A stretch of DNA of 64,000 nt from an uncultured Nitrospiraceae bacterium (GTDB taxonomy: Bacteria > Nitrospirota > Thermodesulfovibrionia > Thermodesulfovibrionales > UBA9159). Within the stretch, counting starts at the first letter, position 1; every line of letters starts with the position of its first letter. The notes beneath the pieces are model-generated. The model was not told where the DNA came from and did no database searches. It saw nothing but the letters and a program-made list of their open reading frames with translations. The stretch spans positions 18,903 through 82,902 of the forward strand of contig CAYYWY010000002.1 of the NCBI GenBank assembly GCA_964475485.1, written 5' to 3'. Below are positions 1 through 64,000 of the stretch, in pieces. The position numbers and the translations under genes were made by a program.

Positions 1-834
1 GGAATCTATATTATCCTTGCCCTCGGCCTCAACGTTGTGGTGGGTTTCACAGGCCTTCTCAACCTTGGTTTTACGGCGTTCTATGCGGTGGGGGCTTATG
101 CATACGCGCTTCTCAACGTGAAGCTCGGGCTCGGTTTCTGGCAGTGCCTGCCTCTGTGCCTTGCTGTTACGACAGCATCAGGTCTAGTCCTTGCGATTCC
201 TGCCCTGAGGTTGAGGGGAGATTATCTCGCCATCGTGACGCTCGGATTCGGCGAGATCGTCCGTCTCATTCTGAACAACTGGGATTCACTTACGGGAGGT
301 CCCAACGGCATTTCCGGTATCGCGTCTCCTGTCCTCTTCGGCATTTCCCTTGGCGGACTTGGAACCTATTACTATCTGGTTCTGGCGGCGGTCCTCTTCA
401 CATACATCACGGTTCGCCGCGTCCGCAGATCGAGGATCGGAAGGGCCTGGATAGCTATTCGGGAGGACGAGATAGGCGCATCCTCAGCCGGGATCAACAC
501 CATGAGATACAAACTCTATTCCTTTGCCTTCGGATCATTCTGGGCGGGACTGGCAGGAGCCTTTTTTGCGGCAAAAATGCGCTTCGTCTCTCCTGAGAGT
601 TTCACCTTCATGGAGTCCGTCCTGATACTCTGCATGGTTATACTGGGAGGGCTCGGTTCCATACGAGGCGTGATCGCCGGAGCTGTAATACTCGTTGTGC
701 TTCCGGAGGTGCTGAGGGAGATGCAGTCTTACAGGATGATAGTCCTCGGTGCAGGACTGATCCTCATGATGATATTCAGACCACAGGGCCTCTTCGGGGC
801 ATTGGGCGAAAAAGGAGTTGACGGGTCACGATGA
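1..834 (+). CDS. livM: branched-chain amino acid ABC transporter permease (LivM type), 5' end off-window
   Basis: Frame 1 is open from base 1 (GIYIILALGLNVVVGFTGLLNLG...). Polytopic hydrophobic protein. 4-nt overlap with the LivG-like ATPase that follows. Confidence 0.85.
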   Translation, partial: GIYIILALGLNVVVGFTGLLNLGFTAFYAVGAYAYALLNVKLGLGFWQCLPLCLAVTTASGLVLAIPALRLRGDYLAIVTLGFGEIVRLILNNWDSLTGGPNGISGIASPVLFGISLGGLGTYYYLVLAAVLFTYITVRRVRRSRIGRAWIAIREDEIGASSAGINTMRYKLYSFAFGSFWAGLAGAFFAAKMRFVSPESFTFMESVLILCMVILGGLGSIRGVIAGAVILVVLPEVLREMQSYRMIVLGAGLILMMIFRPQGLFGALGEKGVDGSR

Positions 835-1598
835 GTCTCCTGGAGGTGAGGGAACTGACCAAACGATTTGGAGGGGTAAGGGCTCTTGAAGACGTGAGTT
901 TCAGGGTGAAGGAAGGTTCCATTGTGAGCATCATAGGTCCGAACGGAGCCGGCAAGACGACCCTGTTCAACTGTATCACAGGCCACACGAGGCCTACAAA
1001 AGGGGTTGTTCGTTTCTCCGGCAGGGACATCACTGGAATGCCGCCTCACGCAATCGTGAAGGCGGGGATAGCCCGGACTTTTCAGAACATACGGTTATTC
1101 AGGGAGATGAGCGTCCTCGAAAATGTCCTTGTTTTCAGACATCTGAGGATGCGTTCGGGTCTTCTCAGCATCCTTGCGCAGCGGAGACATTTTCTCAAAG
1201 AGGAGGATGAGGCAAGGTGCTGGGCGCTGGAGTATCTCGGATTGGTGGGCCTCGAAAACGTCGAGGACATACCCGCATATAATCTCCCCTACGGCGACCA
1301 GAGGAGACTCGAAATCGCAAGGGCAATCGCCGCCGAGCCAACGGTCATTCTCCTTGACGAACCTACTGCGGGGATGAATCCGCAGGAGACGGGGGAGATA
1401 ATGGAGATGATCAGGAGACTTCAGAAGCTGGGTAAAACGGTGATACTGATAGAGCACGACATGAGGGTCGTCATGGGGATTTCAGAGACGATCGTCGTTC
1501 TTGACCACGGGGTGAAGATAGCCGAAGGACCACCGGAAGCCATCAGGAACGACCCTATGGTTATAGAGGCATATCTCGGCAGGGGTATCCATGCTTAG
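831..1598 (+). CDS. livG: branched-chain amino acid ABC transporter ATP-binding protein
   Basis: Walker A GPNGAGKTT, signature and Walker B (ILLDEPTAGMNP). LivG-type C-terminal region (DPMVIEAYLG). Confidence 0.9.
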   Translation: MSLLEVRELTKRFGGVRALEDVSFRVKEGSIVSIIGPNGAGKTTLFNCITGHTRPTKGVVRFSGRDITGMPPHAIVKAGIARTFQNIRLFREMSVLENVLVFRHLRMRSGLLSILAQRRHFLKEEDEARCWALEYLGLVGLENVEDIPAYNLPYGDQRRLEIARAIAAEPTVILLDEPTAGMNPQETGEIMEMIRRLQKLGKTVILIEHDMRVVMGISETIVVLDHGVKIAEGPPEAIRNDPMVIEAYLGRGIHA

Positions 1599-2325
1599 GC
1601 TTGAAGACGTCCGAACATTCTATGGCCCGATAGAGACGCTGAAGGGGATAAGCATGGAGGTGAAGAAGGGGGAGGTTGTCTGCCTCATCGGGAGCAACGG
1701 CGCGGGGAAGTCGACAACGCTTATGACCATTTCAGGAGTGCTCAGGCCGAGTACAGGGAATATATCCTTCGAGGGCAAGCCGATCCACGGACTTCCACCT
1801 CATACTATAGCCGGTATGGGGATAAGCCAGGTTCCCGAAGGGAGAAGGATATTCCCCAGGCTCACCGTCAGGGAAAACCTCGATATGGGAGCCTACCCGC
1901 TCTCCGGCAGGCCGTTGTCTGGGGGACCGAAAGCCCGGGACAGCCAACTGAAATCCTTATTGGAAAGGGTTTACAACCTCTTCCCTGTCCTCAAAGAGAG
2001 GGAGAGACAGCAGGGGGCCACCCTGAGCGGTGGAGAACAGCAGATGCTTGCGATCGCCAGGGCCCTCATGTCCGATCCCAAGGTTCTCCTTCTGGATGAA
2101 CCTTCGCTTGGGCTTGCACCCATTATCGTGAGCAAGATATTCAGGACCATAAAGGAAATAAACAATGAAGGGGTGACCGTCCTCTTGGTGGAACAGAACG
2201 CCCGTGCAGCCCTGAGCCTGTCCGACAGGGGATACGTACTGGAAAGCGGCAGGATAGTCCTCCACGGTTCCGGAGAGGAACTGCTTAGGAACGAGCGGGT
2301 CAAGAAGGCGTATTTGGGGGAATAG
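1591..2325 (+). CDS. livF: branched-chain amino acid ABC transporter ATP-binding protein
   Basis: GSNGAGKST, LSGGEQQMLAIARAL, LLLDEPSLGLAP, C-terminal KKAYLGE. Overlaps livG by 8 nt. Confidence 0.9.
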   Translation: MLRLEDVRTFYGPIETLKGISMEVKKGEVVCLIGSNGAGKSTTLMTISGVLRPSTGNISFEGKPIHGLPPHTIAGMGISQVPEGRRIFPRLTVRENLDMGAYPLSGRPLSGGPKARDSQLKSLLERVYNLFPVLKERERQQGATLSGGEQQMLAIARALMSDPKVLLLDEPSLGLAPIIVSKIFRTIKEINNEGVTVLLVEQNARAALSLSDRGYVLESGRIVLHGSGEELLRNERVKKAYLGE

Positions 2326-2370
2326 GGTTCTTGACAAATCCTTTGCCTTGTATTCTTTCGAAACTCTTTT

Positions 2371-2379
2371 TGTTATAAT
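2371..2379 (+). promoter_or_regulatory. extended -10 element (TGtTATAAT) ending 6 nt before the acyP ATG; possible leaderless transcript
   Basis: tgttataat at 2371-2379, ATG at 2386, no Shine-Dalgarno between them. Confidence 0.35.
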
Positions 2380-2385
2380 CATTGC

Positions 2386-2667
2386 ATGCAGCAGGCGAGG
2401 GCGCATCTTATTATAAAGGGGATGGTGCAGGGTGTCTTTTTCCGGGCATTCACGCGGGACGTCGCTGCGCAGCTCGGTATCAGGGGCTGGGTGAAGAACC
2501 TGCCCGACGGAAATGTGGAGGCCCTCTTCGAGGGCGAAAGAAAGGACGTCGAGCAGGCGATTAAGCGTTGTTATTCCGGTCCTCCCGGCGCGCGGGTTGC
2601 TGCCATAGACATCGACTGGGAAGAGTACAGAGGAGACCTGCAGGGCTTTCAGATACGGTATTACTGA
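2386..2667 (+). CDS. acyP: acylphosphatase
   Basis: 93 aa with VQGVFFR...GWVKNLPDGNVE, the classic acylphosphatase fold signature. Confidence 0.9.
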   Translation: MQQARAHLIIKGMVQGVFFRAFTRDVAAQLGIRGWVKNLPDGNVEALFEGERKDVEQAIKRCYSGPPGARVAAIDIDWEEYRGDLQGFQIRYY

Positions 2668-3503
2668 TGAGCTTTTGGGCCAAAGCGCGCAAGCTCCATA
2701 GATCGAAATTTAAGAAGTTCGGAAAATCTAAGAAGCTGAGGTTTTTCGCTCCCGCATTTTTGCACTTCTGTGTCTCTGTTTTGCTGTCTTTGCTTATGGT
2801 TTCGCCCCTTCTCGCTCTTACTGACAGCGAGATTGCGTCCTTTCAGAAGGAGATCGCAGACAGGCCTCTAGGTGAGAGGATCGCACTATGGGCTGAGCGG
2901 TATGTGGGCACGCCTTATGACCCGGATCCTCTCGGGGAGTATGTGAGAAGAAAGGCGATCGTTGCCGACGACCGTGTGGACTGCATGTATCTCATTTTCA
3001 GGACAGCGGAGCTTGCGATGGGGCGCACACAGGATGAGGCGATTAATATAGCCCTTGAAAAAAGGTTTATAGGCAGGGGCAGATTAAGAGACGGCGTCGT
3101 CGAGAATTATGAAGAGAGGTTTCAGTACGGAGAGGATATGCTCGAGAGCGGCAAATGGGGCGTTGAAATCACAGGGGACTTAGGGGCCTTATCGTATATC
3201 GAAGGATCGAGGGGAAGGGAAAGGGTTGCGATGGTTGCGAAAGAGCAACTGCTCGGGGATTTACGGAGACTTCCCTTGAGAAGCGGGGACTTCATCTTCT
3301 TCGTCAAGCACCCGGAAAATAGGATAAGCGGCGAGATAGTCGGTCACATAGGGATTATAAAGACGGAGGGCGGTACGCCATACCTCATCCATGCCGGCGG
3401 AAGGAAGAACCGCGGGGGGAAAGTAAGAAAGGTGGAGCTTCACGAGTACATAACTTCCATGCCCTTTGCGGGGGTAAGGGTCAGCAGGTTTCTTACCCCT
3501 TGA
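2667..3503 (+). CDS. exported or membrane-anchored protein, DUF1460/NlpC-P60-like amidase fold (tentative)
   Basis: ATG 2667 overlaps the acyP stop (ctgATGa). N-terminal basic region plus a hydrophobic helix. Contains YVGTPYDPDPLGE, DCMYLIFRTAELA and GDFIFF...GHIGII. The listed 2568 start lies inside acyP and is unlikely. Confidence 0.5.
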   Translation: MSFWAKARKLHRSKFKKFGKSKKLRFFAPAFLHFCVSVLLSLLMVSPLLALTDSEIASFQKEIADRPLGERIALWAERYVGTPYDPDPLGEYVRRKAIVADDRVDCMYLIFRTAELAMGRTQDEAINIALEKRFIGRGRLRDGVVENYEERFQYGEDMLESGKWGVEITGDLGALSYIEGSRGRERVAMVAKEQLLGDLRRLPLRSGDFIFFVKHPENRISGEIVGHIGIIKTEGGTPYLIHAGGRKNRGGKVRKVELHEYITSMPFAGVRVSRFLTP

Positions 3504-3702
3504 TTTTTTGCATGATCTCAAGGAACTGGGTCTTGAATTCAGGGTGAGCCCTCCCCATAAAGAGCTTGAGTCCCTTCAGTTCAAGCCCGATGTCTTCCAG
3601 GTCTTTCATGGCTGTGTGAATCTCCTCGAGACTCTCAGTGATAGTGGCCAGTTCCTTTTCGATGAGAGCGATCTTTTCCTTAAAATGTCTTTCCTCTTTC
3701 AT
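3493..3702 (-). CDS. small coiled-coil hypothetical protein (69 aa)
   Basis: Charged helical ORF 36 nt downstream of the bS22-like gene on the same strand. No recognisable family. Confidence 0.4.
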   Translation of the reverse strand: MKEERHFKEKIALIEKELATITESLEEIHTAMKDLEDIGLELKGLKLFMGRAHPEFKTQFLEIMQKIKG

Positions 3703-3738
3703 GAAATGCCCCCTTAAGGGTCACTGACTCTGACTTTA

Positions 3739-3834
3739 TTATTTGTTTCTTCTCTGGTGCTTTGTCTTCCTGAGCAGTTTCTTGTGTTTGTGCTTGCTCA
3801 TCTTCTTCTTGCGCCATTTTACCACGCTGCCCAC
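3739..3834 (-). CDS. 31-aa highly basic protein, bS22 / AURKAIP1-COX24-like small ribosomal protein
   Basis: Own translation of the minus strand: GTG start 3834-3832 preceded by GGAGGTGAGTGT, giving MGSVVKWRKKKMSKHKHKKLLRKTKHQRRNK, stop TAA 3741-3739. Matches the MGSV.K.R.K.M.K.KH.KLL..T..QRR pattern of bS22. Below the 60-aa cut-off of the ORF track. Confidence 0.75.
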   Translation of the reverse strand: MGSVVKWRKKKMSKHKHKKLLRKTKHQRRNK

Positions 3835-3915
3835 ACACTCACCTCCTTTTTTATAGTTCTCAGCCTTCGGCAATCACCTTTCGGCACAGACGGATCGGTA
3901 GCTGACCGCTGAAAG

Positions 3916-6900
3916 CTAACAGCTTCTTGAGCGGCTATGTTCCATAGCCTGGTTCATGAACGCCTCGAGCTGTATCTCCGTAGTCGGCGACTCGGTTCCG
4001 TCGTACGACACGCTTATGCAGGGTACCCCGTAATCCCTGCTCAGTCCGTGCATAAGGGACGTCACTATCGTTCCGGGCATGCACCCGAAGGGCATCGCGT
4101 TGATAATGCCCGACGCGCCCTTCTCTATAAGGTCGATGCTTTTCCCTATGCTCAGGATCGCCTCCCCCTCGAAGGAATCGTGCAGGTACGGGGAAGCCTT
4201 CCTCAGTATCTCTCTTGTATCCGGCTCCTCCAGGGTCCTGAGGAACCCCCTGAAATGCCTTCCGAGACGGTGTTCCGTCTTCTTCTGAAAAAACTTCTTC
4301 AGGAGAATTTGAATGATAACAGACCTGTCTTTTTTAATCAAGGCCTTTCTCAGGGCCATCAGGTTCACGTAGTATATCCATTCCTCCATCGGCGCGAGCC
4401 AGACCTGCCCTCCAAGGGCCTCCACTTTTCTTACTAGGTCCTCATTTGAGAACTTGTGGCTCCTGACAAATATCTCTCCCACAATGCCGATGAGCGGTCT
4501 GTCTTCCTTATGTCTCGGTAGATCCTCGAAGTCCCTGCGCATTTTTCCGAGGAGAACATCGAGACTGCCGTCCGCGCCCCTGAGCGACGCATACATCTTC
4601 TCCCGGTAGTCCCTGTAAAGGGCATCTGTCGAACCTTTCTCTTTCTCGTATGGTCTTGTTTCGTGGAGACATTTGGTGAGGAGTTCGTAGGCAACGATTC
4701 CTTCCCATGCGAAGGAGGAGAAGTCTTTTCCCACGATACCCAGTTCCCGGTAGAAGTTGGAATCCTGGTTGGGCGAGAATATCGGGACATTCCGAAGGCC
4801 GAGTCCTTCAAGGATCATCCTGTGAAAGACGTTGTATTGACCGAACCTGCAGGGCCCCGATCCTGAAGGCATGAAGAACGCGGATTCATCCGGCCTGAAA
4901 TCGGGAGAAAGCACCTTCTTCAGCATATCCCCTGTCGTGACGGTGCAGGGGAAGCATTCTTTCCCCGAGACATAGCGCCTCCCTATGTCAACGGCCTCCT
5001 TATCCGATTCCGGCAACACCTCCGAAGGAATGCCGCATCTCTCGAACGCGGCGGCAAGGGCAAAGGCAGAGTCTGTCATACGGGGGATGAAGACGGTACG
5101 TTCTGAATGGCGAGCGGATATTAAGGAATGCGGGGAGAATCTCTTTTCAGCCGTAACACGTAACGCGTCTTCCCGTCCATGCCTGTCCGGCAGGCAGGCG
5201 GTAGGCAGGTAACGAGTTATGGTATTTTCGATGCTGTCGAGGAATGCCTCGCAACGCGTGATCGCCCCAGCGTCGGCGCTGTGTTCGTCTATCTCGATCT
5301 GCAGGTAGGGCTTTTCTTCCATCTCTTCCCTCAGGAACTTGAGGATGAATGAGTCAGGACCGCAGGAGAAATTGCTGATATACAAGGCATACAGGTTAGG
5401 GTTTTCCCTTATGAAACGCGCTGCCTTCAGTATCCTCTGGCCGGACCTCCAGTACATATTGGGCCATCTGTCTTTTATCTTCATAGCCGTCAAGGGGATA
5501 AAGTCCATAGGTATTGCAGGCACGCCAAGGTCGGAGAGCTTCCCGGGGATATTGAGATTCATGCCGCTGTCAAAGGCATTATACGGCCTTCCAATAATAA
5601 TGACGGTCCTCTCCTTCAGGGAGGAGAGGACCTCGGCCCCCTTCGACTTTATGGCGGCGGAGAACTCCTCCTGGGCCTTGCCGGCCTTCTTTAAGGCCTT
5701 TAATACGTCCCTCTTCTTCACCCCCAAAGGCTTGAGAGACCGCGCTATCTCGGCGATAAGGACATCGTCCCCGCTCCTGAGGTTCACCACAGGCGCAAGG
5801 ATCCTTGCTTCCGGATGGGCTACTTTCGCTGCATAGGGTATTGTCTGCGTGAGCGGACACGCAAATCCTTTTTCGAACTCATCATCGAGGGTGTTCATAT
5901 TGATGAAGCTCGGAATAAGAAGGGTCTTAACCCCTTTATTAACGAGGTGCTTTATGTGACCGTGAGCCACCTTGACAGGGAAGCAGGTATCGGCAAGAAC
6001 GCTTTCTGAACCGATGTTGACGATTTCCTTGTTGGTCTTCGGGGAAACCTCCACGGCGAAACCCAGCTCCCAGAGAAGAGTAGTCCAGAAGGGAAGATAG
6101 TCATGAAGAAAGAAGATGTACGGGATGCCGATCTTGAGCGGCGAGTGACGGGTGGCGAGCGACGAGGCCCTGTTTCTATGCTTTGAATCGTCATTTGTTA
6201 CTTGCAACCTGTTGCTGTATTCGTTGTGCGCCTTCCAGAGCATCTCCTCTCTGAAGGCGAAGAGGTCCGGAACGGACGAAGGCCCTTTCTTCTTCACGTC
6301 ATACTTCTCGCACCTGCCCCCGTAAAAGAGGTATCCTTCCTCGCCCTCTATCTTCACCCTGTTTATTTCGCAGACATTGGGGCATCCCCTGCATTCGAAG
6401 GACGAGACTTCGTAACGCCTCTCCGACAGTTCAAATCCCTTGAATTTGGTCGTTAGTCGATAGTGGGCAGCCGTCAGCGGAGCATCAGTCGCACACCTGC
6501 CTTCTATTTGACTATCGATTATTGGCTGTTGACTGTCGACCGACGACCGGTTTCTCATATACCTCATCGCTATCAGAGCCATCCCTATCGCTCCCGTCAC
6601 GTCATGGTGCGGAGGCACCGTTATTGTTCTGTTAAGGTACTTCTCGAAGGCGGCAACGACGGACTTATTAAAGGCTACCCCTCCCTGGAAGAAGATGTTT
6701 TCACCTATCGGCTTTCCAGCCACCACCTTGTTGATGTAGTTCTGGACAATGGAGTATGCCAGGCCGGCAAGGAGGTCGTCCCTGCCGGCTCCTTTCTGGA
6801 GGTTTGCCATGAGTGAATTCTCCATAAAGACCGTGCAACGCTCCCCAAGCCTGCAGGGGTTTTCAGAGGAAAAGGCGCAGGACGCAAACTCGTTTTTTAC

Positions 6901-8376
6901 CGAGATGCTGAGTTTCTCCGCCTGCTCTTCGAGAAAGCTTCCTGTGCCTGCAGCGCAGGCCTTGTTCATCTCGAAATCCACGACTACGCCGTCCCTTAAG
7001 GAAATATACTTAGAGTCCTGCCCCCCGATCTCGAAAATCGTATCGACGTTTCTGTCGATGAATGCGGCGGCAGTCGCCTGGGCTGTAATCTCGTTCTTTA
7101 CGATGTCTGCACCCACGTAGTCGGCGATCATGTAACGGCCTGATCCTGTCGTTCCCACGCCCATTATCTTTACCGTGTCTCCAAGCTCGGTCCCTATCTC
7201 CCTGAGTCCCTGGTTCACTGCCTCGATCGGCCTCCCCGCAGTCATCAGGTACCTCTTCGCGAGGAGACGGCCATCTTCGTCGATCACAGCAAGGTTTGTG
7301 CTTATGGACCCGATATCGATGCCCAGAAAAGCCTTAGTTTTGAGTTCTGAGTTTTGAGTCCTGAGTTCTTCATCTTCCAGCTTTGAACTTTGAACCTTAA
7401 ACCTTGAACTGTCTTCAAGGTGCCGCTCAAAGAAGTCATCGCCTTTTGAGACTAGGGGTTTATGACCATAGTCCGAGTACTGCATAGAATCGATAAGGGC
7501 ACTGAGTCTTTCGAGATCGAACCTCTGTATAAGGCCCTCGTCCATGCCTTTCATTGCAGCCCCCAACGCTCCCATGAGGGCGAAATCGCCGGGAACAAAG
7601 AGCTGCCCGAAGCCGAAGACTTCTCTGAACGCCCTCACCATCCCCTTGTTGGCGGCAACGCCGCCGTGGAAGGAGACCGGCTCCTCGATGACCCTCCCTC
7701 TCACGATAGAGCCCTTGAAGTTCCGGGCCACGGCAAAACATAGCCCCGCAACGATATCTTCCACAGGGGTCGCAATCTGTTGAAGGTGTATCATGTCGGA
7801 TTTTGCAAAGACGCTGCATCTGCCGGCGATCCGCGAAGGTTTGGATTTCAACGCAAGGTCGCTGAACTCTTCTATTGAAAGCCTGAGCCTTTCAGCCTGC
7901 TGGTCAAGAAACGATCCGGTACCTGCCGCGCATACGGAGTTCATCGAAAAGTCCCTGATACCGTTTCTGCCGAGGACGATGAGTTTCGAATCCTCGCCTC
8001 CCAGCTCAATGATCGTCTTTATGTGGGGGAAGAGCTTTCTCGTGGCATATGTCTGCGCAACCAGTTCATTCACGAACCCTATGCCGAGGGAAGCCGCGAT
8101 CAGCCTTCCGGAGGAACCTGTGACGGAGAGGGAGTGATCCTCGTTCAGTGAAGGGTGATGAGCGACGAGTGACGAGTTCCGGTCGGTCGGCCTGTCTCCA
8201 AGCTCATCATTTGTTACTTGTAACTTGTTACTCGTTACTGCCTCAAGGAGTTCAAGGGCCACCCTTAAGGGATGTCCCTTGTGACGCCTGTAATAGCCCT
8301 CGAGCTTGCGGCCGGCTTCGTCGAGGACGACAACCTTTACACTCACAGATCCTGCGTCAAGGCCGATGAATCTCAT
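3916..8376 (-). CDS. acyl-CoA dehydratase activase-related fusion protein: two BcrAD/BadFG-type ATPase domains plus activase-associated and 2-hydroxyacyl-CoA dehydratase D-component-like domains
   Basis: 1486 aa. Two copies of the GIDxGS...GGxDSK...CAAGTGSFL acetate/sugar-kinase-type ATPase motif set (res 1-320 and 350-620). The C-terminal half is typical of CoA-substrate-specific enzyme activase fusions. Confidence 0.8.
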   Translation of the reverse strand: MRFIGLDAGSVSVKVVVLDEAGRKLEGYYRRHKGHPLRVALELLEAVTSNKLQVTNDELGDRPTDRNSSLVAHHPSLNEDHSLSVTGSSGRLIAASLGIGFVNELVAQTYATRKLFPHIKTIIELGGEDSKLIVLGRNGIRDFSMNSVCAAGTGSFLDQQAERLRLSIEEFSDLALKSKPSRIAGRCSVFAKSDMIHLQQIATPVEDIVAGLCFAVARNFKGSIVRGRVIEEPVSFHGGVAANKGMVRAFREVFGFGQLFVPGDFALMGALGAAMKGMDEGLIQRFDLERLSALIDSMQYSDYGHKPLVSKGDDFFERHLEDSSRFKVQSSKLEDEELRTQNSELKTKAFLGIDIGSISTNLAVIDEDGRLLAKRYLMTAGRPIEAVNQGLREIGTELGDTVKIMGVGTTGSGRYMIADYVGADIVKNEITAQATAAAFIDRNVDTIFEIGGQDSKYISLRDGVVVDFEMNKACAAGTGSFLEEQAEKLSISVKNEFASCAFSSENPCRLGERCTVFMENSLMANLQKGAGRDDLLAGLAYSIVQNYINKVVAGKPIGENIFFQGGVAFNKSVVAAFEKYLNRTITVPPHHDVTGAIGMALIAMRYMRNRSSVDSQQPIIDSQIEGRCATDAPLTAAHYRLTTKFKGFELSERRYEVSSFECRGCPNVCEINRVKIEGEEGYLFYGGRCEKYDVKKKGPSSVPDLFAFREEMLWKAHNEYSNRLQVTNDDSKHRNRASSLATRHSPLKIGIPYIFFLHDYLPFWTTLLWELGFAVEVSPKTNKEIVNIGSESVLADTCFPVKVAHGHIKHLVNKGVKTLLIPSFINMNTLDDEFEKGFACPLTQTIPYAAKVAHPEARILAPVVNLRSGDDVLIAEIARSLKPLGVKKRDVLKALKKAGKAQEEFSAAIKSKGAEVLSSLKERTVIIIGRPYNAFDSGMNLNIPGKLSDLGVPAIPMDFIPLTAMKIKDRWPNMYWRSGQRILKAARFIRENPNLYALYISNFSCGPDSFILKFLREEMEEKPYLQIEIDEHSADAGAITRCEAFLDSIENTITRYLPTACLPDRHGREDALRVTAEKRFSPHSLISARHSERTVFIPRMTDSAFALAAAFERCGIPSEVLPESDKEAVDIGRRYVSGKECFPCTVTTGDMLKKVLSPDFRPDESAFFMPSGSGPCRFGQYNVFHRMILEGLGLRNVPIFSPNQDSNFYRELGIVGKDFSSFAWEGIVAYELLTKCLHETRPYEKEKGSTDALYRDYREKMYASLRGADGSLDVLLGKMRRDFEDLPRHKEDRPLIGIVGEIFVRSHKFSNEDLVRKVEALGGQVWLAPMEEWIYYVNLMALRKALIKKDRSVIIQILLKKFFQKKTEHRLGRHFRGFLRTLEEPDTREILRKASPYLHDSFEGEAILSIGKSIDLIEKGASGIINAMPFGCMPGTIVTSLMHGLSRDYGVPCISVSYDGTESPTTEIQLEAFMNQAMEHSRSRSC
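6136..6215. repeat. dispersed repeat family A, copy 2 (in-frame inside the activase gene)
   Basis: gcgagtgacggg...gcgagcgacgagg plus atttgttacttgc (6193-6205). Encodes NRLQVTNDDSKHRNRASSLATRHSPLK. Confidence 0.65.
7338..7410. repeat. microsatellite-like 7-8-mer tracts inside the inter-domain linker of the activase gene
   Basis: tgagttc/tgagttt/tgagtcc/tgagttc (7338-7368) and ttgaact/ttgaacc/ttaaacc/ttgaact (7381-7410). Encodes SRFKVQSSKLEDEELRTQNSELKTK. Confidence 0.65.
8157..8240. repeat. dispersed repeat family A, copy 1 (in-frame inside the activase gene)
   Basis: Cores gtgacgagttc (8169-8179) and atttgttacttgt (8209-8221). Translated on the minus strand as AVTSNKLQVTNDELGDRPTDRNSSLVAHH. 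Confidence 0.7.
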
Positions 8377-8543
8377 AACTTCTCCTCCGGACCGGATAAC
8401 TCCCCTGCATTTGCACTAATTTTATCATATCAGCGGAAAACAGTGAACCTGAAAGTGCAGGAAACATCGCCGGAATATTCCCTTTTCTTCCTTTTTTGTG
8501 CTACGCTGTATTGAACGACCCGAGGGTGAAAGGAGGAGCCAAA

Positions 8544-8747
8544 ATGGAATGTATTGCCGAGGAAAACAAAAGATACTGTACATGTACCTACGAGCCATGT
8601 GCACGGAAATACAAGTGCTGTCAATGTCTCCGCTATCACAGGAAACACGGGGAGCTTCCTGCATGTTTTTTCAGTAAGGAGTTTGAACGGACTTACGACC
8701 GCTCCGTAGAGAATTTCATAAGGATGCATGCTTTCAGGTCAGACTGA
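8544..8747 (+). CDS. small Cys-rich protein (resembles the DUF6485 family)
   Basis: SD aaaggagg 8 nt before ATG 8544. MECIAEENKRYCTCTYEPCARKYKCCQCLRYHRKHGELPACFF. Confidence 0.6.
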   Translation: MECIAEENKRYCTCTYEPCARKYKCCQCLRYHRKHGELPACFFSKEFERTYDRSVENFIRMHAFRSD

Positions 8748-8760
8748 AGGGTCTTCAGAA

Positions 8761-9669
8761 ATGGCGGGAAAGAGCTGTCCGGGGCAAAGCAACAGCGCGC
8801 TGGTTGCATTTGTGAGGAACCTGTCGGAAAAGACGGTGCTCTATCTCCGAATGATAAAGTTCTCCCATTCCGTATTTGCCCTTCCTTTCGCCCTTACCTC
8901 TGCCCTGATCGCCGCAGGGGGTATACCCGACGGGATAACCTTTTTCTGGGTAGTCGCGGCGATGGTTTCTGCCAGGACTGCCGCAATGGGCCTTAACAGG
9001 ATAATCGACAGGGACATAGACAGTCGAAATCCGAGGACGTCGGGACGGGAGATACCTGCCGGAAAGATAAAGGTCCGGGAGGCGGCGCTGTTCGTCATCA
9101 TTGCGACAGCGGTCTTTGTGCTGTCAGCTTACATGCTGAATCCTCTATGTCTTAAGCTCTCATGGGTGGCGCTCTTTTTTATCGCGCTTTATTCCTATAC
9201 CAAGAGGTTCACCTGGGCGTCTCACTTTGTCCTCGGCATCACCATCTCAGCTGCGCCCGTGGGTGCCTGGATCGCGGTAACAGGGACTTTTGATCCCCGT
9301 ATACTCTTCCTGGGGCTTTCGGTTGTCCTTTGGCTTGCTGGATTCGACATCCTTTATGCGCTTCAGGATATAGAGTTTGATACAAGGTCCGGCCTCTATT
9401 CCATACCGAAGAGATTCGGCATAAGAAATTCCCTCCGGATTTCGCGTGCCTGTCACATCCTCACATGGCTGCTCCTCCTTCTTACTGGCACCTCCTTTCA
9501 GATGGCTCCGCCTTTCTATGTTGGAGTCGCCGTTGCTGCGCTCCTGCTCCTGTACGAGCATTCCCTTGTAAAAGCCCGTAACCTGAGCAAGCTTAACAAG
9601 GCATTCTTCGACATGAACGGATACATCAGCATAACGATATTCGTCTTCACGCTTATTTCATATCTGTGA
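8761..9669 (+). CDS. UbiA-family aromatic polyprenyltransferase (4-hydroxybenzoate / MqnP-like)
   Basis: 8-9 TM helices. NRIIDRDIDSRNPRTSGREIPAG and a second Asp-rich region (DILYALQDIEFD). Start at ATG 8761, just after the upstream stop. Confidence 0.8.
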   Translation: MAGKSCPGQSNSALVAFVRNLSEKTVLYLRMIKFSHSVFALPFALTSALIAAGGIPDGITFFWVVAAMVSARTAAMGLNRIIDRDIDSRNPRTSGREIPAGKIKVREAALFVIIATAVFVLSAYMLNPLCLKLSWVALFFIALYSYTKRFTWASHFVLGITISAAPVGAWIAVTGTFDPRILFLGLSVVLWLAGFDILYALQDIEFDTRSGLYSIPKRFGIRNSLRISRACHILTWLLLLLTGTSFQMAPPFYVGVAVAALLLLYEHSLVKARNLSKLNKAFFDMNGYISITIFVFTLISYL

Positions 9670-9760
9670 CGTCCCTGTTTGGAATGCGGCACATGAGCAA
9701 AATCCTCTTCTCCGGAGGCCGGCAACGGTCAAGGTTCTGATCATAGACGACGAGGAGCCC

Positions 9761-10831
9761 ATGAGGCATCTATTGAGCGACGTCCTGAGCGCCTACGGGT
9801 TTTGCGCGCTCATGGCTTCGGCCGGAAATGAGGGGGTTGAGGTATTTGCCAGGGAAAGGCCCGATGCGGTCCTCCTTGACCTCAGGATGCCGGGCATGAG
9901 CGGCATCGAAACGCTGAGGCAGTTGCGGAATATTGACGCCGACATCCCCGTCATTGTCGTTTCAGCGTATGGTGACATACCCACTGCAGTCGAGACGATG
10001 AAGGAGGGCGCGTATGATTTTATTGTTAAACCGCCCGACTATAAGATGCTCATCCACGCAATCAACAGGGCGATCGAAAAAGTGAAACTGAGGAGGGAAG
10101 TCGAGGAATGCAAGGGGACCGAGGAGGCATTGAGGAGATATGCCGAACAGCTGAAGGCGCTTTCCTACAGGCTGGTGGAGGTGCAGGAAGAGGAGCGGCG
10201 TTATATGGCGAAAGAACTCCATGACGAGATCGGTCAGGGGCTGACAGGGCTGAAGTTATGCCTGGAGACGGTAGCGAGTTTGCCCTGTGCGGAGGCCAAA
10301 GAACGGTTGGGAGAGATAGAAGAACTCGTTGGCGGCCTGCTCGAAAGGGTGAGGAACATTTCTCTAGATCTTCGTCCCTCGATGCTCGACGACCTCGGCC
10401 TGTTGCCGGCGCTTCTTTGGCATTTCAAGAGATATACCGACCAGACGAATATAAGGATAACGCTCAGGCACTCATCTCTTGACAGACGTTTCGGGTACGG
10501 AATCGAAACCGCAGCCTATCGCATTGTGCAGGAGGCATTGACCAATGTGGCCCGCCATGCATCTGTGGGCGAGGCGGAGGTGGAAGTGAGGGTCGAAAAT
10601 GAGACCCTCGTCATACGCGTTAGGGACGCTGGAGCCGGCTTTGACCCCGGGGTTGTCTTTGTCCGGAAGGAGAGCACGGGCCTTTCGGGAATGAAGGAGA
10701 GGCTGGATTTGCTGGGCGGCATACTGAAGATAGAATCCTCTCCAGGCGCGGGAACAAGCCTGACAGCAGAGATTCCTCTTCCGGAGACCGGGGGGAAAGG
10801 GCGTCATGATAAGAATAGTCCTCGCCGATGA
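9761..10831 (+). CDS. hybrid receiver + HisKA_3/HATPase_c histidine kinase (NarX/DegS-type transmitter); true start probably upstream at 9725
   Basis: Receiver (DLRMPGMSG, KP), coiled coil, ELHDEIGQ H-box, N/G boxes. The in-frame upstream codons encode ATVKVLIIDDEEP, the beta-1 strand and acidic pocket of the receiver, but contain no ATG/GTG/TTG. Confidence 0.8.
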   Translation: MRHLLSDVLSAYGFCALMASAGNEGVEVFARERPDAVLLDLRMPGMSGIETLRQLRNIDADIPVIVVSAYGDIPTAVETMKEGAYDFIVKPPDYKMLIHAINRAIEKVKLRREVEECKGTEEALRRYAEQLKALSYRLVEVQEEERRYMAKELHDEIGQGLTGLKLCLETVASLPCAEAKERLGEIEELVGGLLERVRNISLDLRPSMLDDLGLLPALLWHFKRYTDQTNIRITLRHSSLDRRFGYGIETAAYRIVQEALTNVARHASVGEAEVEVRVENETLVIRVRDAGAGFDPGVVFVRKESTGLSGMKERLDLLGGILKIESSPGAGTSLTAEIPLPETGGKGRHDKNSPRR

Positions 10832-11450
10832 CCACGAGATCGTGCGGCAGGGCATCAAGGCCGTTCTTGGAAAGGAACCGGGCTTCTGTGTGGTGGGCGA
10901 GGCAAAGGACGGAGTGGAAGCCGTCAACCTGGTTCAGAACCTCAAGCCCGATGTCCTTATCCTCGATCTGATGATGCCCATGATAAACGGGATGGAGGTC
11001 ACACGGCAGGTAAAGAAGAAATCACCACGCAGCCGCGTCATAATCCTTTCCATGTATAGCAATGAGGCATACGTCCTCGAATGCCTGAAGAACGGCGCAG
11101 AAGGGTATGTCCTGAAAGGCTCTGCCAGCAATGACCTGATCGAGGCAGTTCGTCAGGTCACGAGTGGACGGCGGTTTCTCAGCCCGCCTCTTTCCGAGGA
11201 AGCGCTCGACATCTATACCGAAATGAGCAAGGGCAGCGCCGTTGACCCCTACGATACGCTCACGTCCCGCGAAAGGGAGACTCTGCACATGGCGGCAGAG
11301 GGTCTAAGCAGTGTTGAAATAGCTGAAAGGCTTTCGATCAGTCCGCGCACGGTCGAAGTGCACCGCGCAAACATGATGCGCAAGCTCGGCATAAACAGCC
11401 AGACCGAGCTCGTCCGGTATGCCATCCAGAGGGGAATCCTGCCCCTCTAA
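10806..11450 (+). CDS. NarL/FixJ-family response regulator (REC + LuxR HTH)
   Basis: IRIVLADDHEIVRQG, DLMMP, and a C-terminal LTSRERETL...SPRTVEVHRANMMRKLG helix-turn-helix. Confidence 0.9.
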   Translation: MIRIVLADDHEIVRQGIKAVLGKEPGFCVVGEAKDGVEAVNLVQNLKPDVLILDLMMPMINGMEVTRQVKKKSPRSRVIILSMYSNEAYVLECLKNGAEGYVLKGSASNDLIEAVRQVTSGRRFLSPPLSEEALDIYTEMSKGSAVDPYDTLTSRERETLHMAAEGLSSVEIAERLSISPRTVEVHRANMMRKLGINSQTELVRYAIQRGILPL

Positions 11451-11592
11451 AAGTCTAAAAGTAACAGAAAAAACGGCATTTCTTCCAGACTACGTAGTTT
11501 TACGTATATGCATAATGAGCAAAGCAGCTTATCATATATTTGAAATTATTAATGCTCATCGCGTGTGCGCATCCGGCAAGGAGAGATGAGTA

Positions 11593-12429
11593 TTGATCAG
11601 CGATTCTCTGAAAGGACATAGCGACGGCCTGCGGGAGCTTCTGGAGTATGTGAAGAGCCAGAGGGCGGTCGATTTCGCGGCTTACAGACCAAATACAATC
11701 CGGCGGAGGCTTGATCTGAGGCTTTCCGCAACTGGAATGCATGATTATGCTTCCTACGTCAGATATATTGAGGAAAACCCCGGTGAACTTGACTCCCTGA
11801 TAGACTCCCTCACCATAAAGGTGAGCCATTTCTTCAGGAACCCCCTTGTCTTTGAAGTCCTTAAGGAAATCGTTCTTCCCGGACTTATTGAGAATTTCAA
11901 AGATGATATTTTGAGAATTTGGTGCGCAGGGTGCGCAAGGGGCGAGGAGCCCTATTCCGTTGCCATCCTCCTGAAGGAGGTCATGAGCAGTGAACACACC
12001 GCCTCGAAGGTCTTCATCATAGGAACGGATATTGACCTGGGAGCGCTCGAATATGCCAGGAGGGGGGTCTACGAGGCGGAGTCCCTTCAGGAGGTGAAGA
12101 AGGCATACATCGACAGATATTTCGCCCCCGAGGGCGGCCTTTTCAGGGTTAGCGACGAGATACGCGGGATGGTGACCTTTGCCTACCATGATATTGCCAC
12201 GGCCGTCCTTCCGAAGGAGGGGATATTTTCGGACTATCATCTTATCTTCTGCAGAAATGTCCTCATCTACTTCAGCAGGGGGCTTTACGAAAGGGTCCTG
12301 GCGGGCATCACCGATTCGCTCCTGGCAAGGGGATACCTGGTTCTGGGAGAGGCCGAATCTCTCCCACCGCATCTCTCAAATATCTACGATTATGGGTTCC
12401 CCATAGTGAAGGTGTTCAGGAAACGATGA
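11593..12429 (+). CDS. cheR: CheR-type protein-glutamate O-methyltransferase
   Basis: TTG start with SD aaggagag. FFRNP..F, IWCAGCARGEEPYSVAILL and FCRNVLIYF motifs of the CheR SAM-binding domain. Confidence 0.85.
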   Translation: MISDSLKGHSDGLRELLEYVKSQRAVDFAAYRPNTIRRRLDLRLSATGMHDYASYVRYIEENPGELDSLIDSLTIKVSHFFRNPLVFEVLKEIVLPGLIENFKDDILRIWCAGCARGEEPYSVAILLKEVMSSEHTASKVFIIGTDIDLGALEYARRGVYEAESLQEVKKAYIDRYFAPEGGLFRVSDEIRGMVTFAYHDIATAVLPKEGIFSDYHLIFCRNVLIYFSRGLYERVLAGITDSLLARGYLVLGEAESLPPHLSNIYDYGFPIVKVFRKR

Positions 12430-12445
12430 TTAACGGGGAAAGCAC

Positions 12446-14767
12446 ATGAAAGGGTGGATACTGAAGGAACGATGGAGGATCATCCCCATAGGGGTCCTCA
12501 TCACTGCAGTCCCCCTCCTGGGGCTCTCGGCATTCGTGAATCTCCAGTTGACCGCCGCGCTCAAGGACAGGCTGATAAAGGAAACACGATGGTTTTCGAC
12601 CGTAGCGGCTCATCATGTTCAGGAAAGATTAAGGAGTGATATAAACTACGGCAGGGCTTACGCAACAAGGCCTTATTTACTGGAAGGGTTAAGGAAAGGC
12701 GATAAAAAAGAATTGGACAGGCACCTTAAAGATATTGTTGATAATTCCTATACGTTAGAGAGGGCATTTATCACAAACCCTGCGGGAATACAACTCGCCA
12801 ATTATCCCGAAACACCGGAAACCCTCGGAAAGGACTTTTCAGACAGGGACTGGTACAAAGGGGTCACAAAGAACCGGGCGCCTTATGTCTCTGAGTTCTA
12901 TATGAGAATGGCAAAACCCCAGAGGTATCTTTTCGCGATAGCAATCCCCATGAGATTGGAAAGGAACGTAATAGGTATCCTTGTAATGCAGCCGAAAGAG
13001 GATTACATAAAAGAAGCCCTGGGCGGCATAGATATCGGCAAAGGACATATCTACGTAGTGGACAGGAAGGGACATCTTATCTATCACCAGGATTTTATAG
13101 TTGATAGAATTGTGGATTTTTCGCAGGTTCCGATAGTCCAGAAGGTGCTGAAAGGACGGGACGGTGTTGAAGAGATAATCGATCCGACAGACAAGGGGCC
13201 TGTTTTCTCGGCTTATCACCCTGTCAGGGAATGGGGGTGGGGAGTCGTTGTGGACAAGCCGGCGGAGCTCGTCCTTGCCCCTGTAAGAAGAGTCACGTTG
13301 TCGCTTGCCGGAATTACGGTGCTCATGCTGCTCCTCGGAGGTTTTTTTGCGTATAGATGGGCGGAATTGCTCGCAGCGTCAAAAAAGGCGGAGGAGGCAT
13401 TGCAGAAGAAATCCGAGGAGCTTGATCGCTATTTCACGAGCAGCCTAGATCTTCTTTGTATCGCAGACACCGACGGGTATTTCCGCCGTCTCAACCCGGA
13501 ATGGGAAAAGGCACTCGGCTATCCGGTCTGTGAACTGGAAGGCCGGCGTTTCCTTGAGTTTGTTCACCCCGACGATGTCAAATCCACCCTCGAAGCGGTG
13601 GCAAGCCTGTCATCTCATCAAAAGGAAGTTGCAAACTTCATCAACCGCTACAGGTGCAAAGACGGCTCTTACCGCTGGCTCGAATGGCGGTCGCATCCGG
13701 AAGGAAAGCTCATTTATGCAACTGCCCGTGACATCACCGAGCGCAGAAAACTCGAAGACGAGATTCTTATGCGGTCTGCTCAACTGGAGAAGGCCAACAG
13801 CGAACTTCATTCGATGAATGCGGAGCTTCAGGCAATGAACGAGGAGCTGCAGACCCAGCAGAAGGAACTTCAGGAGGCAAATGCAAGACTTGCCGAGGTT
13901 TCTATGGCAAAGTCGGACTTTCTTGCCAATATGAGCCATGAACTCAGGACGCCTTTGAACTCAATCATCGGTTTTTCGGAGGTTCTCAAGGACGAACTCT
14001 ACGGGAAGCTGAATGAGAAACAGCGGGAATATGTGGACGATATTATGGGAAGCGGCAGGCATCTGCTTGATCTCATCAACGATATCCTGGACCTCGCCAA
14101 GGTGGAGTCGGGCAAAATGGAGCTGGAGGCGAGTGTTTTTTCTCTGAACAGGGTCCTTCATACCTCAATGACGATGATGAAAGAGAAGGCAACGAAGCAC
14201 TGCATCGCCATGAACCTCGAGATCGAGGAAGGCGCTGATACCGAAATAGAGGCGGATGAGAGGAAGTTCAAGCAGATCATGTTCAATCTCCTCAGTAACG
14301 CGGTGAAGTTCACTCCTGACGGGGGGAGCGTGAGCGTGAAGGCGCGGAGGTTGTCATTGCGAGGCGCCATGCCTGCCGGCAGGCAGGAGGCCGAAGCAAT
14401 TTCAAGAGGCGAGATTCCTCGCTTCGCTCGGAATGAGGATCTTGTCGGCGATTTCGTTGAAGTTTCTGTCTCAGACACCGGCATCGGGATTAAAGCAGAG
14501 GACATCCCGAAGCTCTTCAAGGAGTTCACCCAGCTCGAATCGCCCTATACAAAGGATTACGAAGGGGCCGGTCTCGGCCTTGCACTCACGAAGAAGCTCG
14601 TCGAGCTCCACGGCGGCACGATATGGGTCGAGAGCGAGCCGGACAAAGGCAGCAGGTTCGCTTTCACAATCCCGGTGAAGCAGCCGTTAAAGCCTGAAAG
14701 CCTCCACGTTGTGGAAAAGACGCGAAGATGTGGATGCGGCGGTCGCAGCAGCAAAAGAAGCGTATAA
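12446..14767 (+). CDS. sensor histidine kinase: TM, double-Cache periplasmic domain, TM, PAS, coiled coil, HisKA, HATPase_c
   Basis: Cache-type DRDWYK region, PAS (FVHPDD...RYRCKDGSYRWLEW), H-box MSHELRTPLNS, N box NAVKFTP, G boxes DTGIGI / GAGLGLAL. Confidence 0.9.
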   Translation: MKGWILKERWRIIPIGVLITAVPLLGLSAFVNLQLTAALKDRLIKETRWFSTVAAHHVQERLRSDINYGRAYATRPYLLEGLRKGDKKELDRHLKDIVDNSYTLERAFITNPAGIQLANYPETPETLGKDFSDRDWYKGVTKNRAPYVSEFYMRMAKPQRYLFAIAIPMRLERNVIGILVMQPKEDYIKEALGGIDIGKGHIYVVDRKGHLIYHQDFIVDRIVDFSQVPIVQKVLKGRDGVEEIIDPTDKGPVFSAYHPVREWGWGVVVDKPAELVLAPVRRVTLSLAGITVLMLLLGGFFAYRWAELLAASKKAEEALQKKSEELDRYFTSSLDLLCIADTDGYFRRLNPEWEKALGYPVCELEGRRFLEFVHPDDVKSTLEAVASLSSHQKEVANFINRYRCKDGSYRWLEWRSHPEGKLIYATARDITERRKLEDEILMRSAQLEKANSELHSMNAELQAMNEELQTQQKELQEANARLAEVSMAKSDFLANMSHELRTPLNSIIGFSEVLKDELYGKLNEKQREYVDDIMGSGRHLLDLINDILDLAKVESGKMELEASVFSLNRVLHTSMTMMKEKATKHCIAMNLEIEEGADTEIEADERKFKQIMFNLLSNAVKFTPDGGSVSVKARRLSLRGAMPAGRQEAEAISRGEIPRFARNEDLVGDFVEVSVSDTGIGIKAEDIPKLFKEFTQLESPYTKDYEGAGLGLALTKKLVELHGGTIWVESEPDKGSRFAFTIPVKQPLKPESLHVVEKTRRCGCGGRSSKRSV
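14353..14437. repeat. dispersed palindromic repeat family B, copy inside the HATPase_c domain of the kinase (in-frame)
   Basis: gtcattgcgag...gcctgccggcaggcagg...cgaagcaat...cgcttcgctcggaatgag. Reverse-complement relative of the element at 24838-24930. Encodes SLRGAMPAGRQEAEAISRGEIPRFARNED. Confidence 0.7.
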
Positions 14768-15147
14768 AGCCTGGAGAAGGAAAAAGGCGGGCGCTTGTTA
14801 TCGACGATGATCCGTTGGCCCTCATGACGGTGGAAGGTGCCCTGCTGTCAAAGGGGTTCAGCGTCAGGAAGGCTGTCAGCGGAAAGGAAGGCATTGAGGC
14901 TGCAAAGGAAGAACAGCCTGATCTTATCGTGCTCGACCTTGTGATGCCGGACCTGAACGGTTTTGAGGTAGTGGACGTTCTCAGGGCGCAAGAGGGAACG
15001 GCATGCGTGCCCGTCGTCATTCTCACAGGGATGAGCCTTTCCGCGGCAGAGAAGGAGAGGCTCGGAGGCATGGCGGCGCACATAGTGAAAAAGGGTGATC
15101 TCACAAGGGAAGGGTTTATCGATGTTGTTGAAAACATGCTGTCATAA
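14728..15147 (+). CDS. single-domain response regulator
   Basis: ALVIDDD, DLVMPDLNG, T and K positions conserved. Overlaps the upstream kinase by 40 nt. Confidence 0.85.
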   Translation: MWMRRSQQQKKRIKPGEGKRRALVIDDDPLALMTVEGALLSKGFSVRKAVSGKEGIEAAKEEQPDLIVLDLVMPDLNGFEVVDVLRAQEGTACVPVVILTGMSLSAAEKERLGGMAAHIVKKGDLTREGFIDVVENMLS

Positions 15148-15200
15148 GCAGCAATCGGCACTAAGGCGTATCGAAGCAGGAGGGGACCGGAGAAGCAAGG

Positions 15201-15569
15201 ATGGCGAAGAAGATACTTGTGATTGAGGACAACAGGAAGAACCGAACGCTGATAAGGGATGTGCTGAGCTATTACGGCTTCGAGATCATCGAGGCGTCAA
15301 ACGGAGAAGAGGGTGTAAAGAAGGGCAAGGAGCATCGCCCGGACCTTATCCTTCTCGATATCCAGATGCCTGTAATGGACGGATTCACCGCCCTTCAGGT
15401 GTTCAGGGGTATACCTGAAACGAGAGATGTGAAGGTAATAGCCCTTACCTCTTTTGCGATGGCAGGGGACAGGGAGAAGATACTTAATGCGGGCTTTGAC
15501 GACTATATCGCAAAGCCGGTCGATACCCGGCGGCTGCCGCTGATCATTAAGAAGCATTTGAGAGGATGA
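15201..15569 (+). CDS. single-domain response regulator (CheY/DivK-like)
   Basis: [32 protein letters not shown]. Confidence 0.9.
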
Positions 15570-15576
15570 GAATCAT

Positions 15577-16845
15577 ATGAAGAAAGTGCTTGTTGTGGAT
15601 GATGAGGATTCGGTGAGGAACACCCTCGGCGAAGTCCTCGAAAGTTACGGCTTTCAAGCGCTTCTTTCCTCCGACGGCGAGGAGGCAGTCGCCGCATTTG
15701 CCAGAGAAAGACCGGACGCTGTGCTACTTGACCTTCTAATGCCAGGGATGGCCGGCATGGAGACATTGCAGGAGCTGAGGAAGATCGACAGCAGCGTCCC
15801 CGTGATCATGATCAGCGCCCACGGAGATATTCCCAAGGCGGTGGAGGCGATAAAGCGGGGAGCATATGATTTTGTCAGTAAGCCGCCGCATTACAGCCTT
15901 CTCATCCTGACCATCAAGAGGGCAGTCGAAAAATCCGACTTGATGAAGAAATATAATAATGTCCGGGGAAATCTGCAGGCGCTGAACGAAGAACTGAAGA
16001 AACGCATCGGGCAGCTCGAAGAAGCGAAGCTGCTTGCCGAGGCGGCAAGCATGACAAAATCCGAATTCCTTGCGAACATGAGCCACGAACTCACGACCCC
16101 TCTTAATTCCATAATCGGATTCTCGCAGCTTCTTCAGGACGAGCTTTACGGTCATCTGAACGAGAAGCAGAAGGAGTACGTTGCAGAGATTCTGACCAGC
16201 GGCAAGCACCTGCTTGGACTGATTACGGGCATGCTCGACCTCTCGAAGATCGAGTCGGGAGCGATGGAGCTGAGACTGAGCACGTTTCTCCTGAGGGATG
16301 TCCTGAGGTCGTCGCTGATCATGTTCAGCGAGGAATCCATCCGGCGCAACCTCGACCTCAAACTCGAAATAGCGCAGGACGCCGATATTGAGATAGAGGC
16401 TGATTCTGGGAAATTGACCCAGATTATGTTCAACCTCCTCGGTAACGCGGTGAAGTTCACTCCCGACGGGGGCAGCGTCAGCGTGAAGGTGCGCTTAGCT
16501 CACGGCTCTGGGCGCATGGCTCACAGCGGCAAAGATGCAGACCGCGAACTGTCGGCCATGAACTATGAACTCGACCGGGATTCCATCGAAATTTCGGTCG
16601 TTGACACCGGTATCGGCATTCGGGCTGAAGATATCCCGCTGCTCTTTCATGAGTTCAAACAGCTCGAATCGCCGTATACAAAGACGCGTGATGGAATCGG
16701 AATCGGACTTGTTTTGGCAAAGAGGCTGGTGGAGCTCCACGGGGGAAAGATTTGCGTGGCCAGTGAAAGCGGGAAGGGCTCGCAATTTACGTTTGCAATT
16801 CCGACGACTCAACATAAGAAGAAGGAGGAGGTGCGAAAGGGGTGA
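15577..16845 (+). CDS. hybrid receiver + HisKA/HATPase_c histidine kinase
   Basis: N-terminal REC paralogous to that of the 9761 gene. The transmitter is paralogous to the 12446 kinase ([26 protein letters not shown] nearly identical at the DNA level). Confidence 0.9.
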
Positions 16846-16848
16846 AAT

Positions 16849-18372
16849 ATGAGCTCCTATAGGCCTGCAGTATTGTGTGTTGATGATGAGCCTGCAAACC
16901 TGAGGCTTCTGGAGGCATTCCTCGTGCCGAGGGGCTATGAAGTCATTAAGGCGGGCAACGGAGAAGAAGCTCTGGAGAGGATAGGCGACAGGCGGGTGGA
17001 CATCGTGCTCCTCGATGTGATGTTGCCCGAGATGAACGGCTTCGAGGCATGCAGGAGGATAAAGGAAGACAGGAGGTCTCGCAACATTCCCGTTATTCTC
17101 CTCACCGCACTCCGTTCCAGAGAGGACAGGATAAGGGGTATAGAGGCGGGGGCAGAGGACTTCATATCAAAGCCCTTTGATCAGGGAGAGGTACTCGCAC
17201 GGATCAGAATGCTCCTCAGAATCAAGGAACTCAACGACAGGCTGAACTTCGCGTATGACACGATGAACGACCTTATCTCGTACGGCGAAGACATAGCAAA
17301 GACCTTTGACCCCTTTCGCTTCGACCTGGGCACAGCCATTAATATCATCATAAGCCAGATAATCAGGAAGACGGATGAGGCCGTCCAGAAGCCCAAGACA
17401 ATCCTTGTCGGTATTTCGGATGAGAAGAGGAAACGCCGGTGGGTAAGGTATGAGTTCACTGAGGGCTTAATGAAAAGTGAGCTATTGGATATCGACGTTC
17501 ATAGATGTCTTCTCGTGGGAAACGGCGCTGCGTCGATGGACGTTATTGCAAATGAGGCGGACCTTGACAGGCCGGAGGTCCGCCCCCTTGTTGGGTTGCT
17601 TAGGCCTCTGGGAATACCGATCTCGAACCTCGTAAGCCATCACAGCAGCGAGTTTTGCATCATAGCATTGAATTACGGGTACGATGTCAGCTCTTATGAT
17701 GCGGCTGTGCTGAACAGCCTTGTCATGCAGAGCCTCTTCCTTAAGTCGCTTTCCGGTCAGATAAGGGAGACCGAGGATGCCTTTGCATATACGGTCCATG
17801 CCCTTGCGAGGGCCGCTGAAGTAAACGACGAGGACACGGGAAACCACATAAAGAGGGTAGGGGAGTATTGCGGCCTCATCGCCGGGAAACTGGGTATGCC
17901 GGAGAAATTCGTCAAGGTTATCAGGGTACAGGCCCAGATGCACGATGTGGGAAAGATACACATCCCGCCGGACATCCTCAAGAAGCCGGGCAAGCTTACG
18001 TCGGAGGAATTTGAGATGGTCAAGAAGCATCCAGAATTCGGGACGAAGATTCTCGGCGACCACATGCGGTTCACCATGGCGAGGAGCATCGCCCTTTCCC
18101 ACCATGAGCGATGGGACGGAAGCGGCTATCCCTTCGGCCTGAAAGGCGAAGACATCCCTTTTGAGGGCAGAATTCTGAACCTCGCTGATGTGTATGACGC
18201 CCTGAGAAACAGGAGGGTCTACAAGCCGGCCTTCGACCATGAGACGACATACAGGATCATCACCGAGGGCGATGGAAGAACAATGCCACATCATTTTGAT
18301 CCGGATGTCCTCAGGGTATTCAGGGATGCCGGGTCGGAGTTCGAGGAGATATACGAGACGCTTAGAGATTAG
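16849..18372 (+). CDS. response regulator with HD-GYP output domain (c-di-GMP phosphodiesterase, RpfG-like)
   Basis: REC (CVDDEP, DVMLPEMNG), about 170-aa middle region, HDVGK...HHERWDGSGYPFGL. Confidence 0.85.
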   Translation: MSSYRPAVLCVDDEPANLRLLEAFLVPRGYEVIKAGNGEEALERIGDRRVDIVLLDVMLPEMNGFEACRRIKEDRRSRNIPVILLTALRSREDRIRGIEAGAEDFISKPFDQGEVLARIRMLLRIKELNDRLNFAYDTMNDLISYGEDIAKTFDPFRFDLGTAINIIISQIIRKTDEAVQKPKTILVGISDEKRKRRWVRYEFTEGLMKSELLDIDVHRCLLVGNGAASMDVIANEADLDRPEVRPLVGLLRPLGIPISNLVSHHSSEFCIIALNYGYDVSSYDAAVLNSLVMQSLFLKSLSGQIRETEDAFAYTVHALARAAEVNDEDTGNHIKRVGEYCGLIAGKLGMPEKFVKVIRVQAQMHDVGKIHIPPDILKKPGKLTSEEFEMVKKHPEFGTKILGDHMRFTMARSIALSHHERWDGSGYPFGLKGEDIPFEGRILNLADVYDALRNRRVYKPAFDHETTYRIITEGDGRTMPHHFDPDVLRVFRDAGSEFEEIYETLRD

Positions 18373-18394
18373 ACCGCTTGAGCTTGTTCCCGTC

Positions 18395-19696
18395 TCATCG
18401 TGTGATGCGTACGTCAAGGAGATGTGTGGAACACGAGATGCATGGGTCGTAGGCCCTTATGGCCCGTTCGATGCCCTTTTTGAGGGACGCCGTGTCGAGG
18501 TGAGTATTGAGCTGCACATAATGCCTGAGTTCTGCTTCCATCATGGAAAGGTTTTGAGAAGTGGGAGGGATAAGTCCGCAGTGGAGCACCTTGCCCTCGT
18601 TGTTCAGTTCGTATCTGTGGATAAGGATGCCTCTCGGGGCCTCGGTTATCCATACCGCCTCGCCGGCCCTGGGCTCGAAGGCAACGGAGGGTCTATCCGG
18701 TTTCTCATAATCTTTGATGATCCGCAGCGCCTCGTGAAACGCGTACGCCATCTCTACCGATCTTGCGACAATGCTCATCTGCGTGTTCGTAATGGGGAGC
18801 GTCACCGGGGATCCTTCGATCCTCTCTCTGATTTCTGAAGGTAATCTCTCGTAGTTAAGGTTGAGCCGTGCTATCGGGCCGACGAGGTACGGGCTCAGGG
18901 AGGAGTTCCTCTTGATCCCGGAGTATAGGGCCGTGGAGTCCCCCACCTGGTATTCCTGCAGAATTTTCATAAAGCCGTCCATCGACTCATCAAGTCCCCT
19001 GTTCGAGATGACACGACCTTCGTTCATGGGATATTCCCCGGCATGACTCAGCGAAACATACTCCACGTCGCGGACGTTGTCATTAAAGGGCAAACGCGAC
19101 GCCCATTCTATCTCCGTGAGAGACTCCTCGTATGCGCGTTGAAGTTCGCCGCGAATGGAGGCGAGCTCCCTTTTCTCCGGGACTCTGTAAAATCCTCCGA
19201 TCCTGACCGACACAGGATGTACCGACCTTCCGCCGAGGATGGACAGTATCCTGTTGCCGAGTCGCTTAAAGCCCAGACCCCTTCTTGCAACGGGAATATA
19301 CTCTCTGTCGGACCAGGCGCTTTCAATCCCGTAAAAGTCGGGTCCGTGAAGGAGATAGACGTGCAATGCATGGCTCTCTATCCACTCCCCTGCGTACAGG
19401 AGTCTCCTCAGGTCCCTTACCGGCTTTTCTATCTCGATTCCGAAAATCTTTTCCATGGCATGGACGGAACTCATCTGGTAAGCTACCGGGCATATACCGC
19501 AGATTCGTGCCGTGAAGTCAATCACATCCGAGCACGGCCTTCCTCTGACGAGGGATTCGAAAAATCTCGGCGCCTCGAAGATCCTCATACGGAGTCCCGT
19601 CAGCTTGCCATCCGCGATTTCTACGGAAACCCCTCCTTCTCCCTCGACCCTCGCTAAGTAGTCGATCTTGATGACCTTATTCACCTTGTCCGTCAC
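18395..19696 (-). CDS. cytoplasmic group-3b NiFe hydrogenase large (alpha) subunit
   Basis: RICGICPVAY N-terminal motif and DPCISCSTH C-terminal motif, 433 aa. Operon order beta-gamma-delta-alpha as in sulfhydrogenases. Confidence 0.85.
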   Translation of the reverse strand: MTDKVNKVIKIDYLARVEGEGGVSVEIADGKLTGLRMRIFEAPRFFESLVRGRPCSDVIDFTARICGICPVAYQMSSVHAMEKIFGIEIEKPVRDLRRLLYAGEWIESHALHVYLLHGPDFYGIESAWSDREYIPVARRGLGFKRLGNRILSILGGRSVHPVSVRIGGFYRVPEKRELASIRGELQRAYEESLTEIEWASRLPFNDNVRDVEYVSLSHAGEYPMNEGRVISNRGLDESMDGFMKILQEYQVGDSTALYSGIKRNSSLSPYLVGPIARLNLNYERLPSEIRERIEGSPVTLPITNTQMSIVARSVEMAYAFHEALRIIKDYEKPDRPSVAFEPRAGEAVWITEAPRGILIHRYELNNEGKVLHCGLIPPTSQNLSMMEAELRHYVQLNTHLDTASLKKGIERAIRAYDPCISCSTHLLDVRITR

Positions 19697-19698
19697 GA

Positions 19699-20463
19699 TT
19701 ACGATGTGTTCTCTATCTTAGCCTTCCTGTACGCATATGTGTTCATCTTGTCAAGCAAAAGCGTGCACTCATTTTGGGTGAATCCCCTTTTCTGGAAGAC
19801 GGCAAGAAGGGATTGGATATTTGAATTCTCCTTCGGTCCGAAACATCCGTAGCAAGGTCTCTCGAAAGATGGGCATAGGACCCCGCATCCGGTCCGCGTG
19901 ACCGGACCCAGACAGGGCTCTCCCTTCGAGACGAGGAGGCAGGGTATCCCCCGGTCCTTACATTCCATGCAAAGGCTGTATCTCGGCATCCCGGGTTTCT
20001 TGCCGATAAGAGAAGATACGAGCGTTTCGGAGACGGCAGTCTTATCGACGGGACATCCCCATAATTCGTAGTCGACGTATACGTGATCCGATACCGGTGT
20101 TGAGGTTGGAAGGGCTGAGATACTTTTGGGAGAGGGATATACATATTTCTTGTATGCGGAAAGATTCGCCCAGTTTCTCAATGCCTGCAGTCCTCCGGAG
20201 GTGGCGCACGCCCCTATGGTTATGAGATGCCTCGACCTCTCTCTGATATTCACTATCTCTTCCTTTTGGCGGTCCGTCGATACGGAGCCCTCGACGATGC
20301 CGATCTCGAACTGACCTCTGAGAGGCCTGTCCGTGGCCTCCCGGAAATAAGAGATGTCGTACAGCTCAATAAGATCCAGAAGCGTGTCTTCCAGGTTCAG
20401 GATGGCGAGCTGACAGCCGTCGCATGAGGTAAGTTTGAATACACCGATCTTCGGCTTCTTCAT
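19699..20463 (-). CDS. group-3b NiFe hydrogenase small (delta) subunit
   Basis: Nuo 20-kDa-like fold: LTSCDGCQ, GACATSGG, plus a Cys-rich C-terminal FeS region. Confidence 0.85.
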   Translation of the reverse strand: MKKPKIGVFKLTSCDGCQLAILNLEDTLLDLIELYDISYFREATDRPLRGQFEIGIVEGSVSTDRQKEEIVNIRERSRHLITIGACATSGGLQALRNWANLSAYKKYVYPSPKSISALPTSTPVSDHVYVDYELWGCPVDKTAVSETLVSSLIGKKPGMPRYSLCMECKDRGIPCLLVSKGEPCLGPVTRTGCGVLCPSFERPCYGCFGPKENSNIQSLLAVFQKRGFTQNECTLLLDKMNTYAYRKAKIENTS

Positions 20464-20464
20464 T

Positions 20465-21313
20465 TCAGATCTCCTTTATCCCGAAAAATTCCTCGATTTC
20501 TGAAAACCTGAAAACAGGGCCGTCCTTGCACACGAATTTTGGACCGAAAAAACAATGCCCGCATATTCCCATGCCGCAATTCATATTCCGTTCCATGGAT
20601 AAAAAGATCTTCTCTCCTGCCACGCCTTTCAGGATCAACTCCTTTACCACCGTCTGCATCATTATCTCCGGCCCGCATATGAACACCAAGACATTAAGTG
20701 GATCGAACGGAGCTTTGCCCAGAAGCCGTGTTATGAGACCCACATCTCCGTGCCAGTATTCTTCGGGGTCGGCCTTGTCGACCGTAAGAAAAACTTCGAA
20801 AATATCTCTGTACCTTGGAAACTCGTCCCTGAAAATTATATCTTTCGGCGCCTTTGTTCCATAGAGTATCATATGTCTTGAGGCTCCGGTAGAATGTCTG
20901 TATTTTCCAGAAAGCTTCATTACATGCCTGATTGCGGACCGCAAAGGAGCAATGCCCAACCCCCCTGCAATGATCATCACATCCCTCCCTTCCATCTCTT
21001 CCAAAGGCCATCCGTTGCCGAAGGGGCCTCTCATCCCCAGTACATTCCCGGCGCTCAGCCTCGATATGGCAGTTGTAACGTCACCTGCGACCCTGATGGT
21101 GTGCATGAGGTCATGGTCTGACGGAGCAGAGCTTATGGATATCGCTGCCTCGCCGACACCAGGGACGGACAGCATGTTGAACTGCCCCGGGATGAAAGAG
21201 TACGCCTTTTCGATATCCCTGTTTACAATCTTCAGGGCATATGTGGCGGTATCCCTTGTTTCCTTCTTTATCCACTTTATTCTTGCCTCAAAGGGTATGG
21301 ACTTGTCGTACAT
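20465..21313 (-). CDS. group-3b hydrogenase gamma subunit (FAD/NAD(P)-binding oxidoreductase with 2Fe-2S)
   Basis: Ferredoxin-NADP reductase-like fold (GGLGIAPL) and C-terminal CGMGICGHCF cluster motif. Confidence 0.8.
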   Translation of the reverse strand: MYDKSIPFEARIKWIKKETRDTATYALKIVNRDIEKAYSFIPGQFNMLSVPGVGEAAISISSAPSDHDLMHTIRVAGDVTTAISRLSAGNVLGMRGPFGNGWPLEEMEGRDVMIIAGGLGIAPLRSAIRHVMKLSGKYRHSTGASRHMILYGTKAPKDIIFRDEFPRYRDIFEVFLTVDKADPEEYWHGDVGLITRLLGKAPFDPLNVLVFICGPEIMMQTVVKELILKGVAGEKIFLSMERNMNCGMGICGHCFFGPKFVCKDGPVFRFSEIEEFFGIKEI

Positions 21314-21339
21314 TGTTCAGTTTCCTTCTTATGCAGAGG

Positions 21340-22467
21340 TTATTGCCTAATCGCCTCAAGCTCTTCGGTAATATCGATTCCGGCAGGGCACCATGTGATG
21401 CACCTGCCGCAACCCACACAGTCAGGCGAACCGTGCTGTTCTATACTGTAAGCAAGTTTGTGGGTCATCCAGTGCCTGTACCGTGCGCTCCGGGATGGTC
21501 TGAAGTTGCCGCCATGGACTCTCGCAAAATTTACGGAAAAACATGAGTCCCACGTTCTCACCCTTGTCCCGGAGATCTCCGCTTTTTTCGAAATACCGGG
21601 CAACAAAAGGTAATCATAGCTTGAATTGCAGAAGCACGTGGGACAAACCTGGGTGCAATTGCCGCATTCAAGGTCCAGTTTTGCGACCTCTGCCCACCGG
21701 GGATGCTCAAGATTCCTATAGATTAACGCCGGCAGTTCATGTGTACCGACTGATTTCCTAATCAACCGTATGCAACTCTCGATCGCGGAGGTCTTCTTGT
21801 CCCTGTCGCTGTTATCGATTTCCTCTGACGGCAAAGCATCCATTATCTCCTTTCCTCTTGCTGTTCCAGCTTCAAGGAGGAAATACTCATCGATTTCCGA
21901 GAGCGCCACATCAAATGCATCCCGGATCTCAGGACCGGTTCCCATGGAATGGCAGAAGCAATTCCCGCCGGGATACACGCAATTGACGCCGATTACCAGT
22001 AAATCCTTTCTCAAAGAACTGTAAGTGGAATCCCTGACCGCTCCTCCGAGGAATACCTTATCGAGTTTCTTGAGGGCTGCGATATCGCATGCCCTCACAC
22101 CGATGAAGGCGAGGGGCTTATCTTCCTTGACGACGGGCTTTACATAAAGGCCCTTTTTCGATTTCCTGAACGTGAATAGTTCTTCCATGAAAGGAGGGTG
22201 CAGAAACCGTTTAAATGAATCAGGCCCCACAGAGAATGAAAACATAGTTTTCGCAGGTCCTGCAGTCGGCTGGGATGATTGAGGGCTGCTGAGCTTGTAT
22301 ATGCCTTTGCCCTGGCGGTCTCTATAGCCCGCAGGTATGTCGTCAAAATCGATGTCTTTGAGGACTATGACATCATTTTCGATCTTAGGGCCGATTATCC
22401 TGTGAGAACCCTTGACCTTCTCAAAGACAAGCCTCAAAACGTCTTTCCTTATCTTAATTTCTTTCAT
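21340..22467 (-). CDS. group-3b hydrogenase beta subunit (4Fe-4S dicluster protein)
   Basis: CGNCTQVCPTC and CVGCGRCITWCP ferredoxin motifs, 375 aa. First gene of the four-gene operon. Confidence 0.8.
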   Translation of the reverse strand: MKEIKIRKDVLRLVFEKVKGSHRIIGPKIENDVIVLKDIDFDDIPAGYRDRQGKGIYKLSSPQSSQPTAGPAKTMFSFSVGPDSFKRFLHPPFMEELFTFRKSKKGLYVKPVVKEDKPLAFIGVRACDIAALKKLDKVFLGGAVRDSTYSSLRKDLLVIGVNCVYPGGNCFCHSMGTGPEIRDAFDVALSEIDEYFLLEAGTARGKEIMDALPSEEIDNSDRDKKTSAIESCIRLIRKSVGTHELPALIYRNLEHPRWAEVAKLDLECGNCTQVCPTCFCNSSYDYLLLPGISKKAEISGTRVRTWDSCFSVNFARVHGGNFRPSRSARYRHWMTHKLAYSIEQHGSPDCVGCGRCITWCPAGIDITEELEAIRQ

Positions 22468-22565
22468 GAGTTCATGCTTGCGTTATAGGCAGAAACATAG
22501 CAATAAGAGACGTTCACGAACCCCTATGAATCATCACTATAAGTTTACATTAGAACAGCCGAAAA

Positions 22566-22880
22566 TCATAGCTCGAAGGAATCGCCCTTTGAAGGAACAT
22601 GGGCAACGAACCCGAAGCGCTCCTTGATCATGCGGGCAAAGGAGAGGGATGTCTCCTCTTCCCCGTGCACCACAAAAACCCGGGGGCTGTTCCTGAATGC
22701 CTAGAGCCAGTCCAGGAGTTCCTTTTGGCCGGCATGAGCAGAGAAGCCTCCAAGAGTATAAGTCTTTGCCTTTACCGCGATGTCTTCTCCGAAGATGGAG
22801 ACGGTTTTTGCGCCGTCCACTATCCTTCTGCCGAGGGTGCCCTGTCCTCCCGCACTCACCCGACCTGCGGGAAAAGTGCT
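22566..22880 (-). pseudogene. C-terminal remnant of a beta-CASP MBL-fold RNA-metabolising hydrolase, with an in-frame TAG
   Basis: Own minus-strand translation: ...GQGTLGRRIVDGAKTVSIFGEDIAVKAKTYTLGGFSAHAGQKELLDWL*AFRNSPRVFVVHGEEETSLSFARMIKERFGFVAHVPSKGDSFEL*. TAG at 22703-22701. About 350 N-terminal residues are absent and there is no start codon. Confidence 0.7.
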
Positions 22881-22939
22881 TTATAAAACAACAGCTTGCA
22901 TTATACATGAACAACATTTATAATTCTACAGGGTGACGT

Positions 22940-23518
22940 ATGGGGGACACTAAATATTGTCTCTGCTGCGGTGATAATGTGCCGTATAATTATGTCGAAA
23001 GGCATGAGAGAAGAGAGCTCACATGTGTTTATTGCGGCTTCACTCTCGATGTCCAGAAGCTCTGGGAGCCTTCGGAAACCAGCGAGGGCACCGTCCTCAT
23101 CGCGGAAGATTCGAAATATGTGAGGGACATCATCACCGACGTCGTGAAGGCCAAGAGATTCTCGACCAATGTCATGGCCTTTGAAAACGGTCTGGAGCTC
23201 ATCACCGCTTTCTCGAAGCTTGTCTCCGACAACTCCAGGGCGGATCTCGCCATCATCGATCTCAACATGCCGGTGATGGATGGGATAACCGCGGCGAGGA
23301 CGATCCGCGCCATCGAGTCCCAGCACAAGATAGCCGCCACTCCCGTCGTTTTTTTCTCTGCCACCAAGGCGGACGACGCACTGAAGGCGCAGATGGACAT
23401 CCTCAGTCCTGCAAGCTATGTGAACAAGGGCTCTGACCCCGACCCCGACAAACTTGCCGAAAGGGTTGAGCAACTGGTCGGTTATCTGATGGAGAAGTAC
23501 AGGAAGGGTTCTCAGTGA
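22940..23518 (+). CDS. response regulator with N-terminal CxxC...CxxC zinc-ribbon-like module
   Basis: CLCCGDNVPY...CVYCGF followed by REC (VLIAEDS, DLNMPVMDG, K). Confidence 0.75.
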   Translation: MGDTKYCLCCGDNVPYNYVERHERRELTCVYCGFTLDVQKLWEPSETSEGTVLIAEDSKYVRDIITDVVKAKRFSTNVMAFENGLELITAFSKLVSDNSRADLAIIDLNMPVMDGITAARTIRAIESQHKIAATPVVFFSATKADDALKAQMDILSPASYVNKGSDPDPDKLAERVEQLVGYLMEKYRKGSQ

Positions 23519-23652
23519 CGCCGAAGAAATGAAGCACGCGCCTTCATCGGAAGTGCAGCGCTGAACCCAAAGAATGCGCCCCAGGTAATTTAATGATAGT
23601 CGCTTTCCGATGAATCAGATTTTCCACCCCATCGATCCTTACCCTCATAGCC

Positions 23653-23682
23653 TTGACTTTTGCGTCTTTCATGCCAGATAAT
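23653..23682 (+). promoter_or_regulatory. candidate sigma-70 promoter of tpiA-secG (TTGACT, 18 nt, GATAAT)
   Basis: ttgact 23653-23658 and gataat 23677-23682. The ATG at 23693 is only 10 nt downstream and has no SD. Confidence 0.35.
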
Positions 23683-23692
23683 TATAAGTCTT

Positions 23693-24448
23693 ATGATGCG
23701 CAGACCGTTCATAGCAGCGAACTGGAAGATGAACAAGACCGTGCCCGAGGCGATGGATTTCATCCATTCCTTTCTCCCTTCTGTTGAGGATGTGAAGGAT
23801 GCGGACATAGCGATTGCACCGGCTTTTACCTGCCTTTTCGCCATCGCAGAAAGGCTTGTAGGAACGAACGTGAAACTCTCCGCCCAGAACGTCTTTTACG
23901 AGGAGAAAGGCGCCTTTACCGGGGAGATTTCCCCTGCCATGCTCCTCGATGTGGGGTGCGAGTACGTTATCATAGGACATTCGGAGAGGAGACAGTACTT
24001 CGGGGAGACGGAGGAGGTCGTGAACAAGAAGGCGAAGGTCGCCCAGAAAAACGGACTTCAGGTGATCTTCTGCATCGGTGAAACCCTGAAGGAAAGGGAA
24101 GCCGAAAGGACATGCGAACTGCTGCACACCCAGATCGCACAGGGTCTCAAAGACGTGGAGCCCGGAAAGCTTGTTGTGGCATATGAGCCTGTGTGGGCCA
24201 TCGGAACGGGCAGAACCGCAACGCCAGAGCAGGCCCAGGAGGCACATGCATATATCAGGAAGGAGTTAAGGACGATATACAAGGACGGCGCCGACGCCGT
24301 ACGGATACTCTATGGCGGAAGTGTCACGCCTGAAAACATCGACAGCCTCATGGCATGTCCGGATGTCGACGGGGCACTGGTTGGAGGCGCAAGCCTCAAA
24401 CCGGGGAGTTTCGCAGGAATCGTGAAATTCAAAAGGGGGAACTCATGA
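23693..24448 (+). CDS. tpiA: triose-phosphate isomerase
   Basis: MMRRPFIAANWKMNKT, IGHSERR, AYEPVWAIGTG, YGGSV. Confidence 0.92.
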   Translation: MMRRPFIAANWKMNKTVPEAMDFIHSFLPSVEDVKDADIAIAPAFTCLFAIAERLVGTNVKLSAQNVFYEEKGAFTGEISPAMLLDVGCEYVIIGHSERRQYFGETEEVVNKKAKVAQKNGLQVIFCIGETLKEREAERTCELLHTQIAQGLKDVEPGKLVVAYEPVWAIGTGRTATPEQAQEAHAYIRKELRTIYKDGADAVRILYGGSVTPENIDSLMACPDVDGALVGGASLKPGSFAGIVKFKRGNS

Positions 24449-24819
24449 TCACTTTTCTCACAATAATACATATCATTGTCAGTTTCTTTCTGATATTCAT
24501 CGTCCTCATTCAGAGCAGCAAGGGAGCCGAACTGGGCGCTGCCTTCGGAGGCTCAAGCCAGACTCTTTTCGGGAGCCGTGGCGCTGCAACGTTTCTGAGC
24601 AAGCTCACGACCATTTCTGCCGTCGTCTTCATGATGACTTCGCTTTTGCTCGCCATTGCTTCCGTAAAAGGAGGCTCCGTGGTGAAGCAGACAACGCCCA
24701 TAGAGCAGAAGACCGGAGTTCCTGCCCAGCAGCCTTTGCAGGCGCCGGGGCAGCAGGGTCCGATCCAGGCTCCCACTCAGCAGGCACCTGCTCCGCAAAG
24801 CCCTCAGCCTGCAAAATAG
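24445..24819 (+). CDS. secG: preprotein translocase subunit SecG (with Gln/Pro-rich C-terminal tail)
   Basis: ATG 24445 overlaps the tpiA stop. MITFLTIIHIIVSFFLIFIVLIQSSKGAELGAAFGG is the canonical SecG N-terminus. Confidence 0.9.
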   Translation: MITFLTIIHIIVSFFLIFIVLIQSSKGAELGAAFGGSSQTLFGSRGAATFLSKLTTISAVVFMMTSLLLAIASVKGGSVVKQTTPIEQKTGVPAQQPLQAPGQQGPIQAPTQQAPAPQSPQPAK

Positions 24820-24837
24820 GGTTTTACCTTAATCGAT

Positions 24838-24930
24838 GTCATTGCGAGGAACGGAGTGACGAAGCAATCTGATCGCTCAGAGATCGCTTCGCCTTCCTTC
24901 TTGCCGGCAGGCAGGAAGGCTCGCAATGAC
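24838..24930. repeat. dispersed palindromic repeat family B, full copy with perfect 11-bp terminal inverted repeats
   Basis: gtcattgcgag (24838-24848) and ctcgcaatgac (24920-24930). Internal palindromes gaagcaatct/agatcgcttc and ccttcc..gccggc..ggaagg. Confidence 0.75.
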
Positions 24931-26544
24931 GGCATCTTTAATGAGCATCGAACTTTTCCTTGCGTAATTTTATTATTACTTTCCATGATCGCGGGCGTAG
25001 CATTGTCCTCCTGCTCACGGGAGCCCGAGATAAGAAGGCCGTTCGATATTACCGTTGGCTTTCTCGCTGATGCAAAACGGCTCCTTCCCCTCCTTGCGTC
25101 TGACAGCGCCTCGGGGGAAATCAGCGGACATATCTTCAACGGCCTTACAAAATACGATAAGGATATTAAAATCACCGGCGACCTCGCCGAGTCGTGGGAG
25201 GTGAGCAGGAACGGACTCGAGATAATCTTCCATCTCAGAAAGGGTGTGAAGTGGCATGACGGCGCAGAGTTCACCTCCGACGATGTCGTCTTCACGTTTA
25301 AAACCGTGACGGATCCGAAGGTTCCAACTCCCTACGGCAGCAATTACGGTCCTGTCCGTAAAGTGGAGGCTATCGACAGATATACCGTCAGGGTCACCTA
25401 CAGCGAACCCTATGCACCTGCCCTGGAGTCCTGGGGAATGGGTATCATCCCGAGGCATATACTCGAGGGGAAGGACATTGCGGCTGTTGAGTACAACAGG
25501 AACCCTGTAGGGACAGGCCCTTACAGACTAAAGGAGTGGGTCACCGGACAGAAGATCGTCCTTGAGGCGTTTGAGGAATATTTTGAGGGCAGGCCCGGAA
25601 TCAATAAATATATCGCGCGCGTTATCCCGGATACTGCCACCATGTTTCTGGAACTGAAATTCGGCGGGATCGATTACATGGGATTGACGCCTCCCCAGTA
25701 TAAGCTCCAGTCCGGTTCGGAACGGTTCAACAGGTTTTTTCAGAAGTTTCGCTATCCCTCCTTCGGGTATACCTATATGGGATATAACCTCCAGGACCCC
25801 CGTTTCAGCGACAAACGTGTGAGGAGGGCGATCTCCCATGCCATAAATAAGAACGATATCATCGAAGGGGTACTTCTGGGTTACGGCACACCATGCACAG
25901 GCCCGTTTCCGCCCGAGTCATGGGCATTCAATGCAGACGTAAAGTATCCCGAATACGACACGGAGAAAGCAAAGAGCCTTCTCCGGCAGGCAGGGTGGGC
26001 TGTGGGGCAGGACAATCTCTTCTACAAGGACGGGAAACCATTCAGGTTCACCGTGCTTATCAACCAGGGAAACGAGGCAAGGAGGAAGACCGCAGAGATC
26101 ATCAAGGAGAGCCTGAAAAAGATCGGAATCGACATGGAGATAAAGGTCCTTGAGTGGCAGGCTATGCTTCATGAGTTCATCGACAAAAGGAAATTCGAGG
26201 CGGTGATCATGGGCTGGGCTCTTTCAAGGGACCCGGATATTTATGACATCTGGCATTCCTCAAAGACCAAGGAAGGGGAGTTCAACTTCATCTCCTACAG
26301 GAACGATGAGGTGGACAGGCTTCTCCTTGAAGGCAGGAGGACCTTCGATTTCCAAAAGAGGAAAGTCATATATCGCGAGATTCACCGCATCCTCGCCGAG
26401 GACCAGCCGGTCACTTTTCTCTTTGTTCCCGACGCCCTGCCTGTCCTTCACAAGCGCTTCAAGGGAGTGGAAAAAGCGCCTCTGGGCATATGGTACGACT
26501 TTATCAGGTGGCATGTGCCTCAAAACAAGGCGCAGTGGTATTAA
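24856..26544 (+). CDS. ABC transporter substrate-binding protein, family 5 (peptide/nickel type); start uncertain
   Basis: Lipobox-like LLLLSMIAGVALSSC, then a typical OppA/DppA/NikA fold. The only in-frame start upstream of the signal peptide is GTG 24856, which lies inside the repeat. ATG 24985 would leave a 9-residue signal. Confidence 0.8.
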   Translation: MTKQSDRSEIASPSFLPAGRKARNDGIFNEHRTFPCVILLLLSMIAGVALSSCSREPEIRRPFDITVGFLADAKRLLPLLASDSASGEISGHIFNGLTKYDKDIKITGDLAESWEVSRNGLEIIFHLRKGVKWHDGAEFTSDDVVFTFKTVTDPKVPTPYGSNYGPVRKVEAIDRYTVRVTYSEPYAPALESWGMGIIPRHILEGKDIAAVEYNRNPVGTGPYRLKEWVTGQKIVLEAFEEYFEGRPGINKYIARVIPDTATMFLELKFGGIDYMGLTPPQYKLQSGSERFNRFFQKFRYPSFGYTYMGYNLQDPRFSDKRVRRAISHAINKNDIIEGVLLGYGTPCTGPFPPESWAFNADVKYPEYDTEKAKSLLRQAGWAVGQDNLFYKDGKPFRFTVLINQGNEARRKTAEIIKESLKKIGIDMEIKVLEWQAMLHEFIDKRKFEAVIMGWALSRDPDIYDIWHSSKTKEGEFNFISYRNDEVDRLLLEGRRTFDFQKRKVIYREIHRILAEDQPVTFLFVPDALPVLHKRFKGVEKAPLGIWYDFIRWHVPQNKAQWY

Positions 26545-27200
26545 GGATAATCGTTTTCCCAGCCGTATTTCCCAACAAGAGGAACGAAAACGCACGGGGT
26601 GTGATATTCCCTCCTTAGCCGCCCTTTCTCTTTCCTCGCCCTGATGAGCTGCTGGGAGAAACGGTCGCCTACAGGGGCTACGATGATCCCTCCCTCTGCA
26701 AGTTGCTCGATGAGGGGGCGGGGCAAGTCTGGAGAGCCAGCTGTAATCAGTATCCTGTCGAAGGGTGCTGCCTCCGGCCAGCCCAGGGTGCCGTCTCCTG
26801 TTCTAAGGCGGATGTCGGTATACCCTAGGCTTCTGAGTCGCTCTGCCGCCTTTTCCGATAAGGACTGAAAGCGCTCGATCGTATATACTTCTCTTGAGAG
26901 TTCGGCAAGTATTGCGGCCTGATATCCTGAGCCGGTCCCTATCTCAAGAACCTTCTCAGTCCATCTAAGTTCGAGAAGTTCGGTCATGACCGCTACCATG
27001 TAAGGTTGTGAAATGGTCTGGTCTTCTCCAACAGGAAGGGCCATGTCGTCGTACGCCCTGTGCCACATCGATTCGCCTATAAAGAGGTGCCTCGGGACCT
27101 TTCTCATGGCCTCAAGGACGCGGGTATCCTTGATCCCGCGCGGGATAAGCTGGGTGTCCACCATAAGGTTCCTGAGTCTCCGGAAATCCTCTTTGTCCAT
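26541..27200 (-). CDS. pcm: protein-L-isoaspartate O-methyltransferase
   Basis: TISQPYMVAVMTELL, VLEIGTGSGYQAAILA, APFDRILITAG. Start taken at MDKEDF (27200). Confidence 0.9.
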   Translation of the reverse strand: MDKEDFRRLRNLMVDTQLIPRGIKDTRVLEAMRKVPRHLFIGESMWHRAYDDMALPVGEDQTISQPYMVAVMTELLELRWTEKVLEIGTGSGYQAAILAELSREVYTIERFQSLSEKAAERLRSLGYTDIRLRTGDGTLGWPEAAPFDRILITAGSPDLPRPLIEQLAEGGIIVAPVGDRFSQQLIRARKEKGRLRREYHTPCVFVPLVGKYGWENDYP

Positions 27201-27574
27201 CGCTCGTAGAATGAACTTTACGGGCATGGTAAACAATACCGTAAATAAACCCCGCAAAATAGGTCCTGAACAAGTTTAGCAGCATCCGCAGCCAAATTCT
27301 ATCACTTTATGCCAATATCCCCCCAAAATACTTCCTCTCTCACTCTCAAAAGTTCCTCCTCCACCCAGCGGACATCCGTCTGCCTTAATGGTATCGTAAT
27401 CTCGAAGGATAACCTTATCTCCTTCATAGCTCGCATCCTGTTATGTATTTCCAAAATACAACACAATACAGGGTGAGCTATTTTCTTTCAATCACGGATT
27501 TGGAGATGCTTCCGACCCCCATTGATATGCTGAAATAGGGCGATAAGATTTCCTGATAAATTCATAAAAATTTC

Positions 27575-27603
27575 TTGACACCCCACATATGTTCTGATAT
27601 TAT
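27575..27603 (+). promoter_or_regulatory. sigma-70 promoter of the group-1 hydrogenase operon (TTGACA, 17 nt, TATTAT)
   Basis: ttgaca 27575-27580, 17-nt spacer, tattat 27598-27603. About 120-nt leader to the SD GGAGG and ATG 27729. Confidence 0.55.
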
Positions 27604-27728
27604 TTGGCACATGGGAGAAGGAGAGGAGATATTCCTACGCACACACACCGCACGGGAGCCCGAGCATCGCATGCCTGCCTCTCTGAGCGCATATCACGTC
27701 TTAATATTTATACGGAGGTGAATCATCT

Positions 27729-28814
27729 ATGAGTAAGATGAAGGATGACCAAAGTATCTGGATGAGCCTCGCAAAGCAAGGTGTATCGAGGAGGGACTTT
27801 GTAAAGTTCTGCACCGCCATGGCGGCAACGCTTGCACTCCCCTCCGGCTTTGTCCCGCATATCGTTGATGCCCTCGAAAAGAAGCAGAAGCCTTATGCCG
27901 TTTGGCTTGAATTCCAGGACTGCGCAGGGGACTCCGAATCCATGCTCAGGGCGTCCAAGCCCACCATCGCGGAGATAGTTCTGGATGTCATCTCCCTCGA
28001 ATACCACGAGACCATCATGTCGGGTGCAGGCAAGAGCGCCGAAAAGGCCCTGCAGGATGTGGTGAAGAACCAGAAGGGCAAGTACATCGCCATCGTCGAA
28101 GGCGCCATCCCGATGAAGGACGGAGGGGTGTACTGCACCATAGCAGGGAGAACAGCCATCGAGATCGCAAAAGAGGTTTGCGGAAATGCCGCCCTCACCC
28201 TCAACGTCGGCTCATGCTCCAGTTGGGGAGGAATCGCCAGCGCTTCACCCAATCCGACGGGCGCTGTAGGGGTGGGAAAGGCCGTGCCGGGCATTACTTA
28301 TGTCAACCTGCCGGGCTGTCCGATGAACGTCGAAAACGTAACCGCCGTCATAGTCCATTACCTCACCTTTGGGGCATTGCCTGCACTTGACCGTGAACAT
28401 CGTCCTCTCTTCGCCCACGGCAAGAGGATACACGACAACTGCGAAAGACGCGCGCACTTTGACGCAGGGCAGTTCGTAAGGAAATGGGGCGACGAGGGAC
28501 ACAGGCTCGGCTGGTGTCTCTACGAGATGGGATGCAAAGGACCCGAGGCATACTTCAATTGTCCGTCCATCCGCTGGAACGCCGGGACGAGCTGGCCGAT
28601 ACAGTCAGGGCATCCATGCTTTGCCTGCGCAAGCACCGATAACTGGGACAAGTTCGGCCCTATCTATACTAGGCTTCAGAACGTTCCTGGAGCGGGCTAC
28701 CAAAGCAGCGCCGACAAGATCGGTCTTGGGGTCGCAGCGGTTGCAGCGGCAGGCGTGGCAGCCCACGCAATCGTAAGGGCTGCAAAAGGAAGGCCAAGAG
28801 AAGAAAAAGAATGA
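27729..28814 (+). CDS. group-1 NiFe hydrogenase small subunit, Tat-exported, C-terminal membrane anchor
   Basis: Twin-arginine signal SRRDFVKF. FeS ligands GSCSSWGG, PGCPMN, HDNCERRAHFD, GWCLYEMGCKGP, NCP, GHPCFAC. C-terminal TM IGLGVAAVAAAGVAAHAIV. Confidence 0.9.
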   Translation: MSKMKDDQSIWMSLAKQGVSRRDFVKFCTAMAATLALPSGFVPHIVDALEKKQKPYAVWLEFQDCAGDSESMLRASKPTIAEIVLDVISLEYHETIMSGAGKSAEKALQDVVKNQKGKYIAIVEGAIPMKDGGVYCTIAGRTAIEIAKEVCGNAALTLNVGSCSSWGGIASASPNPTGAVGVGKAVPGITYVNLPGCPMNVENVTAVIVHYLTFGALPALDREHRPLFAHGKRIHDNCERRAHFDAGQFVRKWGDEGHRLGWCLYEMGCKGPEAYFNCPSIRWNAGTSWPIQSGHPCFACASTDNWDKFGPIYTRLQNVPGAGYQSSADKIGLGVAAVAAAGVAAHAIVRAAKGRPREEKE

Positions 28815-28839
28815 TAAAAAGGTAGAAGGAGGTTAGAGC

Positions 28840-30549
28840 ATGGCAAAGATTGCGATTGACCCCATCACGAGGATTGAAGGGCACCTGAGGATCGAGGCGC
28901 AGGTGGATGGAGGCAAGGTCACCGATGCCTGGTCATCCGGCACGATGTGGAGAGGGATAGAGATAATCGTTAAAGGGAGGGATCCGAGGGAGTGCTGGGC
29001 ACTCACCTCCCGAATATGAGGGGTTTGAACAACGGTCCACGCACAGTGCTCCGTGAGAGCCGTGGAAAACGCAGTAGGCGCAGTGATCCCCGACAATGCA
29101 AGGATCATAAGGAACCTTATTAACGGTATTCAGTATGTTCAGGATCACGTGATACATTTCTACCACCTTCATGCCCTGGACTGGGTGGACGTGGTGAGCG
29201 CCCTTAAGGCAGATCCAGCAAAAACAGCCTCCCTTGCCCAGTCGATATCCGACTGGCCGAACTCCTCGCCCACGCATTTCAAGGCGGTTCAGGGCAAGGT
29301 GAAGGCCCTTGTGGAGAGCGGCCAGCTCGGCCTCTTTGCCAGCGGCTATTGGGGCCATCCCGAATACAAGCTTCCCCCGGAGGCAAACCTCATGGCAGTA
29401 GCCCATTACCTCGAAGCCCTGGACTTTCAGAGGGATGTCATAAGGATGCAGGCACTCCTTGGCGCAAAGAACCCTCACCCGCAGACCTGGCTTGTGGGGG
29501 GTATGGCGATACCGGTGGACGCTAACAGTCAGAACGCCCTGAACGCAGGCAGTATCGCATTCATGAAGGAGATAGCACAGAAGTCCCTTGCCTTCGTCCA
29601 GAAGGTGTACATACCGGACCTCCTCGCAGTAGCATCCTTCTATAAGGAGTGGGCGGGCATAGGCGCCGGGGTGGGCAATTACCTTTCATACGGCGAGTTC
29701 CAGAACGACAACGTCAGCAATACGACGAACTGCTGGCTCCCTGCCGGTTTCATAAGGAACAAGAACCTCGGCAAGGTTGAGCCGGTTGACCACAAGAAGG
29801 TGACCGAGGACGTCGCCCATGCCTGGTACAAGTACAGCGACGGAGACGACAAGGCAAAGCACCCATGGGACGGGGAGACGACTCCCAATTATACAGGCCC
29901 CAAACCGCCTTATGAATTCCTTGACACGAACAAGAAGTACAGCTGGGTCAAGGGAATCCGTTATGACGGGCTTTCGACCGAGGTGGGCCCCCTTTCGAGA
30001 ATGCTCGTTGCATATGCGTCGGGGCACAAGAGAATCAAGGAAGTAGTCGACATGGTGTTAGGCAAGCTGGGGGTGGGCCCGGCAGCGCTGTTCTCCACGC
30101 TCGGCCGCACTGCCGCAAGGGGAATAGAGACGCTCGTTACGGCGGAGATGCTCTCTGTCTGGATCGATGACCTTGCCGCAAAGATAAAGGGCGGCGACAT
30201 CCGCATCCACAACAGTGAAAAGTGGGACCCTGCGTCCTGGCCCAAGGAGGCGAAGGGATTCGGCTTCCACGAGGCGCCCAGGGGTTCGCTCGGTCACTGG
30301 GTTGTGATCAGGGATGGAAAGGTTGCCAATTATCAGTGCGTTGTGCCGGGCGGATGGAATTCCTCTCCGAGAGACGCGAAAGGGCAGAGGGGACCATACG
30401 AGTCGGCTCTGGTGGGCACTCCCGTAAAGGACCCCAATAAGCCGCTCGAGATCCTGAGGACCATCCATTCCTTTGACCCGTGCATGGCATGCGCCATTCA
30501 CGTTGTCGATTCCAATCATGACGAGATACTCAAAGTCAGGGTGGTATAG
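28840..30549 (+). CDS. group-1 NiFe hydrogenase large subunit with two in-frame TGA codons (29017-29019, 29026-29028) at the N-terminal Ni-ligand positions; putative double-selenocysteine protein, or a disrupted gene
   Basis: SD GGAGG then ATG 28840. A single frame reads [15 protein letters not shown]...[36 protein letters not shown] and joins ORF 29053..30549, which ends DPCMACAIH plus a 15-aa cleavable tail. Confidence 0.8.
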
Positions 30550-30557
30550 GAGGGGTT

Positions 30558-31202
30558 ATGGTAAAGAGAGTTTATGTTTGGGAGTTTCCTGTAAGGCTCA
30601 CCCATTGGCTGAATGTCCTGAGCATACTGACACTCTCGTTCACCGGTTTTTACATCGGCGCGCCGTTCATCCATGCCGTGAGTGAAGACCAGTTCATAAT
30701 GGCCCAGATGCGCTACATTCACTTCATCGCAGGCTATGTCTTTGCGGTGAGCATGGCGGTACGTATATACTGGTCATTTGTCGGCAACAAGTACTCCCGC
30801 TGGACGGACTTTGTCCCTTTGACCTCCCAGCAGTGGAAGAACATCGTGGACACCGCAAAGTTCTATGCCTTCCTGAAAAAGGAACCCGTCCGCTACGCAG
30901 GGCATACAGGCCTTGCCGCCCTCACGTACTCAATCCTGTTCATTCTGCCGGTGGTCGCCATCTTTACCGGATTTGCGCTCTATTCCGAAAGCCATCCCCC
31001 CGGAATACTCTGGACCATCATGGGCGGATGGCTCTTTTCGATCATGAGCACCGGCACCGTGCGACTCCTCCACCACAGCGCCATGTGGCTCCTCCTGATT
31101 TTCGCATTCATTCACATATACATGTCCTGGTTCAACGACCTGGCTGAGAGAAACGGCCTCATTAGCTCAATCTTCAGCGGCTACAAATCCATGGAGGAAT
31201 AG
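30558..31202 (+). CDS. Ni/Fe-hydrogenase b-type cytochrome subunit
   Basis: VYVWEFPVRLTHWLN start, four TM helices with conserved His residues, 214 aa. Confidence 0.85.
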   Translation: MVKRVYVWEFPVRLTHWLNVLSILTLSFTGFYIGAPFIHAVSEDQFIMAQMRYIHFIAGYVFAVSMAVRIYWSFVGNKYSRWTDFVPLTSQQWKNIVDTAKFYAFLKKEPVRYAGHTGLAALTYSILFILPVVAIFTGFALYSESHPPGILWTIMGGWLFSIMSTGTVRLLHHSAMWLLLIFAFIHIYMSWFNDLAERNGLISSIFSGYKSMEE

Positions 31203-31208
31203 GAGACG

Positions 31209-31706
31209 TTGATTACAGCGGTAATAGGTCTCGGCAATATACTTTTGAAGGACGAAGGGGTCGGTGTCCATGCAGTCAACGCCCTAAAGGAAAGCTGTTC
31301 CTTTTCTCCCGAAGTGGAGATCATCGATGGCGGCACCTTGGGCCTCGACCTCCTTCCTCTTATCGAAGGCAAAGACAGGCTTATACTGATAGACGCCGTT
31401 GACTTCAAGAAAGAACCCGGGTTCATCGGGGTTTTAGAGGACGAGGAGATACCCTCCGCCCTCTTTGCGAAGCTCTCCGTGCACCACATCGGTCTCTCTG
31501 ACGTCCTGTATGCCTCAAAACTGATGGGCATAACCCCGGCGAAGATACGGCTCATAGGCATCCAGCCCGGGTCCATGGATGTGGGCCTTGATCTGACGCC
31601 CTGCGTCAGCGACAGGATTAAAGACGTCGTCGAAATGACGGTCAAAACGCTGAAGGAGTGGAATGTAGAATGTGCCTTGCCGTCCCCTCAGAAATCGTCC
31701 GCATAA
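31209..31706 (+). CDS. hydrogenase maturation endopeptidase (HyaD/HybD/HupD family)
   Basis: TTG start. AVIGLGNILLKDEGVGVHAV, IDAV, and a conserved H near the C-terminus. Confidence 0.85.
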   Translation: MITAVIGLGNILLKDEGVGVHAVNALKESCSFSPEVEIIDGGTLGLDLLPLIEGKDRLILIDAVDFKKEPGFIGVLEDEEIPSALFAKLSVHHIGLSDVLYASKLMGITPAKIRLIGIQPGSMDVGLDLTPCVSDRIKDVVEMTVKTLKEWNVECALPSPQKSSA

Positions 31707-31915
31707 ATGATCTGACCGCGACAATCGATGTCGGAGGCGCAAGAAGGGAGGTAAGCCTCATGCTCCTCCCCGATGAACCGAGGGTCGGGGACTTCGTGAT
31801 CGTCCATGCCGGTTTTGCCATCCAGAAGATAGAGAGGGAGGCAGGGCTTGAAGCGCACCGCCTCCTGAAAGAGCTCTCCGAGAATGAGGAGTTCAAGGCT
31901 TTGTTCGGAGCGTGA
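31670..31915 (+). CDS. hypC: hydrogenase assembly chaperone HypC/HupF family
   Basis: Start chosen so that the protein begins MCLAVP (essential Cys2). VGDFVIVHAGFAI. Confidence 0.85.
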   Translation: MCLAVPSEIVRINDLTATIDVGGARREVSLMLLPDEPRVGDFVIVHAGFAIQKIEREAGLEAHRLLKELSENEEFKALFGA

Positions 31916-32505
31916 AGCGATATATCCTTGCGATAACAGGCGCCAGCGGCTCCATCTTCGGTGTCAGACTTCTTGAGCATCTGAGCAAATCCGCGGAAGT
32001 CCACCTCATTATTTCCTCGCAGTCCTTCCCGATCATAAGGCACGAGACAGGCATTGACTGGTCCGGGAAGTCCGAAAAAGAAGTCGAGGCAAAGGTCCGG
32101 TCCTATGCCGGCGCGAAGAAGATCCGCTGCTACGACGAGCTAGACCTTGCCGCTCCCCTTTCGAGCGGATCCTTCGTGACAGACGGAATGCTCGTGGTCC
32201 CCTGTTCCATGAAGTCCCTTTCCGGGATCGCCAACGGTTATGCGAACAACCTCACGGAGCGTGCTGCAGACGTCACGATAAAGGAAGGAAGGCCCCTTCT
32301 CGTCTCCCCTAGGGAAACGCCCTTCAGCGCGATACACCTCGAAAACATGCTGAAACTTGCGAGACTGGGAGTAAGGATCGTGCCTCCGGTGCCGGCCTTT
32401 TATCAGAAGCCGGAGAAGCTGAGTGACATTGTCGATTTCGTGGCGGGAAAGATCCTTGACTCCTTCGGCATCCCCCATAACCTCTTCAGGAGATGGAAAG
32501 GTTAA
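31912..32505 (+). CDS. ubiX: UbiX-family flavin prenyltransferase
   Basis: ILAITGASGSIFGVRLLE, VVPCSMKSLSGIANGYANNL, RPLLVSPRETP. Confidence 0.88.
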   Translation: MKRYILAITGASGSIFGVRLLEHLSKSAEVHLIISSQSFPIIRHETGIDWSGKSEKEVEAKVRSYAGAKKIRCYDELDLAAPLSSGSFVTDGMLVVPCSMKSLSGIANGYANNLTERAADVTIKEGRPLLVSPRETPFSAIHLENMLKLARLGVRIVPPVPAFYQKPEKLSDIVDFVAGKILDSFGIPHNLFRRWKG

Positions 32506-32514
32506 AGGCATGCA

Positions 32515-33267
32515 TCATGGTTTTGCCTTCCCGGAAACACCTGTCTCCGGGTACATATTCTTCCTGTAGCTTCTTGGCGATACGCCAAACGTCTTCCTGA
32601 ACTCCCGCACGAAGTGGTCTACACTCCCATAGCCTACGGAGTGGGCTATCTCCGCTATGTTCGCATCAGGGCTCTTCAGGAGCATTTCGGCTGCTTTCAT
32701 GTTCCTTATGCCGTTTACGTAAGGCCTGAAGTTCTGTCCGAATCTCCTCTTGAATGCCGTGCTGAACTTGTTCTTGTTCATGCAGGTCATCCTGCAAAGC
32801 CTTTCGAGAGAGAGCCGCTCGGCGTAGTTTCCCTCTATGAACGCCCCAACACAATCCATTACAAGTATCTCCCTCTTTCCTTCGCCCCCTTCCCGTCCAC
32901 CACCCGTGTCGCCCCCCAGCATCTCCGACAGTTTCTCCGCAAGATACGCGAAAGTGAAGGGCTTCTTCATATAGTCCGTTACCCCCGACCTCAACGCTCT
33001 TATCGCAAGATTCTCGGTGCTGAAAGCGGTCATCATGATAATGGGCAGGCCGGGCTTCGCCTCCCTAATGGCCTTCACCACGCCGAGACCATCGCCATCG
33101 GGAAGGGAGTAGTCGATAAGGGCCAGGTCCATGGGGTGATTTATTTGAGCAATGGCGGAAGAACAGCTCGAAGCCTCGATAACGTTGTATTGCCGCTCAA
33201 GGGCCTCCTTTAACAAATCCCTCAGCACCCCGTCGTCTTCGACAAGAAGAATAGTCTTCCTCTCCAT
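32515..33267 (-). CDS. response regulator with AraC-type HTH output
   Basis: REC (ILLVEDD, DYSLPDGDG, KP) plus a C-terminal AraC signature (IAHSVGYGSVDHFVREFRKTFGVSP). Confidence 0.88.
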   Translation of the reverse strand: MERKTILLVEDDGVLRDLLKEALERQYNVIEASSCSSAIAQINHPMDLALIDYSLPDGDGLGVVKAIREAKPGLPIIMMTAFSTENLAIRALRSGVTDYMKKPFTFAYLAEKLSEMLGGDTGGGREGGEGKREILVMDCVGAFIEGNYAERLSLERLCRMTCMNKNKFSTAFKRRFGQNFRPYVNGIRNMKAAEMLLKSPDANIAEIAHSVGYGSVDHFVREFRKTFGVSPRSYRKNMYPETGVSGKAKP

Positions 33268-33620
33268 ATCCCCTTCCCCCCTATGGAAGTGATATTGTAT
33301 TAATTAACAGATCATTCCTCACATGATAAAGCGCTTTTAAATCTATCAATGTTTAATACACTTGTCAAGAAACCGAATTGCCTCATCAGAAATCTAAATG
33401 AAATCGATTCGTTGCGCACCTGCAGGCAGGCATCAATAAAAGAAAATCCTGCACCGAGAAATCCAGATAGCTTCCTCATCATGTCCTCCTTCGGTAAACA
33501 TATTAACCTACGTTACCCATATCATAGACGGGTTGGTGTGCAAGTCCATGCAAGGCGGAAATGCCCCTTTATTATGATTTAACTCATACCACCGACGGAA
33601 GAATCTGATAGAATATAACT

Positions 33621-33863
33621 ATGATTAAGGAAGGATGTCCGGGAAGCAAGGAGATCAGGAACCCTTACCCTGAAGATATACGTTGTTTCTGGTGCGATAC
33701 GGGCAACGAGATATGGAGCGACGAGACCGAGACCGTCTGCAAGGGCTGCGGTAAGACCATCGCAAGGGAGATGGGGTTCACCTGTCTTCAGTGGTGTCCT
33801 GCGGCAAGGGAGTGCGTTGGCGCCGAGAAGTATGAGAGGTTCATGAAGGCGGTCAGTAAGTAG
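33621..33863 (+). CDS. small Cys-rich hypothetical protein (80 aa)
   Basis: CPGS, CFWCD, CKGCG and CLQWCPAAREC motifs. No function assignable. Confidence 0.5.
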   Translation: MIKEGCPGSKEIRNPYPEDIRCFWCDTGNEIWSDETETVCKGCGKTIAREMGFTCLQWCPAARECVGAEKYERFMKAVSK

Positions 33864-33895
33864 CGTATAGCGGGTAGCGTCTTAGTGAGGGACAT

Positions 33896-34699
33896 GTGAG
33901 GAGAAAGGCGGCAGTTGCCGGGCAGTTCTACCATGCTGCATCCGCAAAATTGGACCATCAGGTACGGCAGTATGTGAGTCGCAACCTGCCGAAGGAGCGC
34001 GCAATAGCAATCCTTTCTCCCCACGCAGGACTTATTTACTCCGGCGCCGTTGCAGGAGAAGTTTACTCCAGTATCGCCATCCCCGATACATTTGTTCTAA
34101 TCGGCCCCAACCATACCGGCCTCGGCGCAAAGATCTCCCTTATGTCAGAAGGTGAATGGGAGATACCTACAGGGGTTTTCCTCATCGACGAAAGGCTCTC
34201 TCAGAGGATACTTGCCTGCACCCCCCTGGTCTCTCAGGATGTCCAGGCTCACATCTTCGAGCACTCCCTTGAGGTACAGCTCCCTTTCATCGCACATTTT
34301 TCGAAAAACGCGAAGATCGTCCCGCTAACCATCATGTCTGCGACACTGGACGAATGCAGGTTGCTCGGTGAGGGTGTCGCAAAAGCGGTAAGCAGCTCGG
34401 ACTATCCTGTTGTTATTGCGGCAAGCTCCGATATGTGCCATTACGTATCTGATACCGAATGCCGCAGAAAGGACAGAATGGCCATTGACAGGATACTCGC
34501 CCTGGACCCTGAGGGGCTTTTCGAAACTGTACGGAGCGAGCATATCTCGATGTGCGGATATCTGCCTGCCACGGTCATGCTCTTCGCTGCAAAATTTCTC
34601 GGCGCAAGAACCTCAAGACTCGTAAAATACGCCACCTCCGGAGAGGTGAGCGGGGACTACGAAAACGTCGTTGGATACGCTGGGATCGTCGTTTCCTGA
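33896..34699 (+). CDS. AmmeMemoRadiSam system protein B (Memo-like)
   Basis: GTG start. AAVAGQFY, ILSPHAGLIYSG, GPNHTG, HSLEVQLPF, SSDMCHY. Confidence 0.85.
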   Translation: MRRKAAVAGQFYHAASAKLDHQVRQYVSRNLPKERAIAILSPHAGLIYSGAVAGEVYSSIAIPDTFVLIGPNHTGLGAKISLMSEGEWEIPTGVFLIDERLSQRILACTPLVSQDVQAHIFEHSLEVQLPFIAHFSKNAKIVPLTIMSATLDECRLLGEGVAKAVSSSDYPVVIAASSDMCHYVSDTECRRKDRMAIDRILALDPEGLFETVRSEHISMCGYLPATVMLFAAKFLGARTSRLVKYATSGEVSGDYENVVGYAGIVVS

Positions 34700-34762
34700 G
34701 CTCTCACTTTCCCCTTGCCCAAACACCCCACTTTCTGCTATAAATAGAGTAATCAGAACTGA

Positions 34763-34786
34763 GGGCAGTTGCCTGCCCTGTTTGTG
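34763..34786 (+). terminator. rho-independent terminator candidate
   Basis: gggcag-ttgc-ctgccc hairpin followed by tgtttgtg. Confidence 0.5.
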
Positions 34787-35200
34787 ATGGGTGAAAAAAG
34801 TTGATCCGGCAAATTAGATCTTTTGGGAGTCAGAGTAAGGGGTACGGTGTGCATGCCAGGCGTACAGCCAGGAAGCCTGAAGTCCCCTTCAAGACACCCA
34901 CCTATAATATGGGCGGATCTAATTATTCACTTACACGGCAGGGCGGGTTTATTTTGCGGGTTTTCATGATCGCTTTGCTTTTTGTGAGGGATTTAAATAA
35001 AAAAACAGAGGAGTCCGGTAAAACACTCACATTCGTGAAGGCTGAGGCCGCTTCAGGCAGCCCAAACCGACCCGTTCCGCGAGATTCCTTTATTTTCAGT
35101 ATCTCTCTATCCTTTTTTACCATCCCCGCAATAGCGTAAGAGTCGCATCAGGCCCGCACTACCCTCAGGAGAAATCCGTTACGAAAGGGGGAGACGTGCG

Positions 35201-36763
35201 ATGATCGATACGTGGTACCTGCTCATTGCCGTTGCATCCGGCATTTCCCTTGGTACAGTCCTGAGTCTCATATACAAACGTTCCATCAGGAACCAGCAGA
35301 TGGCCCTGAAAAAGGAAAAGGAAGATATCATTGCAGAGGCCAGAAGGACTGCGGAAGCCATAAAAAAGGAAGCTGCTATTGAGGCAAAGGACATCGTATA
35401 CCAGGCGAAATCCGATGTCGAAAAGGAGATAAGGGAGAGACGTCACGAACTGAACCAGCTGGACAGAAGGCTCAGACAGAAGGAGGAGACCCTCGAAAGG
35501 AGGGTCGGCCAGGCCGAAAAAAGGGAGCACGAACTCAACAGAAGGGAAAAGGAGTACAACGCAAAGGAGCGCGCCCTGCAGGAAAAGGACAACCAGTACT
35601 CAAATATTCTAAAGGAACAGACGACTGTCCTGGAGAGGATATCCGGCCTTAGCTCCGAAGAGGCGAGGCAGGAACTCCTCAGGAGAGTCGAGGAAGAGAC
35701 GCGCTTTGAGGCATCCAAGCTTGCCAAAAGAATAGAGGACGAAGCCAGGGAGCTTGCAGAAAAAAAGGCGAAGGAGATCGTGAGTCTCGCCGTGCAGAGA
35801 TACGCAAGCGACTATGTGGCTGACGGCACGGTCACAGCGGTGAGCCTGCCCAATGACGAGATGAAAGGGAGGATAATCGGCAGGGAAGGGAGAAACATCC
35901 GCGCCCTCGAGGCTGCTACCGGGGTCGACCTCATCGTGGATGACACCCCTGAACTTGTCACCCTCTCGGCCTTCGACCCTGTCAGAAGGGAAATAGCGCG
36001 TATCTCCCTTGAGAGGCTCATCGCAGACGGCAGGATCCACCCTACCAGGATAGAAGAGATCGTGGAGAAGGTGAAAAAGGAGGTGGATTCCACCATAAAG
36101 GAAGAAGGGGAAAAAGCCGTCTTTGACCTCGGGCTTTCCGGAATACACCCGGAGATAATAAAGCTTCTCGGCAGGCTTAAGTACAGGACTTCGTACGGAC
36201 AAAACATGCTCCAGCATTCTAGGGAGGTCGCTTACCTGGCAGGCATGATGGCAGCTGAGCTGGGCGTTGACGTAAAACTGGCAAAGAGGGGGGGACTGCT
36301 GCACGACATCGGAAAGGCAGTTGACCATGAGATCGAGGGCTCCCACCAGGAAATAGGCGCGAACATCGCCAGAAAGCACGGGGAGAGCCAGAAGGTGATC
36401 AACGCTATTTACGTGCATCACGGGGATGAAGAACCTTCCACTGTGGAGGCGGCCCTGGTCGCAGCCGCGGATGCCCTATCGGCTGCAAGACCGGGAGTGA
36501 GAAGGGAGAGCATCGAGAACTATCTCAAACGCCTTGAGAAACTGGAACAGATGGCCATGTCCTACAACGGGGTCGAGAAATGCTATGCCATACAAGCCGG
36601 CAGAGAAGTGAGGATAATCGTGAAACCCGAGGACATCACCGACGACATGGCCTCCATGCTTTCCCGAGACCTTTCAAGGAAGATCGAGGCCGAGATGACC
36701 TATCCCGGCCAGATAAAGGTTACGGTAATCAGGGAGTCAAGGTTTGTGGAGTATGCGAAATAG
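35201..36763 (+). CDS. rny: ribonuclease Y
   Basis: N-terminal TM helix, long Glu/Lys coiled coil, KH domain ([15 protein letters not shown]), HD domain (GLLHDIGKA). Confidence 0.95.
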
Positions 36764-36787
36764 CGGCGAGTTACATAACTTGTCACT

Positions 36788-37570
36788 ATGAAAGTCCTCT
36801 TCATAGGCGACATAGTGGGTACCCTTGGAAGGGCGTCAGTCAAGGCACTCCTCCCTCCCCTTATTGACCGTTACAAAGTAGAGCTTGTCATCGCAAACGG
36901 CGAGAATGCGGCGGGAGGCTTCGGCATAACAGAGAAGGTGGCTACCGAGATATTCGCCTGCGGAGTTCATGTCATCACAAGCGGCAACCATATCTGGGAC
37001 AAGAAGGAATCGATCCCTTATATCGCAAAAGAGAACCGCCTGCTCAGGCCCCTTAACTATCCCCCAGGCGTCCCTGGTTATGGAAGCGTTATCTATACCC
37101 TTCCCTCAGGGACAAAAGTCGGGGTGGTCAACCTTTCGGGAAGGGTTTTTATGTCGCCCATTGATTGTCCTTTCCGGACCGGGGAAGATGAGGTTGAACG
37201 ACTCCGGAAAGAGACAGCGTTCATAATCGTTGATTTCCATGCAGAGGCCACCTCCGAGAAGATAGCATTCAGTTACTTCATAGACGGGAAGGTGAGCGCC
37301 GTGATAGGTACACATACCCATGTGCAGACCGCCGACGAAAAGATACTGGCAGGCGGCACCGCCTACATCACCGATGTGGGGATGACCGGACCCGCTGTTT
37401 CAGTCATAGGGATCGAGAAAGAGCAGATAATAGAGCGGTTTCTCCTTCAGATGCCGAGGAAGTTCGAGACCGCAAGGGGGAGTGCAATACTGTGCGCTGT
37501 GGTGATCGAGATGGACGACAAGACAGGAAAGGCGACAGCCATACAGAGACTCCAGCTTACGCATCCATAA
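36788..37570 (+). CDS. ymdB: TIGR00282-family metallophosphoesterase (YmdB)
   Basis: MKVLFIGDIVG, ANGENAAGGFGIT, SGNHIWD, THTHVQTADE. Conserved rny-ymdB synteny. Confidence 0.9.
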   Translation: MKVLFIGDIVGTLGRASVKALLPPLIDRYKVELVIANGENAAGGFGITEKVATEIFACGVHVITSGNHIWDKKESIPYIAKENRLLRPLNYPPGVPGYGSVIYTLPSGTKVGVVNLSGRVFMSPIDCPFRTGEDEVERLRKETAFIIVDFHAEATSEKIAFSYFIDGKVSAVIGTHTHVQTADEKILAGGTAYITDVGMTGPAVSVIGIEKEQIIERFLLQMPRKFETARGSAILCAVVIEMDDKTGKATAIQRLQLTHP

Positions 37571-37597
37571 GGAGCTTGAAGAGGGGGAACAATAGAG

Positions 37598-38032
37598 ATG
37601 GGAGGGATTGAAATGGAAGCTAAAATCAAGTATGTCGACGGGATGCAGTTTGTCGGTGAAGCCTCATCAGGACACGCGATCGTCATGGACGGTGATCCCA
37701 AATTCGGAGGGCGTAATACGTCGGTCAGACCGACTGAATTGCTCCTTATCGGTCTGGGGGGCTGCTCCGGCATGGACGTTATCTCGATCCTCAAGAAAAA
37801 GCAGCAAGACGTGAGGGGCCTCGAGATCAATGTAAAGGGCAAGAAAGCGGATACTTATCCCCAGAAGTTTACGGACATCACCATAGAGTTCGTTGTCACG
37901 GGTCACCATATCTCGGAAGAAGCGGTAAAGAGGTCCGTCGAACTCTCGATGGAGAAGTACTGCTCGGTCAAGGCAACCCTGGAAGGCAGTGCCCGGATAC
38001 GTTCCAGTTACCGGATTGTCGAGACGAAGTGA
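37598..38032 (+). CDS. OsmC-family protein
   Basis: RPTELLLIGLGGCSGMDVISILKK and MEKYCSVKATL. Alternative start at ATG 37613. Confidence 0.85.
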   Translation: MGGIEMEAKIKYVDGMQFVGEASSGHAIVMDGDPKFGGRNTSVRPTELLLIGLGGCSGMDVISILKKKQQDVRGLEINVKGKKADTYPQKFTDITIEFVVTGHHISEEAVKRSVELSMEKYCSVKATLEGSARIRSSYRIVETK

Positions 38033-38046
38033 AGGATACCTTTTAG

Positions 38047-39693
38047 ATGACTTTTGTGCAGGATCCGAAAAAAATACAGCTGGACTGGGTTTACCGCTTG
38101 AAGAAGAGGATCCTGCTCGGCATCACGGCTTTCCTGGCGCTTTCCATAAGCATAACCCTCGTCTTCATCGCCGTGATGCTGAGGAACAACCTCATCGAGG
38201 ACGGCAGCGTCAAGACCCAGGAATTGAGCAACGCGGTACACTCCTCTCTTAAGAGTCTCATGCTCACGCGGAACCCCGAGATGATACAGAATACCGTCGA
38301 AAATCTGGGAAAGTCGAACCATTCGCTCACAAGAGCGTTCATCCTCGACAAGACCGGACGGGTTGCGTACTCCTCCGACAGGAGCGATCTGGGAAAAGTC
38401 CTCGACAAATACACCGAGAGCTCATGCAAGGGATGTCATCAGAGAATCGACAGCGCTCCATCCGAAAGCACCATATTCATAAAGACGGCGGATGCGACGG
38501 TGCACAGGAGCGTGAGGGTTATCTACAATGAGGAGTCCTGCCACGGCTGCCATTCCGCATCCGACCGCATCAACGGTAAACTCATCATCGACCGCTCCCT
38601 GAAGGGGACTTATTCTCTTATTACTGCTATCGAGCTGATCATCTTCGGTTCGGGACTGGCGTGTCTTGTCTTTCTGGTCCCCCTGCTGTCAAGAATAGTC
38701 GGAAAGGGCGTTACAAGGTATATAGAGGAAATATTCCATCAGAATATCGAACTCAGGCTCCTTTACGTCATGATAGAACGCCTCAGCAAGACCATAGATC
38801 TGGAAGAGCTCAAGGCAATTGTTTTCGAGATCATCAAGGAATCGCTCGCCGCCGATGAGATCGACATGGTTGTGCTGAAGGACAAGGATGAATACAAGAT
38901 TACCTCCTGGTCAAGGAGCAGGGACGTTATCTTCCGCAAGAAGATATCCCAAGAGGACCCCCTTGCCGGCGTCATACGAAGCTGGATCAAGGGGGAAGTC
39001 GATGAAGAAAGGATATCGGAGGACGGCAGGATGATCTCGATGCCGATCAAGAAAGGCGCCTCTAGTTTCGCACTCATAGCGGTGAGGAAGCTCGATGGAA
39101 ACTTCAACGCAGTGAGGCCCGGACTTCTGAAGATTATGGCGAATCATATATCGGTCGCCTTCGAAAACGCCATGCTTTATCAGATCGCGATAACCGACGA
39201 ACTCACCGGCCTCTACACGCACAGACATTTTAACACCTCCATAGGCAAGAGGATGGGAGACTATGAGAAGTTCGGCGAGAAGTTCGCCATGCTTATTGCG
39301 GACATCGACGACTTCAAGAAAGTGAACGATACGTACGGCCATATGGTCGGGGATTCTGTGCTGCGAGACGTTGCGCGGCAGATACTTCTTTCGGTAAGGG
39401 ATAACGATCTGGCCTTCCGCTACGGAGGGGAGGAATTCGTGGTGATTCTTCCGTCTACTGACATCCGCGGGGCAAGGCATGTTGCGGAAAGAATAAGAGA
39501 GAATATCGCGAACCATTTCTTCGAGGAAGGAGCCCTCAACCTCCGCATTACCATTAGCATCGGTGTCTCAGCCTGCCCGGACAATGCCCAGACCGTAAAA
39601 GAGCTCATGATTACGGCTGATGAGGCACTGTACAGGGCAAAGCAGGCGGGGAAAAACAGGGTCATCGCCAGCGAGGCCGTCAGCAATAGGTAG
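38047..39693 (+). CDS. diguanylate cyclase: TM, periplasmic sensor with two CxxCH motifs, TM, GAF, GGDEF
   Basis: CKGCH and CHGCH lie between two TM helices. GAF-like middle region. RYGGEEF active site with upstream DDFKKVND. Confidence 0.85.
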   Translation: MTFVQDPKKIQLDWVYRLKKRILLGITAFLALSISITLVFIAVMLRNNLIEDGSVKTQELSNAVHSSLKSLMLTRNPEMIQNTVENLGKSNHSLTRAFILDKTGRVAYSSDRSDLGKVLDKYTESSCKGCHQRIDSAPSESTIFIKTADATVHRSVRVIYNEESCHGCHSASDRINGKLIIDRSLKGTYSLITAIELIIFGSGLACLVFLVPLLSRIVGKGVTRYIEEIFHQNIELRLLYVMIERLSKTIDLEELKAIVFEIIKESLAADEIDMVVLKDKDEYKITSWSRSRDVIFRKKISQEDPLAGVIRSWIKGEVDEERISEDGRMISMPIKKGASSFALIAVRKLDGNFNAVRPGLLKIMANHISVAFENAMLYQIAITDELTGLYTHRHFNTSIGKRMGDYEKFGEKFAMLIADIDDFKKVNDTYGHMVGDSVLRDVARQILLSVRDNDLAFRYGGEEFVVILPSTDIRGARHVAERIRENIANHFFEEGALNLRITISIGVSACPDNAQTVKELMITADEALYRAKQAGKNRVIASEAVSNR

Positions 39694-39803
39694 CAACCTC
39701 AAATTATCGCTCCCGTGGAGTTACAGCTGATCAAGAGTATTTTTCTGCAAATCCGACTATACTATTAAGATTGGAAAAAGGATCTTACGGGGAGCAAAGA
39801 CCG

Positions 39804-40250
39804 ATGTCGGTAATTCTTAAAAACCTTGCCACCCTCGGCTTCATCGGCTATCTTCCGGTTGCACCCGGCACTTTCGGTGCGATGGCCGCGGCCGCCTTCT
39901 TCCTTCTGCTGAAGCCCTCCTCAAATGTTCATTTATCACTCCTCCTCGTCATCGCTGTCTCCGGCGCCCTTGCATCCGGACGGGCCGAAAGAATATTCGA
40001 TGAGAAGGACAGCAGGCGCATCGTGATAGATGAATTCGCAGGTTATGGCGCGTCGGTGCTTTTCGTGCCGTTCACCCTGAGTTTCACTCTGGCGGCCTTT
40101 CTTTTATTCCGTTTTTTCGATATACTAAAACCGCCTCCCATCAGGTGGATGGAGAAGGCCCTGCCAGGGGGAACAGGCGTGATGGCGGATGATCTCGTGG
40201 CGGGAATCTATGCAAACCTTCTGTTACAGGTATGGATGCTTCTGAGATAG
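39804..40250 (+). CDS. pgpA: phosphatidylglycerophosphatase A
   Basis: LATLGFIGYLPVAPGTFG, VIDEFAG, FRFFDILKPPPI, GVMADDLVAGIYA. TTG 39771 is an alternative start. Confidence 0.88.
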   Translation: MSVILKNLATLGFIGYLPVAPGTFGAMAAAAFFLLLKPSSNVHLSLLLVIAVSGALASGRAERIFDEKDSRRIVIDEFAGYGASVLFVPFTLSFTLAAFLLFRFFDILKPPPIRWMEKALPGGTGVMADDLVAGIYANLLLQVWMLLR

Positions 40251-40720
40251 AGTTGATTGAGAGAATTCATAAACGCTTCAAGGCCTCGGGTCTGAGGCTC
40301 AGCATTGCCGAGTCCTGCACCGGAGGGCTTATAGCTCACCTCGTCACAAATCTTCCAGGCGCTTCTCTTTTCTTCGACTCTTCCATTGTCTGTTACTCTA
40401 ATAAATCAAAGATAGAGCTCCTCGGTGTCAGAAGAAGTCTGATAGCCAGGCACGGCGCCATAAGCGAGGAGGTTGCAAGGGCAATGGCCGTTGCAGCAAG
40501 GAAGAAGGCGGGGACCGATGTGTCCCTTTCCATAACAGGCAATCTCGGACCGGATACGATGGAGGAAAAGAGGGTCGGCCTTGTGTACATTGCTGTTGAC
40601 TGGGAAAGGGAGACGGGTTCAAAGGGTATGATCTTCGAAGGAAACAGGGAGGAGATAAAATCCCAGGCGGCAATGGCTTCCCTTGTATTCCTCAATGAAG
40701 TGCTCGACATCTGGATATGA
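40232..40720 (+). CDS. CinA-family nicotinamide-nucleotide amidohydrolase domain protein (PncC-like)
   Basis: LSIAESCTGGLIAHLVTNLPGAS, YSNKSKIELLGV, SLSITGNLGP. Confidence 0.88.
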   Translation: MDASEIELIERIHKRFKASGLRLSIAESCTGGLIAHLVTNLPGASLFFDSSIVCYSNKSKIELLGVRRSLIARHGAISEEVARAMAVAARKKAGTDVSLSITGNLGPDTMEEKRVGLVYIAVDWERETGSKGMIFEGNREEIKSQAAMASLVFLNEVLDIWI

Positions 40721-41289
40721 GATGCTTTATCGCAATAAACCTAAATGAAGAGCTGAAGATGGAAATAGATAGGCTTACAGCCCATATGAAAAAGGGAATC
40801 CGCGATGTGAGGTGGGTTCCGGCTGAAAATCTTCATATAACTCTTAAGTTCCTTGGAGCCGTCCCGGACGAGTCCGTCGAGGAAATAAGAGAGGTTCTCT
40901 CGCAGGTCTCGGCTCACTACAGTCCCTTCGATGTTGAGCTTCGCGGTATGGGCCTGTTTCCTGACAGGAAAAGGCCGAGAGTAGTGTGGATAGACATATT
41001 GAATTCGGAAAAACTCATAAGGCTTCAAGAGGAAGTTGAACTATTTACTGAAAGGCTCGGATTTAAAAGAGAAGAGAGGCAGTTCTCCCCTCACCTTACG
41101 ATCGGCAGGGTGCGCACACCACGGACGGGCGGCTCTCTAGTCGATGCTGTGGAAGAACTTAAAAACACATATTTTGGTAATATAAGAGTCGATATGATCT
41201 CTTTAATGAAAAGTGATTTGAAACCGACAGGGGCTCAGTATTCAGTCATCGCAGAGTTTCCCTTTAGAAGGAGGAAAGATGACCAGTAA
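40717..41289 (+). CDS. thpR: RNA 2',3'-cyclic phosphodiesterase (2H family)
   Basis: Two HxT motifs (HITLKFLG and HLTIGRV), 190 aa. Confidence 0.88.
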
Positions 41290-42274
41290 AGACAAGATAA
41301 AGGCGCTTGATATGGCCATCTCGCAAATCGAGCGTAACTTCGGCAAGGGGGCCATTATGAAGCTTGGGGCTGCCGAGGTGGCTGAGGGAGTGCAGGCGAT
41401 ACCCACAGGCTCGATTTCCCTAGATATCGCCACAGGGGTCGGAGGCTATCCGAGAGGAAGAGTTATAGAGATATTCGGTCCCGAATCCTCCGGCAAGACA
41501 ACCCTTGCCCTCACAGCAATTGCAGAGGCTCAAAAGGCAGGGGGAGTCGCTGCATTCATCGATGCAGAACATGCCCTCGATATTAATTATGCAAAGAAGA
41601 TAGGAGTGAAGACCGAGGACCTTCTGGTTTCACAACCTGACACTGGTGAACAGGCCCTGGAAGTGGCCGAAGCCCTGGTAAGGAGCGGAGCGGTGGATAT
41701 TATCGTCATCGATTCGGTCGCAGCACTTGTGCCCAAGGCAGAGATAGAAGGAGAGATGGGAGATTCGCTTCCCGGACTCCAGGCGAGACTTATGAGCCAG
41801 GCATTGAGAAAACTCACCGCAGTAATATCAAAATCCCTGACAACGGTGATGTTCATCAACCAGATAAGGATGAAGATAGGGGTGATGTTCGGCAATCCAG
41901 AGACCACTACCGGCGGCAACGCGCTGAAATTCTACTCTTCCATGAGACTGGACATCCGGAGAATCGACAACATAAAGGAGAACCAGGAGACCGTAGGAGG
42001 AAGGGTGAGGGTGAAGGTCGTCAAGAACAAGGTCGCCCCGCCTTTCAGGCAGGCGGAGTTCGATATATACTTCAATGAAGGGATATCAAAGGTTGGAGAG
42101 CTTGTGGACGTGGGCGTTGAATGCGGTATTATCGAGAAATCGGGAGCATGGTACAGCTTCAACGGCAGCAGAATCGGTCAAGGCAGGGAGAACGCAAAGG
42201 AGTTCCTGAAGAACAACCCCGAAGCGCGTGATTCGGTTCAGCAAAAGATAATGGAACTCAAGATGAGGAGATGA
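41279..42274 (+). CDS. recA: recombinase RecA
   Basis: [52 protein letters not shown]. Confidence 0.97.
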
Positions 42275-43419
42275 CGATGGAGATAAACGAACTGCTCAAG
42301 AAAGCCATCTCTCAGAATGCCTCAGACCTTCACATAAAGGTCGGCACTCCGCCGATTGCCAGGGTCACAGGGGACCTCGTGCCGATGACCTCGGAAGAGA
42401 GGGTCTCCCAGCAGGAAGCGATGAAGATCGCCTTTTCCGTCATGAGTCCTGGTCAAAGGGAGGTATTCAAGCAGAAGAACGAGATCGACCTTGCCTACAG
42501 CGTCCCGGGACTCGGCAGGTTCAGGTGCAATGTCTTCGTTCAGAGGGGGACTATCGGCCTCGTCTTCAGGGTTATTCCCATGAGGATACCATCCATCGAA
42601 GAGTTGAACCTTCCTCATGTCCTGCACAAGATTGCAATGGAAGAAAGAGGTCTTGTCCTCGTCACGGGAACGACCGGAAGCGGAAAGTCCACAACCCTCG
42701 CAACCATGATCGATTACATCAACATGAACAGGACGTGCAACATCATTACCATAGAAGACCCCATTGAGTACCTGCACAGGGACAAGAAGAGTATCGTGAA
42801 CCAGCGAGAGATCGGCAGCGATACCGAATCCTTCGGAAGGGCTCTCCGCTCGGCCCTCAGGCAGGATCCAGACGTAATACTCGTGGGGGAGATGCGGGAT
42901 TTCGAGACCATTCAGACCGCCCTGACTGCTGCCGAGACGGGGCACCTCGTCTTCAGCACTTTACATACCATAGATGCAACCGAGACCGTAAACAGGATCA
43001 TTGCGGTATTTCCCCCGTACCAGCACAAACAGGTGAGGATACAGCTTTCTTCGGTTATCAAGGGTATCATTTCCATGAGGCTTATGCCGAGGTCGGACGG
43101 TAAAGGCAGGGTGCCTGCCGTCGAGATCATGATCGCCACGGCCACGGTAAAGGACTGCATCCTCGATCCGGACAAGACCAAGCTCATCCCTGACGTGATT
43201 GCACAGGGCAAGATCCATTATGGAATGCAGACCTTCGACCAATCCCTCTTCGATCTCTTCAAATCCGGACTGATCACTTATGAAGAGGCATTGAGAAGGG
43301 CTTCGAACCCCGACGATTTTGTCCTCAGGGTTAAAGGTGTCAGGTCCACAAGCGATCTTACCTACGACGAGCCGTCGGAGAAAAAGACGGACGTCGAGAT
43401 CGAAAGATTCGCAAAATGA
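42271..43419 (+). CDS. pilT: type IV pilus retraction ATPase PilT family
   Basis: [16 protein letters not shown] Walker [28 protein letters not shown]-like region. ATGA overlaps with both recA and recX. Confidence 0.85.
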
Positions 43420-43904
43420 CGGCAGAAGATTCACACCGCTCTGCGTTACAGTACGCGTACAAACTTTTGAGCTATAGGGGCAGAAGCGAGGCAGAGATGA
43501 TCGTGAAACTCAGGATGAAGGGTTTCGACGACCCGACAATCCGTAGAGCTGTTGAGGATCTCAGATCGAGCGGCCTCCTGAACGACCGGAGGCTGGCCTC
43601 GTCCTTGAGAAGGTATGCAGAGGAAACAAAGCATCTCGGCATCGCAGGGACAAGGAGGTTCCTTAGGGAAAGGGGTGTTCCCGCCGATATTGCAGATGAA
43701 ACGGTACGAGACATGGACGAGGCTGAAACAGCGAGGAGACTTGTTGAAAAGAGACTGAGACTCATGGGAAATTACCCACCTGTGAAAGTGCTCAGGAGGC
43801 TTTACGGCGCCCTGTACCGGAGGGGTTATTCTCCGCACATAATAAGAAAAGCTCTGGAACGCGTTCAGTCGGACAACAAGTTTCGTCCGGGCGAGGCAAC
43901 ATAG
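43416..43904 (+). CDS. recX: recombination regulator RecX
   Basis: ALQYAYKLLSYRGRSEAEM..KL..KGF and three-repeat helical organisation, 162 aa. Confidence 0.85.
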   Translation: MTAEDSHRSALQYAYKLLSYRGRSEAEMIVKLRMKGFDDPTIRRAVEDLRSSGLLNDRRLASSLRRYAEETKHLGIAGTRRFLRERGVPADIADETVRDMDEAETARRLVEKRLRLMGNYPPVKVLRRLYGALYRRGYSPHIIRKALERVQSDNKFRPGEAT

Positions 43905-43974
43905 ATTTCCACCTCATCTCTCGGCCCGGAGGGCATGTGATTCAGTTACCACTTCTTTTAAGGAGGACTTATTG

Positions 43975-44352
43975 ATGAGAAATGTCTTCTTGATGTTCAT
44001 GGCATCGCTATCGCTTTTGTCTTCTTCGGCCTGTGTGCCGGCTGTCCGTTACTCCCCTGAGGAAATCAAGGATTACCCCCCTGCGGTACAGGAGCAGATC
44101 AGACAGGGGAATGTGGTACTGGGAATGACAGCGCAGCAGGTTAGATATGCGTGGGGTTCGCCCAGCTCAGTAAATGTACTTCCTCCCACGGAAGAGGGAA
44201 AGGTAAAGGAGGAATGGCTTTATTCCACAATGGGGGTGTTCATGGAGAGGCGGCTCCTCTTTGTCGACGGCAAGCTCGTGGACATATTCCCACAACCGAA
44301 ACAGGCGCCCACAGCAGAACCAAAACCTGCAGAAGCGGGGGAGAACAAATGA
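43975..44352 (+). CDS. lipoprotein, BamE/SmpA-OmlA-like
   Basis: Lipobox LLSSSAC. GMTAQQVRYAWGSPSSVN. Confidence 0.65.
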   Translation: MRNVFLMFMASLSLLSSSACVPAVRYSPEEIKDYPPAVQEQIRQGNVVLGMTAQQVRYAWGSPSSVNVLPPTEEGKVKEEWLYSTMGVFMERRLLFVDGKLVDIFPQPKQAPTAEPKPAEAGENK

Positions 44353-44377
44353 CGGCCAGGGGCAGCGGACCTTCCAT

Positions 44378-47020
44378 ATGACAAGCCGTGAGATACGAAC
44401 CCTATTCCTCGACTATTTCCGGAGCAGGGGCCATGAGGCCGTAAGGAGCTCCCCCCTCATTCCCAAGGGCGACCCCACGTTGCTCTTCACCAACGCCGGC
44501 ATGGTCCAGTTCAAGTCGGTGTTCCTGGGTGAAGAGACAAGGCCTTACAAGAGGGCTGTCAGCTGCCAGAAATGCCTGCGGGCCGGTGGAAAACACAGCG
44601 ATATAGAAAATGTCGGTCATACCGCGAGACATCACACCTTCTTTGAGATGCTGGGGAACTTCTCCTTTGGCGACTACTTCAAGAAAGATGCCATAGCCTT
44701 TGCGTGGGAACTCCTCACCGCTACGTTCGGTCTGCCAAAGGAGAACCTCTGGGCATCCGTGTTCGAAAACGATGATGAAGCGGCAGGAATATGGAAGGAT
44801 CTCACGGATATCCCTGAGCAGAGGATAGTGAGACTGGGGGCAAAGGACAATTTCTGGCAGATGGGGGATACGGGGCCATGCGGACCATGCTCCGAGATCA
44901 TCATCGACCAGGGCCCGGAGGTCGGCTGCGGAAGGGATGAATGCACTGTCGGTTGTGATTGTGACCGATATCTCGAGATATGGAATCTTGTCTTCATGCA
45001 GTACAACCGCGACGAACAGGGCAACCTCACCCCCTTGCCCAGACCTAGCATCGATACCGGCATGGGACTCGAAAGGATAGCTGCAGTTAAGCAGGGAAAG
45101 CTCAACAATTTCGATACGGATATATTCTCCCCCATAATATCAGCCATCACGCACGAGACAGGCTCTTCCTACGGGAGGGATTCCGCAACCACCGCGTCCA
45201 TCCGGGTAATCGCAGACCATCTCAGATCCATCGCCTTTCTCCTGTCGGAGGGACTCATGCCGTCAAACGAAGGCAGGGGCTACGTCCTGAGGAGGATCAT
45301 CAGAAGGGCGTCGCGACATGCGAGGATGCTGGGAGTCCATAAACCCGTTCTCTACCGTCTCCTCGATTCAGTATCCGATGCCATGGGCAATGTCTATCCT
45401 GAACTGCTTGAGGAAAGGGAACGGTCGTCCAGAATCCTACTGCTCGAAGAAGAGCGCTTTTCGAAAACTCTGGAACAGGGCATGCAGGTTATGGATGACA
45501 TCATCGCCTCACTGAACAAATCAGGCGGAAAAGTCATTCCAGGGACTGATCTCTTCAGACTCTATGACACCTACGGTTTTCCCCTGGATCTCGCGAGGGA
45601 TATCGCAACAGACAACAACCTACTCATCGACGAGGAAGGTTTCCAGCAGGAGATGGAGATACAGAGAGAGCGGGCAAGGGCATCATGGGTGGGAGAAGAA
45701 GGGGCGGTGGCTTCCATCTACCGTGAGCTTCTCTCTGAAGTGGGAAAGACCGAATTCGTGGGATACGATACCCTTGAGTCGGACTCTGTAATCAAGGCCG
45801 TTCTCAGGGACGGAAAGGCGGTGAAGGAGGTCCGGGCGGGCGAAGAAGCGGAGGTCTTTCTCGACAAGACCCCCTTTTACGGGGAATCGGGAGGTCAGGT
45901 GGGGGATGTCGGAGACATGGCAGGAGATACGTTCAGGGCTTCGGTCGTCGATACAAAGAAGCCGGTGGAGGGACTCCACTCCCATATTGTCACAGTGAAG
46001 GAGGGGACTCTCCGCGTATGGGATAGGGTAAGATGCAGGGTAGATGAGGAAATGCGAAAGGCGACCAAGAGAAACCACACCGCGACCCACCTGCTTCATG
46101 CCAGCCTGAGGACTGTCGTGGGAAACCATGTAAAGCAGGCCGGTTCGCTCGTTTCGCCCTCGCGTCTGCGTTTTGATTTCACGAATTTCTCCGCGCTCGA
46201 GGACTCGGAAATCGCCTCCATAGAAGCCATGGTGAATGAAATAATCCTTGAAAACATCCCCGTGCTCACAACAACAATGGACACAAAGGCCGCTGTCGAG
46301 TCGGGTGCTACCGCGCTCTTTGGAGAAAAATACGGCGATTCAGTCCGGGTCGTGTCAGTTCCGGGTGTCAGTTCCGAACTATGCGGCGGGACCCACTGCA
46401 GGGCAACAGGAGACATAGGTCTCTTTGTTATCCTCTCCGAGGGTAGCGTTGCATCAGGAATCAGGAGGATCGAGGCATTGACCGGCGTTCCGGCAATCCG
46501 GTTTCTGAAAGAGAAATGGGCGGAACTCAAGAAGGTCGGAGAGCTTCTCAAGACGGACCAGGTATACCCCCGCATAGAGAAACTTATTTCAGACCTCAGA
46601 GCGATGGAAAAGGAGCTGGACGGGATGAAGGCAAGGGCAGCCTCAAAGGATTCTTCCTCTATTCTTGAGCGCGCGATGAAGATAGACGACATAACCGTCC
46701 TTTCCCACAGGGTTGACGGCCTTGAGCAAAAAGACCTGAGGGTCCTCGCCGATTCCCTCAGGGACAGGATCGGCTCAGGCATCCTCTTTCTCGCCTCCGT
46801 TAAGGCCGGTCAAGCATCTATGCTCGCGATGGTCACAAGGGATCTCTCCGACAGGTTCAATGCCGGGGAGATACTGAAGCAGGTGGCTGCCATGACCGGA
46901 GGCAGGGGGGGCGGCAAGGCGGAAATGGCCCAGGGAGGCACTGCAAACCTGGAAGGGCTGGACAAGGCATTGCAATCAGTATACGATATAGTTGAAAAGG
47001 CGGTGACAAGTAACAAATAA
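44378..47020 (+). CDS. alaS: alanine--tRNA ligase
   Basis: Start at MTSREIRTLFLDYF. FTNAGMVQFK, HHTFFEMLGN, WNLVFMQYNR, editing-domain HTATHLLH and C-terminal DHHA1. The listed 44261 start overlaps the upstream gene. Confidence 0.95.
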   Translation: MTSREIRTLFLDYFRSRGHEAVRSSPLIPKGDPTLLFTNAGMVQFKSVFLGEETRPYKRAVSCQKCLRAGGKHSDIENVGHTARHHTFFEMLGNFSFGDYFKKDAIAFAWELLTATFGLPKENLWASVFENDDEAAGIWKDLTDIPEQRIVRLGAKDNFWQMGDTGPCGPCSEIIIDQGPEVGCGRDECTVGCDCDRYLEIWNLVFMQYNRDEQGNLTPLPRPSIDTGMGLERIAAVKQGKLNNFDTDIFSPIISAITHETGSSYGRDSATTASIRVIADHLRSIAFLLSEGLMPSNEGRGYVLRRIIRRASRHARMLGVHKPVLYRLLDSVSDAMGNVYPELLEERERSSRILLLEEERFSKTLEQGMQVMDDIIASLNKSGGKVIPGTDLFRLYDTYGFPLDLARDIATDNNLLIDEEGFQQEMEIQRERARASWVGEEGAVASIYRELLSEVGKTEFVGYDTLESDSVIKAVLRDGKAVKEVRAGEEAEVFLDKTPFYGESGGQVGDVGDMAGDTFRASVVDTKKPVEGLHSHIVTVKEGTLRVWDRVRCRVDEEMRKATKRNHTATHLLHASLRTVVGNHVKQAGSLVSPSRLRFDFTNFSALEDSEIASIEAMVNEIILENIPVLTTTMDTKAAVESGATALFGEKYGDSVRVVSVPGVSSELCGGTHCRATGDIGLFVILSEGSVASGIRRIEALTGVPAIRFLKEKWAELKKVGELLKTDQVYPRIEKLISDLRAMEKELDGMKARAASKDSSSILERAMKIDDITVLSHRVDGLEQKDLRVLADSLRDRIGSGILFLASVKAGQASMLAMVTRDLSDRFNAGEILKQVAAMTGGRGGGKAEMAQGGTANLEGLDKALQSVYDIVEKAVTSNK

Positions 47021-47088
47021 CGAGTGCCGAGTTACGGATGCGATTTCTCCCAAATTCCCATTACTCGTTGCTCGAACTCGTCACTTAT
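47003..47088. repeat. dispersed repeat family A, copy 3 (opposite orientation), spanning the alaS stop codon
   Basis: acaagtaacaaat (47006-47018) and gaactcgtcac (47074-47084) are the reverse complements of the cores at 8209-8221 and 8169-8179. It supplies the last alaS codons, AVTSNK-stop. Confidence 0.7.
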
Positions 47089-47104
47089 TCTGAGGAGGTG
47101 CCGC

Positions 47105-47431
47105 ATGACATTCTTTGATGCCTTAAGGAACGCCCTCCTTGCAGGGTTCGGAGTCCAGGAGAAGGTTAAGGAGTTCATCGATGACCTGGTGAAGAGAGGT
47201 GAGCTGAGCGAGTCCCAGGGTGCAAAACTCGTAAAGGAGTGGACGGAGAAGGCCGACAAGAGCACTGAACAGCTCAGCAAAAGCATCTCTGATATCATCT
47301 CAAAGACCATGGAGAAGATGGCCTTCCCCACAAAGGAGGATATTGAAGAACTGAACAGGAGGATCCAGAGCCTCAGCGCCCGGGTCAAGAAGCTCGAGGG
47401 TCTAAGGGAGGAGGAACCGAAAGAGGAATAA
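47105..47431 (+). CDS. phasin-family / PHA-granule-associated-like protein
   Basis: SD gaggagg then ATG 47105. Helical MTFFDALRNALLAGFGVQEKVKEFIDDLVKRGELSESQG. Confidence 0.65.
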   Translation: MTFFDALRNALLAGFGVQEKVKEFIDDLVKRGELSESQGAKLVKEWTEKADKSTEQLSKSISDIISKTMEKMAFPTKEDIEELNRRIQSLSARVKKLEGLREEEPKEE

Positions 47432-47436
47432 CCCCT

Positions 47437-49134
47437 GTGGATATCTTCAGACTCACCCGCACCTACCGGTCTGCCAAAAGACTCCAGCAGATCGTCAACG
47501 TCTTTCTCAAACACGGCTTCGGACGCATCATAGACCAGATTCACCTCGGTAGGTATATCCCCTTCAGAAAACGCCTTAAAGCCTTCGGCCAATGGCCTGC
47601 ACTGAAAGGTCCTTCCGTGCCGGAAAGGCTGAGGACCGCATTCGAAGAGCTAGGGCCGAGCTTTATCAAGCTGGCTCAGATCCTCTCTTCGCGGCCCGAT
47701 CTCATCACCGCTCAATTCGCAAACGAGTTCAGGAAACTGCAAGACGAGGTGCCTCCATTCCCTGTGGCGGAGGCAAAACTGATAGTTGAGACAGAGATGA
47801 AAAAGCCCCTGGGAGATATATTCGTTGAGTTCAGGGACAGGGCCCTTGCCGCGGCATCCATCGCCCAGGTCCACAACGCAAGGCTTCTTGACGGCAGCGA
47901 TGTGATCGTGAAGATACAGCGCCCCGGCATACGTGAACAGATCGACACAGACATCAACATCCTCGCCACCGTCGCCCGTCTTCTGGAAAGGTACGTCCCG
48001 GAAAGCAGGTTCTTTAACCCCTCTGGGATCGTTGACGAATTCTCAAGGACACTGAAGAAAGAGCTGGACTTCGTCGGCGAGGCCCGGAACTGTGCGCGCT
48101 TCGGAAAGAATTTTGAAGACAACCCTGATATCCACATCCCTCGCATTTATAATGAATATGTCACGGAGAAGGTACTCGTTATGGAAAAGATCAAAGGGGT
48201 CAGAATCGACGATATCCCGGGAATAGTCGCCCTGGGTCATGACCGCAGGAGGCTTGTGAGGGTCTGTGTGGACGCCTATTTCAAGATGATCCTCGAGGAC
48301 GGGTTTTTCCACGCAGATCCGCACCCCGGCAACATCCTTGTCATGCCTGAGGGGATGCTCGCCTTTGTTGATTTTGGCATCGTGGGAAGTGTTACGCCGG
48401 AGATGATGGAGACCATGGCCAATACCTTCCTCGCCCTCATCAACAAGGATTTTGACGGACTGATAGACCAGTACATCGAGCTGGGTTATGTCCCCGAAGA
48501 CATCGATCACGACAAGTTTAGGCGTGAGTTCAGGACGGACCTCCTTTACTACCTCGAGCCTCTCTATGGTATGACGCTGCAGGAGATCAACTTCGCACAG
48601 TATCTCGACATCATCACACATATCGCATTGAAGCACAGAATGCAGATCCCCTCTGATCTGCTCCTCATCAACAAGGCCATGCTCATACTGGAAAATATCG
48701 GGAGGGAACTGGATCCGGGCTTTGACTTCGTTGCTGCGGCGGAACCCTATGCGAGGAGGATCGTAAAGAACAGGTATAGCCCTTCGAGGATATATGAAAA
48801 GGCAAGCAGGAACATTATGGAACTGAGCGACTTCCTGTTTCTCTTTCCGAAGCAGGTGAAGACGATAGTAAGGAAGATACTGAGGGACGACCTGCACCTG
48901 AAGATGACCCACATAGGGCTAGACAGGTTCATCATGGACATGGACCGCTCCAGCAACCGCATCACCTTCGGACTAATCATCGCCGCCATGCTCCTAAGCT
49001 CGGCCATAATGCAGTCATCCGGCGTGGGGCTGAGAATATTCGGGATGTCCCTTCTCGGGCTGATCAGCTTCGGCTTCGCCTTCCTCCTCGGCATCTGGCT
49101 CATCATATCCATCATACGTTCGGGAAGATTGTAA
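47437..49134 (+). CDS. ABC1/UbiB-family atypical kinase
   Basis: LGPSFIKLAQILSSRPDL, AAASIAQVH, FHADPHPGN, two C-terminal TM helices. Confidence 0.88.
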   Translation: MDIFRLTRTYRSAKRLQQIVNVFLKHGFGRIIDQIHLGRYIPFRKRLKAFGQWPALKGPSVPERLRTAFEELGPSFIKLAQILSSRPDLITAQFANEFRKLQDEVPPFPVAEAKLIVETEMKKPLGDIFVEFRDRALAAASIAQVHNARLLDGSDVIVKIQRPGIREQIDTDINILATVARLLERYVPESRFFNPSGIVDEFSRTLKKELDFVGEARNCARFGKNFEDNPDIHIPRIYNEYVTEKVLVMEKIKGVRIDDIPGIVALGHDRRRLVRVCVDAYFKMILEDGFFHADPHPGNILVMPEGMLAFVDFGIVGSVTPEMMETMANTFLALINKDFDGLIDQYIELGYVPEDIDHDKFRREFRTDLLYYLEPLYGMTLQEINFAQYLDIITHIALKHRMQIPSDLLLINKAMLILENIGRELDPGFDFVAAAEPYARRIVKNRYSPSRIYEKASRNIMELSDFLFLFPKQVKTIVRKILRDDLHLKMTHIGLDRFIMDMDRSSNRITFGLIIAAMLLSSAIMQSSGVGLRIFGMSLLGLISFGFAFLLGIWLIISIIRSGRL

Positions 49135-49276
49135 GAAATCCATGCCCTGAGGGTGGCTTCTGAGATACTTTATAATCTTCTCGGCAATCGCGGTCTGGTC
49201 TGACATCGCATCCTACTTTGTTTTAGTGTAACAATTACCGCAGCTGCCAGGCCGGGGATGAGAAAGATGGGCAGCC

Positions 49277-50581
49277 TCACTTACCCAGCAGGATCGATCC
49301 CTCGCTGAAGAACGTCCCTGCCACGGCAGCGGTCATGAGACAGGCGAGGGTCGCCGCGACAAGGGCCCTTAAGCCGATACCCGAAAGATCCTTTGTCCTT
49401 TGCGGAACGAGGGCTGCTGTGCCACCAACGAATATGGCAAGAGAAGCAAAATGGGCAAACCCGTTCAGGGCGTAAGCTGCAAGGACGGCGGAACGGGGAT
49501 CTTTAAGGGCGCCTGAGGAGAGGAGCACCGCGAGGTCCTGGTATGATTTCACCTCAGTAAGAACCGCCCTTTCACCGATGAGCTTTGAGATCTCAAAGGC
49601 ATCGGAAGGCCGAACACCTATCACAAGGGTAAAGGGATAAAAGAGACATCCCAACAGTCCTTTCAACGACCAGTCCATCTGTATTCCAATGAGGTTGTTT
49701 AGCTTTGTCCCGGCGCCCGCAAGAAGGAAATCCAAAAGGGCAACGATGCCAAGGAACGCCAGGAGAGGGGCGACTATTCCAGCCACCATCTTCAGCCCTT
49801 CATTGGCGCCCTTTATGATCGCCTCCATGGCGGTGGATTCCCTCTCATAATGGGGCGTCACATCTATTCCGAGGGTCCCTGGTTCTTCCGTCTCGGGCAT
49901 GATGATCTTCGACATGACGATTGCCGCTACGGCCGAGAGGATGGATGCTGAGACGAGATGGCCTGCTATGGTGGGAAACCTTGCCTGGAGGATGAACACA
50001 TAGAGGGCAAGGACGTTCGACGCCGTGGTGGACATGCCGGCAGTCAGTATGGTGCAGAACTCCGAACGGGTCATGCTTCTTAGATAAGGCAGTACGGTCA
50101 TATTTGCCTCAACTCCCACAAAGATATTGCTCGACACACTGAGGGATTCAGCCCCGCTTATCCTCATCAGCCTTGTGAAAACTCTTGAGAAGGACCGTAT
50201 GAGTCTTGGCATCACACCTACGTAGTAAAGAAGTGCCATGAGACTCGCAAAGAAGACGATGGTCGGGAATGCCTGGAATGCTAGGATAAAACCAAGGGAC
50301 TCCTCCCCTGCCTCGTTCTTTGCGCCGGGAGGAAGGGCAAGCCTTCCGAAAAGAAACCTCGATCCCGCGCCTGCGCTTTCCAGAACCCTTACCACGGCAT
50401 CGTTCACCCAGAGGAACACCTGAGAGCCTGCCGGCACGACAAAGATGAAGAGAGCGAGCAGAAGCTGAAGGGCGGTGCCCCATACGATCACGCGCCAGTT
50501 GATCACCCTCCTGTTTGCAGAGAGCAACCATGCCACTGCCATAAGGATAAAGATTCCCGTGAAGCTGACGAGGTTATGCAT
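49277..50581 (-). CDS. NupC/NupG-family concentrative nucleoside transporter
   Basis: 434-aa polytopic protein with the CNT-family N-terminal region, Gate domain and C-terminal region pattern. Confidence 0.8.
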   Translation of the reverse strand: MHNLVSFTGIFILMAVAWLLSANRRVINWRVIVWGTALQLLLALFIFVVPAGSQVFLWVNDAVVRVLESAGAGSRFLFGRLALPPGAKNEAGEESLGFILAFQAFPTIVFFASLMALLYYVGVMPRLIRSFSRVFTRLMRISGAESLSVSSNIFVGVEANMTVLPYLRSMTRSEFCTILTAGMSTTASNVLALYVFILQARFPTIAGHLVSASILSAVAAIVMSKIIMPETEEPGTLGIDVTPHYERESTAMEAIIKGANEGLKMVAGIVAPLLAFLGIVALLDFLLAGAGTKLNNLIGIQMDWSLKGLLGCLFYPFTLVIGVRPSDAFEISKLIGERAVLTEVKSYQDLAVLLSSGALKDPRSAVLAAYALNGFAHFASLAIFVGGTAALVPQRTKDLSGIGLRALVAATLACLMTAAVAGTFFSEGSILLGK

Positions 50582-50586
50582 CCTCT

Positions 50587-51357
50587 CTATCTCTTCCTCT
50601 CAAAGAGGGTCCCTGCGACCGCAACACACACGATGGATGTGATAAGCATGACGCCAACGTCCGTGACAATCGAAAAATCGAAAACCCCTTCCCCCCTGAA
50701 TATGGCGTGCTTCAGCGCGTCTATGCCGTACGTGAAGGGGTTCAGCTTTGCAAGTACTTTCAGGATATCCGGCAACAGCTTCACGGGATACATCGCCCCG
50801 GAGAGGAAGAACATGGGCATCACGATGAAGTTCATTATGACGCTGAAACTCTCGAAACTCTCGTAGAAGGTGGCGATGACGATCCCCAGGGACGCGATAC
50901 AAAAGGAGATTAGCGCGCATATGACTATCGTCTCGATTATCGAAAGGATATCCATTCTTATACCGAGGAAAGGGAAGAGGGCAAGTATTATGATTGCTTG
51001 TATCACTGAGACGATAGTGCCGCTCACAGCCTTTCCAAGGACGATGGACAGCCTCGAGACCGGGGCGACGAGTATCTCCTTCATCAGACCGAACTCCTTG
51101 TCCCATATAATTGAAATGGAGGAGAATATTGCGCTGAAGAGGATGGTCATCCCCAGAATGCCGGGGAAGATGAACTGGATATAGGTTACCTCTCCCATGA
51201 GTCCCATCCCTGGTGAGACAAGCCTCGACATGCCTCCTCCAACAAGGAAGAGCCAGATGAGGGGCCTCGCAAGGGTTGAGATGAGCCTGGACTTTTCCCT
51301 TATGAATTTCTTGAATTCCCTTGCGACCAGCACATAAACGGCGTTAACCTCTATCAA
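50587..51357 (-). CDS. ABC-2 type exporter permease
   Basis: Six TM helices. Overlaps the upstream ATPase by 14 nt. Confidence 0.8.
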   Translation of the reverse strand: MIEVNAVYVLVAREFKKFIREKSRLISTLARPLIWLFLVGGGMSRLVSPGMGLMGEVTYIQFIFPGILGMTILFSAIFSSISIIWDKEFGLMKEILVAPVSRLSIVLGKAVSGTIVSVIQAIIILALFPFLGIRMDILSIIETIVICALISFCIASLGIVIATFYESFESFSVIMNFIVMPMFFLSGAMYPVKLLPDILKVLAKLNPFTYGIDALKHAIFRGEGVFDFSIVTDVGVMLITSIVCVAVAGTLFERKR

Positions 51358-52351
51358 ATCTTCTCCTGTAGGAACGCACTTCCTCTTTGATGGTATCCTC
51401 CGAGGATGCTTCTTCAGCCCTTATCTCCTTTCCGGTCATCTTGAGGAAGACGTCGTTTAGGGTTGGCCTTTGGAGACGGACTGAGATGACCGAATCGCCC
51501 AGTGACCTGATTATCTCGGGGATGCATGCATCTCCCTTCAGAGAGGTCAGGAAGAGCTCGCTGTCCTTTTCAAAGACATCAATCTTCAGCATCTTCTCCA
51601 AGTCCTCCTTGGCCTTCCTGTTATCCTTTGTCCTTATGTAGATCACATCACCGCCCACGGTTTTTTTCAGTTCTTCGGGAGTTCCCATTGCGATGATCTT
51701 TCCCCTGTCGATTATGGCGATCCTGTCACAGACCTCTGCCTCTTCCATGTAATGTGTCGTCATGAAGATAGTCATCCCATGCTTTTCCGGAAGCCCCACG
51801 ATAAATTCCCAGAGGTTGGTCCTTGTCTGAGGGTCAAGGCCAAGGGTCGGCTCATCGAGGAAAAGCACCTTCGGCTCATGGATTAGGCCCCGGGCGACCT
51901 CGAGCCGCCTCTTCATTCCCCCTGAGAATTTTTTCACTAGGTCGTTTCTCCTGCCGTAGAGATCAACAAAGCTCAGAGCTTCTCTTATCCGCTGGGCCAT
52001 TTCCGATTTCTTGACGTCATAGAGATAGGCGTGAAAGACCATATTCTCATACGCGGTCAACTCCTTGTCGAGGGTCGTGTCCTGAAAGACTATGCCGATG
52101 GCTTTCCTTACCTGGGATGATTGTCGTGTGCAGTCGAAACCGAAGATAGATGCCTTCCCGGATGTGGGGGCGAGGAGCGTGCAGAGGATATTGATGGTGG
52201 TCGTCTTCCCTGCGCCGTTCGGCCCGAGGAAGCCGAAAATGGTCCCCTCCTCCACCTCAAAGGAGATGTCGTTCACAGCAGTGATATTGCCGAACTTCTT
52301 GACGAGATGCTCAACCTTGATGATTGGCATTGGCATATAAAAGTTTAACAT
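51344..52351 (-). CDS. ABC exporter ATP-binding protein (DrrA-like)
   Basis: GPNGAGKTTT, FSGGMKRRLEVA, LFLDEPTLGLDP, plus a C-terminal regulatory extension. Start may be M6 or M8. Confidence 0.88.
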   Translation of the reverse strand: MLNFYMPMPIIKVEHLVKKFGNITAVNDISFEVEEGTIFGFLGPNGAGKTTTINILCTLLAPTSGKASIFGFDCTRQSSQVRKAIGIVFQDTTLDKELTAYENMVFHAYLYDVKKSEMAQRIREALSFVDLYGRRNDLVKKFSGGMKRRLEVARGLIHEPKVLFLDEPTLGLDPQTRTNLWEFIVGLPEKHGMTIFMTTHYMEEAEVCDRIAIIDRGKIIAMGTPEELKKTVGGDVIYIRTKDNRKAKEDLEKMLKIDVFEKDSELFLTSLKGDACIPEIIRSLGDSVISVRLQRPTLNDVFLKMTGKEIRAEEASSEDTIKEEVRSYRRRFDRG

Positions 52352-52564
52352 TTCCTCTTTCCTCTGTCATTCCGTCTCCTTTCTTCGAGGCAATCTCACT
52401 GAGGAGTTCCTAAGTATAGTGACATTGATCCAAAGAACACCTCCGTTCCCTGAAGGGATTCTCTGAAAAGCTTAAGTAAGAGGAAAGGAATGTTAGGCAT
52501 GTTAGCAATTTCACAGTAAATCCTCTATAATATGCCTTATTCCGGCTGCTCAGAAAAGGACATT

Positions 52565-53536
52565 ATGGATTTTCTTGAATTCGTTTTCCCGGTTTCAGGC
52601 GTAAAGACGAATGTTCTCCTTCCTCCGCTGGTTGCACTTGTGATCTCCTTCTTTACCTCGATGGGCGGTGTCTCCGGAGCCTTCCTCCTGCTTCCCTTCC
52701 AGGTGAGCGTCCTGAATTACACAAGCCCGTCGGTGAGCGGGACAAACTTTATCTACAATATCGTCGCAATCCCAAGCGGCGTCTATCGTTATATCAGAGA
52801 AGGGCGCATGGCCTGGCCCCTGACCTGGGTGGTGGTCATCGGCACGTTGCCGGGGGTATTTATCGGGTATCTAATACGCGTTCTTTATCTTCCGGACCCG
52901 AGGGCCTTCAAGCTCTTCGTAGGCTGCGTGTTGCTCTACATAGGGGCAAGGCTCCTCTATGAATTCAGCCATAGGGCGTCCTCAGGTAACGAAGGGGCGC
53001 AGGCCCTTGAAAAGAAGTTCAGGGAAAGGGTGGATGAGTTAAGGAAGAAGCCGAACTCGAGGGTGGCTGCGGGTCTGCCGCCAGAGGCAGTCGTAAAGAC
53101 AATCTCTGTCTCCTTTGGGAGGATAGAATACGAGTTCTGGGGGGAGAGGTTTTCGTACAGCGCCATCGGCATGTTCGCTTTGGCCTTCATCGTCGGCATC
53201 ATTGGAGGCACGTACGGTATAGGAGGAGGCGCCATTATCGCGCCCTTCTGCGTGGCGGTCTTTCGTCTTCCTGTCTATACGATTGCAGGTGCTGCTCTCA
53301 TGGGCACCTTTATTACCTCAATTGCAGGCATAATCTTTTACAGCACAATACCGGTGAGCGACGGGGTTTCGACAACCCCGGACTGGCTGCTGGGATTCCT
53401 CTTCGGCATCGGCGGTACCGTCGGAATTTATCTCGGGGCAAGGTTCCAGAAGTTCGTCCCCCAGAAGTTCATAAAACTGCTCATAGGCTGCCTCATTGCC
53501 TTCCTGGCGCTTAGGTATATTGTCCAGTATTTCTGA
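52565..53536 (+). CDS. TauE/SafE-family anion exporter with a long central cytoplasmic loop
   Basis: Two 4-TM halves with GGVSGAF and GIGGGAII motifs. Start at MDFLEF, alternative at 52532. Confidence 0.75.
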   Translation: MDFLEFVFPVSGVKTNVLLPPLVALVISFFTSMGGVSGAFLLLPFQVSVLNYTSPSVSGTNFIYNIVAIPSGVYRYIREGRMAWPLTWVVVIGTLPGVFIGYLIRVLYLPDPRAFKLFVGCVLLYIGARLLYEFSHRASSGNEGAQALEKKFRERVDELRKKPNSRVAAGLPPEAVVKTISVSFGRIEYEFWGERFSYSAIGMFALAFIVGIIGGTYGIGGGAIIAPFCVAVFRLPVYTIAGAALMGTFITSIAGIIFYSTIPVSDGVSTTPDWLLGFLFGIGGTVGIYLGARFQKFVPQKFIKLLIGCLIAFLALRYIVQYF

Positions 53537-53572
53537 GTCGCAAAAGGAATAACATAACCTGATCCCTACATC

Positions 53573-55507
53573 TCATGCGTCAATGGCCTTTCTCACCATT
53601 TTCGCCATCTGGGCCATCCTGTACGGCTTGTCAAGGAAGCCAAGGACACCCGATTCTTTGAGACTCGGAGCTTCATCTGCCGAATAACCGCTGGATATGA
53701 TCACCTTAACCGTGGGATTGATTTCTTTCAGCCTGTTATATACCTCGAAGCCGTCCATCCTTGGCATAACCCTGTCCATGATAACAAGAGCAATATCCTC
53801 GCCTTCTTCCCCGTAAAGCTTCAGCGCTTCCTCACCATTGGAAGCAGTGATTACCCTGTACCCAAGCCCTTCGAGGATGGAGGAACCCAACTCCCTTATG
53901 ACCTCGTCATCGTCAACGAGGAGGATATTCTCTGTTCCTCTGGGGAGTTCCTCTTTTTCGAGCGTGCCCTGTAGGACGAGTTCGCTTTCGGAAGATGCGG
54001 GAAGATACACCCTGAATTCCGAGCCCCTCCCCACCTCGCTATAGAGGTTTATCCACCCGCCGTGAGCCTTTACTATTGAGTATGTCACCGCGAGTCCGAG
54101 TCCCGTGCCCTTTCCCTTTGTCTTTGTCGTAAAAAACGGCTCGAAAACCCTGTCTCTTATCTCGTCGGGAACGCCCTCGCCGTTATCTGTCACCGACAGG
54201 GTTATATAATTACCTGGTCTGGCATAAGCATAGTAACGGCAGTACTCCTCGTCCACAACCGTCTCACCTGTTTTTATCTCGATCACACCGCCTTTCATAA
54301 TTGCATCCCTGGCGTTCACCACGAGGTTCATCAGTACCTGCGTGATCTGGGCCTGATCTGCATCTACAAGTGGGATATCCGTCTGGAGGGAGACCTTTAT
54401 CTCTATATTTTCCTCCACCATGCGTCTTAGCATTTTCATAGAATCCTCTATGAGACGGTTGATATTAACGGGCCGTCTTGCCGGAGGCAGTTTCCGTCCT
54501 ATTAAAAGGATTTGCCGTGTAAAGTCGGTGGCCTTCTGGGTAAGGTCCATCACTCTGCCGATATATTCCCTCGACGCTCCGCCCTCTCCCATCTCATCAA
54601 TGGCGAGCTCGGAGTATCCCATGATGCCGGTGAGGATGTTATTGAAGTCATGTGCGATCCCTGCTGAGAGGTTTCCGATAGCCTCCATCTTCTGTGCATG
54701 CAGAAGGGAAGCCCTGTAGTCGTCCAGCTCCTTTGCAATGGCTTCGTCCTTCTCCTGAAGTTTCCTTGTCATAGAGTTGAAACTCCGGGCAAGGACCCCC
54801 AGTTCATCCCGGCTGTCAAGGACGATCTTGTGGGAGAGATCCCCTGCGGCGACCCTCTGAATTCCTTCGCTCAGGAGGGATATCGGTTTCAGGATAAACC
54901 GGTGCACGATGAGATAAAGCGAAACCGACAACACTGCGATAAAGACAAACCCGAATGCCGCGACGGTAAAGCCCTGCTTCCTGATATAGGTATCGACAGA
55001 CCGCAGGGAAAACCCCAATTCGATCCTTCCGAGCACCTTTTCGTCTCTTGCATGGGCATGGCAGGATGCAGTATAGCACGAGACAGAGTTAAGGATGGGT
55101 TCGGCGATGATAAGTGCCCTGTGGCCCTGCACATCTTTTATCGCGCTGAACTTCCCATTTAAGGTCTCAATGGATTGCACTGCGCCAAGGTCGATGCCGA
55201 TCTTCACCGAAGAGAAACGAACGGCGCCACGGGCATCGAGGAGCCTTAGCCACAGGATATCCTGAGCAGTAGCCAGGGAATTCACCGTCTGCCTGATAAA
55301 GTCCCTTTGGTTGGTCAGCATGCCGTAGTAAAGCGCCCGTTTTATTACGTTCACCTGTGATTCAGCAAAATTGATGTTCTTATTAAGTTCCTCTTTCTGA
55401 AGGTGGAGGACGGAAGGGTACCAAAAAAGTGTGCTTATCCCGACGATGAGCATCGCACTCACGATGATGAGCTTGCTGGTAAGGGAAAGAAAAGGTTTTT
55501 TATTCAT
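53573..55507 (-). CDS. hybrid sensor histidine kinase: TM, periplasmic sensor with a CxxxxCH motif, TM, HAMP, HisKA, HATPase_c, REC
   Basis: SCYTASCH in the periplasmic domain, HAMP ([13 protein letters not shown]), GIAHDFNN H-box, GTGLGLAV, C-terminal REC ([16 protein letters not shown]). Confidence 0.9.
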
Positions 55508-55728
55508 CTCTCCGCCTTGTCACAGGACTCTTTTCTAGCAATTATTGTACCATTCTATTGCATCTGCACATGGTCATCCCCTTGAAACGCGGCTACCGCC
55601 AATTATGATATAATTTCCGGTGAAAGCCGCTTACTAAAGCAGAAGCAGACACAGGGATTATGGAAGTAACTGGTTTAAAGTAGTAATTGAAGTCTCGTTG
55701 GTATCTGTTATATTTTAATAGGATTATT

Positions 55729-56640
55729 ATGAGCATCAACTCGGAGAAGCGTCTCGGTCTGACCCTCGCGGTAACCTTCCTGATACTAATTGCGGAGACT
55801 GTGGGGGGGATCCTGAGCAAAAGCCTCGCACTCCTGAGCGACGCGGGACACGTGCTCACCGATGCCTTTGCCCTTGGCCTGAGCATGATCGCTGCAAGAC
55901 TCAGCCGGAGGCCTTCCGACTACAGGGCGACGTACGGTTATCAGAGGGTGGGCCTTTTGGCAGCAGTAATCAACGGACTGAGTCTTTTGGTGATCGCAGG
56001 GTTCATATTCTATGAGTCGTACCAGAGGTTCATTTCTCCTCCCCGGATAAACGTACCGGTCATGATCGCGATCGCCTCCTTCGGGCTTCTTGGGAATGTA
56101 GGTATGGCCCTCATCATCGGGAGAGAGCATGAAGACTTGAATATCAGGAGCGCGTGGCTCCATGTGCTGGGTGACACCCTCTCTTCCGTCGGCGTCGTCG
56201 TGTCCGGAGCGATAATCCTTTTCACAGGATGGGTGTATGCAGACCCCCTGGCCAGCCTGACAATCGGACTGATTATTGTTTCCGGGGGCATCAGGGTGGT
56301 AAAAGAGGCTCTCACGATATTTCTCGAGATGGCGCCGGAGGGCTTTATCGTGGAAGACATTGCAAAGAAGCTTTGCGACATGCCGGACGTGATAGGGGTT
56401 CACGACGTACATATATGGTCGGTGGCCCATAAGAGAATCGCCTTTACCGCCCATGTCTGGATTCATGACCAGAAGTTGAGCGAGACAGAAGGGATAAGAA
56501 AGAAGATCGAATCGTTGCTTACCAGCCTCGGTATTAGTCATATCATTCTCCAATTCGAGTGTGCAGAGTGCGCAAACGGAGCACTTTACTGCCAGATCGC
56601 TGAAAAGTCTCCTCACGGTTCCGCTGCCCATTACCACTGA
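55729..56640 (+). CDS. cation diffusion facilitator family transporter
   Basis: ALLSDAGHVLTD, HVLGDTLSSVGV, and a cytoplasmic C-terminal domain with HDVHIW. Confidence 0.88.
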   Translation: MSINSEKRLGLTLAVTFLILIAETVGGILSKSLALLSDAGHVLTDAFALGLSMIAARLSRRPSDYRATYGYQRVGLLAAVINGLSLLVIAGFIFYESYQRFISPPRINVPVMIAIASFGLLGNVGMALIIGREHEDLNIRSAWLHVLGDTLSSVGVVVSGAIILFTGWVYADPLASLTIGLIIVSGGIRVVKEALTIFLEMAPEGFIVEDIAKKLCDMPDVIGVHDVHIWSVAHKRIAFTAHVWIHDQKLSETEGIRKKIESLLTSLGISHIILQFECAECANGALYCQIAEKSPHGSAAHYH

Positions 56641-56725
56641 GGGCGCGGCTCCCCGACGCCCTTCCGAGCTTCCTGCGCGCTTCATTTCCTTGCAATTAGC
56701 GCGAACTATTATTTATCATTAAACT

Positions 56726-59347
56726 ATGGTGCAAACGCTTCTGAAGAAGATTTTCGGAACAAAAAATGAAAGGGAAATGAAGCGGCTCTGGCCGATTGCG
56801 GACAGGATTAATACGCTTGAGCCTGAGATAAGCTCCCTGAGCGACTCGCAACTCAAGGCAAAGACCCAGGAGTTCAAGAGCAGGCTCGAAAATGGCGAAA
56901 CCCTGGATGACATCCTCCCCGAGGCATTCGCAGTGGTGAGAGAAACAGCCAAGAGGGTGCTCGGGATGCGCCATTTCGATGTGCAGCTAATCGGCGGCAT
57001 CGTGCTCCATGAGGGGAAAATTGCGGAAATGAAGACAGGCGAGGGGAAGACTCTTGTAGCCACTCTTCCTGTCTACCTCAATTCCCTTACCGGAAAAGGC
57101 GTTCATGTGGTCACCGTGAACGACTATCTTGCCAAGAGAGATGCCAGGTGGATGGGCCCGGTCTATAACTTCCTCGGCCTGACTGCCGGGGTGATCGTCC
57201 ATGGCCTTTCTGATGAGGAGAGACAGGCGGCCTATAATGCTGATATCACCTACGGCACGAACAACGAATTCGGTTTCGACTATCTCAGGGACAACATGAA
57301 GTACGACCTCTCCCAGTACGTCCAGCGGGAGCTGAACTACGCAATAGTCGATGAGGTTGACAGCATTCTCATAGACGAGGCCAGGACCCCTCTTATTATT
57401 TCCGGTCCCTCTGAAGAGTCTACGGACAAGTACTACACCATCGACAAGATCATCCCCAAACTCAGGAAAGATACGGACTATACCATCGACGAAAAGGCGA
57501 GAACAGCTATTCTCACCGAAGAGGGCAACATGAAGGTCGAACGCCTCCTCGGGACCACAAACCTTTATGACCCCTCCAACATCGAGCTCGTTCACCACGT
57601 CCTTCAGGCACTCAAGGCCCATACACTTTTCAAGAGGGACGTGGACTACGTGGTGAAGGACGGCGAGGTAATCATTGTGGATGAATTCACCGGCAGGCTC
57701 ATGCCTGGAAGACGATGGAGCGACGGCCTCCACCAGGCGGTCGAGGCAAAGGAAGCGGTTAAGATTGAGAGCGAGAACCAGACCCTTGCCACCATCACAT
57801 TCCAGAACTACTTCAGGATGTACAACAAGCTTGCGGGCATGACTGGAACAGCGGACACGGAGGCTGAGGAATTTGCGAAGATATACAACCTTGATGTCCT
57901 GGTCATCCCCACAAATAGACCCATGATCAGGGTTGATTACCCCGATGTGATATACAAGACCGAGAAGGCGAAGTTCAACGCCGTGTTAGGGGAGATCGAG
58001 GAACTGCACCGCAAAGGCCAGCCCGTGCTCGTCGGCACTATTTCCATAGAGAAGTCCGAGACATTGAGTTACATGCTTAAGAAGAAGGGCATACCTCATT
58101 CGGTGCTGAACGCCAAGTACCATGAAAGAGAGGCAGAAATCATTGCGCAGGCGGGCAGAAGCGGAGCAGTCACGATCGCGACAAACATGGCCGGCAGAGG
58201 TACGGACATTGTTCTGGGCGGCAACCCCGAGGGCCTTGCAAGGGACTTTCTTAAGGAAAAGAAGGAGTTCACTGATGAAGAATGGAAGCAGGCATTGGAG
58301 AAGGCAAGGGATATTTGTGGAAAGGACAGGGAGAAGGTCGTTGCGGTAGGCGGGCTCCATATTCTCGGCACAGAGAGGCATGAGGCAAGGAGAATCGACA
58401 ACCAGTTGAGAGGGCGTTCGGGCAGGCAGGGCGATCCCGGCTCATCCAGGTTCTATCTTTCCCTTGAGGATGATCTCATGAGGATATTCGGCTCCGACAG
58501 GATTTCAGGTCTTATGTCGAAACTCGGCATGGAGGAGGATGTGCCGATAGAGAACAGGATGGTTTCCAAGGCCATCGAGAACGCGCAGAAAAAGGTGGAG
58601 GCCCACAACTTCGACATACGAAAGCACCTTCTCGAATATGACGATATCATGAACAAGCAGAGGACGGAGATTTACTCCTTTAGGCGCGAGATATTGCAGG
58701 GAGAGGGGCTGAAAGAGAAGATATTCCAGATGATTGACGATACAGCTGATGAACTCCTCGATATTTATTGTCCGGCCGGCAGGCACGCAGAGGAATGGGA
58801 CATGAAAGCCCTTAGTGACACGGTGCACGGCGTCTTCTCCGTCTCCTTAAGCGACACCGCTTCGGATATCGATAGCCTGAGAGAGTCTCTTTCATCGGAA
58901 ATCAAAGCTGCCTATGACAGGAAAGAGGCCGACATAGGCAGCGATATGATGCGCTACCTCGAAAAGATGGTCTTTCTCCAGGTTCTGGATGCCCAGTGGA
59001 AGGATCATCTCCTTGCGATGGACCACCTGAAGGAAGGCATAGGACTCAGGGGTTACGGCCAGAGGGACCCTCTTACGGAATACAAGAAGGAGGCATTCGA
59101 GATGTTCTCTGAGCTGACCGGGAGGATCTCGATGGACACCCTCACCCGGCTCTTCAAGATCCAGATAAGGGAGGAAGCGGGGGTGAGGAGGCAGCCTGCA
59201 CAGCCCAGGCAGGCGATAAGGTATAATCGCGGCGAGGGAGCAGACACAGCCCAACCGGTAACACGGGGGAAGAAAATCGGAAGAAACGAACCCTGCCCCT
59301 GTGGGAGCGGTAAGAAATACAAGAAATGTTGTGGTGTGAATGCCTAA
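56726..59347 (+). CDS. secA: preprotein translocase ATPase SecA
   Basis: [46 protein letters not shown]-terminal zinc motif [14 protein letters not shown]. Confidence 0.97.
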
Positions 59348-60731
59348 GGTAGTCATCATAGGAGAAGGTCTCCTCCGTGGAAACTATGACCTTCTCTCCA
59401 AGCATGGCGAACCACTCCGGTTTAAGTCCATCAACACCGTACACCTGCGGCCCGATGAAACAGCGGCGCTCCTCATTATCGAAAAAGACCAGCACAGGGA
59501 AAGCTCCTTCAAGGGCTTCGCAAAGGCTTTTGCCGATGTGCCTAAGATCGTGGTTTCCTTCGATAATTCCTCAAGAGGCTTTGCCGCATGGCTCAAGCTC
59601 CCACTCACTTTGCCTGTGCACAACCCGAATGAGAAGGAACTGCTTTTCCTTGCGGACCGGCTCGTGGACGAACGTAACGTGCAGACGGAGAACAAAAGGC
59701 TGAAGAATGAGCTTCTCTGTTCGAGGAAAGAGCTGGACTTTTTTGACGACATTGGCAGGGTTCTCACTTCCAACATGGAGCTTGACCCCATGCTTGGGAC
59801 GATCATGAAAAAGACAAAGGACATGATCAAGGCCTCATCATGGTCCATTTTTCTCATGGACGAAGATACCGGGGAATTTGTCCTTGAAAAAACGGACGTC
59901 AAGAAGAAGAAGGACAAGGCCCTTAAGCTCAGGCTGAAACCAGGAGATGGGATTACCGGTTGGGTTATCCAGGAAGGTATTCCATTAATCGTTCCTGATG
60001 TCTCGCGGGATGAGAGGTTGACCCACGGCGCCGGAAAGAGTGAAGACATCAAGGCGAGGTCCCTCGTATGCGTTCCGATAAAAAACAAGGAGCAGGTGAT
60101 CGGAGTAATGGAATTTGCGAACAAGACCACCGGCAGCCCCTTCACGAAGGATGATCTGAACCTGCTCACAAAGATCGTTGATTACGTCTCAATCACCATA
60201 GAAAGAGCCACCCTTTATCACAAGATGGCCGAACTCGCCATCACCGACGACCTGACGAAGCTCTTTAACTCCCGGTACCTGAACAGGACCATCGAAGTCG
60301 AGATACATCGATGCGAGCGTTCCAGAACCTCGGTTTCGCTCATCTTCATGGACGTCGATTATTTCAAGCAGGTGAACGACCATTTCGGCCATCTTGTGGG
60401 CAGCAAGGTCCTCGTGGAAGTGGGTCAGCTTCTGATCAGGAGCCTCCGCTCCATCGATATTGTCGCACGGTACGGGGGAGACGAGTTTGTGGTGGTGCTT
60501 CCCCAGACATCCCCCGATATCGCCGCAAAGGTTGCGGAGAGGATAAGAAAGTCCATAGAGCAAAACACCTTTCTGAAAAAAGAGGGTTATGCCATAAGGA
60601 TCACAGCCAGTTTCGGCGTCGCCTCCTATCCTGAGAGCGCAAAATCAAAAGAGGAATTGCTCAAACTTGCTGACGAGGCAATGTACCGCGTAAAGAACTA
60701 TACCAGAAACGGCGTTTATGCTATAATTTGA
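59340..60731 (+). CDS. diguanylate cyclase: degenerate receiver-like N-domain, GAF, GGDEF
   Basis: GAF ([17 protein letters not shown]). GGDEF ([23 protein letters not shown]). Confidence 0.85.
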
Positions 60732-60732
60732 T

Positions 60733-61719
60733 GTGGCTTTTTTCAATTATGTGACCAAAGAGATCACACTGAAGGTCGTATATTACGGCCCAGGTCTCAG
60801 CGGTAAAACAACAAACCTTCAGTATCTCTATTCTGTTCTGGATGCATCATCCAGGGGGAAGTTCATCTCCCTTGCCACGGAGTCCGACAGAACTCTTTTC
60901 TTCGACTTTTTGCCTGTGGAACTCGGCAAGATAAAGGACTTTTCTGTGAGGTTCCAGCTCTATACGGTTCCCGGGCAGATACGGTATAACGCAACGAGAA
61001 AGCTGGTACTGAAAGGCGCCGACGCAGTAGTATTTGTTGCGGATTCCCAGCGGGACATGAGAGAACAGAATATCGAGAGTCTTTCCAACATGAGGGAAAA
61101 CCTCCTTTCCAACAATCTGAACCCTGACGACATCCCTGTTGTCTTTCAGTATAACAAGCGGGACCTGCCCAACATCCTCTCGCCGGAAGAACTGGACCAT
61201 GACCTGAACGACAGGAACTATAAACGTATCGAGGCGGTAGCGTTGAGCGGCAAGGGTGTTCAGGAGACATTTCACCTCATTACAAGGCTCCTGCTGAAGG
61301 ACATTGCGCAGAAGCATAAGGTTGATATCGCGCCTCCCAGGGAGGCAATCGCGGAAGGGGTAACAGTGAAGCTCCCTGAAAAGGAGAGGTTAGAGACCGT
61401 GGAACTTGCGGAACCCGGCACAGTCCTGTCGAAAAGACCTCCGAAGGAAGAGATTCCGGCCGCCCGTTCACAGGCTTCCCTGACTGCAGCCCCTGCAGCA
61501 TCTTCCTACATGGAAGAGAGTCTGAACTCTCTGATGACTTCGGTTGGCGAAATCAACCGGTCCTTGACGGGCATAAAAGAGACCCTTTCCGTAATCTACA
61601 ACGAGGTCAAGGAATCCGGTAGACACCAATCGGAAGCAATGAAGCTGTTCAGGGAGGTTTACGCCACAATGGCACAGCTCAAGAGAAAAAGACGGTGGTA
61701 TCATTTCTTTTCAGGGTAG
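60733..61719 (+). CDS. MglA-family Ras-like GTPase with a ~130-aa C-terminal extension
   Basis: GTG start 1 nt after the upstream stop. MAFFNYVTKEITLKVVYYGPGLSGKTTNLQYLY...TLFFDFLP...LYTVPGQ...NKRD closely parallels Myxococcus MglA over about 195 aa. The extension is Pro/Glu-rich, then helical, ending KRKRRWYHFFSG. Confidence 0.8.
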   Translation: MAFFNYVTKEITLKVVYYGPGLSGKTTNLQYLYSVLDASSRGKFISLATESDRTLFFDFLPVELGKIKDFSVRFQLYTVPGQIRYNATRKLVLKGADAVVFVADSQRDMREQNIESLSNMRENLLSNNLNPDDIPVVFQYNKRDLPNILSPEELDHDLNDRNYKRIEAVALSGKGVQETFHLITRLLLKDIAQKHKVDIAPPREAIAEGVTVKLPEKERLETVELAEPGTVLSKRPPKEEIPAARSQASLTAAPAASSYMEESLNSLMTSVGEINRSLTGIKETLSVIYNEVKESGRHQSEAMKLFREVYATMAQLKRKRRWYHFFSG

Positions 61720-61821
61720 CCCGCCTTTGCGGCTTCGCTGAATCCTTCTTTCCTGCTTGTCCTTGTCCTGTTTGCACTTGAAAATTTCATGTTCTACCGG
61801 TCAAAATAAGCTTTTCTTGTA

Positions 61822-62601
61822 TTGAAAAAGGCGATCATGAAAATAAAGAGATTGATAAGCGAGCTTCAGGCATTCTATCTTCTCTCTTTCCACGGCCTTA
61901 TGGCGATGGCGCGCAGGCCCTTCTACCTGAGAGACGTCATCGAGCAGATGGACTATGCCGGCGCCGGTTCCTTCGTTATCATCATCCTCGTTTCCCTCTT
62001 CGTTGGCATGGCTCTTTCTCTTCAACTCTCCGCCGAACTCTCGATGCTCGGGCTGAAGATATACACGGGCAAAGTGGTGGGTATCTCCATAATCCGGGAA
62101 ATAGGTCCTGTGGCAGCAGCCCTTGTCTTTACCGGCCGGGTCGGCTCCGGCATGGCGTCGGAACTGGGCTCCATGGTGCTGGGGCACCAGGTGGATACCC
62201 TCAGGGTATTCGGCGTGGACCCCGTAAAGAAACTTGTCGCCCCAAGGATGCTCAGTGCCCTCATCATGCTGCCCGCCCTGACCATCATCGGCGATGCCGC
62301 ATCCCTTCTGGGCGGATACTACATCGCGGTCTTTGTGAGCCATCAGAGCGGCAATGTCTACTGGAGCTCAATCCGCGGCGTACTGGACTTCGAGAATGTC
62401 TTTTCGGGCTCGGTGAAGCCTTTTATCTTCGGCTTTATCATCTCCTCCATCAGCTGTTACATGGGACTTTCGACGAAGGGAGGCGCCATAGGGCTGAGGA
62501 GCTCGACCACGAGGGCGGTGGTGCTCTCCATTATCATGATCATCATCGCCGATTTCGTCCTCACAAGGATATTGCTATATGTGCTGGGGTTTTCAGTATG
62601 A
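61822..62601 (+). CDS. mlaE: MlaE-family ABC transporter permease
   Basis: 259 aa, REIGPVAAALVFTGRVGSGMASELGSM is characteristic of MlaE/YrbE. Confidence 0.88.
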   Translation: MKKAIMKIKRLISELQAFYLLSFHGLMAMARRPFYLRDVIEQMDYAGAGSFVIIILVSLFVGMALSLQLSAELSMLGLKIYTGKVVGISIIREIGPVAAALVFTGRVGSGMASELGSMVLGHQVDTLRVFGVDPVKKLVAPRMLSALIMLPALTIIGDAASLLGGYYIAVFVSHQSGNVYWSSIRGVLDFENVFSGSVKPFIFGFIISSISCYMGLSTKGGAIGLRSSTTRAVVLSIIMIIIADFVLTRILLYVLGFSV

Positions 62602-63347
62602 TCGTATTCGACAGGGTCTGCTTCTCCTATAATGCGCGCAATATCCTCAGAGACCTCAGCTTCTCTGTCAGGGCAGACGAGCGTCTTGCCATACTCGGAG
62701 GGAGCGGTGAAGGGAAGACTACCATCCTCAAACTTATTATGGGGCTCATACGGCCCGACTCAGGGAAGATATTCGTAGACGGCGATGATATCACCCTTAA
62801 GACCGAAGGTGAGCTCAGGCAGATACGGATGAAATTCAGCATCGTCTTTCAGGAGGGGGCGCTTTTCGATTCGCTGAACGTGAAAGAGAACGTTGCCTTC
62901 TGCCTGAGGGAATATACGAGAATGTCGGAGGAGGAAATTGACCTTAAGGTGAGAGAGCTTCTAATGAGAGTGGGAGTTGAGCACGCGATTAAGTTCATGC
63001 CGGAGGAACTGAGCGGCGGCATGCACAGGAGGGTTGCCATCGCGCGCTCCCTGGCAGCCTGCGAACCAAAAATGTTCCTCTATGACGAACCCACAAGCGG
63101 CCTTGACCCGGTGAATGCGGACAACATCTGCAAGCTCATCCTCGACCTCTCCAGAGACGGAAAAGGGTTCATTATCGTGACGCACAAGGTCTTCGACGCG
63201 CTGAAAGTGGCGCAGAGGTTTATGTTCCTTCAGGATGGAACCGTACTGTTTGACGGCAACAGGGAGGAGCTTCTTCATTCCCCTCTCCCTGACATTCAGA
63301 TATTCATAAGCGAGCTTCGGTACAAAGAGGAGGGAAGACATGTTTGA
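62598..63347 (+). CDS. mlaF: MlaF-family ABC transporter ATP-binding protein
   Basis: GGSGEGKTT, LSGGMHRRVAIARSL, LYDEPTSGLDP. Confidence 0.88.
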   Translation: MIVFDRVCFSYNARNILRDLSFSVRADERLAILGGSGEGKTTILKLIMGLIRPDSGKIFVDGDDITLKTEGELRQIRMKFSIVFQEGALFDSLNVKENVAFCLREYTRMSEEEIDLKVRELLMRVGVEHAIKFMPEELSGGMHRRVAIARSLAACEPKMFLYDEPTSGLDPVNADNICKLILDLSRDGKGFIIVTHKVFDALKVAQRFMFLQDGTVLFDGNREELLHSPLPDIQIFISELRYKEEGRHV

Positions 63348-64000
63348 TATGCAAAAACAGATTATGTGGTCCAAACTCAAAGTCGGTATTGTGATCACCC
63401 TTGCCCTCGCCACATTGTTCGTGACGGTTTTCTTTGCCGGAGGGATCGAAAACCTTCTCTTTCCCAGGGTGGAGCTGAAAGCTCTCATACAGGACGTGAA
63501 AGGACTGAGGAAGGGCTCGCCTGTGTGGCTCTCCGGCATCGAGATAGGCGCTGTAAAAAACATCCACCTCCATCCAGAGTTCGGGACGATCATCACCCTC
63601 TCGGTTAAGGAAAGCGCCCTCGAGTACATAAGAAAAGACTCCAGCGCAAGTGTCCTCACCATGGGACTCCTGGGAGACAAGTATGTTGAGCTGAGCCCGG
63701 GCACAAAGGAAGCCAGCCCGGTAAGGCCCGGTGATACTATCCATGGAACTGCCCAAATGGAGCTGAAGGATGTGATGGAGGTAGGTACTGTTTCGATACA
63801 GAAGATGTCGGATTTCATAAAGAAGCTGGACAGCCTCGTGACGAATATAGAAAAAGGCGAAGGATCGATCTCGAAGCTTCTTAAGGATCCTGCCCTTTAT
63901 GATAATCTGGCCGATGCGACAAGATCATTGGCCCTGGGACTGAGAGACATGCGGAACGCTCAGGGAACGTTGAAGCTGCTCGTTGAGGACCCTTCCCTTT
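63340..64000 (+). CDS. mlaD: MlaD/MCE-domain protein, 3' end off-window
   Basis: Not in the ORF track because no stop is reached. Own translation from ATG 63340: MFDMQKQIMWSKLKVGIVITLALATLF...GLRKGSPVWLSGIEIGAVKNI...LLGDKYVELSPG. Confidence 0.8.
   Translation, partial: MFDMQKQIMWSKLKVGIVITLALATLFVTVFFAGGIENLLFPRVELKALIQDVKGLRKGSPVWLSGIEIGAVKNIHLHPEFGTIITLSVKESALEYIRKDSSASVLTMGLLGDKYVELSPGTKEASPVRPGDTIHGTAQMELKDVMEVGTVSIQKMSDFIKKLDSLVTNIEKGEGSISKLLKDPALYDNLADATRSLALGLRDMRNAQGTLKLLVEDPSL

Follow-up and report, generated by a model that had tools for sequence, protein, structure and literature searches.

All five variable linkers of an acyl-CoA dehydratase activase-type protein, encoded in the window (the whole 64,000-nt stretch of DNA analysed here), are built of heptanucleotide repeats. 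We give a probability of about 65% to the reading that these are slippage-type, selfish heptamer hairpin repeats, tolerated in disordered linkers of the activase and translated as filler. A previous, sequence-only reading had reported two in-frame copies of a repeat, family A, in this gene. Both copies are real and lie at the coordinates claimed, the 1486-aa minus-strand ORF is open through both, and translation reproduces exactly the two peptides quoted at the time, A46-H81 and N722-K748. A count of two understates the situation, however, since the three other linkers are heptamer-built as well (Table 1).

Table 1. Repeat features of the activase gene and intergenic copy of the repeat (positions in the window).
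Feature	Positions	Strand	Basis
Host gene, acyl-CoA dehydratase activase-type protein, 1486 aa	3916..8376	-	ORF and Pfam
Site-1 copy, GTNAC heptamer hairpin, peptide A46-H81	8134..8241	-	TRF arrays, fold
Site-2 linker between the two ATPase domains, different heptamer hairpin, (TGAGTTY)n / (TTGAACY)n	7332..7410	-	TRF scores 58 and 39
Site-3 linker after ATPase domain 2, heptamer tract of TTGACTG/TCGACCG type	6454..6546	-	Period-7 reading of the sequence
Site-4 copy, peptide N722-K748, degenerate GTNAC arms, immediately N-terminal to DUF2229	6133..6213	-	Shared word, arm alignment, fold
Site-5 linker, aa 1056-1090, probable heptamer tracts, CCTGCCT units, GCGTTACGTGTTAC	5107..5211	-	Sequence reading; no TRF call in this genome (G000)
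Intergenic copy of the same GTNAC family, between two + strand genes	46986..47095	-	Word match, fold

The activase consists, in order, of two BcrAD_BadFG ATPase domains, DUF2229 and an HGD-D-like C-terminus. Pfam matched PF01869 in two stretches (E 6e-73), as expected of an ASKHA-type BcrAD_BadFG ATPase, as well as PF09989 at residues 748-960 and, weakly, PF06050. Among solved structures, the ATPase region matched 9gai_D, 4eht and 1hux (E 1e-30 to 2e-23). Activase orthologues were found in 30 of 31 related genomes. Linker lengths and arrays were counted in a set of 92 activases, which are phylogenetically related, so that the counts are not independent.

The two family A copies have the word CATTTGTTACTTGYAAC in common (6192-6208 and 8208-8224), for which shuffles give an expectation of 0.00. 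It occurs once more, with 2 mismatches, at 47003-47019 (minus strand), bringing the copies in the window to three; the first arm of this intergenic copy overlaps the stop codon of the upstream ORF (47018-47020). The right arms of the site-1 and site-4 copies have 29 nt in common at 86% identity, and the left arms have GYGACGAG-type units in common. The proposal of a discrete element of ~85 nt turned out to be wrong. Family A is a hairpin in which each arm consists of GTNAC-centred heptamers in a short tandem array, (GTRACRA)n ... (TYGTYAC)n, around an unconserved loop, and its ends are not conserved either. Elements measure 70-110 nt and have 3-5 units per arm, each unit being GTNAC plus two bases. 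In the site-1 copy, TRF arrays at contig coordinates 27049-27079 and 27113-27141 place the arms, after subtraction of 18902, at 8147-8177 and 8211-8239 of the window, with the unconserved loop between them. No full-length similarity and no common loop were detected between copies, BLAST matches being confined to the arms and at most 38 nt long. A search of Rfam returned no family at E ≤1.

For all three copies, the hairpin potential lies on the G/U-rich strand. The plus strand of the site-1 and site-4 copies folds at -38 and -34.5 kcal/mol respectively (z -2.06 and -2.01 relative to shuffles), and the minus strand of the intergenic copy at -33.2 kcal/mol (z -3.46), a stability reached by 0 of 200 shuffles. 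On the mRNA strand, the two activase copies do not fold better than shuffles (z -0.32 and +0.65). More generally, of 86 array-bearing linkers, 71 give a better fold on the antisense than on the sense strand. This asymmetry is due to the A+C-rich composition (58%) of the sense strand: shuffled sequences retain it, and we rejected both an intrinsic orientation and selection against mRNA structure as its origin. Relative to composition-matched shuffles, linkers are 6.4-7.0 kcal/mol (~6.5) more stable, both strands alike (p = 0.23), and this excess leaves room for some selection for hairpin structure. Folds computed with 70-nt flanks are dominated by the flanking coding sequence.

Across the 92 orthologues, 176 of 188 heptamer arrays fall in the five linkers, which amount to 6.7% of the gene bases. 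Site 2 carries 51 arrays in 29 orthologues, site 3 carries 39 in 21, and site 5 carries 34 in 19. As had been anticipated, both family A copies sit where the 92-orthologue alignment has short, hypervariable segments. Site 1 is 33 aa long here, 27 aa longer than the orthologue median of 6 aa (range 0-48 aa), and site 4 is 27 aa long for a median of 14 aa (range 6-49 aa). Their proposed locations are also borne out. Site 1 lies inside ATPase domain 1, in the alpha1-beta4 loop between helix 36-48 and strand 81-86, and alignments to solved structures break there; site 4 directly precedes DUF2229. Structure prediction had been suggested as a check for surface loops. AlphaFold models have pLDDT <50 at residues 51-75 (site 1), 322-343 (site 2), 616-639 (site 3), 1054-1088 (site 5) and 734-743 (second half of site 4), so that low confidence coincides with the linkers, which are predicted to be disordered; the first part of site 4 (residues 721-730, pLDDT ~78) is modelled as a helix extension. 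The rest of the models around the linkers is confident.

A whole-genome search yielded further copies, and family A is indeed dispersed, both between and within genes. GTNAC arrays, taken as three or more GTNAC units in phase, number 36; an order-3 Markov shuffle of the same genome contains 0. With TRF, period-7 arrays number 85 against 1 in the shuffle at a score of at least 36, and 41 against 0 at a score of at least 44. At the lower threshold, only 16 arrays have period 6 and 7 have period 8. Unit families in the genome include ACGAGTG, AAGTCAG, AACGCGT and AAAGTTC, among others. According to crude longest-ORF gene calls, 59 period-7 arrays are deep-coding, 34 are at gene ends and 32 are intergenic, and by the same crude calls their density is ~3-fold higher outside gene interiors than inside (9.86 and 3.06 per 100 kb). 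Arrays are alike in purity and copy number in coding and non-coding regions, and selection against slippage-prone tracts in genes was discarded. The sense orientation is stop-free in all three frames for 45 of 66 deep-coding arrays, and the antisense for 20 of 66. Outside the activase, peptides of the family are read in frame in several unrelated proteins: CarB, PurL, a P-type ATPase, a MoeA-like protein, YchF, BioA, LeuRS and CarA. The activase-type peptides NSSLVTRHSSL and VTSNKLQVTN recur in frame in CarB, PurL, the P-type ATPase, YchF and BioA, among others. In CarB, comparison with 1bxr shows a clean 34-aa insert that separates E. coli residues 549 and 550. Four genomes contain 14, 29, 67 and 22 arrays of four GTNAC units; most other relatives contain 0-2.

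Comparison of orthologues indicates that the site-1 copy goes back to an ancestor within the clade and not to a recent insertion: an 80%-identical orthologue (P0003) retains it, with the 5' arm homogenised to (GTCACAA)4. A 93%-identical orthologue (P0002) has lost 66 nt of it, by an in-frame deletion of 22 aa. The site-4 element can be aligned with those of P0002 and P0004. Between G000 and P0004, its two arms changed in concert, which could be compensatory change. Turnover is rapid: P0003 and P0004, which are 89.5% identical, have different unit families in all 5 of 5 linkers. Unit matches between different linkers were found for 37% of the pairs within one genome, and for 16% of those between genomes. 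Among the relatives compared, no gain of an element could be paired with an empty site.

In the slippage scenario that we favour, arrays would arise and turn over fast, most likely through slippage during replication, a switch of template from one arm to the other, or conversion between copies; involvement of a dedicated transposase is less likely. The unit families present differ from genome to genome. Arrays would persist where they are harmless, mostly between genes. Inside a gene, an array would survive only if its total length is a multiple of three, if the coding strand is stop-free, and if it falls in a disordered loop or at a domain junction. A 7-base period traverses all three frames, which requires a sense strand poor in T and G. 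The activase offers five permissive linkers, all of them filled by repeats of the heptamer class. Because the frame stays open in 92 of 92 orthologues, the repeat is presumably translated, as low-complexity filler, and its segments probably have no specific role in the protein. As to whether the linkers are tolerated or recruited, which the sequence-only reading left undecided, we favour tolerance in disordered loops, and found no support for recruitment; the segments are predicted to be disordered and are replaced rapidly. A bolder possibility, which we regard as doubtful, is that Thermodesulfovibrionia have an active, transposase-independent process writing genome-specific heptamer-array hairpins at any permissive site, the candidates being slippage templated by hairpins and the addition of 7-nt units by a repair polymerase. 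In that case, most of the linker sequence between the domains of their proteins would be made and renewed in this way, far faster than the flanking domains change, and the process would be a distinct mutational mechanism for protein-linker evolution instead of ordinary selfish DNA.

The repeats might also be MITEs or resemble Rickettsia palindromic elements, that is, ready-made hairpins copied by a transposase acting in trans, of which only in-frame loop insertions survive. We find this rather unlikely. Genome-specific unit families, the occurrence of one family in several linkers of one gene, the clean CarB insert relative to the E. coli enzyme, arms that form inverted repeats, and the presence of Y1_Tnp homologues in the genome are all consistent with such an origin. 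Against it, similarity is restricted to the arms, neither defined termini nor near-identical full-length copies were found, and arm units homogenise in place, as in P0003. Mobilisation of the RAYT/IS200 type was rejected, as the counts of Y1_Tnp, the transposase screened for, do not track those of GTNAC arrays across genomes: G001 has 29 arrays and 0 Y1_Tnp matches, G002 has 34 matches and 0 arrays. A link of larger elements to four-helix-bundle (23S_rRNA_IVP) genes is not supported in G000 either: its one PF05635 gene is below threshold, has no heptamer arrays at its flanks, and lies beside an ORF that may resemble a restriction-modification specificity subunit. REP/BIME elements are mobilised by RAYT (Y1) transposases, and REPs are extragenic by definition. 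The heptamer hairpins share with them short imperfect palindromes that are plentiful between genes, but have no conserved REP consensus, no repeat-flanked RAYT gene and no correlation with Y1_Tnp counts.

Explanations based on function or on descent of the protein fare less well than our slippage scenario. It is improbable that the activase requires flexible tethers of a given length between its domains and that the repeat peptides were selected to provide them. At sites 2-5, every orthologue does keep a spacer of some kind, site 4 is modelled in part as a helix extension, and conservation of the site-1 peptide between G000 and P0003 reaches 67% (manual residue count on the alignment). Yet site 1 is absent or at most 6 aa long in half of the orthologues and was shortened in the 93%-identical relative, linker sequences are unrelated between the 89.5%-identical orthologues, the same peptides occur in unrelated enzymes, and model confidence is low throughout the segments. 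A function at the nucleic acid level, as inter-domain translational pause hairpins, antisense RNA structures or frameshift-prone contingency tracts, is very improbable. Hairpins more stable than shuffles, better antisense folds and a 7-base unit whose slippage changes the frame could be quoted in support; the strand asymmetry, however, vanishes once base composition is controlled, the mRNA-strand folds of both copies are at shuffle level, and Rfam provides no match. Furthermore, unlike the long, pure tracts of contingency loci, which switch dispensable or surface genes, the arrays do not exceed 5.7 units, match at 88% on average and are located in essential housekeeping genes. Finally, chance resemblance within ancestral low-complexity protein sequence, with no DNA repeat involved, deserves hardly any credence, and is refuted by the genome-wide array counts (36 GTNAC arrays for 0 expected). 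The site-1 peptide is common to the 80%-identical orthologue, as this explanation would have it, but one copy is intergenic, the likeness is at the level of DNA units and extends to all three frames, and the segment is missing from most orthologues.

The activase case is a further example of a known, poorly understood repeat class that is read through into additional protein loops, and reveals no new function and no new kind of system. In this lineage, a repeat class of non-coding type encodes the variable linkers of the activase as well as loops of core enzymes (CarB, PurL). Such loops make proteins longer, break alignments and create spurious "lineage-specific inserts", and can thereby mislead annotation and structure prediction. 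With 92 orthologues, five permissive sites and rapid family replacement, the activase is a natural system for the study of heptamer origin and of protein tolerance to filler.

Among known systems, the Rickettsia palindromic elements come closest to these repeats, together with the heptanucleotide elements found within genes of Geobacter metallireducens. According to PMC10969869, the former (Ogata et al. 2000) are ~150 bp long, have a full-length consensus per family, and are dispersed palindromes found between genes and, in frame, at fold-compatible positions of many unrelated metabolic and housekeeping genes, where they are translated as additional segments. The heptamer hairpins are likewise multi-copy, form hairpins, and lie in frame in unrelated genes, in fold-compatible loops. 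Unlike the Rickettsia elements, they have only heptamer arms in common, with unrelated loops and a size of 70-110 nt; a conserved full-length consensus of ~100-150 bp was not found, there is no sequence similarity, and the host is a free-living member of the Nitrospirota. Aklujkar et al. 2009 (PMC2700814) took the multicopy elements of four heptanucleotides in G. metallireducens to be binding sites or regulatory RNA. The units of these elements differ from ours, and that study did not analyse whether they are translated in frame, pair two arrays in a hairpin, lie in disordered linkers or turn over among orthologues. With at least 3 tandem 7-nt units and several families, intergenic and intragenic, our repeats also belong with the STRR, G. 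metallireducens H4 and TAACTGA heptanucleotide repeats. The great majority of the cyanobacterial STRR heptamers, the Beggiatoaceae TAACTGA and the Xanthomonas GGGAATC repeats are intergenic, with fewer than expected in coding regions (PMC4679880, PMC4692102). Shared with these are a genome-wide excess of tandem 7-nt units, an orientation in ORFs set by stop codons in all three frames of one orientation, and occasional placement at protein ends or between modules (PMC4679880, PMC4692102). In contrast to them, ~45% of the arrays described here lie deep in ORFs, usually as inverted pairs.

Two in-frame copies of a dispersed repeat of about 85 nt, named family A, had been reported in the activase gene, whose product carries two BcrAD_BadFG ATPase domains, a DUF2229 domain (residues 748-960) and a weak HGD-D-like match. 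Both copies were recovered here: the 17-mer CATTTGTTACTTGYAAC is found at 6192-6208 and 8208-8224, and a third time, with two mismatches, at 47003-47019 on the minus strand, for 0.00 matches expected from shuffles. The right arms of the two activase copies are alike over 29 nt (86% identity), their left arms have GYGACGAG-type words in common, and the minus-strand ORF, open across both segments, yields precisely the peptides of the sequence-only reading (see table).

The repeated arms are real, but the element of fixed length is not. Read directly, each arm is a short tandem heptamer array with a GTNAC core, ordered on one strand as (GTRACRA)n, loop, (TYGTYAC)n. No two of the three window copies have related loops, a whole-genome BLAST with the copies as queries gave matches at many loci and none beyond arm length (≤38 nt), and no conserved loop or termini were detected among 34 loci compared. 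With neither a shared loop nor full-length matches, family A is thus a hairpin whose arms are heptamer arrays. The folding potential is genuine, though modest: for the G/U-rich strand of the three copies, energies of -38, -34.5 and -33.2 kcal/mol were obtained (z -2.06, -2.01 and -3.46), and on the activase mRNA strand the two copies fold no better than shuffles. Rfam contained no family matching the repeat. Further unit families are present in the genome, among others AAGTCAG, AACGCGT and AAAGTTC.

Features of the activase gene (nt, window coordinates; residues, activase protein; lengths in aa, median and range among orthologues)
Feature	Position	Strand	Description	Length here	Median	Range
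Activase ORF	3916..8376	minus	1486 aa, ORF call
S1 copy	8134-8241	minus	peptide A46-H81, ORF open
S4 copy	6133-6213	minus	peptide N722-K748, ORF open
Linker S1	residues 49-81			33	6	0-48
Linker S2	residues 320-345			25	24.5	10-82
Linker S3	residues 611-641			31	15.5	1-73
Linker S4	residues 718-745			27	14	6-49
Linker S5	residues 1056-1090		two adjoining variable blocks
S2 arrays	7332-7410		heptamer-built, TGAGTTY and TTGAACY
S3 arrays	6454-6546		heptamer-built

Alignment with 92 orthologues revealed five hypervariable linkers, S1 to S5, and the two copies occupy S1 and S4, both longer here than the median. In the 92 coding sequences, TRF detected 156 period-7 arrays versus 3 of period 6, and when periods 14 and 21 are counted together with period 7, 176 of 188 arrays fall within the five linkers, which make up 6.7% of the bases. 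S5 of the source genome is probably heptamer-built too. The proposed placement in loops or domain junctions agrees with the models, S1 lying between helix 36-48 and strand 81-86, and S4 before DUF2229. Solved activator structures (9gai, 4eht, 1hux) align on either side of S1, never across it. In AlphaFold models built on orthologue alignments (mean pLDDT 79 and 77), pLDDT falls below 50 at residues 51-75, 322-343, 616-639, 734-743 and 1054-1088. The modelling extends the preceding helix into the first part of S4. The first 99 residues of the C-terminal fragment (598-696 of the protein), spanning S3 and a Cys-rich segment severed from the preceding domain by the fragment cut, are likewise below 50.

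A 7-nt period cycles through the three frames every 21 nt, so that a coding array must be stop-free in every sense-strand frame. Of 66 deep arrays, 45 lack stops in every frame of the sense strand, versus 20 for the antisense strand, and the first arm of S1 (GTAACGA GTAACAA GTTACAA GTAACAA) is open solely because its third unit has TTA, not TAA. Stop codons setting orientation have been noted before for STRR, TAACTGA and GGGAATC repeats (PMC4679880, PMC4692102). In 71 of 86 array-bearing linkers it is the antisense strand that forms the more stable fold, control segments showing the opposite. We rejected this asymmetry as a signal, since base composition explains it: the sense strand is 58% A+C, and shuffles retain the asymmetry. 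Relative to shuffles, the two strands gain stability to the same extent (-6.4 and -7.0 kcal/mol, p = 0.23).

Further copies were indeed found in the 2.6-Mb assembly, which holds 36 arrays of at least three in-phase GTNAC units, against 0 in an order-3 Markov shuffle. At TRF scores of at least 36, period-7 arrays numbered 85 (shuffle 1), period-6 arrays 16 (0) and period-8 arrays 7 (7); at scores of at least 44, 41 period-7 arrays remained (0). With genes called crudely as the longest ORFs (89.6% coding), 59 of 125 period-7 arrays lie more than 45 codons inside ORFs. Their density is 3.06 per 100 kb deep in ORFs versus 9.86 elsewhere, hence a three-fold depletion in gene interiors, where it is about 5-fold above a shuffle expectation of ~0.65 per 100 kb, derived from 17 shuffle arrays. 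The intergenic copy at 46986-47095 overlaps the end of the 919-aa plus-strand ORF upstream of it, stop codon (47018-47020) included; the final residues and stop of this ORF are thus repeat-encoded, and the copy ends ~15 nt ahead of the GGAGG Shine-Dalgarno and ATG of the next plus-strand gene.

In-frame, stop-free copies occupy disordered linkers of many conserved proteins. Ten ORFs with deep arrays were translated, and family-A peptides were found in CarB (SVTGNELQAAS...NSSLVTHHSS), a P-type ATPase (LVTSNELRVTS...LVTRYPSL), YchF (NSSLVTRHSSL), BioA (NSLLVTRHSSL), PurL, a MoeA-like protein, LeuRS and CarA. Compared with E. coli CarB (1bxr), the CarB of the source genome has 34 residues cleanly inserted between positions 549 and 550, with well conserved flanks; in relatives, unrelated fillers of differing lengths occupy this junction, with 55-96 aa between two fixed anchors. 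In CarB (gene at C3:11249-14581; relatives L100-L128) the junction is a hotspot, with a different 10-50-aa filler in every related genome examined. PurL (C24:22283-26386) and the MoeA-like gene (C39:4703-5914) each contain three or four separate in-frame heptamer arrays of different unit families, including CTGACTT-type units translated RSQKSEV.

Turnover of the arrays is rapid and genome-specific. In a 93% identical orthologue, P0002 (L093, Logan SRR32929650, gene 3001-7377), S2-S5 are retained and S1 keeps its first arm only, an in-frame 66-nt deletion having removed the loop and second arm. Its gene neighbourhood (UbiA, HisKA_3 kinase, response regulator) is the same as in the source genome. 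The 80% identical P0003 has a complete S1 element of equal length (108 nt), in which homogenisation has turned the first arm into GTCACAA repeated four times without a mismatch. The S1 copy was thus inherited within the clade, changing by unit homogenisation and in-frame deletion; a recent insertion in the source genome is ruled out by the full element in P0003 and the partial one in P0002. P0003 and P0004 are 89.5% identical overall, with wholly different unit families across the five linkers; in P0004 one GTNACGC hairpin (peptide ALCVTRN...VTRHASR) occupies three linkers, as it does S2, S3 and S4 of the activase L002 of the related genome G001. G001 has 29 GTNAC x4 arrays, yet no Y1_Tnp match. 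Units, matched with at most one mismatch in any rotation or strand, agree in 37% of pairs when different linkers of a single genome are compared, in 16% when genomes are compared with one another and in 17.5% for the same linker in different genomes, percentages that are indicative only as the genomes are related. GTNAC x4 arrays number 14 in the source genome, 29 and 67 in a pair of genomes from a neighbouring genus, 22 in one genome of another family and 0-2 in most remaining relatives. Unit families therefore follow the genome, not the site, and are replaced far more quickly than the protein changes.

A dispersed heptamer-hairpin class thus exists, and the activase feature is one local case of this lineage-wide class, partly described already; the sequence-only reading was largely right in spirit. 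Rickettsia palindromic elements, described as in-frame palindromic repeats across many unrelated genes (PMC10969869), are alike in way of working; the activase repeat has no full-length consensus, so it is not an RPE family member. In build, tandem 7-nt units, it resembles heptanucleotide repeats, among which the cyanobacterial STRR, Beggiatoaceae TAACTGA and Xanthomonas GGGAATC repeats lie mostly between genes (PMC4679880, PMC4692102). On present evidence it is not a classical MITE. That a MITE-type mechanism generates the copies is less likely given the lack of full-length copies, of defined ends and, in the genomes compared, of any correlation between array counts and Y1 transposases; the same observations suggest that slippage, arm-to-arm templating or conversion, not a transposase, creates and alters the arrays. 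We infer that the repeat segments are translated and functionally neutral. The system is of moderate interest, mainly as a clean one for repeat origin and protein tolerance of repeats.

The source genome has a Y1_Tnp (IS200/RAYT-type) homologue broken by three stop codons and a second, weak match (E 2.9e-5), at C65:910-1242 and C20:40110-40424. A 132-aa ORF at C1:93025-93423 (L129 1435-1833), without flanking heptamer arrays, has a sub-threshold match to 23S_rRNA_IVP (four-helix bundle); the ORF before it presumably resembles the end of a restriction-modification specificity subunit. Lastly, a 142-nt direct repeat (79% identity) at 14205-14346 and 16352-16493, spaced by 2147 nt and accompanied by shorter in-register matches (13938/16085 and 14586/16715), probably reflects two tandem paralogous genes.

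What the first reader, a model, noticed from the sequence alone, without database searches (positions are those of the whole stretch)
14353..14437. A palindromic repeat (family B) is inserted in-frame in the ATP-binding domain of the Cache-PAS histidine kinase
The kinase carries 85 nt between the N-box strand ([18 protein letters not shown]) and the G1 box (VSVSDTGIGI): gtcattgcgag-gcgccatgcctgccggcaggcaggaggc-cgaagcaatttc...cgcttcgctcggaatgag. This matches the reverse complement of the element at 24838-24930 module for module. It adds about 28 residues (SLRGAMPAGRQEAEAISRGEIPRFARNED) to a loop that is normally about 10 residues long, without breaking the frame. Repeats with the cattgcgag / ctcgcaatg ends are widely seen as orphan hypothetical peptides in anaerobe genomes. 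Here one sits inside a conserved catalytic domain.
Basis: seen in the sequence. Interest (0 to 1): 0.6.

Follow-up and report, generated by a model that had tools for sequence, protein, structure and literature searches.

The report
Palindromic repeat translated inside a kinase
An 85-base hairpin-forming repeat from a dispersed family sits in frame in a floppy surface turn of a working sensor kinase, and the same turn in related kinases holds many different hairpin repeats, so it is a recurrent landing site.

Summary
Window 14353-14437 is a full-length, slightly decayed copy of a modular nested-hairpin repeat (GTCATTGCGAG...CTCGCAATGAC) with about 43 loci in this 2.6-Mb Nitrospirota genome. 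A family HMM built without it scores it E=1.3e-5.

It is read in frame as about 29 residues at the tip of the beta-hairpin between the N box and G1 box of HATPase_c. This is not the ATP lid. The model shows an unstructured loop there.

The kinase is not a pseudogene. A syntenic orthologue from an independent assembly carries the same insert, and dN/dS is 0.04-0.08 in the flanking catalytic domain.

The insert is not unique:
- The neighbouring paralogue has a decayed insert at the same turn.
- 104 of 116 closest database homologues have inserts of at least 12 residues there.
- These come from more than ten repeat families, some nested.
- Insert-free outgroups show the short ancestral turn.
- Near-identical family-B copies sit at the same nucleotide in kinases whose flanks are saturated at synonymous sites.

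In-frame palindromic repeats are known from Rickettsia RPEs and intragenic REPs. This scan's earlier AI notes describe the same kinase-loop phenomenon on other genomes. I found no published description of the hot spot.

The parts
12446..14767 (+). Kinase K1: dCache_1, PAS, HisKA, HATPase_c, 773 aa. This is the host gene of the insert.
   Evidence: ORF list; Pfam; dN/dS 0.18 against syntenic orthologue L103.
14353..14437 (+). Family-B nested-hairpin repeat, in frame. It is read as (L)SLRGAMPAGRQEAEAISRGEIPRFARNE.
   Evidence: RNA fold -39.5 kcal/mol, z -3.2. z -8.0 against same-length windows of its own gene.
14353..14363 (+). Left terminus GTCATTGCGAG.
   Evidence: Exact match to the family terminus.
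14364..14391 (+). Optional hairpin module GCGCCATGCCTGCCGGCAGGCAGGAGGC. Its central 12 nt (about 14371-14382) are missing in the orthologue L103.
   Evidence: The same module occupies the same place in dispersed copies C14:53027, C33:326 and C12:350. It also occurs alone at other loci. The 12-nt gap is shown.
14392..14403 (+). Inner left arm CGAAGCAATTTC.
   Evidence: Family alignment.
14411..14426 (+). Inner right arm in its variant form, GAGATTCCTCG followed by CTTCG.
   Evidence: The GAGATTCTTCG variant also occurs in intergenic copies of other Nitrospirota.
14427..14437 (+). Degraded right terminus CTCGGAATGAG (canonical CTCGCAATGAC).
24838..24930 (.).
   Evidence: RNA fold -48.8 kcal/mol, z -6.2. 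nhmmer E=3.9e-10 (as C2:43740-43832).
15577..16845 (+). Paralogous kinase K2: REC, HisKA, HATPase_c. It is 59% identical to the K1 core.
16495..16578 (+). 28-codon insert at the same beta-hairpin turn of K2 ([28 protein letters not shown]). It has decayed and has no other copy in this genome.
   Evidence: Fold z -0.19. dN/dS 0.83 against L103.
14720..14757 (+). 38-nt insertion relative to orthologue L103 (position uncertain by about 5 nt). It shifts the frame and separates the receiver domain from the kinase.
14728..15147 (+). Receiver-domain ORF. It is fused to the kinase in L103 and stands alone here.
   Evidence: dN/dS 0.22.

Best explanation
The 85-nt segment is a copy of a small, non-autonomous, nested-hairpin repeat (family B). 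It lies at the one place in the kinase catalytic core that tolerates extra length: the turn between the first two beta-strands after the N-box helix.

It is transcribed and translated with the gene and adds a roughly 29-residue unstructured surface loop. The kinase core remains functional.

The insertion predates the split from the nearest sequenced relative. The turn is a recurrent landing site. Across this kinase clade it has been filled, re-filled and pruned by hairpin repeats of many families. The existing hairpin probably attracts further hairpin elements. Only in-frame, stop-free outcomes survive.

Shown: family membership, position, frame, age relative to L103, purifying selection on the kinase, clade-wide occupancy by different repeat families, and nested elements.

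Inferred: mobilisation in trans by an unidentified hairpin-recognising enzyme, hairpin-directed targeting, and a neutral or near-neutral effect on the protein.
For: Family membership:
- nhmmer E=1.3e-5 over the full length.
- 43 loci in the genome.
- 52 exact termini against 1 for the control.

Position:
- PDB alignments break exactly at the insert.
- The AF2 model (pLDDT 85.9) has strands 159-169 and 199-208 flanking a coil of pLDDT 44-65.
- The fold is a canonical kinase core.

Gene alive, insert old:
- Syntenic orthologue L103, from an independent assembly, carries the same element minus 12 nt.
- dN/dS is 0.18 overall, 0.04 and 0.08 in the CA segments either side of the insert, and 0.24 in the insert.

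Hot spot:
- Insert-free outgroups have N-to-G1 spacing of 34 aa. The clade has 38-82 aa.
- 104 of 116 best homologues have loop inserts of at least 12 aa.
- Length variation is confined to this loop: SD 10.7 aa, against 0.5 aa over the 165 aa upstream.
- Loop DNA is palindromic in 18 of 34 cases at z below -2.
- The inserts of G013 and G001 match dispersed repeats of their own genomes.
- Sister genes carry different families.
- Nested elements occur.

Repeated or refreshed acquisition:
- The elements in K1, L105 and L106 are 84-92% identical and start at the same nucleotide. Their flanking third codon positions are only 38-40% identical.
- L104 has a canonical copy 15 nt away in another frame.

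In-frame copies of B also occur in a PAP2/PMT_2 membrane protein and in an Eco57I-type methylase of the same genome.
Against: - No expression or protein data could be obtained.
- The mobilising enzyme is unknown. The two Y1-transposase-like genes in the genome are not flanked by B copies.
- No target-site duplication is visible.
- Hairpin-directed targeting rests on nested examples and on occupancy statistics, not on an observed insertion event.
- The insert's dN/dS of 0.24 is lower than neutral. It rests on 28 codons, so some constraint on the loop cannot be excluded.
- The 38-nt frameshift downstream shows that the gene has suffered at least one disruptive change.
Confidence: 0.85

Rival explanations
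1. A single ancient insertion is kept similar to the dispersed family by short gene conversion. One B element entered an ancestral kinase module. Its position is inherited. Its sequence is repeatedly overwritten from dispersed genomic copies, so no site-specific insertion is needed.
For: - B-type cassettes in K1, L103, L005, L105 and L106 start at the same nucleotide in the same frame.
- In G005, which has almost no B termini (1, equal to the control), the kinase copy is strongly decayed (fold z -1.0; nhmmer E=0.006).
- G000, with 52 termini, keeps a well-folding copy.
- Third codon positions inside the element are about 85% identical between K1 and L105 (read from the sequences), against 40% in the flanks. 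This is conservation at the nucleotide level, not the peptide level.
Against: - It cannot explain the replacement of one repeat family by another in sister genes.
- It cannot explain the independent canonical copy 15 nt away in L104.
- No long conversion tracts are seen. Flank third-position identity of B-B pairs is 0.49 near the insert and 0.40 far from it, similar to B-other pairs.
- Conversion limited to a 64-nt element is plausible but was not demonstrated.
Confidence: 0.3
2. The loop, or the hairpin in the mRNA or DNA, has been recruited for a function. Examples are a partner-docking or insulation loop, a translational pause, or a regulatory RNA structure. It is kept for that reason.
For: - About 90% of clade members have an insert at this turn.
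- Insert dN/dS is 0.24 between K1 and L103.
- Synonymous codon choice is unusually uniform within 12 codons of the site: GAT 24 of 25, ATA avoided; Mann-Whitney p=4e-6.
Against: - Insert sequences are unrelated between sister genes, and lengths range from 4 to 41 aa.
- The K2 insert evolves neutrally (dN/dS 0.83).
- The model gives no structure for the loop.
- The small flanking hairpin shows no significant covariation: 88.4% of cells paired, against 87.9% in shuffles.
- A few clade members have almost no insert.
Confidence: 0.12
3. The kinase is a decaying pseudogene and the insert is one of its lesions.
For: A 38-nt insertion downstream breaks the fusion with the receiver domain. The right half of the element is degraded.
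Against: - The 773-aa frame is open with all catalytic boxes.
- dN/dS is 0.04-0.09 in DHp and CA against an orthologue that shares the insert.
- The receiver ORF keeps its own ATG and has dN/dS 0.22.
Confidence: 0.03
4. The similarity is due to chance, or the insert is an assembly artefact.
For: The 11-mer terminus alone is not significant within the 64-kb window: 3 hits, and 16 of 100 shuffles reach that number.
Against: - Genome-wide HMM E=1.3e-5 over the full length.
- The same insert at the same place in an independently assembled contig from another sample.
- B-type inserts in ten database homologues.
Confidence: 0.01

Closest known systems
Rickettsia palindromic elements (RPEs; Ogata et al. 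2000/2002, Claverie & Ogata 2003, as summarised in PMC10969869 and PMC3733652)
   Same: Both are dispersed palindromic repeats. Both are frequently inserted in frame into functional genes, where they add a surface peptide compatible with the fold. Both comprise several families per genome.
   Different: - The sequence family is different, and the host is a free-living Nitrospirota bacterium.
- Family B is shorter (65-107 nt, against about 150 nt for RPE-1).
- According to PMC3733652, short RPEs carry a CGTC tag that family B lacks.
- In the papers I read, RPEs are described as scattered over unrelated genes. They are not described as piling up at one loop of one protein family.
Intragenic REPs (GTAG- and CGTC-tagged repetitive extragenic palindromes; Di Nocera et al. 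2013, PMC3733652)
   Same: These are small hairpin repeats found inside ORFs, often as dimers encoding 20-30 residues. The same gene classes are hit in different species. Some inserts at this kinase loop in relatives are classic GTAG-tagged REP dimers, for example GTAGGGGCG...CGCCCCTAC in L004, L025, L032 and L035.
   Different: Family B has neither tag and is a nested double hairpin of about 70-95 nt. No RAYT flanked by B copies was found. The paper lists DNA-repair genes as recurrent hosts, not histidine kinases.
Bacterial MITEs with in-frame insertions (ERIC, RU-1/2/3, Nezha, Coxiella QMITE; PMC2759123, PMC5896051, PMC10969869)
   Same: Terminal inverted repeats (11 bp here), small size, no coding capacity of their own, and occasional translational fusions.
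   Different: No target-site duplication is visible, and no parent insertion sequence with the same ends was identified.
Naturally long beta-hairpin loops in HATPase_c of some hybrid kinases (for example PDB 7p8e_A)
   Same: The extra residues lie at the same structural position. About 55 residues separate the equivalent strands in 7p8e_A. This shows that the turn tolerates long insertions.
   Different: I know of no evidence that those loops derive from repeats.

Membership tests
Family B repeat of this genome (GTCATTGCGAG...CTCGCAATGAC nested hairpin) | Both 11-nt termini in inverted orientation | tested here: met
   The left terminus is exact. The right terminus is CTCGGAATGAG, with 2 mismatches.
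Family B repeat of this genome (GTCATTGCGAG...CTCGCAATGAC nested hairpin) | Inner inverted arms CGAAGCAATCTC / GAGATTGC(TTCG) and full-length profile match | tested here: met
   nhmmer with a profile built without this copy: model positions 2-76, 26 bits, E=1.3e-5 genome-wide. The inner right arm is the GAGATTC(C/T)TCG variant.
Class I histidine kinase (HisKA + HATPase_c) | H box, N box, G1, F and G2 boxes in an open frame | tested here: met
   HisKA 1.1e-24 and HATPase_c 1.9e-28. The motifs HELRTPLN, NLLSNAVKFT, DTGIGI, FKEF and GAGLGL are all in the ORF. The model matches GacS and HK853.
REP sensu Di Nocera 2013 (RAYT-associated) | GTAG or CGTC tetranucleotide at one end of a 20-40 bp palindrome | tested here: not met
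   The termini are GTCATTGCGAG / CTCGCAATGAC and the element is 65-107 nt.
REP sensu Di Nocera 2013 (RAYT-associated) | A RAYT (Y1 transposase) gene flanked by the cognate repeats | tested here: not met
   There are two PF01797 hits. The C65 copy is a disrupted gene flanked by GGGACACATCCCCTA repeats, not by B. The C20 ORF is packed between genes without repeats.
MITE | Terminal inverted repeats of at least 10 bp, small size, no ORF of its own | tested here: met
   11-bp TIRs, 65-107 nt.
MITE | Target-site duplication, and a parent IS with the same ends | tested here: inconclusive
   Flanks of about 40 copies show no duplication. There is only a frequent T before and A after the element. A parent IS was not searched for.
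Rickettsia palindromic elements | Sequence membership in an RPE family | not tested
   No RPE sequence was compared. The resemblance is in behaviour only (PMC10969869).
Rfam structured RNA families | Covariance-model match | tested here: not met
   There was no relevant hit at E up to 1 over 14000-25500, which includes both copies.

The most novel reading that the evidence does not exclude
The codons around the beta-hairpin turn of this kinase clade form a specific docking site that hairpin repeats of many unrelated families integrate into, or into each other's apex once one is present. These kinase genes would then act as self-perpetuating repeat traps. The flanking synonymous-site conservation would be the footprint of that target, and the resulting fast-changing surface loop might be used by the cell.
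Probability: 0.25. Interest if true: 0.75.

Novelty: new variant of a known kind. Interest (0 to 1): 0.55.

Why it matters
In-frame palindromic repeats have mostly been treated as a curiosity of Rickettsia and a few REP-rich genomes. Here a free-living Nitrospirota lineage shows one protein loop that has been occupied again and again by more than ten repeat families. The enzyme around it stays under strong purifying selection.

That has three consequences:
- It gives a natural, replicated system for asking how small hairpin repeats choose targets. Independent copies sit at the same nucleotide and as nested copies at hairpin apices.
- It allows a test of whether such repeats are kept similar by conversion.
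- It shows how much unstructured sequence a catalytic domain tolerates.

On the practical side, it warns annotators and structure predictors that long odd loops in HATPase_c domains of uncultured bacteria are often repeat DNA. It also marks a permissive site for engineering insertions into histidine kinases.

Tried and rejected
- Rfam search over both copies: nothing relevant.
- Full-text search for the terminal 11-mers: only chance primer matches.
- Link to a Y1/RAYT transposase: two candidates, neither associated with family B.
- Target-site duplications: none seen.
- Conserved small hairpin GATTTY-NNN-GAAATC just 3' of the insert. Codon choice is strongly skewed, but pair counts do not exceed shuffles. 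I therefore do not claim a structure.
- Long gene-conversion tracts between B-type kinases: not supported.
- Old shared orthology as the sole reason for the similarity of the K1, L105 and L106 elements: rejected. The element diverges 12% between K1 and L103, where flanks are 93% identical. It diverges only 8-16% among K1, L105 and L106, whose flanks are saturated.
- I first read the variant right arm as a frame-restoring 1-nt deletion shared by descent. This was withdrawn after the same variant turned up in intergenic copies of other genomes.
- Single-linkage clustering of loop peptides chains many word-hairpin types together (25 clusters, one with 47 members). The figure of more than ten families rests on inspection of the DNA and is approximate.
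Full report
**What is there.**
- Window 14353-14437 reads GTCATTGCGAG-GCGCCATGCCTGCCGGCAGGCAGGAGGC-CGAAGCAATTTC-AAGAGGC-GAGATTCCTCG-CTTCG-CTCGGAATGAG.
- It lies in the 773-aa ORF 12446-14767, whose domains are dCache_1, PAS, HisKA and HATPase_c.
- The longest inverted pair in the whole window joins 14353-14403 to 24880-24930: 51 nt, 80%.
- The window belongs to a 2.6-Mb, 76-contig genome.
- The nearest public records are Nitrospirota / Thermodesulfovibrionia metagenome-assembled genomes.

**The repeat family.**
- The terminus GTCATTGCGAG occurs 52 times in the genome, against 1 for the reversed control.
- Pairing left and right termini gives 28 full elements of 63-107 nt with a common plan:
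  - outer inverted repeat GTCATTGCGAG / CTCGCAATGAC;
  - inner inverted repeat CGAAGCAATCTC / GAGATTGC(TTCG or CACG);
  - a short loop;
  - one or two variable hairpin modules between the outer and inner arms.
- A profile from 19 copies, without the kinase copy, finds 43 distinct loci at E below 0.01. It hits the kinase insert over model positions 2-76 at E=1.3e-5.
- The CCTGCCGGCAGG module of the kinase copy sits at the same place in copies C14:53027, C33:326 and C12:350. It also occurs alone at other loci.
- The kinase copy folds less well than the intergenic copy at 24838-24930: -39.5 kcal/mol, z -3.2, against -48.8, z -6.2. Its inner stem and right terminus are damaged.
- It is still the most hairpin-like of the kinase-loop inserts I compared: z -8.0 against same-length windows of its own gene.
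- No target-site duplication is visible.
- Nothing in Rfam matches. The terminal words do not occur in the searchable literature in any relevant paper.
- The family is patchy among 40 relatives, from 0 to 228 termini per genome.
- It also occurs on plasmids of Novosphingobium, Methylocystis, Methylosinus and Aulosira. It is therefore cross-phylum and not restricted to anaerobes.

**Where it sits in the protein.**
- The Pfam HATPase_c match needs 142 residues for 111 model positions.
- Alignments to solved kinases (GacS 7z8n, HK853 2c2a/3dge) stop at ...GGSVSVKA and resume at VEVSVSDTG.
- An AlphaFold2 model of residues encoded by 13853-14740 was built with 39 homologues. It has mean pLDDT 85.9 and pTM 0.80.
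  - It places strands at 159-169 and 199-208 of that piece.
  - Between them is a coil of pLDDT 44-65.
  - The ATP lid is a separate low-confidence stretch further on.
- Foldseek returns canonical kinase cores.
- The insert is therefore at the tip of the first beta-hairpin of the CA domain, not in the ATP lid. One solved kinase, 7p8e_A, naturally has about 55 residues there.

**Is the gene alive?**
- The closest database homologue (P0002, 87% in the catalytic region) lies on a contig from another sample with the same gene order: UbiA, REC-HisKA_3, NarL-type regulator, CheR, this kinase, REC, REC-kinase, REC-HD.
- Its kinase carries the same element at the same position. It lacks only 12 nt at the centre of the CCTGCCGGCAGG hairpin and has 9 substitutions.
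- The insertion therefore predates the split, and it is not an assembly artefact.
- Against this orthologue, dN/dS values are:

| Region | dN/dS |
|---|---|
| Whole gene | 0.18 |
| DHp | 0.09 |
| CA before the insert | 0.04 |
| CA after the insert | 0.08 |
| The 28 aligned insert codons | 0.24 |

- The catalytic domain has thus been under strong purifying selection while carrying the insert.
- Against more distant homologues, synonymous sites are saturated and dN in the core is 0.16-0.25.
- One lesion exists. Relative to the orthologue, a 38-nt insertion at about 14720-14757 shifts the frame after the kinase core. The receiver domain, which is fused in the orthologue and in many homologues, is here a separate ORF with its own ATG (14728-15147). 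Its dN/dS is 0.22.
- The window gene also has a 363-nt PAS segment that the orthologue lacks.

**The turn is a hot spot.**
- The neighbouring paralogue K2 (15577-16845, 59% identical core) has a 28-codon insert at the same turn. It has no other copy in the genome, no remaining fold signal, and dN/dS 0.83.
- Among 80 related loci from public genomes, Brocadia, Methanolobus and Methanoperedens kinases have the minimal 34-35-aa N-to-G1 spacing.
- A clade of about 37 Nitrospirota and Desulfobacterota kinases, marked by [15 protein letters not shown] and DF[IV]EISV.DTGIGI, has 38-82 aa.
- The loop DNA of these genes consists of long palindromes of different kinds:
  - word hairpins built from GTTCAAAG, GTTCACAG, GTTCGGAG, GTTTCGAG or ATTTCGG units;
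  - GGGATTAGGGATT / CCCAATCCC elements;
  - CCCCTTAGATAAGGGG elements;
  - GTAG-tagged REP dimers (GTAGGGGCG...CGCCCCTAC);
  - family B.
- Of 34 loops of at least 36 nt, 18 fold more than 2 SD better than same-length windows of their own gene, and 11 fold more than 3 SD better.
- The inserts of G013 and G001 match 6-8 dispersed loci in their own genomes, and also a paralogous kinase there.
- Sister genes carry unrelated inserts. K1 (family B) groups with L003 (FKVQS type), with a 79% identical core.
- Nested arrangements exist. One example is a CCCC..GGGG element at the apex of a GTTCGGAG word hairpin in an 82-aa loop.
- In the 5.8-billion-protein collection, 104 of the 116 best hits with recognisable boxes have at least 12 extra residues in this loop. 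Ten of them are B-type.
- Length variation is confined to this loop: SD 10.7 aa, against 0.5 aa for the 165 residues before it.

**How the B copies in kinases relate.**
- I fetched DNA for three further B-type kinases.
  - L105 (a MASE3 kinase) and L106 (a HAMP-GAF-PAS kinase) carry the element starting at the same nucleotide as K1 (...GT|GTCATTGCG).
  - L104 carries a well-preserved canonical copy 15 nt further downstream in another reading frame. This is a separate event.
- The element is 84-92% identical among K1, L105 and L106 over 64 nt. The surrounding catalytic-domain codons are only 38-40% identical at third positions, which is saturation. Third positions inside the element are about 85% identical (read).
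- Between K1 and its close orthologue, the insert region (loop plus element, 90 aligned nt) is 88% identical where the flanks are 93% identical. A single copy therefore decays at an appreciable rate.
- The similarity among distant kinases thus cannot be simple old orthology. Two explanations remain:
  - near-identical elements entered the same spot independently;
  - an old copy is repeatedly overwritten from the dispersed pool.
- The right-half variant shared by these kinase copies (GAGATTCTTCG...CTCAGAATGAC) also exists in intergenic copies in 4 of 301 Nitrospirota genomes. It is therefore not a kinase-specific derived character.
- Flanks of B-B pairs show no long conversion tract: third-position identity is 0.49 near the insert and 0.40 far from it, and B-other pairs give 0.46 and 0.40.
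- G005 has essentially no B termini genome-wide, and its kinase copy is badly decayed. This fits the overwriting model.

**An unexplained detail.**
- Within 12 codons on either side of the insert, synonymous codon choice across the clade is much more uniform than elsewhere in the core: median skew 0.45 against 0.09, Mann-Whitney p=4e-6, and 9 of 16 columns in the top 15% against 7 of 94.
- Downstream, D-F-x-E-I is almost always GAT TTY NNN GAA ATC, a 6-bp hairpin. GAT is used 24 of 25 times, against 47% background, and ATA is avoided.
- Pair counts on the alignment do not exceed shuffles, however. I report the codon skew but do not claim a structure.

**Comparison with what is known.**
- In-frame palindromic repeats are established for Rickettsia RPEs, and for GTAG/CGTC-tagged REPs in Opitutus, Thauera and others. 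In those, dimers encode 20-30 residues and the same gene classes recur (PMC10969869; PMC3733652).
- Family B lacks those tags, lacks a linked Y1 transposase, and shows no duplication of the target.
- I found no paper describing a histidine-kinase loop as a multi-family repeat hot spot.
- Earlier AI notes of this scan report the same phenomenon on other genomes. These include different hairpins at the same spot in near-identical relatives, and a CATTGCGAG-type element in two tandem kinases. For this genome they report in-frame repeats in a GH3 enzyme and twice in an activase gene. I treat these as leads. The hot-spot evidence above was generated independently here.

**Verdict.**
- The single insertion is an ordinary example of a known kind of event.
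- The added value is the evidence that this turn of this kinase clade is a long-occupied, fast-turnover landing site for many hairpin repeat families, with near-identical elements at the same nucleotide of anciently diverged genes.

Noticed in passing
window 16495-16578: Paralogous kinase K2 has a 28-codon insert at the same beta-hairpin turn ([28 protein letters not shown]). It looks like a decayed GCTCA-word hairpin. It has no other copy in the genome and evolves neutrally (dN/dS 0.83 against the syntenic orthologue).
   Followed up: partly
window 14720-14757: A 38-nt insertion relative to the syntenic orthologue shifts the frame just after the kinase core. It turns a hybrid kinase-receiver gene into a kinase plus a separate receiver ORF (14728-15147) with a 40-nt overlap. 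It is bounded by GAAAAG/CAAAAG direct repeats.
   Followed up: partly
window 13419-13781: The PAS domain of K1 (363 nt) is absent from the otherwise collinear orthologue L103. A 21-nt heptad unit near 13835 is present only in L103. The sensor and kinase modules of this family appear to be reshuffled often. G011 has the same sensor with a different kinase module, and G013 has the closest kinase module with an unrelated sensor.
   Followed up: partly
G000:C34:4329-4409 and G000:C8:42626-42657 (same genome, outside the window): Two further in-frame family-B copies. One is a full element (VIARSETTEQPHSSGTASPFNCGTRNDT) inside a PAP2 + PMT_2 membrane glycosyltransferase. The other is a half element (SSLRAGGEAIPD) inside the Eco57I-type methylase domain of a 1000-aa restriction-modification protein.
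   Followed up: partly
window 14290-14352 and 14438-14480, and the same positions in about 37 related kinases: Synonymous codon usage is unusually uniform within 12 codons of the insertion site. Downstream the pattern is GAT TTY NNN GAA ATC, and upstream it is often GTGCG..CGCAC. The hairpin reading is not supported by covariation.
   Followed up: yes
G000:C65:820-1563 (locus L101): A disrupted IS200-like / RAYT-like Y1 transposase gene is flanked by inverted GGGACACATCCCCTA repeats. This is a different repeat family from B.
   Followed up: partly
G000, about 15 loci (for example C1:87836, C2:105017, C7:7540): The commonest family-B subfamily has conserved sequence beyond both termini (caaatccagcgataagaaat | element | cgtcctggcaacgtattgat or agactggacaaacaattagc). 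It is therefore part of a larger composite repeat.
   Followed up: no
G000, at least 6 loci (for example C1:1173, C38:11257, C6:33928, C64:1863): The mini-palindrome (G)CCTGCCGGCAGG(C), which forms a module of the kinase insert, also occurs on its own outside family-B elements.
   Followed up: no

Follow-up and report, generated by a model that had tools for sequence, protein, structure and literature searches.

Within the 64-kb stretch of DNA analysed here (the window), a gene cluster on the forward strand encodes a [NiFe] hydrogenase together with several of its accessory proteins. The small subunit (27729–28814; Pfam PF01058 and PF14720) carries the Tat motif SRRDFVKF and a C-terminal membrane anchor, and its proximal-cluster motif, DCAGDSES, has Asp in place of the standard second Cys. 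The large subunit (28840–30549) follows, preceded by a strong match to a ribosome-binding site, GAAGGAGG, upstream of its ATG. Directly downstream of it lies a membrane cytochrome b subunit (30558–31202; PF01292), and then come a HycI/HyaD-type maturation endopeptidase (31209–31706; PF01750) and a HypC/HupF-type chaperone (31670–31915), the latter recognised by eye from the N-terminal signature MCLAVPSEIV in its translation. The Pfam matches of the small subunit, cytochrome b and protease, together with the translation of the chaperone gene, agree with the initial annotation of this DNA, which had described all four as intact.

The large-subunit frame runs from ATG 28840 to the TAG at 30547–30549 and comprises 569 codons, of which two are in-frame UGAs; it contains no other stop. 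These two codons, UGA1 (29017–29019) and UGA2 (29026–29028), occupy positions 60 and 63 of the protein, whose counterparts in the alignment with the D. gigas enzyme are Cys65 and Cys68. They replace the first and second Cys of the motif RxCGxCxxxH, the terminal Ni ligand and the Ni-Fe bridging ligand, respectively, and the motif reads RI-U-GV-U-TTVH, where U stands for UGA. The part of the protein after the UGAs matches PF00374 with an E value of 1.4e-210. At the other end, the C-terminal Ni-binding motif DPCMACAIH (30475–30501) has Cys at both ligand positions and is followed by a 15-residue extension (30502–30546) of the type removed by the maturation endopeptidase; cleavage of such a tail is an established step of [NiFe] hydrogenase maturation and would be expected here as well. 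Translation and the D. gigas alignment confirmed what had been noted from the letters of the sequence, namely TGA at both N-terminal Ni-ligand Cys, an all-Cys C-terminal motif, and a single frame of 569 codons that reaches 30549 and ends in DPCMACAIH and the 15-residue tail. The Cys motifs of a second hydrogenase encoded in the window are ordinary. Of the four-ligand pattern of Group 1, the gene cluster shows the C-terminal motif, the tail and the protease, and the N-terminal Cys pair is UGA/UGA; because UGA stands at both of these positions, the pattern is complete only if the UGAs are recoded to Sec or Cys.

The best PDB matches of the large subunit were Group 1 enzymes (3myr, 702 bits; 4c3o, 664 bits; Hyd-1, 609 bits), and these neighbours, the Tat-type small subunit and the cytochrome b place the enzyme outside Group 4. 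The gene is best explained as the functional large subunit of a periplasmic, membrane-anchored Group 1 uptake [NiFe] hydrogenase, and the subgroup, judging by relatives and gene order, is most likely 1f, which has been little studied. Known members of Group 1f are Geobacter sulfurreducens Hya, Deferribacter HyoSLE and the enzymes of Acidobacterium ailaaui and Roseiflexus, and Cys-type relatives of the window's protein, at 63–68% identity, are found in Geobacter/Geomonas, Desulfuromonadales, Deferribacter, Acidobacteriota and Roseiflexus. The order small subunit, large subunit, cytochrome b and protease is shared with Group 1f (Deferribacter 1f, PMC6896113), as is the small-subunit motif CxG[D/N]; the Group 1f enzymes described so far are all-Cys.

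We then surveyed the two codons in 160 related loci and the window, in which 158 motif sites could be read. The arrangement TGA/TGA (UxxU) was found at 38 sites, TGY/TGA (CxxU) at 15 and two Cys codons (CxxC) at 105, and none of the 158 sites was of the type TGA/TGY (UxxC). TGA thus occupied the first codon at 38 of the 158 sites and the second at 53. Sequences with TGA (hereafter Sec-type) came from MAGs labelled Nitrospirota, Thermodesulfobacteriota, Chloroflexota and Methylomirabilia, the carriers of UxxU itself from MAGs labelled Nitrospirota, Thermodesulfovibrio, Thermodesulfobacteriota, Anaerolineae/Thermoflexus and Methylomirabilia; the TGA-bearing arrangement was found in dozens of species belonging to several phyla. 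Public databases present many of these genes in shortened form. Among the 120 best homologues, 71 were gene calls of 490–499 aa, and these short calls were the closest relatives (79–92% identity), whereas full-length Cys-type proteins appeared only at ≤77% identity; the six short calls whose N-termini were read all start just after UGA2. Two chance nonsense mutations at exactly these codons had initially been considered improbable, a judgement that now rests on the same two TGAs in 37 other loci and not on statistics from the window alone.

The genes concerned show none of the additional frameshifts or stops that had been named at the outset as a sign of decay. Twenty-seven Sec-type genes (that of the window and 26 genome loci) were read at full length and were intact, with a conserved N-terminus and a C-terminal DPCMAC, the exceptions being one gene into which an assembly gap falls and a few whose start codons are uncertain. 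The C-terminal motif was all-Cys in every Sec-type locus in which the 3' end was read. No stop was present in the 57 codons upstream of UGA1 in any of 52 sequences, and in this part codon differences relative to the window comprised 1187 synonymous and 721 nonsynonymous changes; by this comparison, the 5' part upstream of the UGAs is under purifying selection. In a neighbour-joining tree, CxxU and UxxU persist as sizeable clades, and a Fitch estimate on it gave eight changes between Sec and Cys. The numbers of the three types (UxxU 38, CxxU 15, UxxC 0) suggest that the bridging position gained its UGA first and the terminal position later. A link between Sec use and the Asp of the small-subunit proximal-cluster motif was considered and rejected, as D, N or C occurs at this place in Sec-type and Cys-type alike.

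Downstream of the UGAs, folding and comparative alignment identified a SECIS-like hairpin (29036–29066). Its lower stem (UCCACG 29036–41 / CGUGGA 29061–66) is separated by a 6-nt asymmetric internal loop from an apical stem of 4 bp (GCUC 29048–51 / GAGC 29057–60), which is closed by the loop CGUGA (29052–56). From UGA1 to the start of the loop is 32 nt, and from UGA2 it is 23 nt; the distance from UGA to loop in bacterial SECIS elements is reportedly 16–37 nt, a range said to go back to Zhang and Gladyshev in 2005. The initial annotation had drawn a hairpin here with GU in the loop cgtga, and this structure, with one extra U-A pair, proved to be the minimum-free-energy fold of 29029–29072 and to contain the apical stem-loop that is conserved across the clade. 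The stability of the fold is not unusual (z = -0.36 for 44 nt and +1.14 in a 91-nt context). Because these window-only z-scores are uninformative, the case for the hairpin rests on the comparative data.

RNAalifold independently recovered the hairpin at alignment columns 30–35/41–46. Three of its pairs covary (AU/GC/UA, GC/CG and CG/UA), the observed covariation score was reached by none of 500 shuffles, and shifted registers collapsed. A 6-bp stem with a GUG loop was present in 45 of 53 Sec-type sequences compared with 3 of 105 Cys-type sequences (Fisher p 1.8e-27, a value that ignores kinship), and G occupied loop position 2 in all 53 Sec-type sequences, in which the loops were CGUGC, CGUGA, GGUGA and, once, GGUCC. 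At the codon level, Ser-Val-Arg is written TC[C/G]-GTG-[C/A]GA in 50 of the 53 Sec-type genes, whereas Cys-type genes mostly use CGC or CGG for the same Arg, and synonymous changes have removed the hairpin from Nitrospirota Cys-type orthologues that encode the identical peptide. The apical stem-loop is conserved across the clade, whereas the lower stem is confined to the lineage of the window, where it occurs in only four closely related sequences and lacks covariation support; the 4-bp apical stem of the window departs from the 6-bp consensus of the clade. Searches against Rfam gave no SECIS family and chance matches only, both for the window at the gathering threshold and for 28950–29150 at E values up to 10. 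A second small hairpin that includes UGA2 (UGAAC-N4-GUUCA) was left out of the model; the window has GTC at the Val codon concerned, which creates a mismatch, although GTT is more frequent there in TGA types (33 of 53) than in Cys-type sequences (35 of 105).

We also looked for the machinery of selenocysteine insertion. Neither the 64-kb window nor the 52 Sec-type loci of a few kb each contained any tRNA gene detectable by ARAGORN, Pfam searches found no SelA, SelB or SelD among the roughly 50 ORFs of the window, and a scan for in-frame TGAs in the window yielded no further selenoprotein candidate, only adjacent genes sharing a frame. Since selA, selB, selC, selD and tRNA genes are all absent from the window, the use of Sec by this organism is something that we infer. 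The lack of sel genes and of a second selenoprotein gene in the window counts against the Sec reading, as does a hairpin that is thermodynamically unexceptional.

The observation itself is confirmed as real, being neither an error nor a pseudogene. The occurrence of TGA/TGA across phyla, the intact frames, the purifying selection, the covariation of the hairpin and its disappearance from Cys-type genes together give strong support to recoded UGAs in a functional gene, which would be served by the downstream SECIS-like hairpin. We put at roughly 60% the probability that both UGAs are read via SelB/SECIS, with Sec most likely at both, in a Group 1 (probably 1f) enzyme. In this mechanism, the SelB/SECIS pathway would read through both UGAs, and the single hairpin in the coding sequence would recruit SelB and the charged tRNA twice while the ribosome advances three codons. 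In the product, each U of the N-terminal motif RI-U-GV-U-TTVH would be a selenocysteine, and the ligands of Ni would be a terminal Se, a Se that bridges Ni and Fe, and the two S of the C-terminal DPCxxC. The binding of the hairpin by SelB, the service of both codons by one hairpin, the insertion of Sec and not Cys, and the catalytic consequence are all steps that we infer. We know of no bacterium in which one SECIS has been shown experimentally to direct two Sec insertions at a distance of nine nucleotides. We lean slightly towards the wider interpretation of a widespread but overlooked clade of respiratory Group 1 (1f-like) uptake hydrogenases with a natural [NiFeSe2] site and one minimal SECIS that acts twice; such enzymes would have Se at both N-terminal and S at both C-terminal ligands, and their carriers would be uncultured Nitrospirota, Thermodesulfobacteriota, Chloroflexota and Methylomirabilota.

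Selenocysteine had been taken as the natural reading of the two codons from the outset. The comparative data uphold the recoding of UGA, but not the exclusive claim of Sec, as the same SelB/SECIS recoding could have one or both UGAs decoded as Cys by selC*/tRNA-ReC. The outcome might then be an all-Cys enzyme, a single-Se enzyme, or a Sec/Cys mixture set by the selenium supply. We consider this rather unlikely, yet it is a live alternative. selC* genes have been reported in Thermodesulfovibrio, Nitrospirae, Thermodesulfobacteria and delta-proteobacteria (PMC5389517), which are the carrier lineages, and the window's own organism is Nitrospirota/Thermodesulfovibrionales-like. For the UXXU hydrogenases of Group 4, a tRNA-ReC-like gene has been found in ~56% of genomes as against ~2.3% for other Sec-type genomes, and the authors allow that either or both UGAs are read as Cys (PMC13582414). 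The frequent switching between Sec and Cys in the tree (eight changes) and the close Cys-type orthologues also show that both sites can functionally accept Cys. Against decoding as Cys, two UGAs and a constrained hairpin, kept for long in four phyla, would bring no obvious gain if the product equalled that of TGC, and CxxU and UxxU persist as sizeable clades. Neither the window nor the 52 loci, of a few kb each, showed a selC* gene.

The other explanations fared far worse than recoding. That the gene is a pseudogene, or that its TGAs are sequencing or assembly errors, is effectively refuted: gene callers do split the gene, the local fold is unexceptional and the window lacks Sec machinery, but TGA stands at both codons in 37 other loci, assembled independently, and at the second alone in 15 more, further stops and frameshifts are missing, the 5' part is under selection, the covarying hairpin is lost only in Cys-type genes, and the operon is whole and intact. 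Equally improbable is termination at UGA1 with a separate 498-aa protein made from GTG 29053, that is, a split or truncated large subunit. Such an ORF exists, and databases annotate homologues in this way, but its product would be missing two of the four Ni ligands as well as the N-terminal beta-strands, which are conserved; GTG 29053, which encodes Val within the hairpin loop, lacks a ribosome-binding site, whereas the strong site noted above precedes ATG 28840, and the 59 codons upstream are in frame and conserved in every Sec-type locus. Least probable of all is that UGA means Trp or Gly throughout the genome, as in codes 4 and 25, or is read by a general suppressor. Nothing specific favours this, and it is refuted by TGA serving as the stop in 20 of 47 ORFs of the window, which indicates the standard code; the alignment of the UGAs to invariant Cys ligands and not to Trp or Gly also counts against it.

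The closest published parallel to double recoding of the N-terminal motif is found in Group 4 [NiFe] hydrogenases, for which the N-terminal types UXXU, CXXU and UXXC were described in silico in September 2026 (Takano et al., Front Microbiol; PMC13582414). According to this work, Groups 1 and 3 have their Sec at the C-terminus, three CXXU sequences excepted, and its citation of a 2011 review (Baltazar) credits Group 1 with two N-terminal CXXU sequences. We found no UXXU in Group 1 in the literature. The earlier remark that no description of the UxxU arrangement was known has to be narrowed to Group 1, since an N-terminal UXXU is known from Group 4 (PMC13582414), and a selenium variant with N-terminal UXXU in Group 1 is apparently undescribed. 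The two cases have much in common. Both have UGA at the two Cys of the N-terminal CXXC and an all-Cys C-terminal motif, and in both the second UGA is followed downstream by a single SECIS-like hairpin whose loop has a conserved G at position 1 or 2; one Group 4 clade resembles the window in that a Val GUG codon begins with this G. In both, Sec and Cys types form a mosaic, the genes are carried by uncultured anaerobes, and the evidence comes from bioinformatics only. They differ in that the Group 4 enzymes are cytoplasmic-facing, complex-I-like and energy-converting, whereas that of the window is an uptake enzyme of Group 1, exported through Tat and anchored by a cytochrome b, and in that Group 4 includes a UXXC type, which occurred at 0 of 158 sites here.

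The canonical Group 1a [NiFeSe] hydrogenases (Desulfomicrobium baculatum and D. vulgaris Hildenborough; PDB 1cc1 and 2wpn) are likewise periplasmic, use Se as a Ni ligand and have a SECIS in the coding region. Their single Sec lies in the C-terminal DPUxxC and is a terminal ligand, at the position of D. gigas Cys530, whereas the window's enzyme has DPCMAC at its C-terminus and Sec codons at the Cys65 and Cys68 positions, which sets it apart from this class. Similarity to these enzymes is low, at 286–319 bits over partial alignments compared with 702 bits to the A. vinosum enzyme. As for the hairpin, it resembles the E. coli fdhF-type SECIS and the bSECISearch consensus in being located in the coding region, shortly after a UGA, and having a short apical stem and G (GU) in the first two loop positions; unlike known bacterial SECIS elements, it would serve two UGAs 9 nt apart, is very small at 4–6 bp with a 5-nt loop and lacks an Rfam SECIS match.

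Sec has been placed at exactly the same two ligand positions by engineering of a Group 1 membrane-bound enzyme, in the C76U and C79U variants of E. coli Hyd-1, which matured, were active and had a lower KM for H2 (Evans et al., PNAS 2021; PMC8020662). Their activity was 3% and 13% of native, respectively, and their O2 tolerance was reduced (PMC8020662). This low activity is a point against the Sec reading. The Hyd-1 variants are single substitutions made by EF-Tu/UAG recoding in an O2-tolerant Group 1d enzyme, whereas the natural enzyme would have both together in a co-evolved protein.

In the accepted view, natural Se occupies one special position of the [NiFe] site, that of the terminal C-terminal Cys. 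If our reading is true, the enzyme described here would be the first of Group 1 in which a Se bridges Ni and Fe, the first to have two Se ligands, and a natural counterpart to the engineered Hyd-1 C76U and C79U. A large natural Group 1 clade with Se at the other terminal and the bridging positions would mean that those positions can be used productively, and its co-evolved proteins could be studied by electrochemistry and spectroscopy, the close Cys-type orthologues serving as ready controls. One small hairpin and two UGAs at a distance of nine nucleotides would also provide a natural system for studying the flexibility of UGA-SECIS spacing, and the same pair of codons would test whether SelB can reload within three codons. 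The series CxxC, CxxU and UxxU, with no UxxC, suggests an ordered route of Sec acquisition. As public gene calls shorten these large subunits to 495–498 residues, they appear in surveys as N-terminally broken genes that lack the first Ni-binding motif, and both the hydrogen-oxidising capacity and the selenium use of the carrier lineages may be under-reported.

Read directly from the window, the large-subunit gene is a frame of 569 codons that runs from ATG 28840, preceded by GAAGGAGG, to TAG 30547-30549 and contains two internal stops only, TGA 29017-29019 (UGA1) and TGA 29026-29028 (UGA2). It closes with DPCMACAIH (30475-30501) and 15 further residues, so that the frame, paired TGAs, Cys-type C-terminal motif and tail described in the initial annotation were all present. 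Alignment to solved structures placed positions 60 and 63 on both Cys of rACGVCtyvh, D. gigas residues 65 and 68, as expected if the TGAs occupy the two Cys of the N-terminal Ni motif. In the established structure (Volbeda 1995), Cys65 is a terminal Ni ligand and Cys68 the Ni-Fe bridge. The nearest solved large subunits were standard Group 1 enzymes (A. vinosum 3myr, 702 bits; Salmonella Hyd-5, 664; E. coli Hyd-1, 609), whereas canonical [NiFeSe] enzymes were remote, with partial alignments of 286-319 bits.

The small subunit (27729-28814, Pfam; twin-arginine signal SRRDFVKF), the large subunit (28840-30549; PF00374, E 1.4e-210 for the part 3' of the UGAs), a cytochrome b (30558-31202, Pfam), a HycI-type endopeptidase (31209-31706, Pfam) and a HypC-type chaperone beginning MCLAVPSEIV (31670-31915) together form a complete operon of a periplasmic membrane-anchored uptake hydrogenase, which agrees with the earlier view that the neighbouring genes are intact. 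A flavoprotein gene (31912-32505, plus strand; PF02441, UbiX/CoaC-like) comes after hypC and may be part of the operon, because it lies inside the block 27712-32496 that aligns by blastn with the closest genome relative (locus L023). The small-subunit motif WLEFQDCAGDSES has Asp at the second proximal-cluster Cys position of the standard Group 1 C-x-G-C. Across the subfamily (loci L001-L080) this site reads GD in 37, GN in 28 and GC in 13, with D, N and C in Sec-type (UGA-bearing) and Cys-type genes alike; a tie between Asp and the UGAs was therefore rejected in favour of a family trait. Further downstream are a Memo-like gene (33896-34699) and, directly 3' of it, a 6S RNA (SsrS) gene (34767-34953, plus strand; Rfam RF00013, 89.9 bits, full length). 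A 1486-aa fusion protein (3916-8376, minus strand) carries a pair of BadF/BcrA/HgdC-type ATPase domains together with DUF2229 and a region resembling 2-hydroxyglutaryl-CoA dehydratase D; in a Nitrospirota MAG its homologue (L004, 13-4154; 71-73% nucleotide identity) is directly upstream of a hydrogenase operon with TGA at both N-terminal ligand codons (UxxU).

With TGA as the normal stop in 20 of the 47 window ORFs, and ordinary Cys in the Ni motifs of a second [NiFe] hydrogenase (RICGIC and DPCISCSTH), the code in use is the standard one and the UGAs are a local peculiarity. The second hydrogenase is encoded by four minus-strand genes (18395-22467) in a Group 3b-like (sulfhydrogenase-type) layout, with the Fer4_22 subunit at 21340-22467, the NAD-binding/FeS subunit at 20465-21313, the small subunit at 19699-20463 and the large subunit of 433 aa at 18395-19696. 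The window SecA is 88% identical to Nitrospirae/Thermodesulfovibrionales MAG proteins, which places the host among the uncultured Nitrospirota.

Among the 120 best protein-database homologues, 71 were gene calls of 490-499 residues and these were the closest relatives (79-92% identity), full-length Cys-type proteins reaching at most 77% identity; all six shortened homologues whose N-termini were read start right after UGA2. Public calls for the 73 of the 120 top matches without the N-terminal motif begin at GTG/ATG just past UGA2, giving 495, 498 or 504 residues (compare window 29053-30549). Owing to this systematic shortening, the hydrogenases of the clade look N-terminally broken in surveys. 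Both codons were then read in DNA retrieved from 80 species-representative genomes and from 80 metagenome contigs. TGA or TGY at these sites had been posed as a check on related MAGs: the 158 motif sites comprised 38 TGA/TGA, 15 TGY/TGA (CxxU) and 105 TGY/TGY, with no TGA/TGY (UxxC). Carriers of TGA/TGA were MAGs labelled Nitrospirota, Thermodesulfovibrio, Thermodesulfobacteriota, Anaerolineae, Thermoflexus and Methylomirabilia. Large subunits of the UxxU type from Chloroflexota (L014, L015, L017-L019, L021; Anaerolineae, Thermoflexus) have a longer, distinct tail, ...RI[RLH]LNDWTCP, with an extra Cys; in other clades the tail is of the ...RIRVV type.

Twenty-seven Sec-type genes (the window and 26 genome loci) were read at full length for the extra stops or frameshifts that would betray decay; they were intact at about 569 codons, with a conserved N-terminus and an all-Cys C-terminal motif, although one is broken by an assembly gap and the start codon is uncertain in a few. 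In 52 Sec-type sequences the 57 codons 5' of UGA1 contained no stop, and codon changes relative to the window were 1187 synonymous and 721 nonsynonymous, which shows that this upstream stretch is translated and that purifying selection acts on it. With the same TGAs in many related loci, sequencing error or a decaying gene can be rejected.

Stacking 72 nt from UGA1 for the 27 genes gave an alignment without gaps, in which RNAalifold predicted one hairpin only, with columns 30-35 paired to 41-46 and a loop of 5 nt between them. Compensatory change was seen in three of six pairs (AU 7/GC 7/UA 6; GC 15/CG 7; CG 22/UA 4), the observed covariation score was reached by none of 500 shuffles, and pairing collapsed when the 3' arm was slid by 1-3 columns; five sequences adopt a register with one bulged C. 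The 6-bp stem with a GUG loop was present in 45/53 UGA-bearing versus 3/105 Cys-type genes (Fisher p 1.8e-27, not corrected for phylogeny), and loop position 2 was G in all 53 UGA-bearing genes. Synonymous positions show the constraint too: Ser-Val-Arg is encoded by TC[C/G]-GTG-[C/A]GA in 50/53 Sec-type genes, the same Arg being mostly CGC/CGG in Cys-type genes. The clearest comparison comes from inside the clade, where Cys-type Nitrospirota orthologues with the identical peptide (one version STSSVRAVE) have lost the hairpin by synonymous changes alone (GTG to GTC/GTA, AGA to AGG, GCG to GCC). The hairpin is therefore kept as RNA only where UGAs are present, as a SECIS element would be. One TGC/TGC orthologue (L143; Ga0315296_10009777, around position 2965) has the complete 6-bp stem and a CGUGC loop, suggesting recent Sec-to-Cys reversion, and L025 and L151 are similar cases. 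UGA2 also lies inside a small hairpin, UGAAC-N4-GUUCA, in many Sec-type genes (window 29026-29039; same columns in L001-L013). Its Val codon GTT, pairing with the A of UGA, occurs in 33/53 TGA types versus 35/105 Cys types; in the window this codon is GTC, producing a mismatch.

In four sequences, the window and the three loci closest to it (L023, L081, L082), the apical stem is reduced to 4 bp by Gln-Cys or Gln-Ser codons (window GCUC 29048-51 with GAGC 29057-60, loop CGUGA 29052-56), and a lower stem, UCCACG 29036-41 with CGUGGA 29061-66, is added across a 6-nt internal loop. RNA folding returned both stems as the minimum-free-energy structure, the very hairpin drawn in the initial annotation. 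The window hairpin alone is thermodynamically not unusual, and the lower stem is without covariation support because it is confined to four near-identical sequences. The loop starts 32 nt past UGA1 and 23 nt past UGA2. Both distances fall within the UGA-to-loop range of 16-37 nt that reportedly accompanies the bacterial SECIS consensus of Zhang and Gladyshev in 2005.

When 156 large subunits were arranged by neighbour joining, the Sec types fell in one broad region with Cys types interspersed, and Fitch parsimony counted eight Sec/Cys changes. Repeated independent gain of the Sec type is possible. One early gain with several later reversions is plausible, since hairpin position and core sequence are the same everywhere and the Cys-type L143 keeps a full hairpin. 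The absence of UxxC, the frequency of CxxU and the better spacing for UGA2 suggest that the bridging position acquired its UGA first.

Cys-type relatives at 63-68% identity came from Geobacter, Geomonas, Desulfuromonadales, Deferribacter, Acidobacteriota and Roseiflexus, whose enzymes are classified as Group 1f, described as polyphyletic and poorly studied (PMC6896113; PMC5900883). The 1f operon of Deferribacter matches that of the window in its three structural genes and a protease (PMC6896113), and from these relatives the window hydrogenase is probably also Group 1f. In Groups 1 and 3 the Sec position is C-terminal, save two Group 1 and one Group 3 N-terminal CXXU cases cited from Baltazar 2011 (PMC13582414). 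The same study recognised UXXC and UXXU for the first time, in Group 4. The initial suggestion that UxxU may be undescribed is thus narrowed to Group 1, where full-text literature searches found no report; a 2026 review of prokaryotic selenoproteins gives hydrogenase Sec only as UxxC.

We put the probability that the gene is real and functional, with both UGAs recoded by a SECIS-type hairpin, at about 0.95; one SECIS may serve both UGAs (PMC13582414). The main rival decoder is tRNA-ReC (selC*), a tRNA-Sec-like tRNA-Cys for which UXXU genomes are enriched and which could insert Cys (PMC13582414). SelB-dependent Cys-inserting tRNAs are reported in the host lineage (PMC5389517), and no Sec machinery was found within the 64-kb window. 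In E. coli Hyd-1, the engineered variants C76U and C79U matured and were active at 3% and 13% of the native rate, respectively; their KM for H2 was lower and they tolerated O2 less well (PMC8020662). Selenocysteine at both positions is the most likely reading, which we favour with some reserve. The N-terminal UXXU motif is widespread in Group 1, and the motif just published for Group 4 is thereby extended to a group that is experimentally far more tractable.
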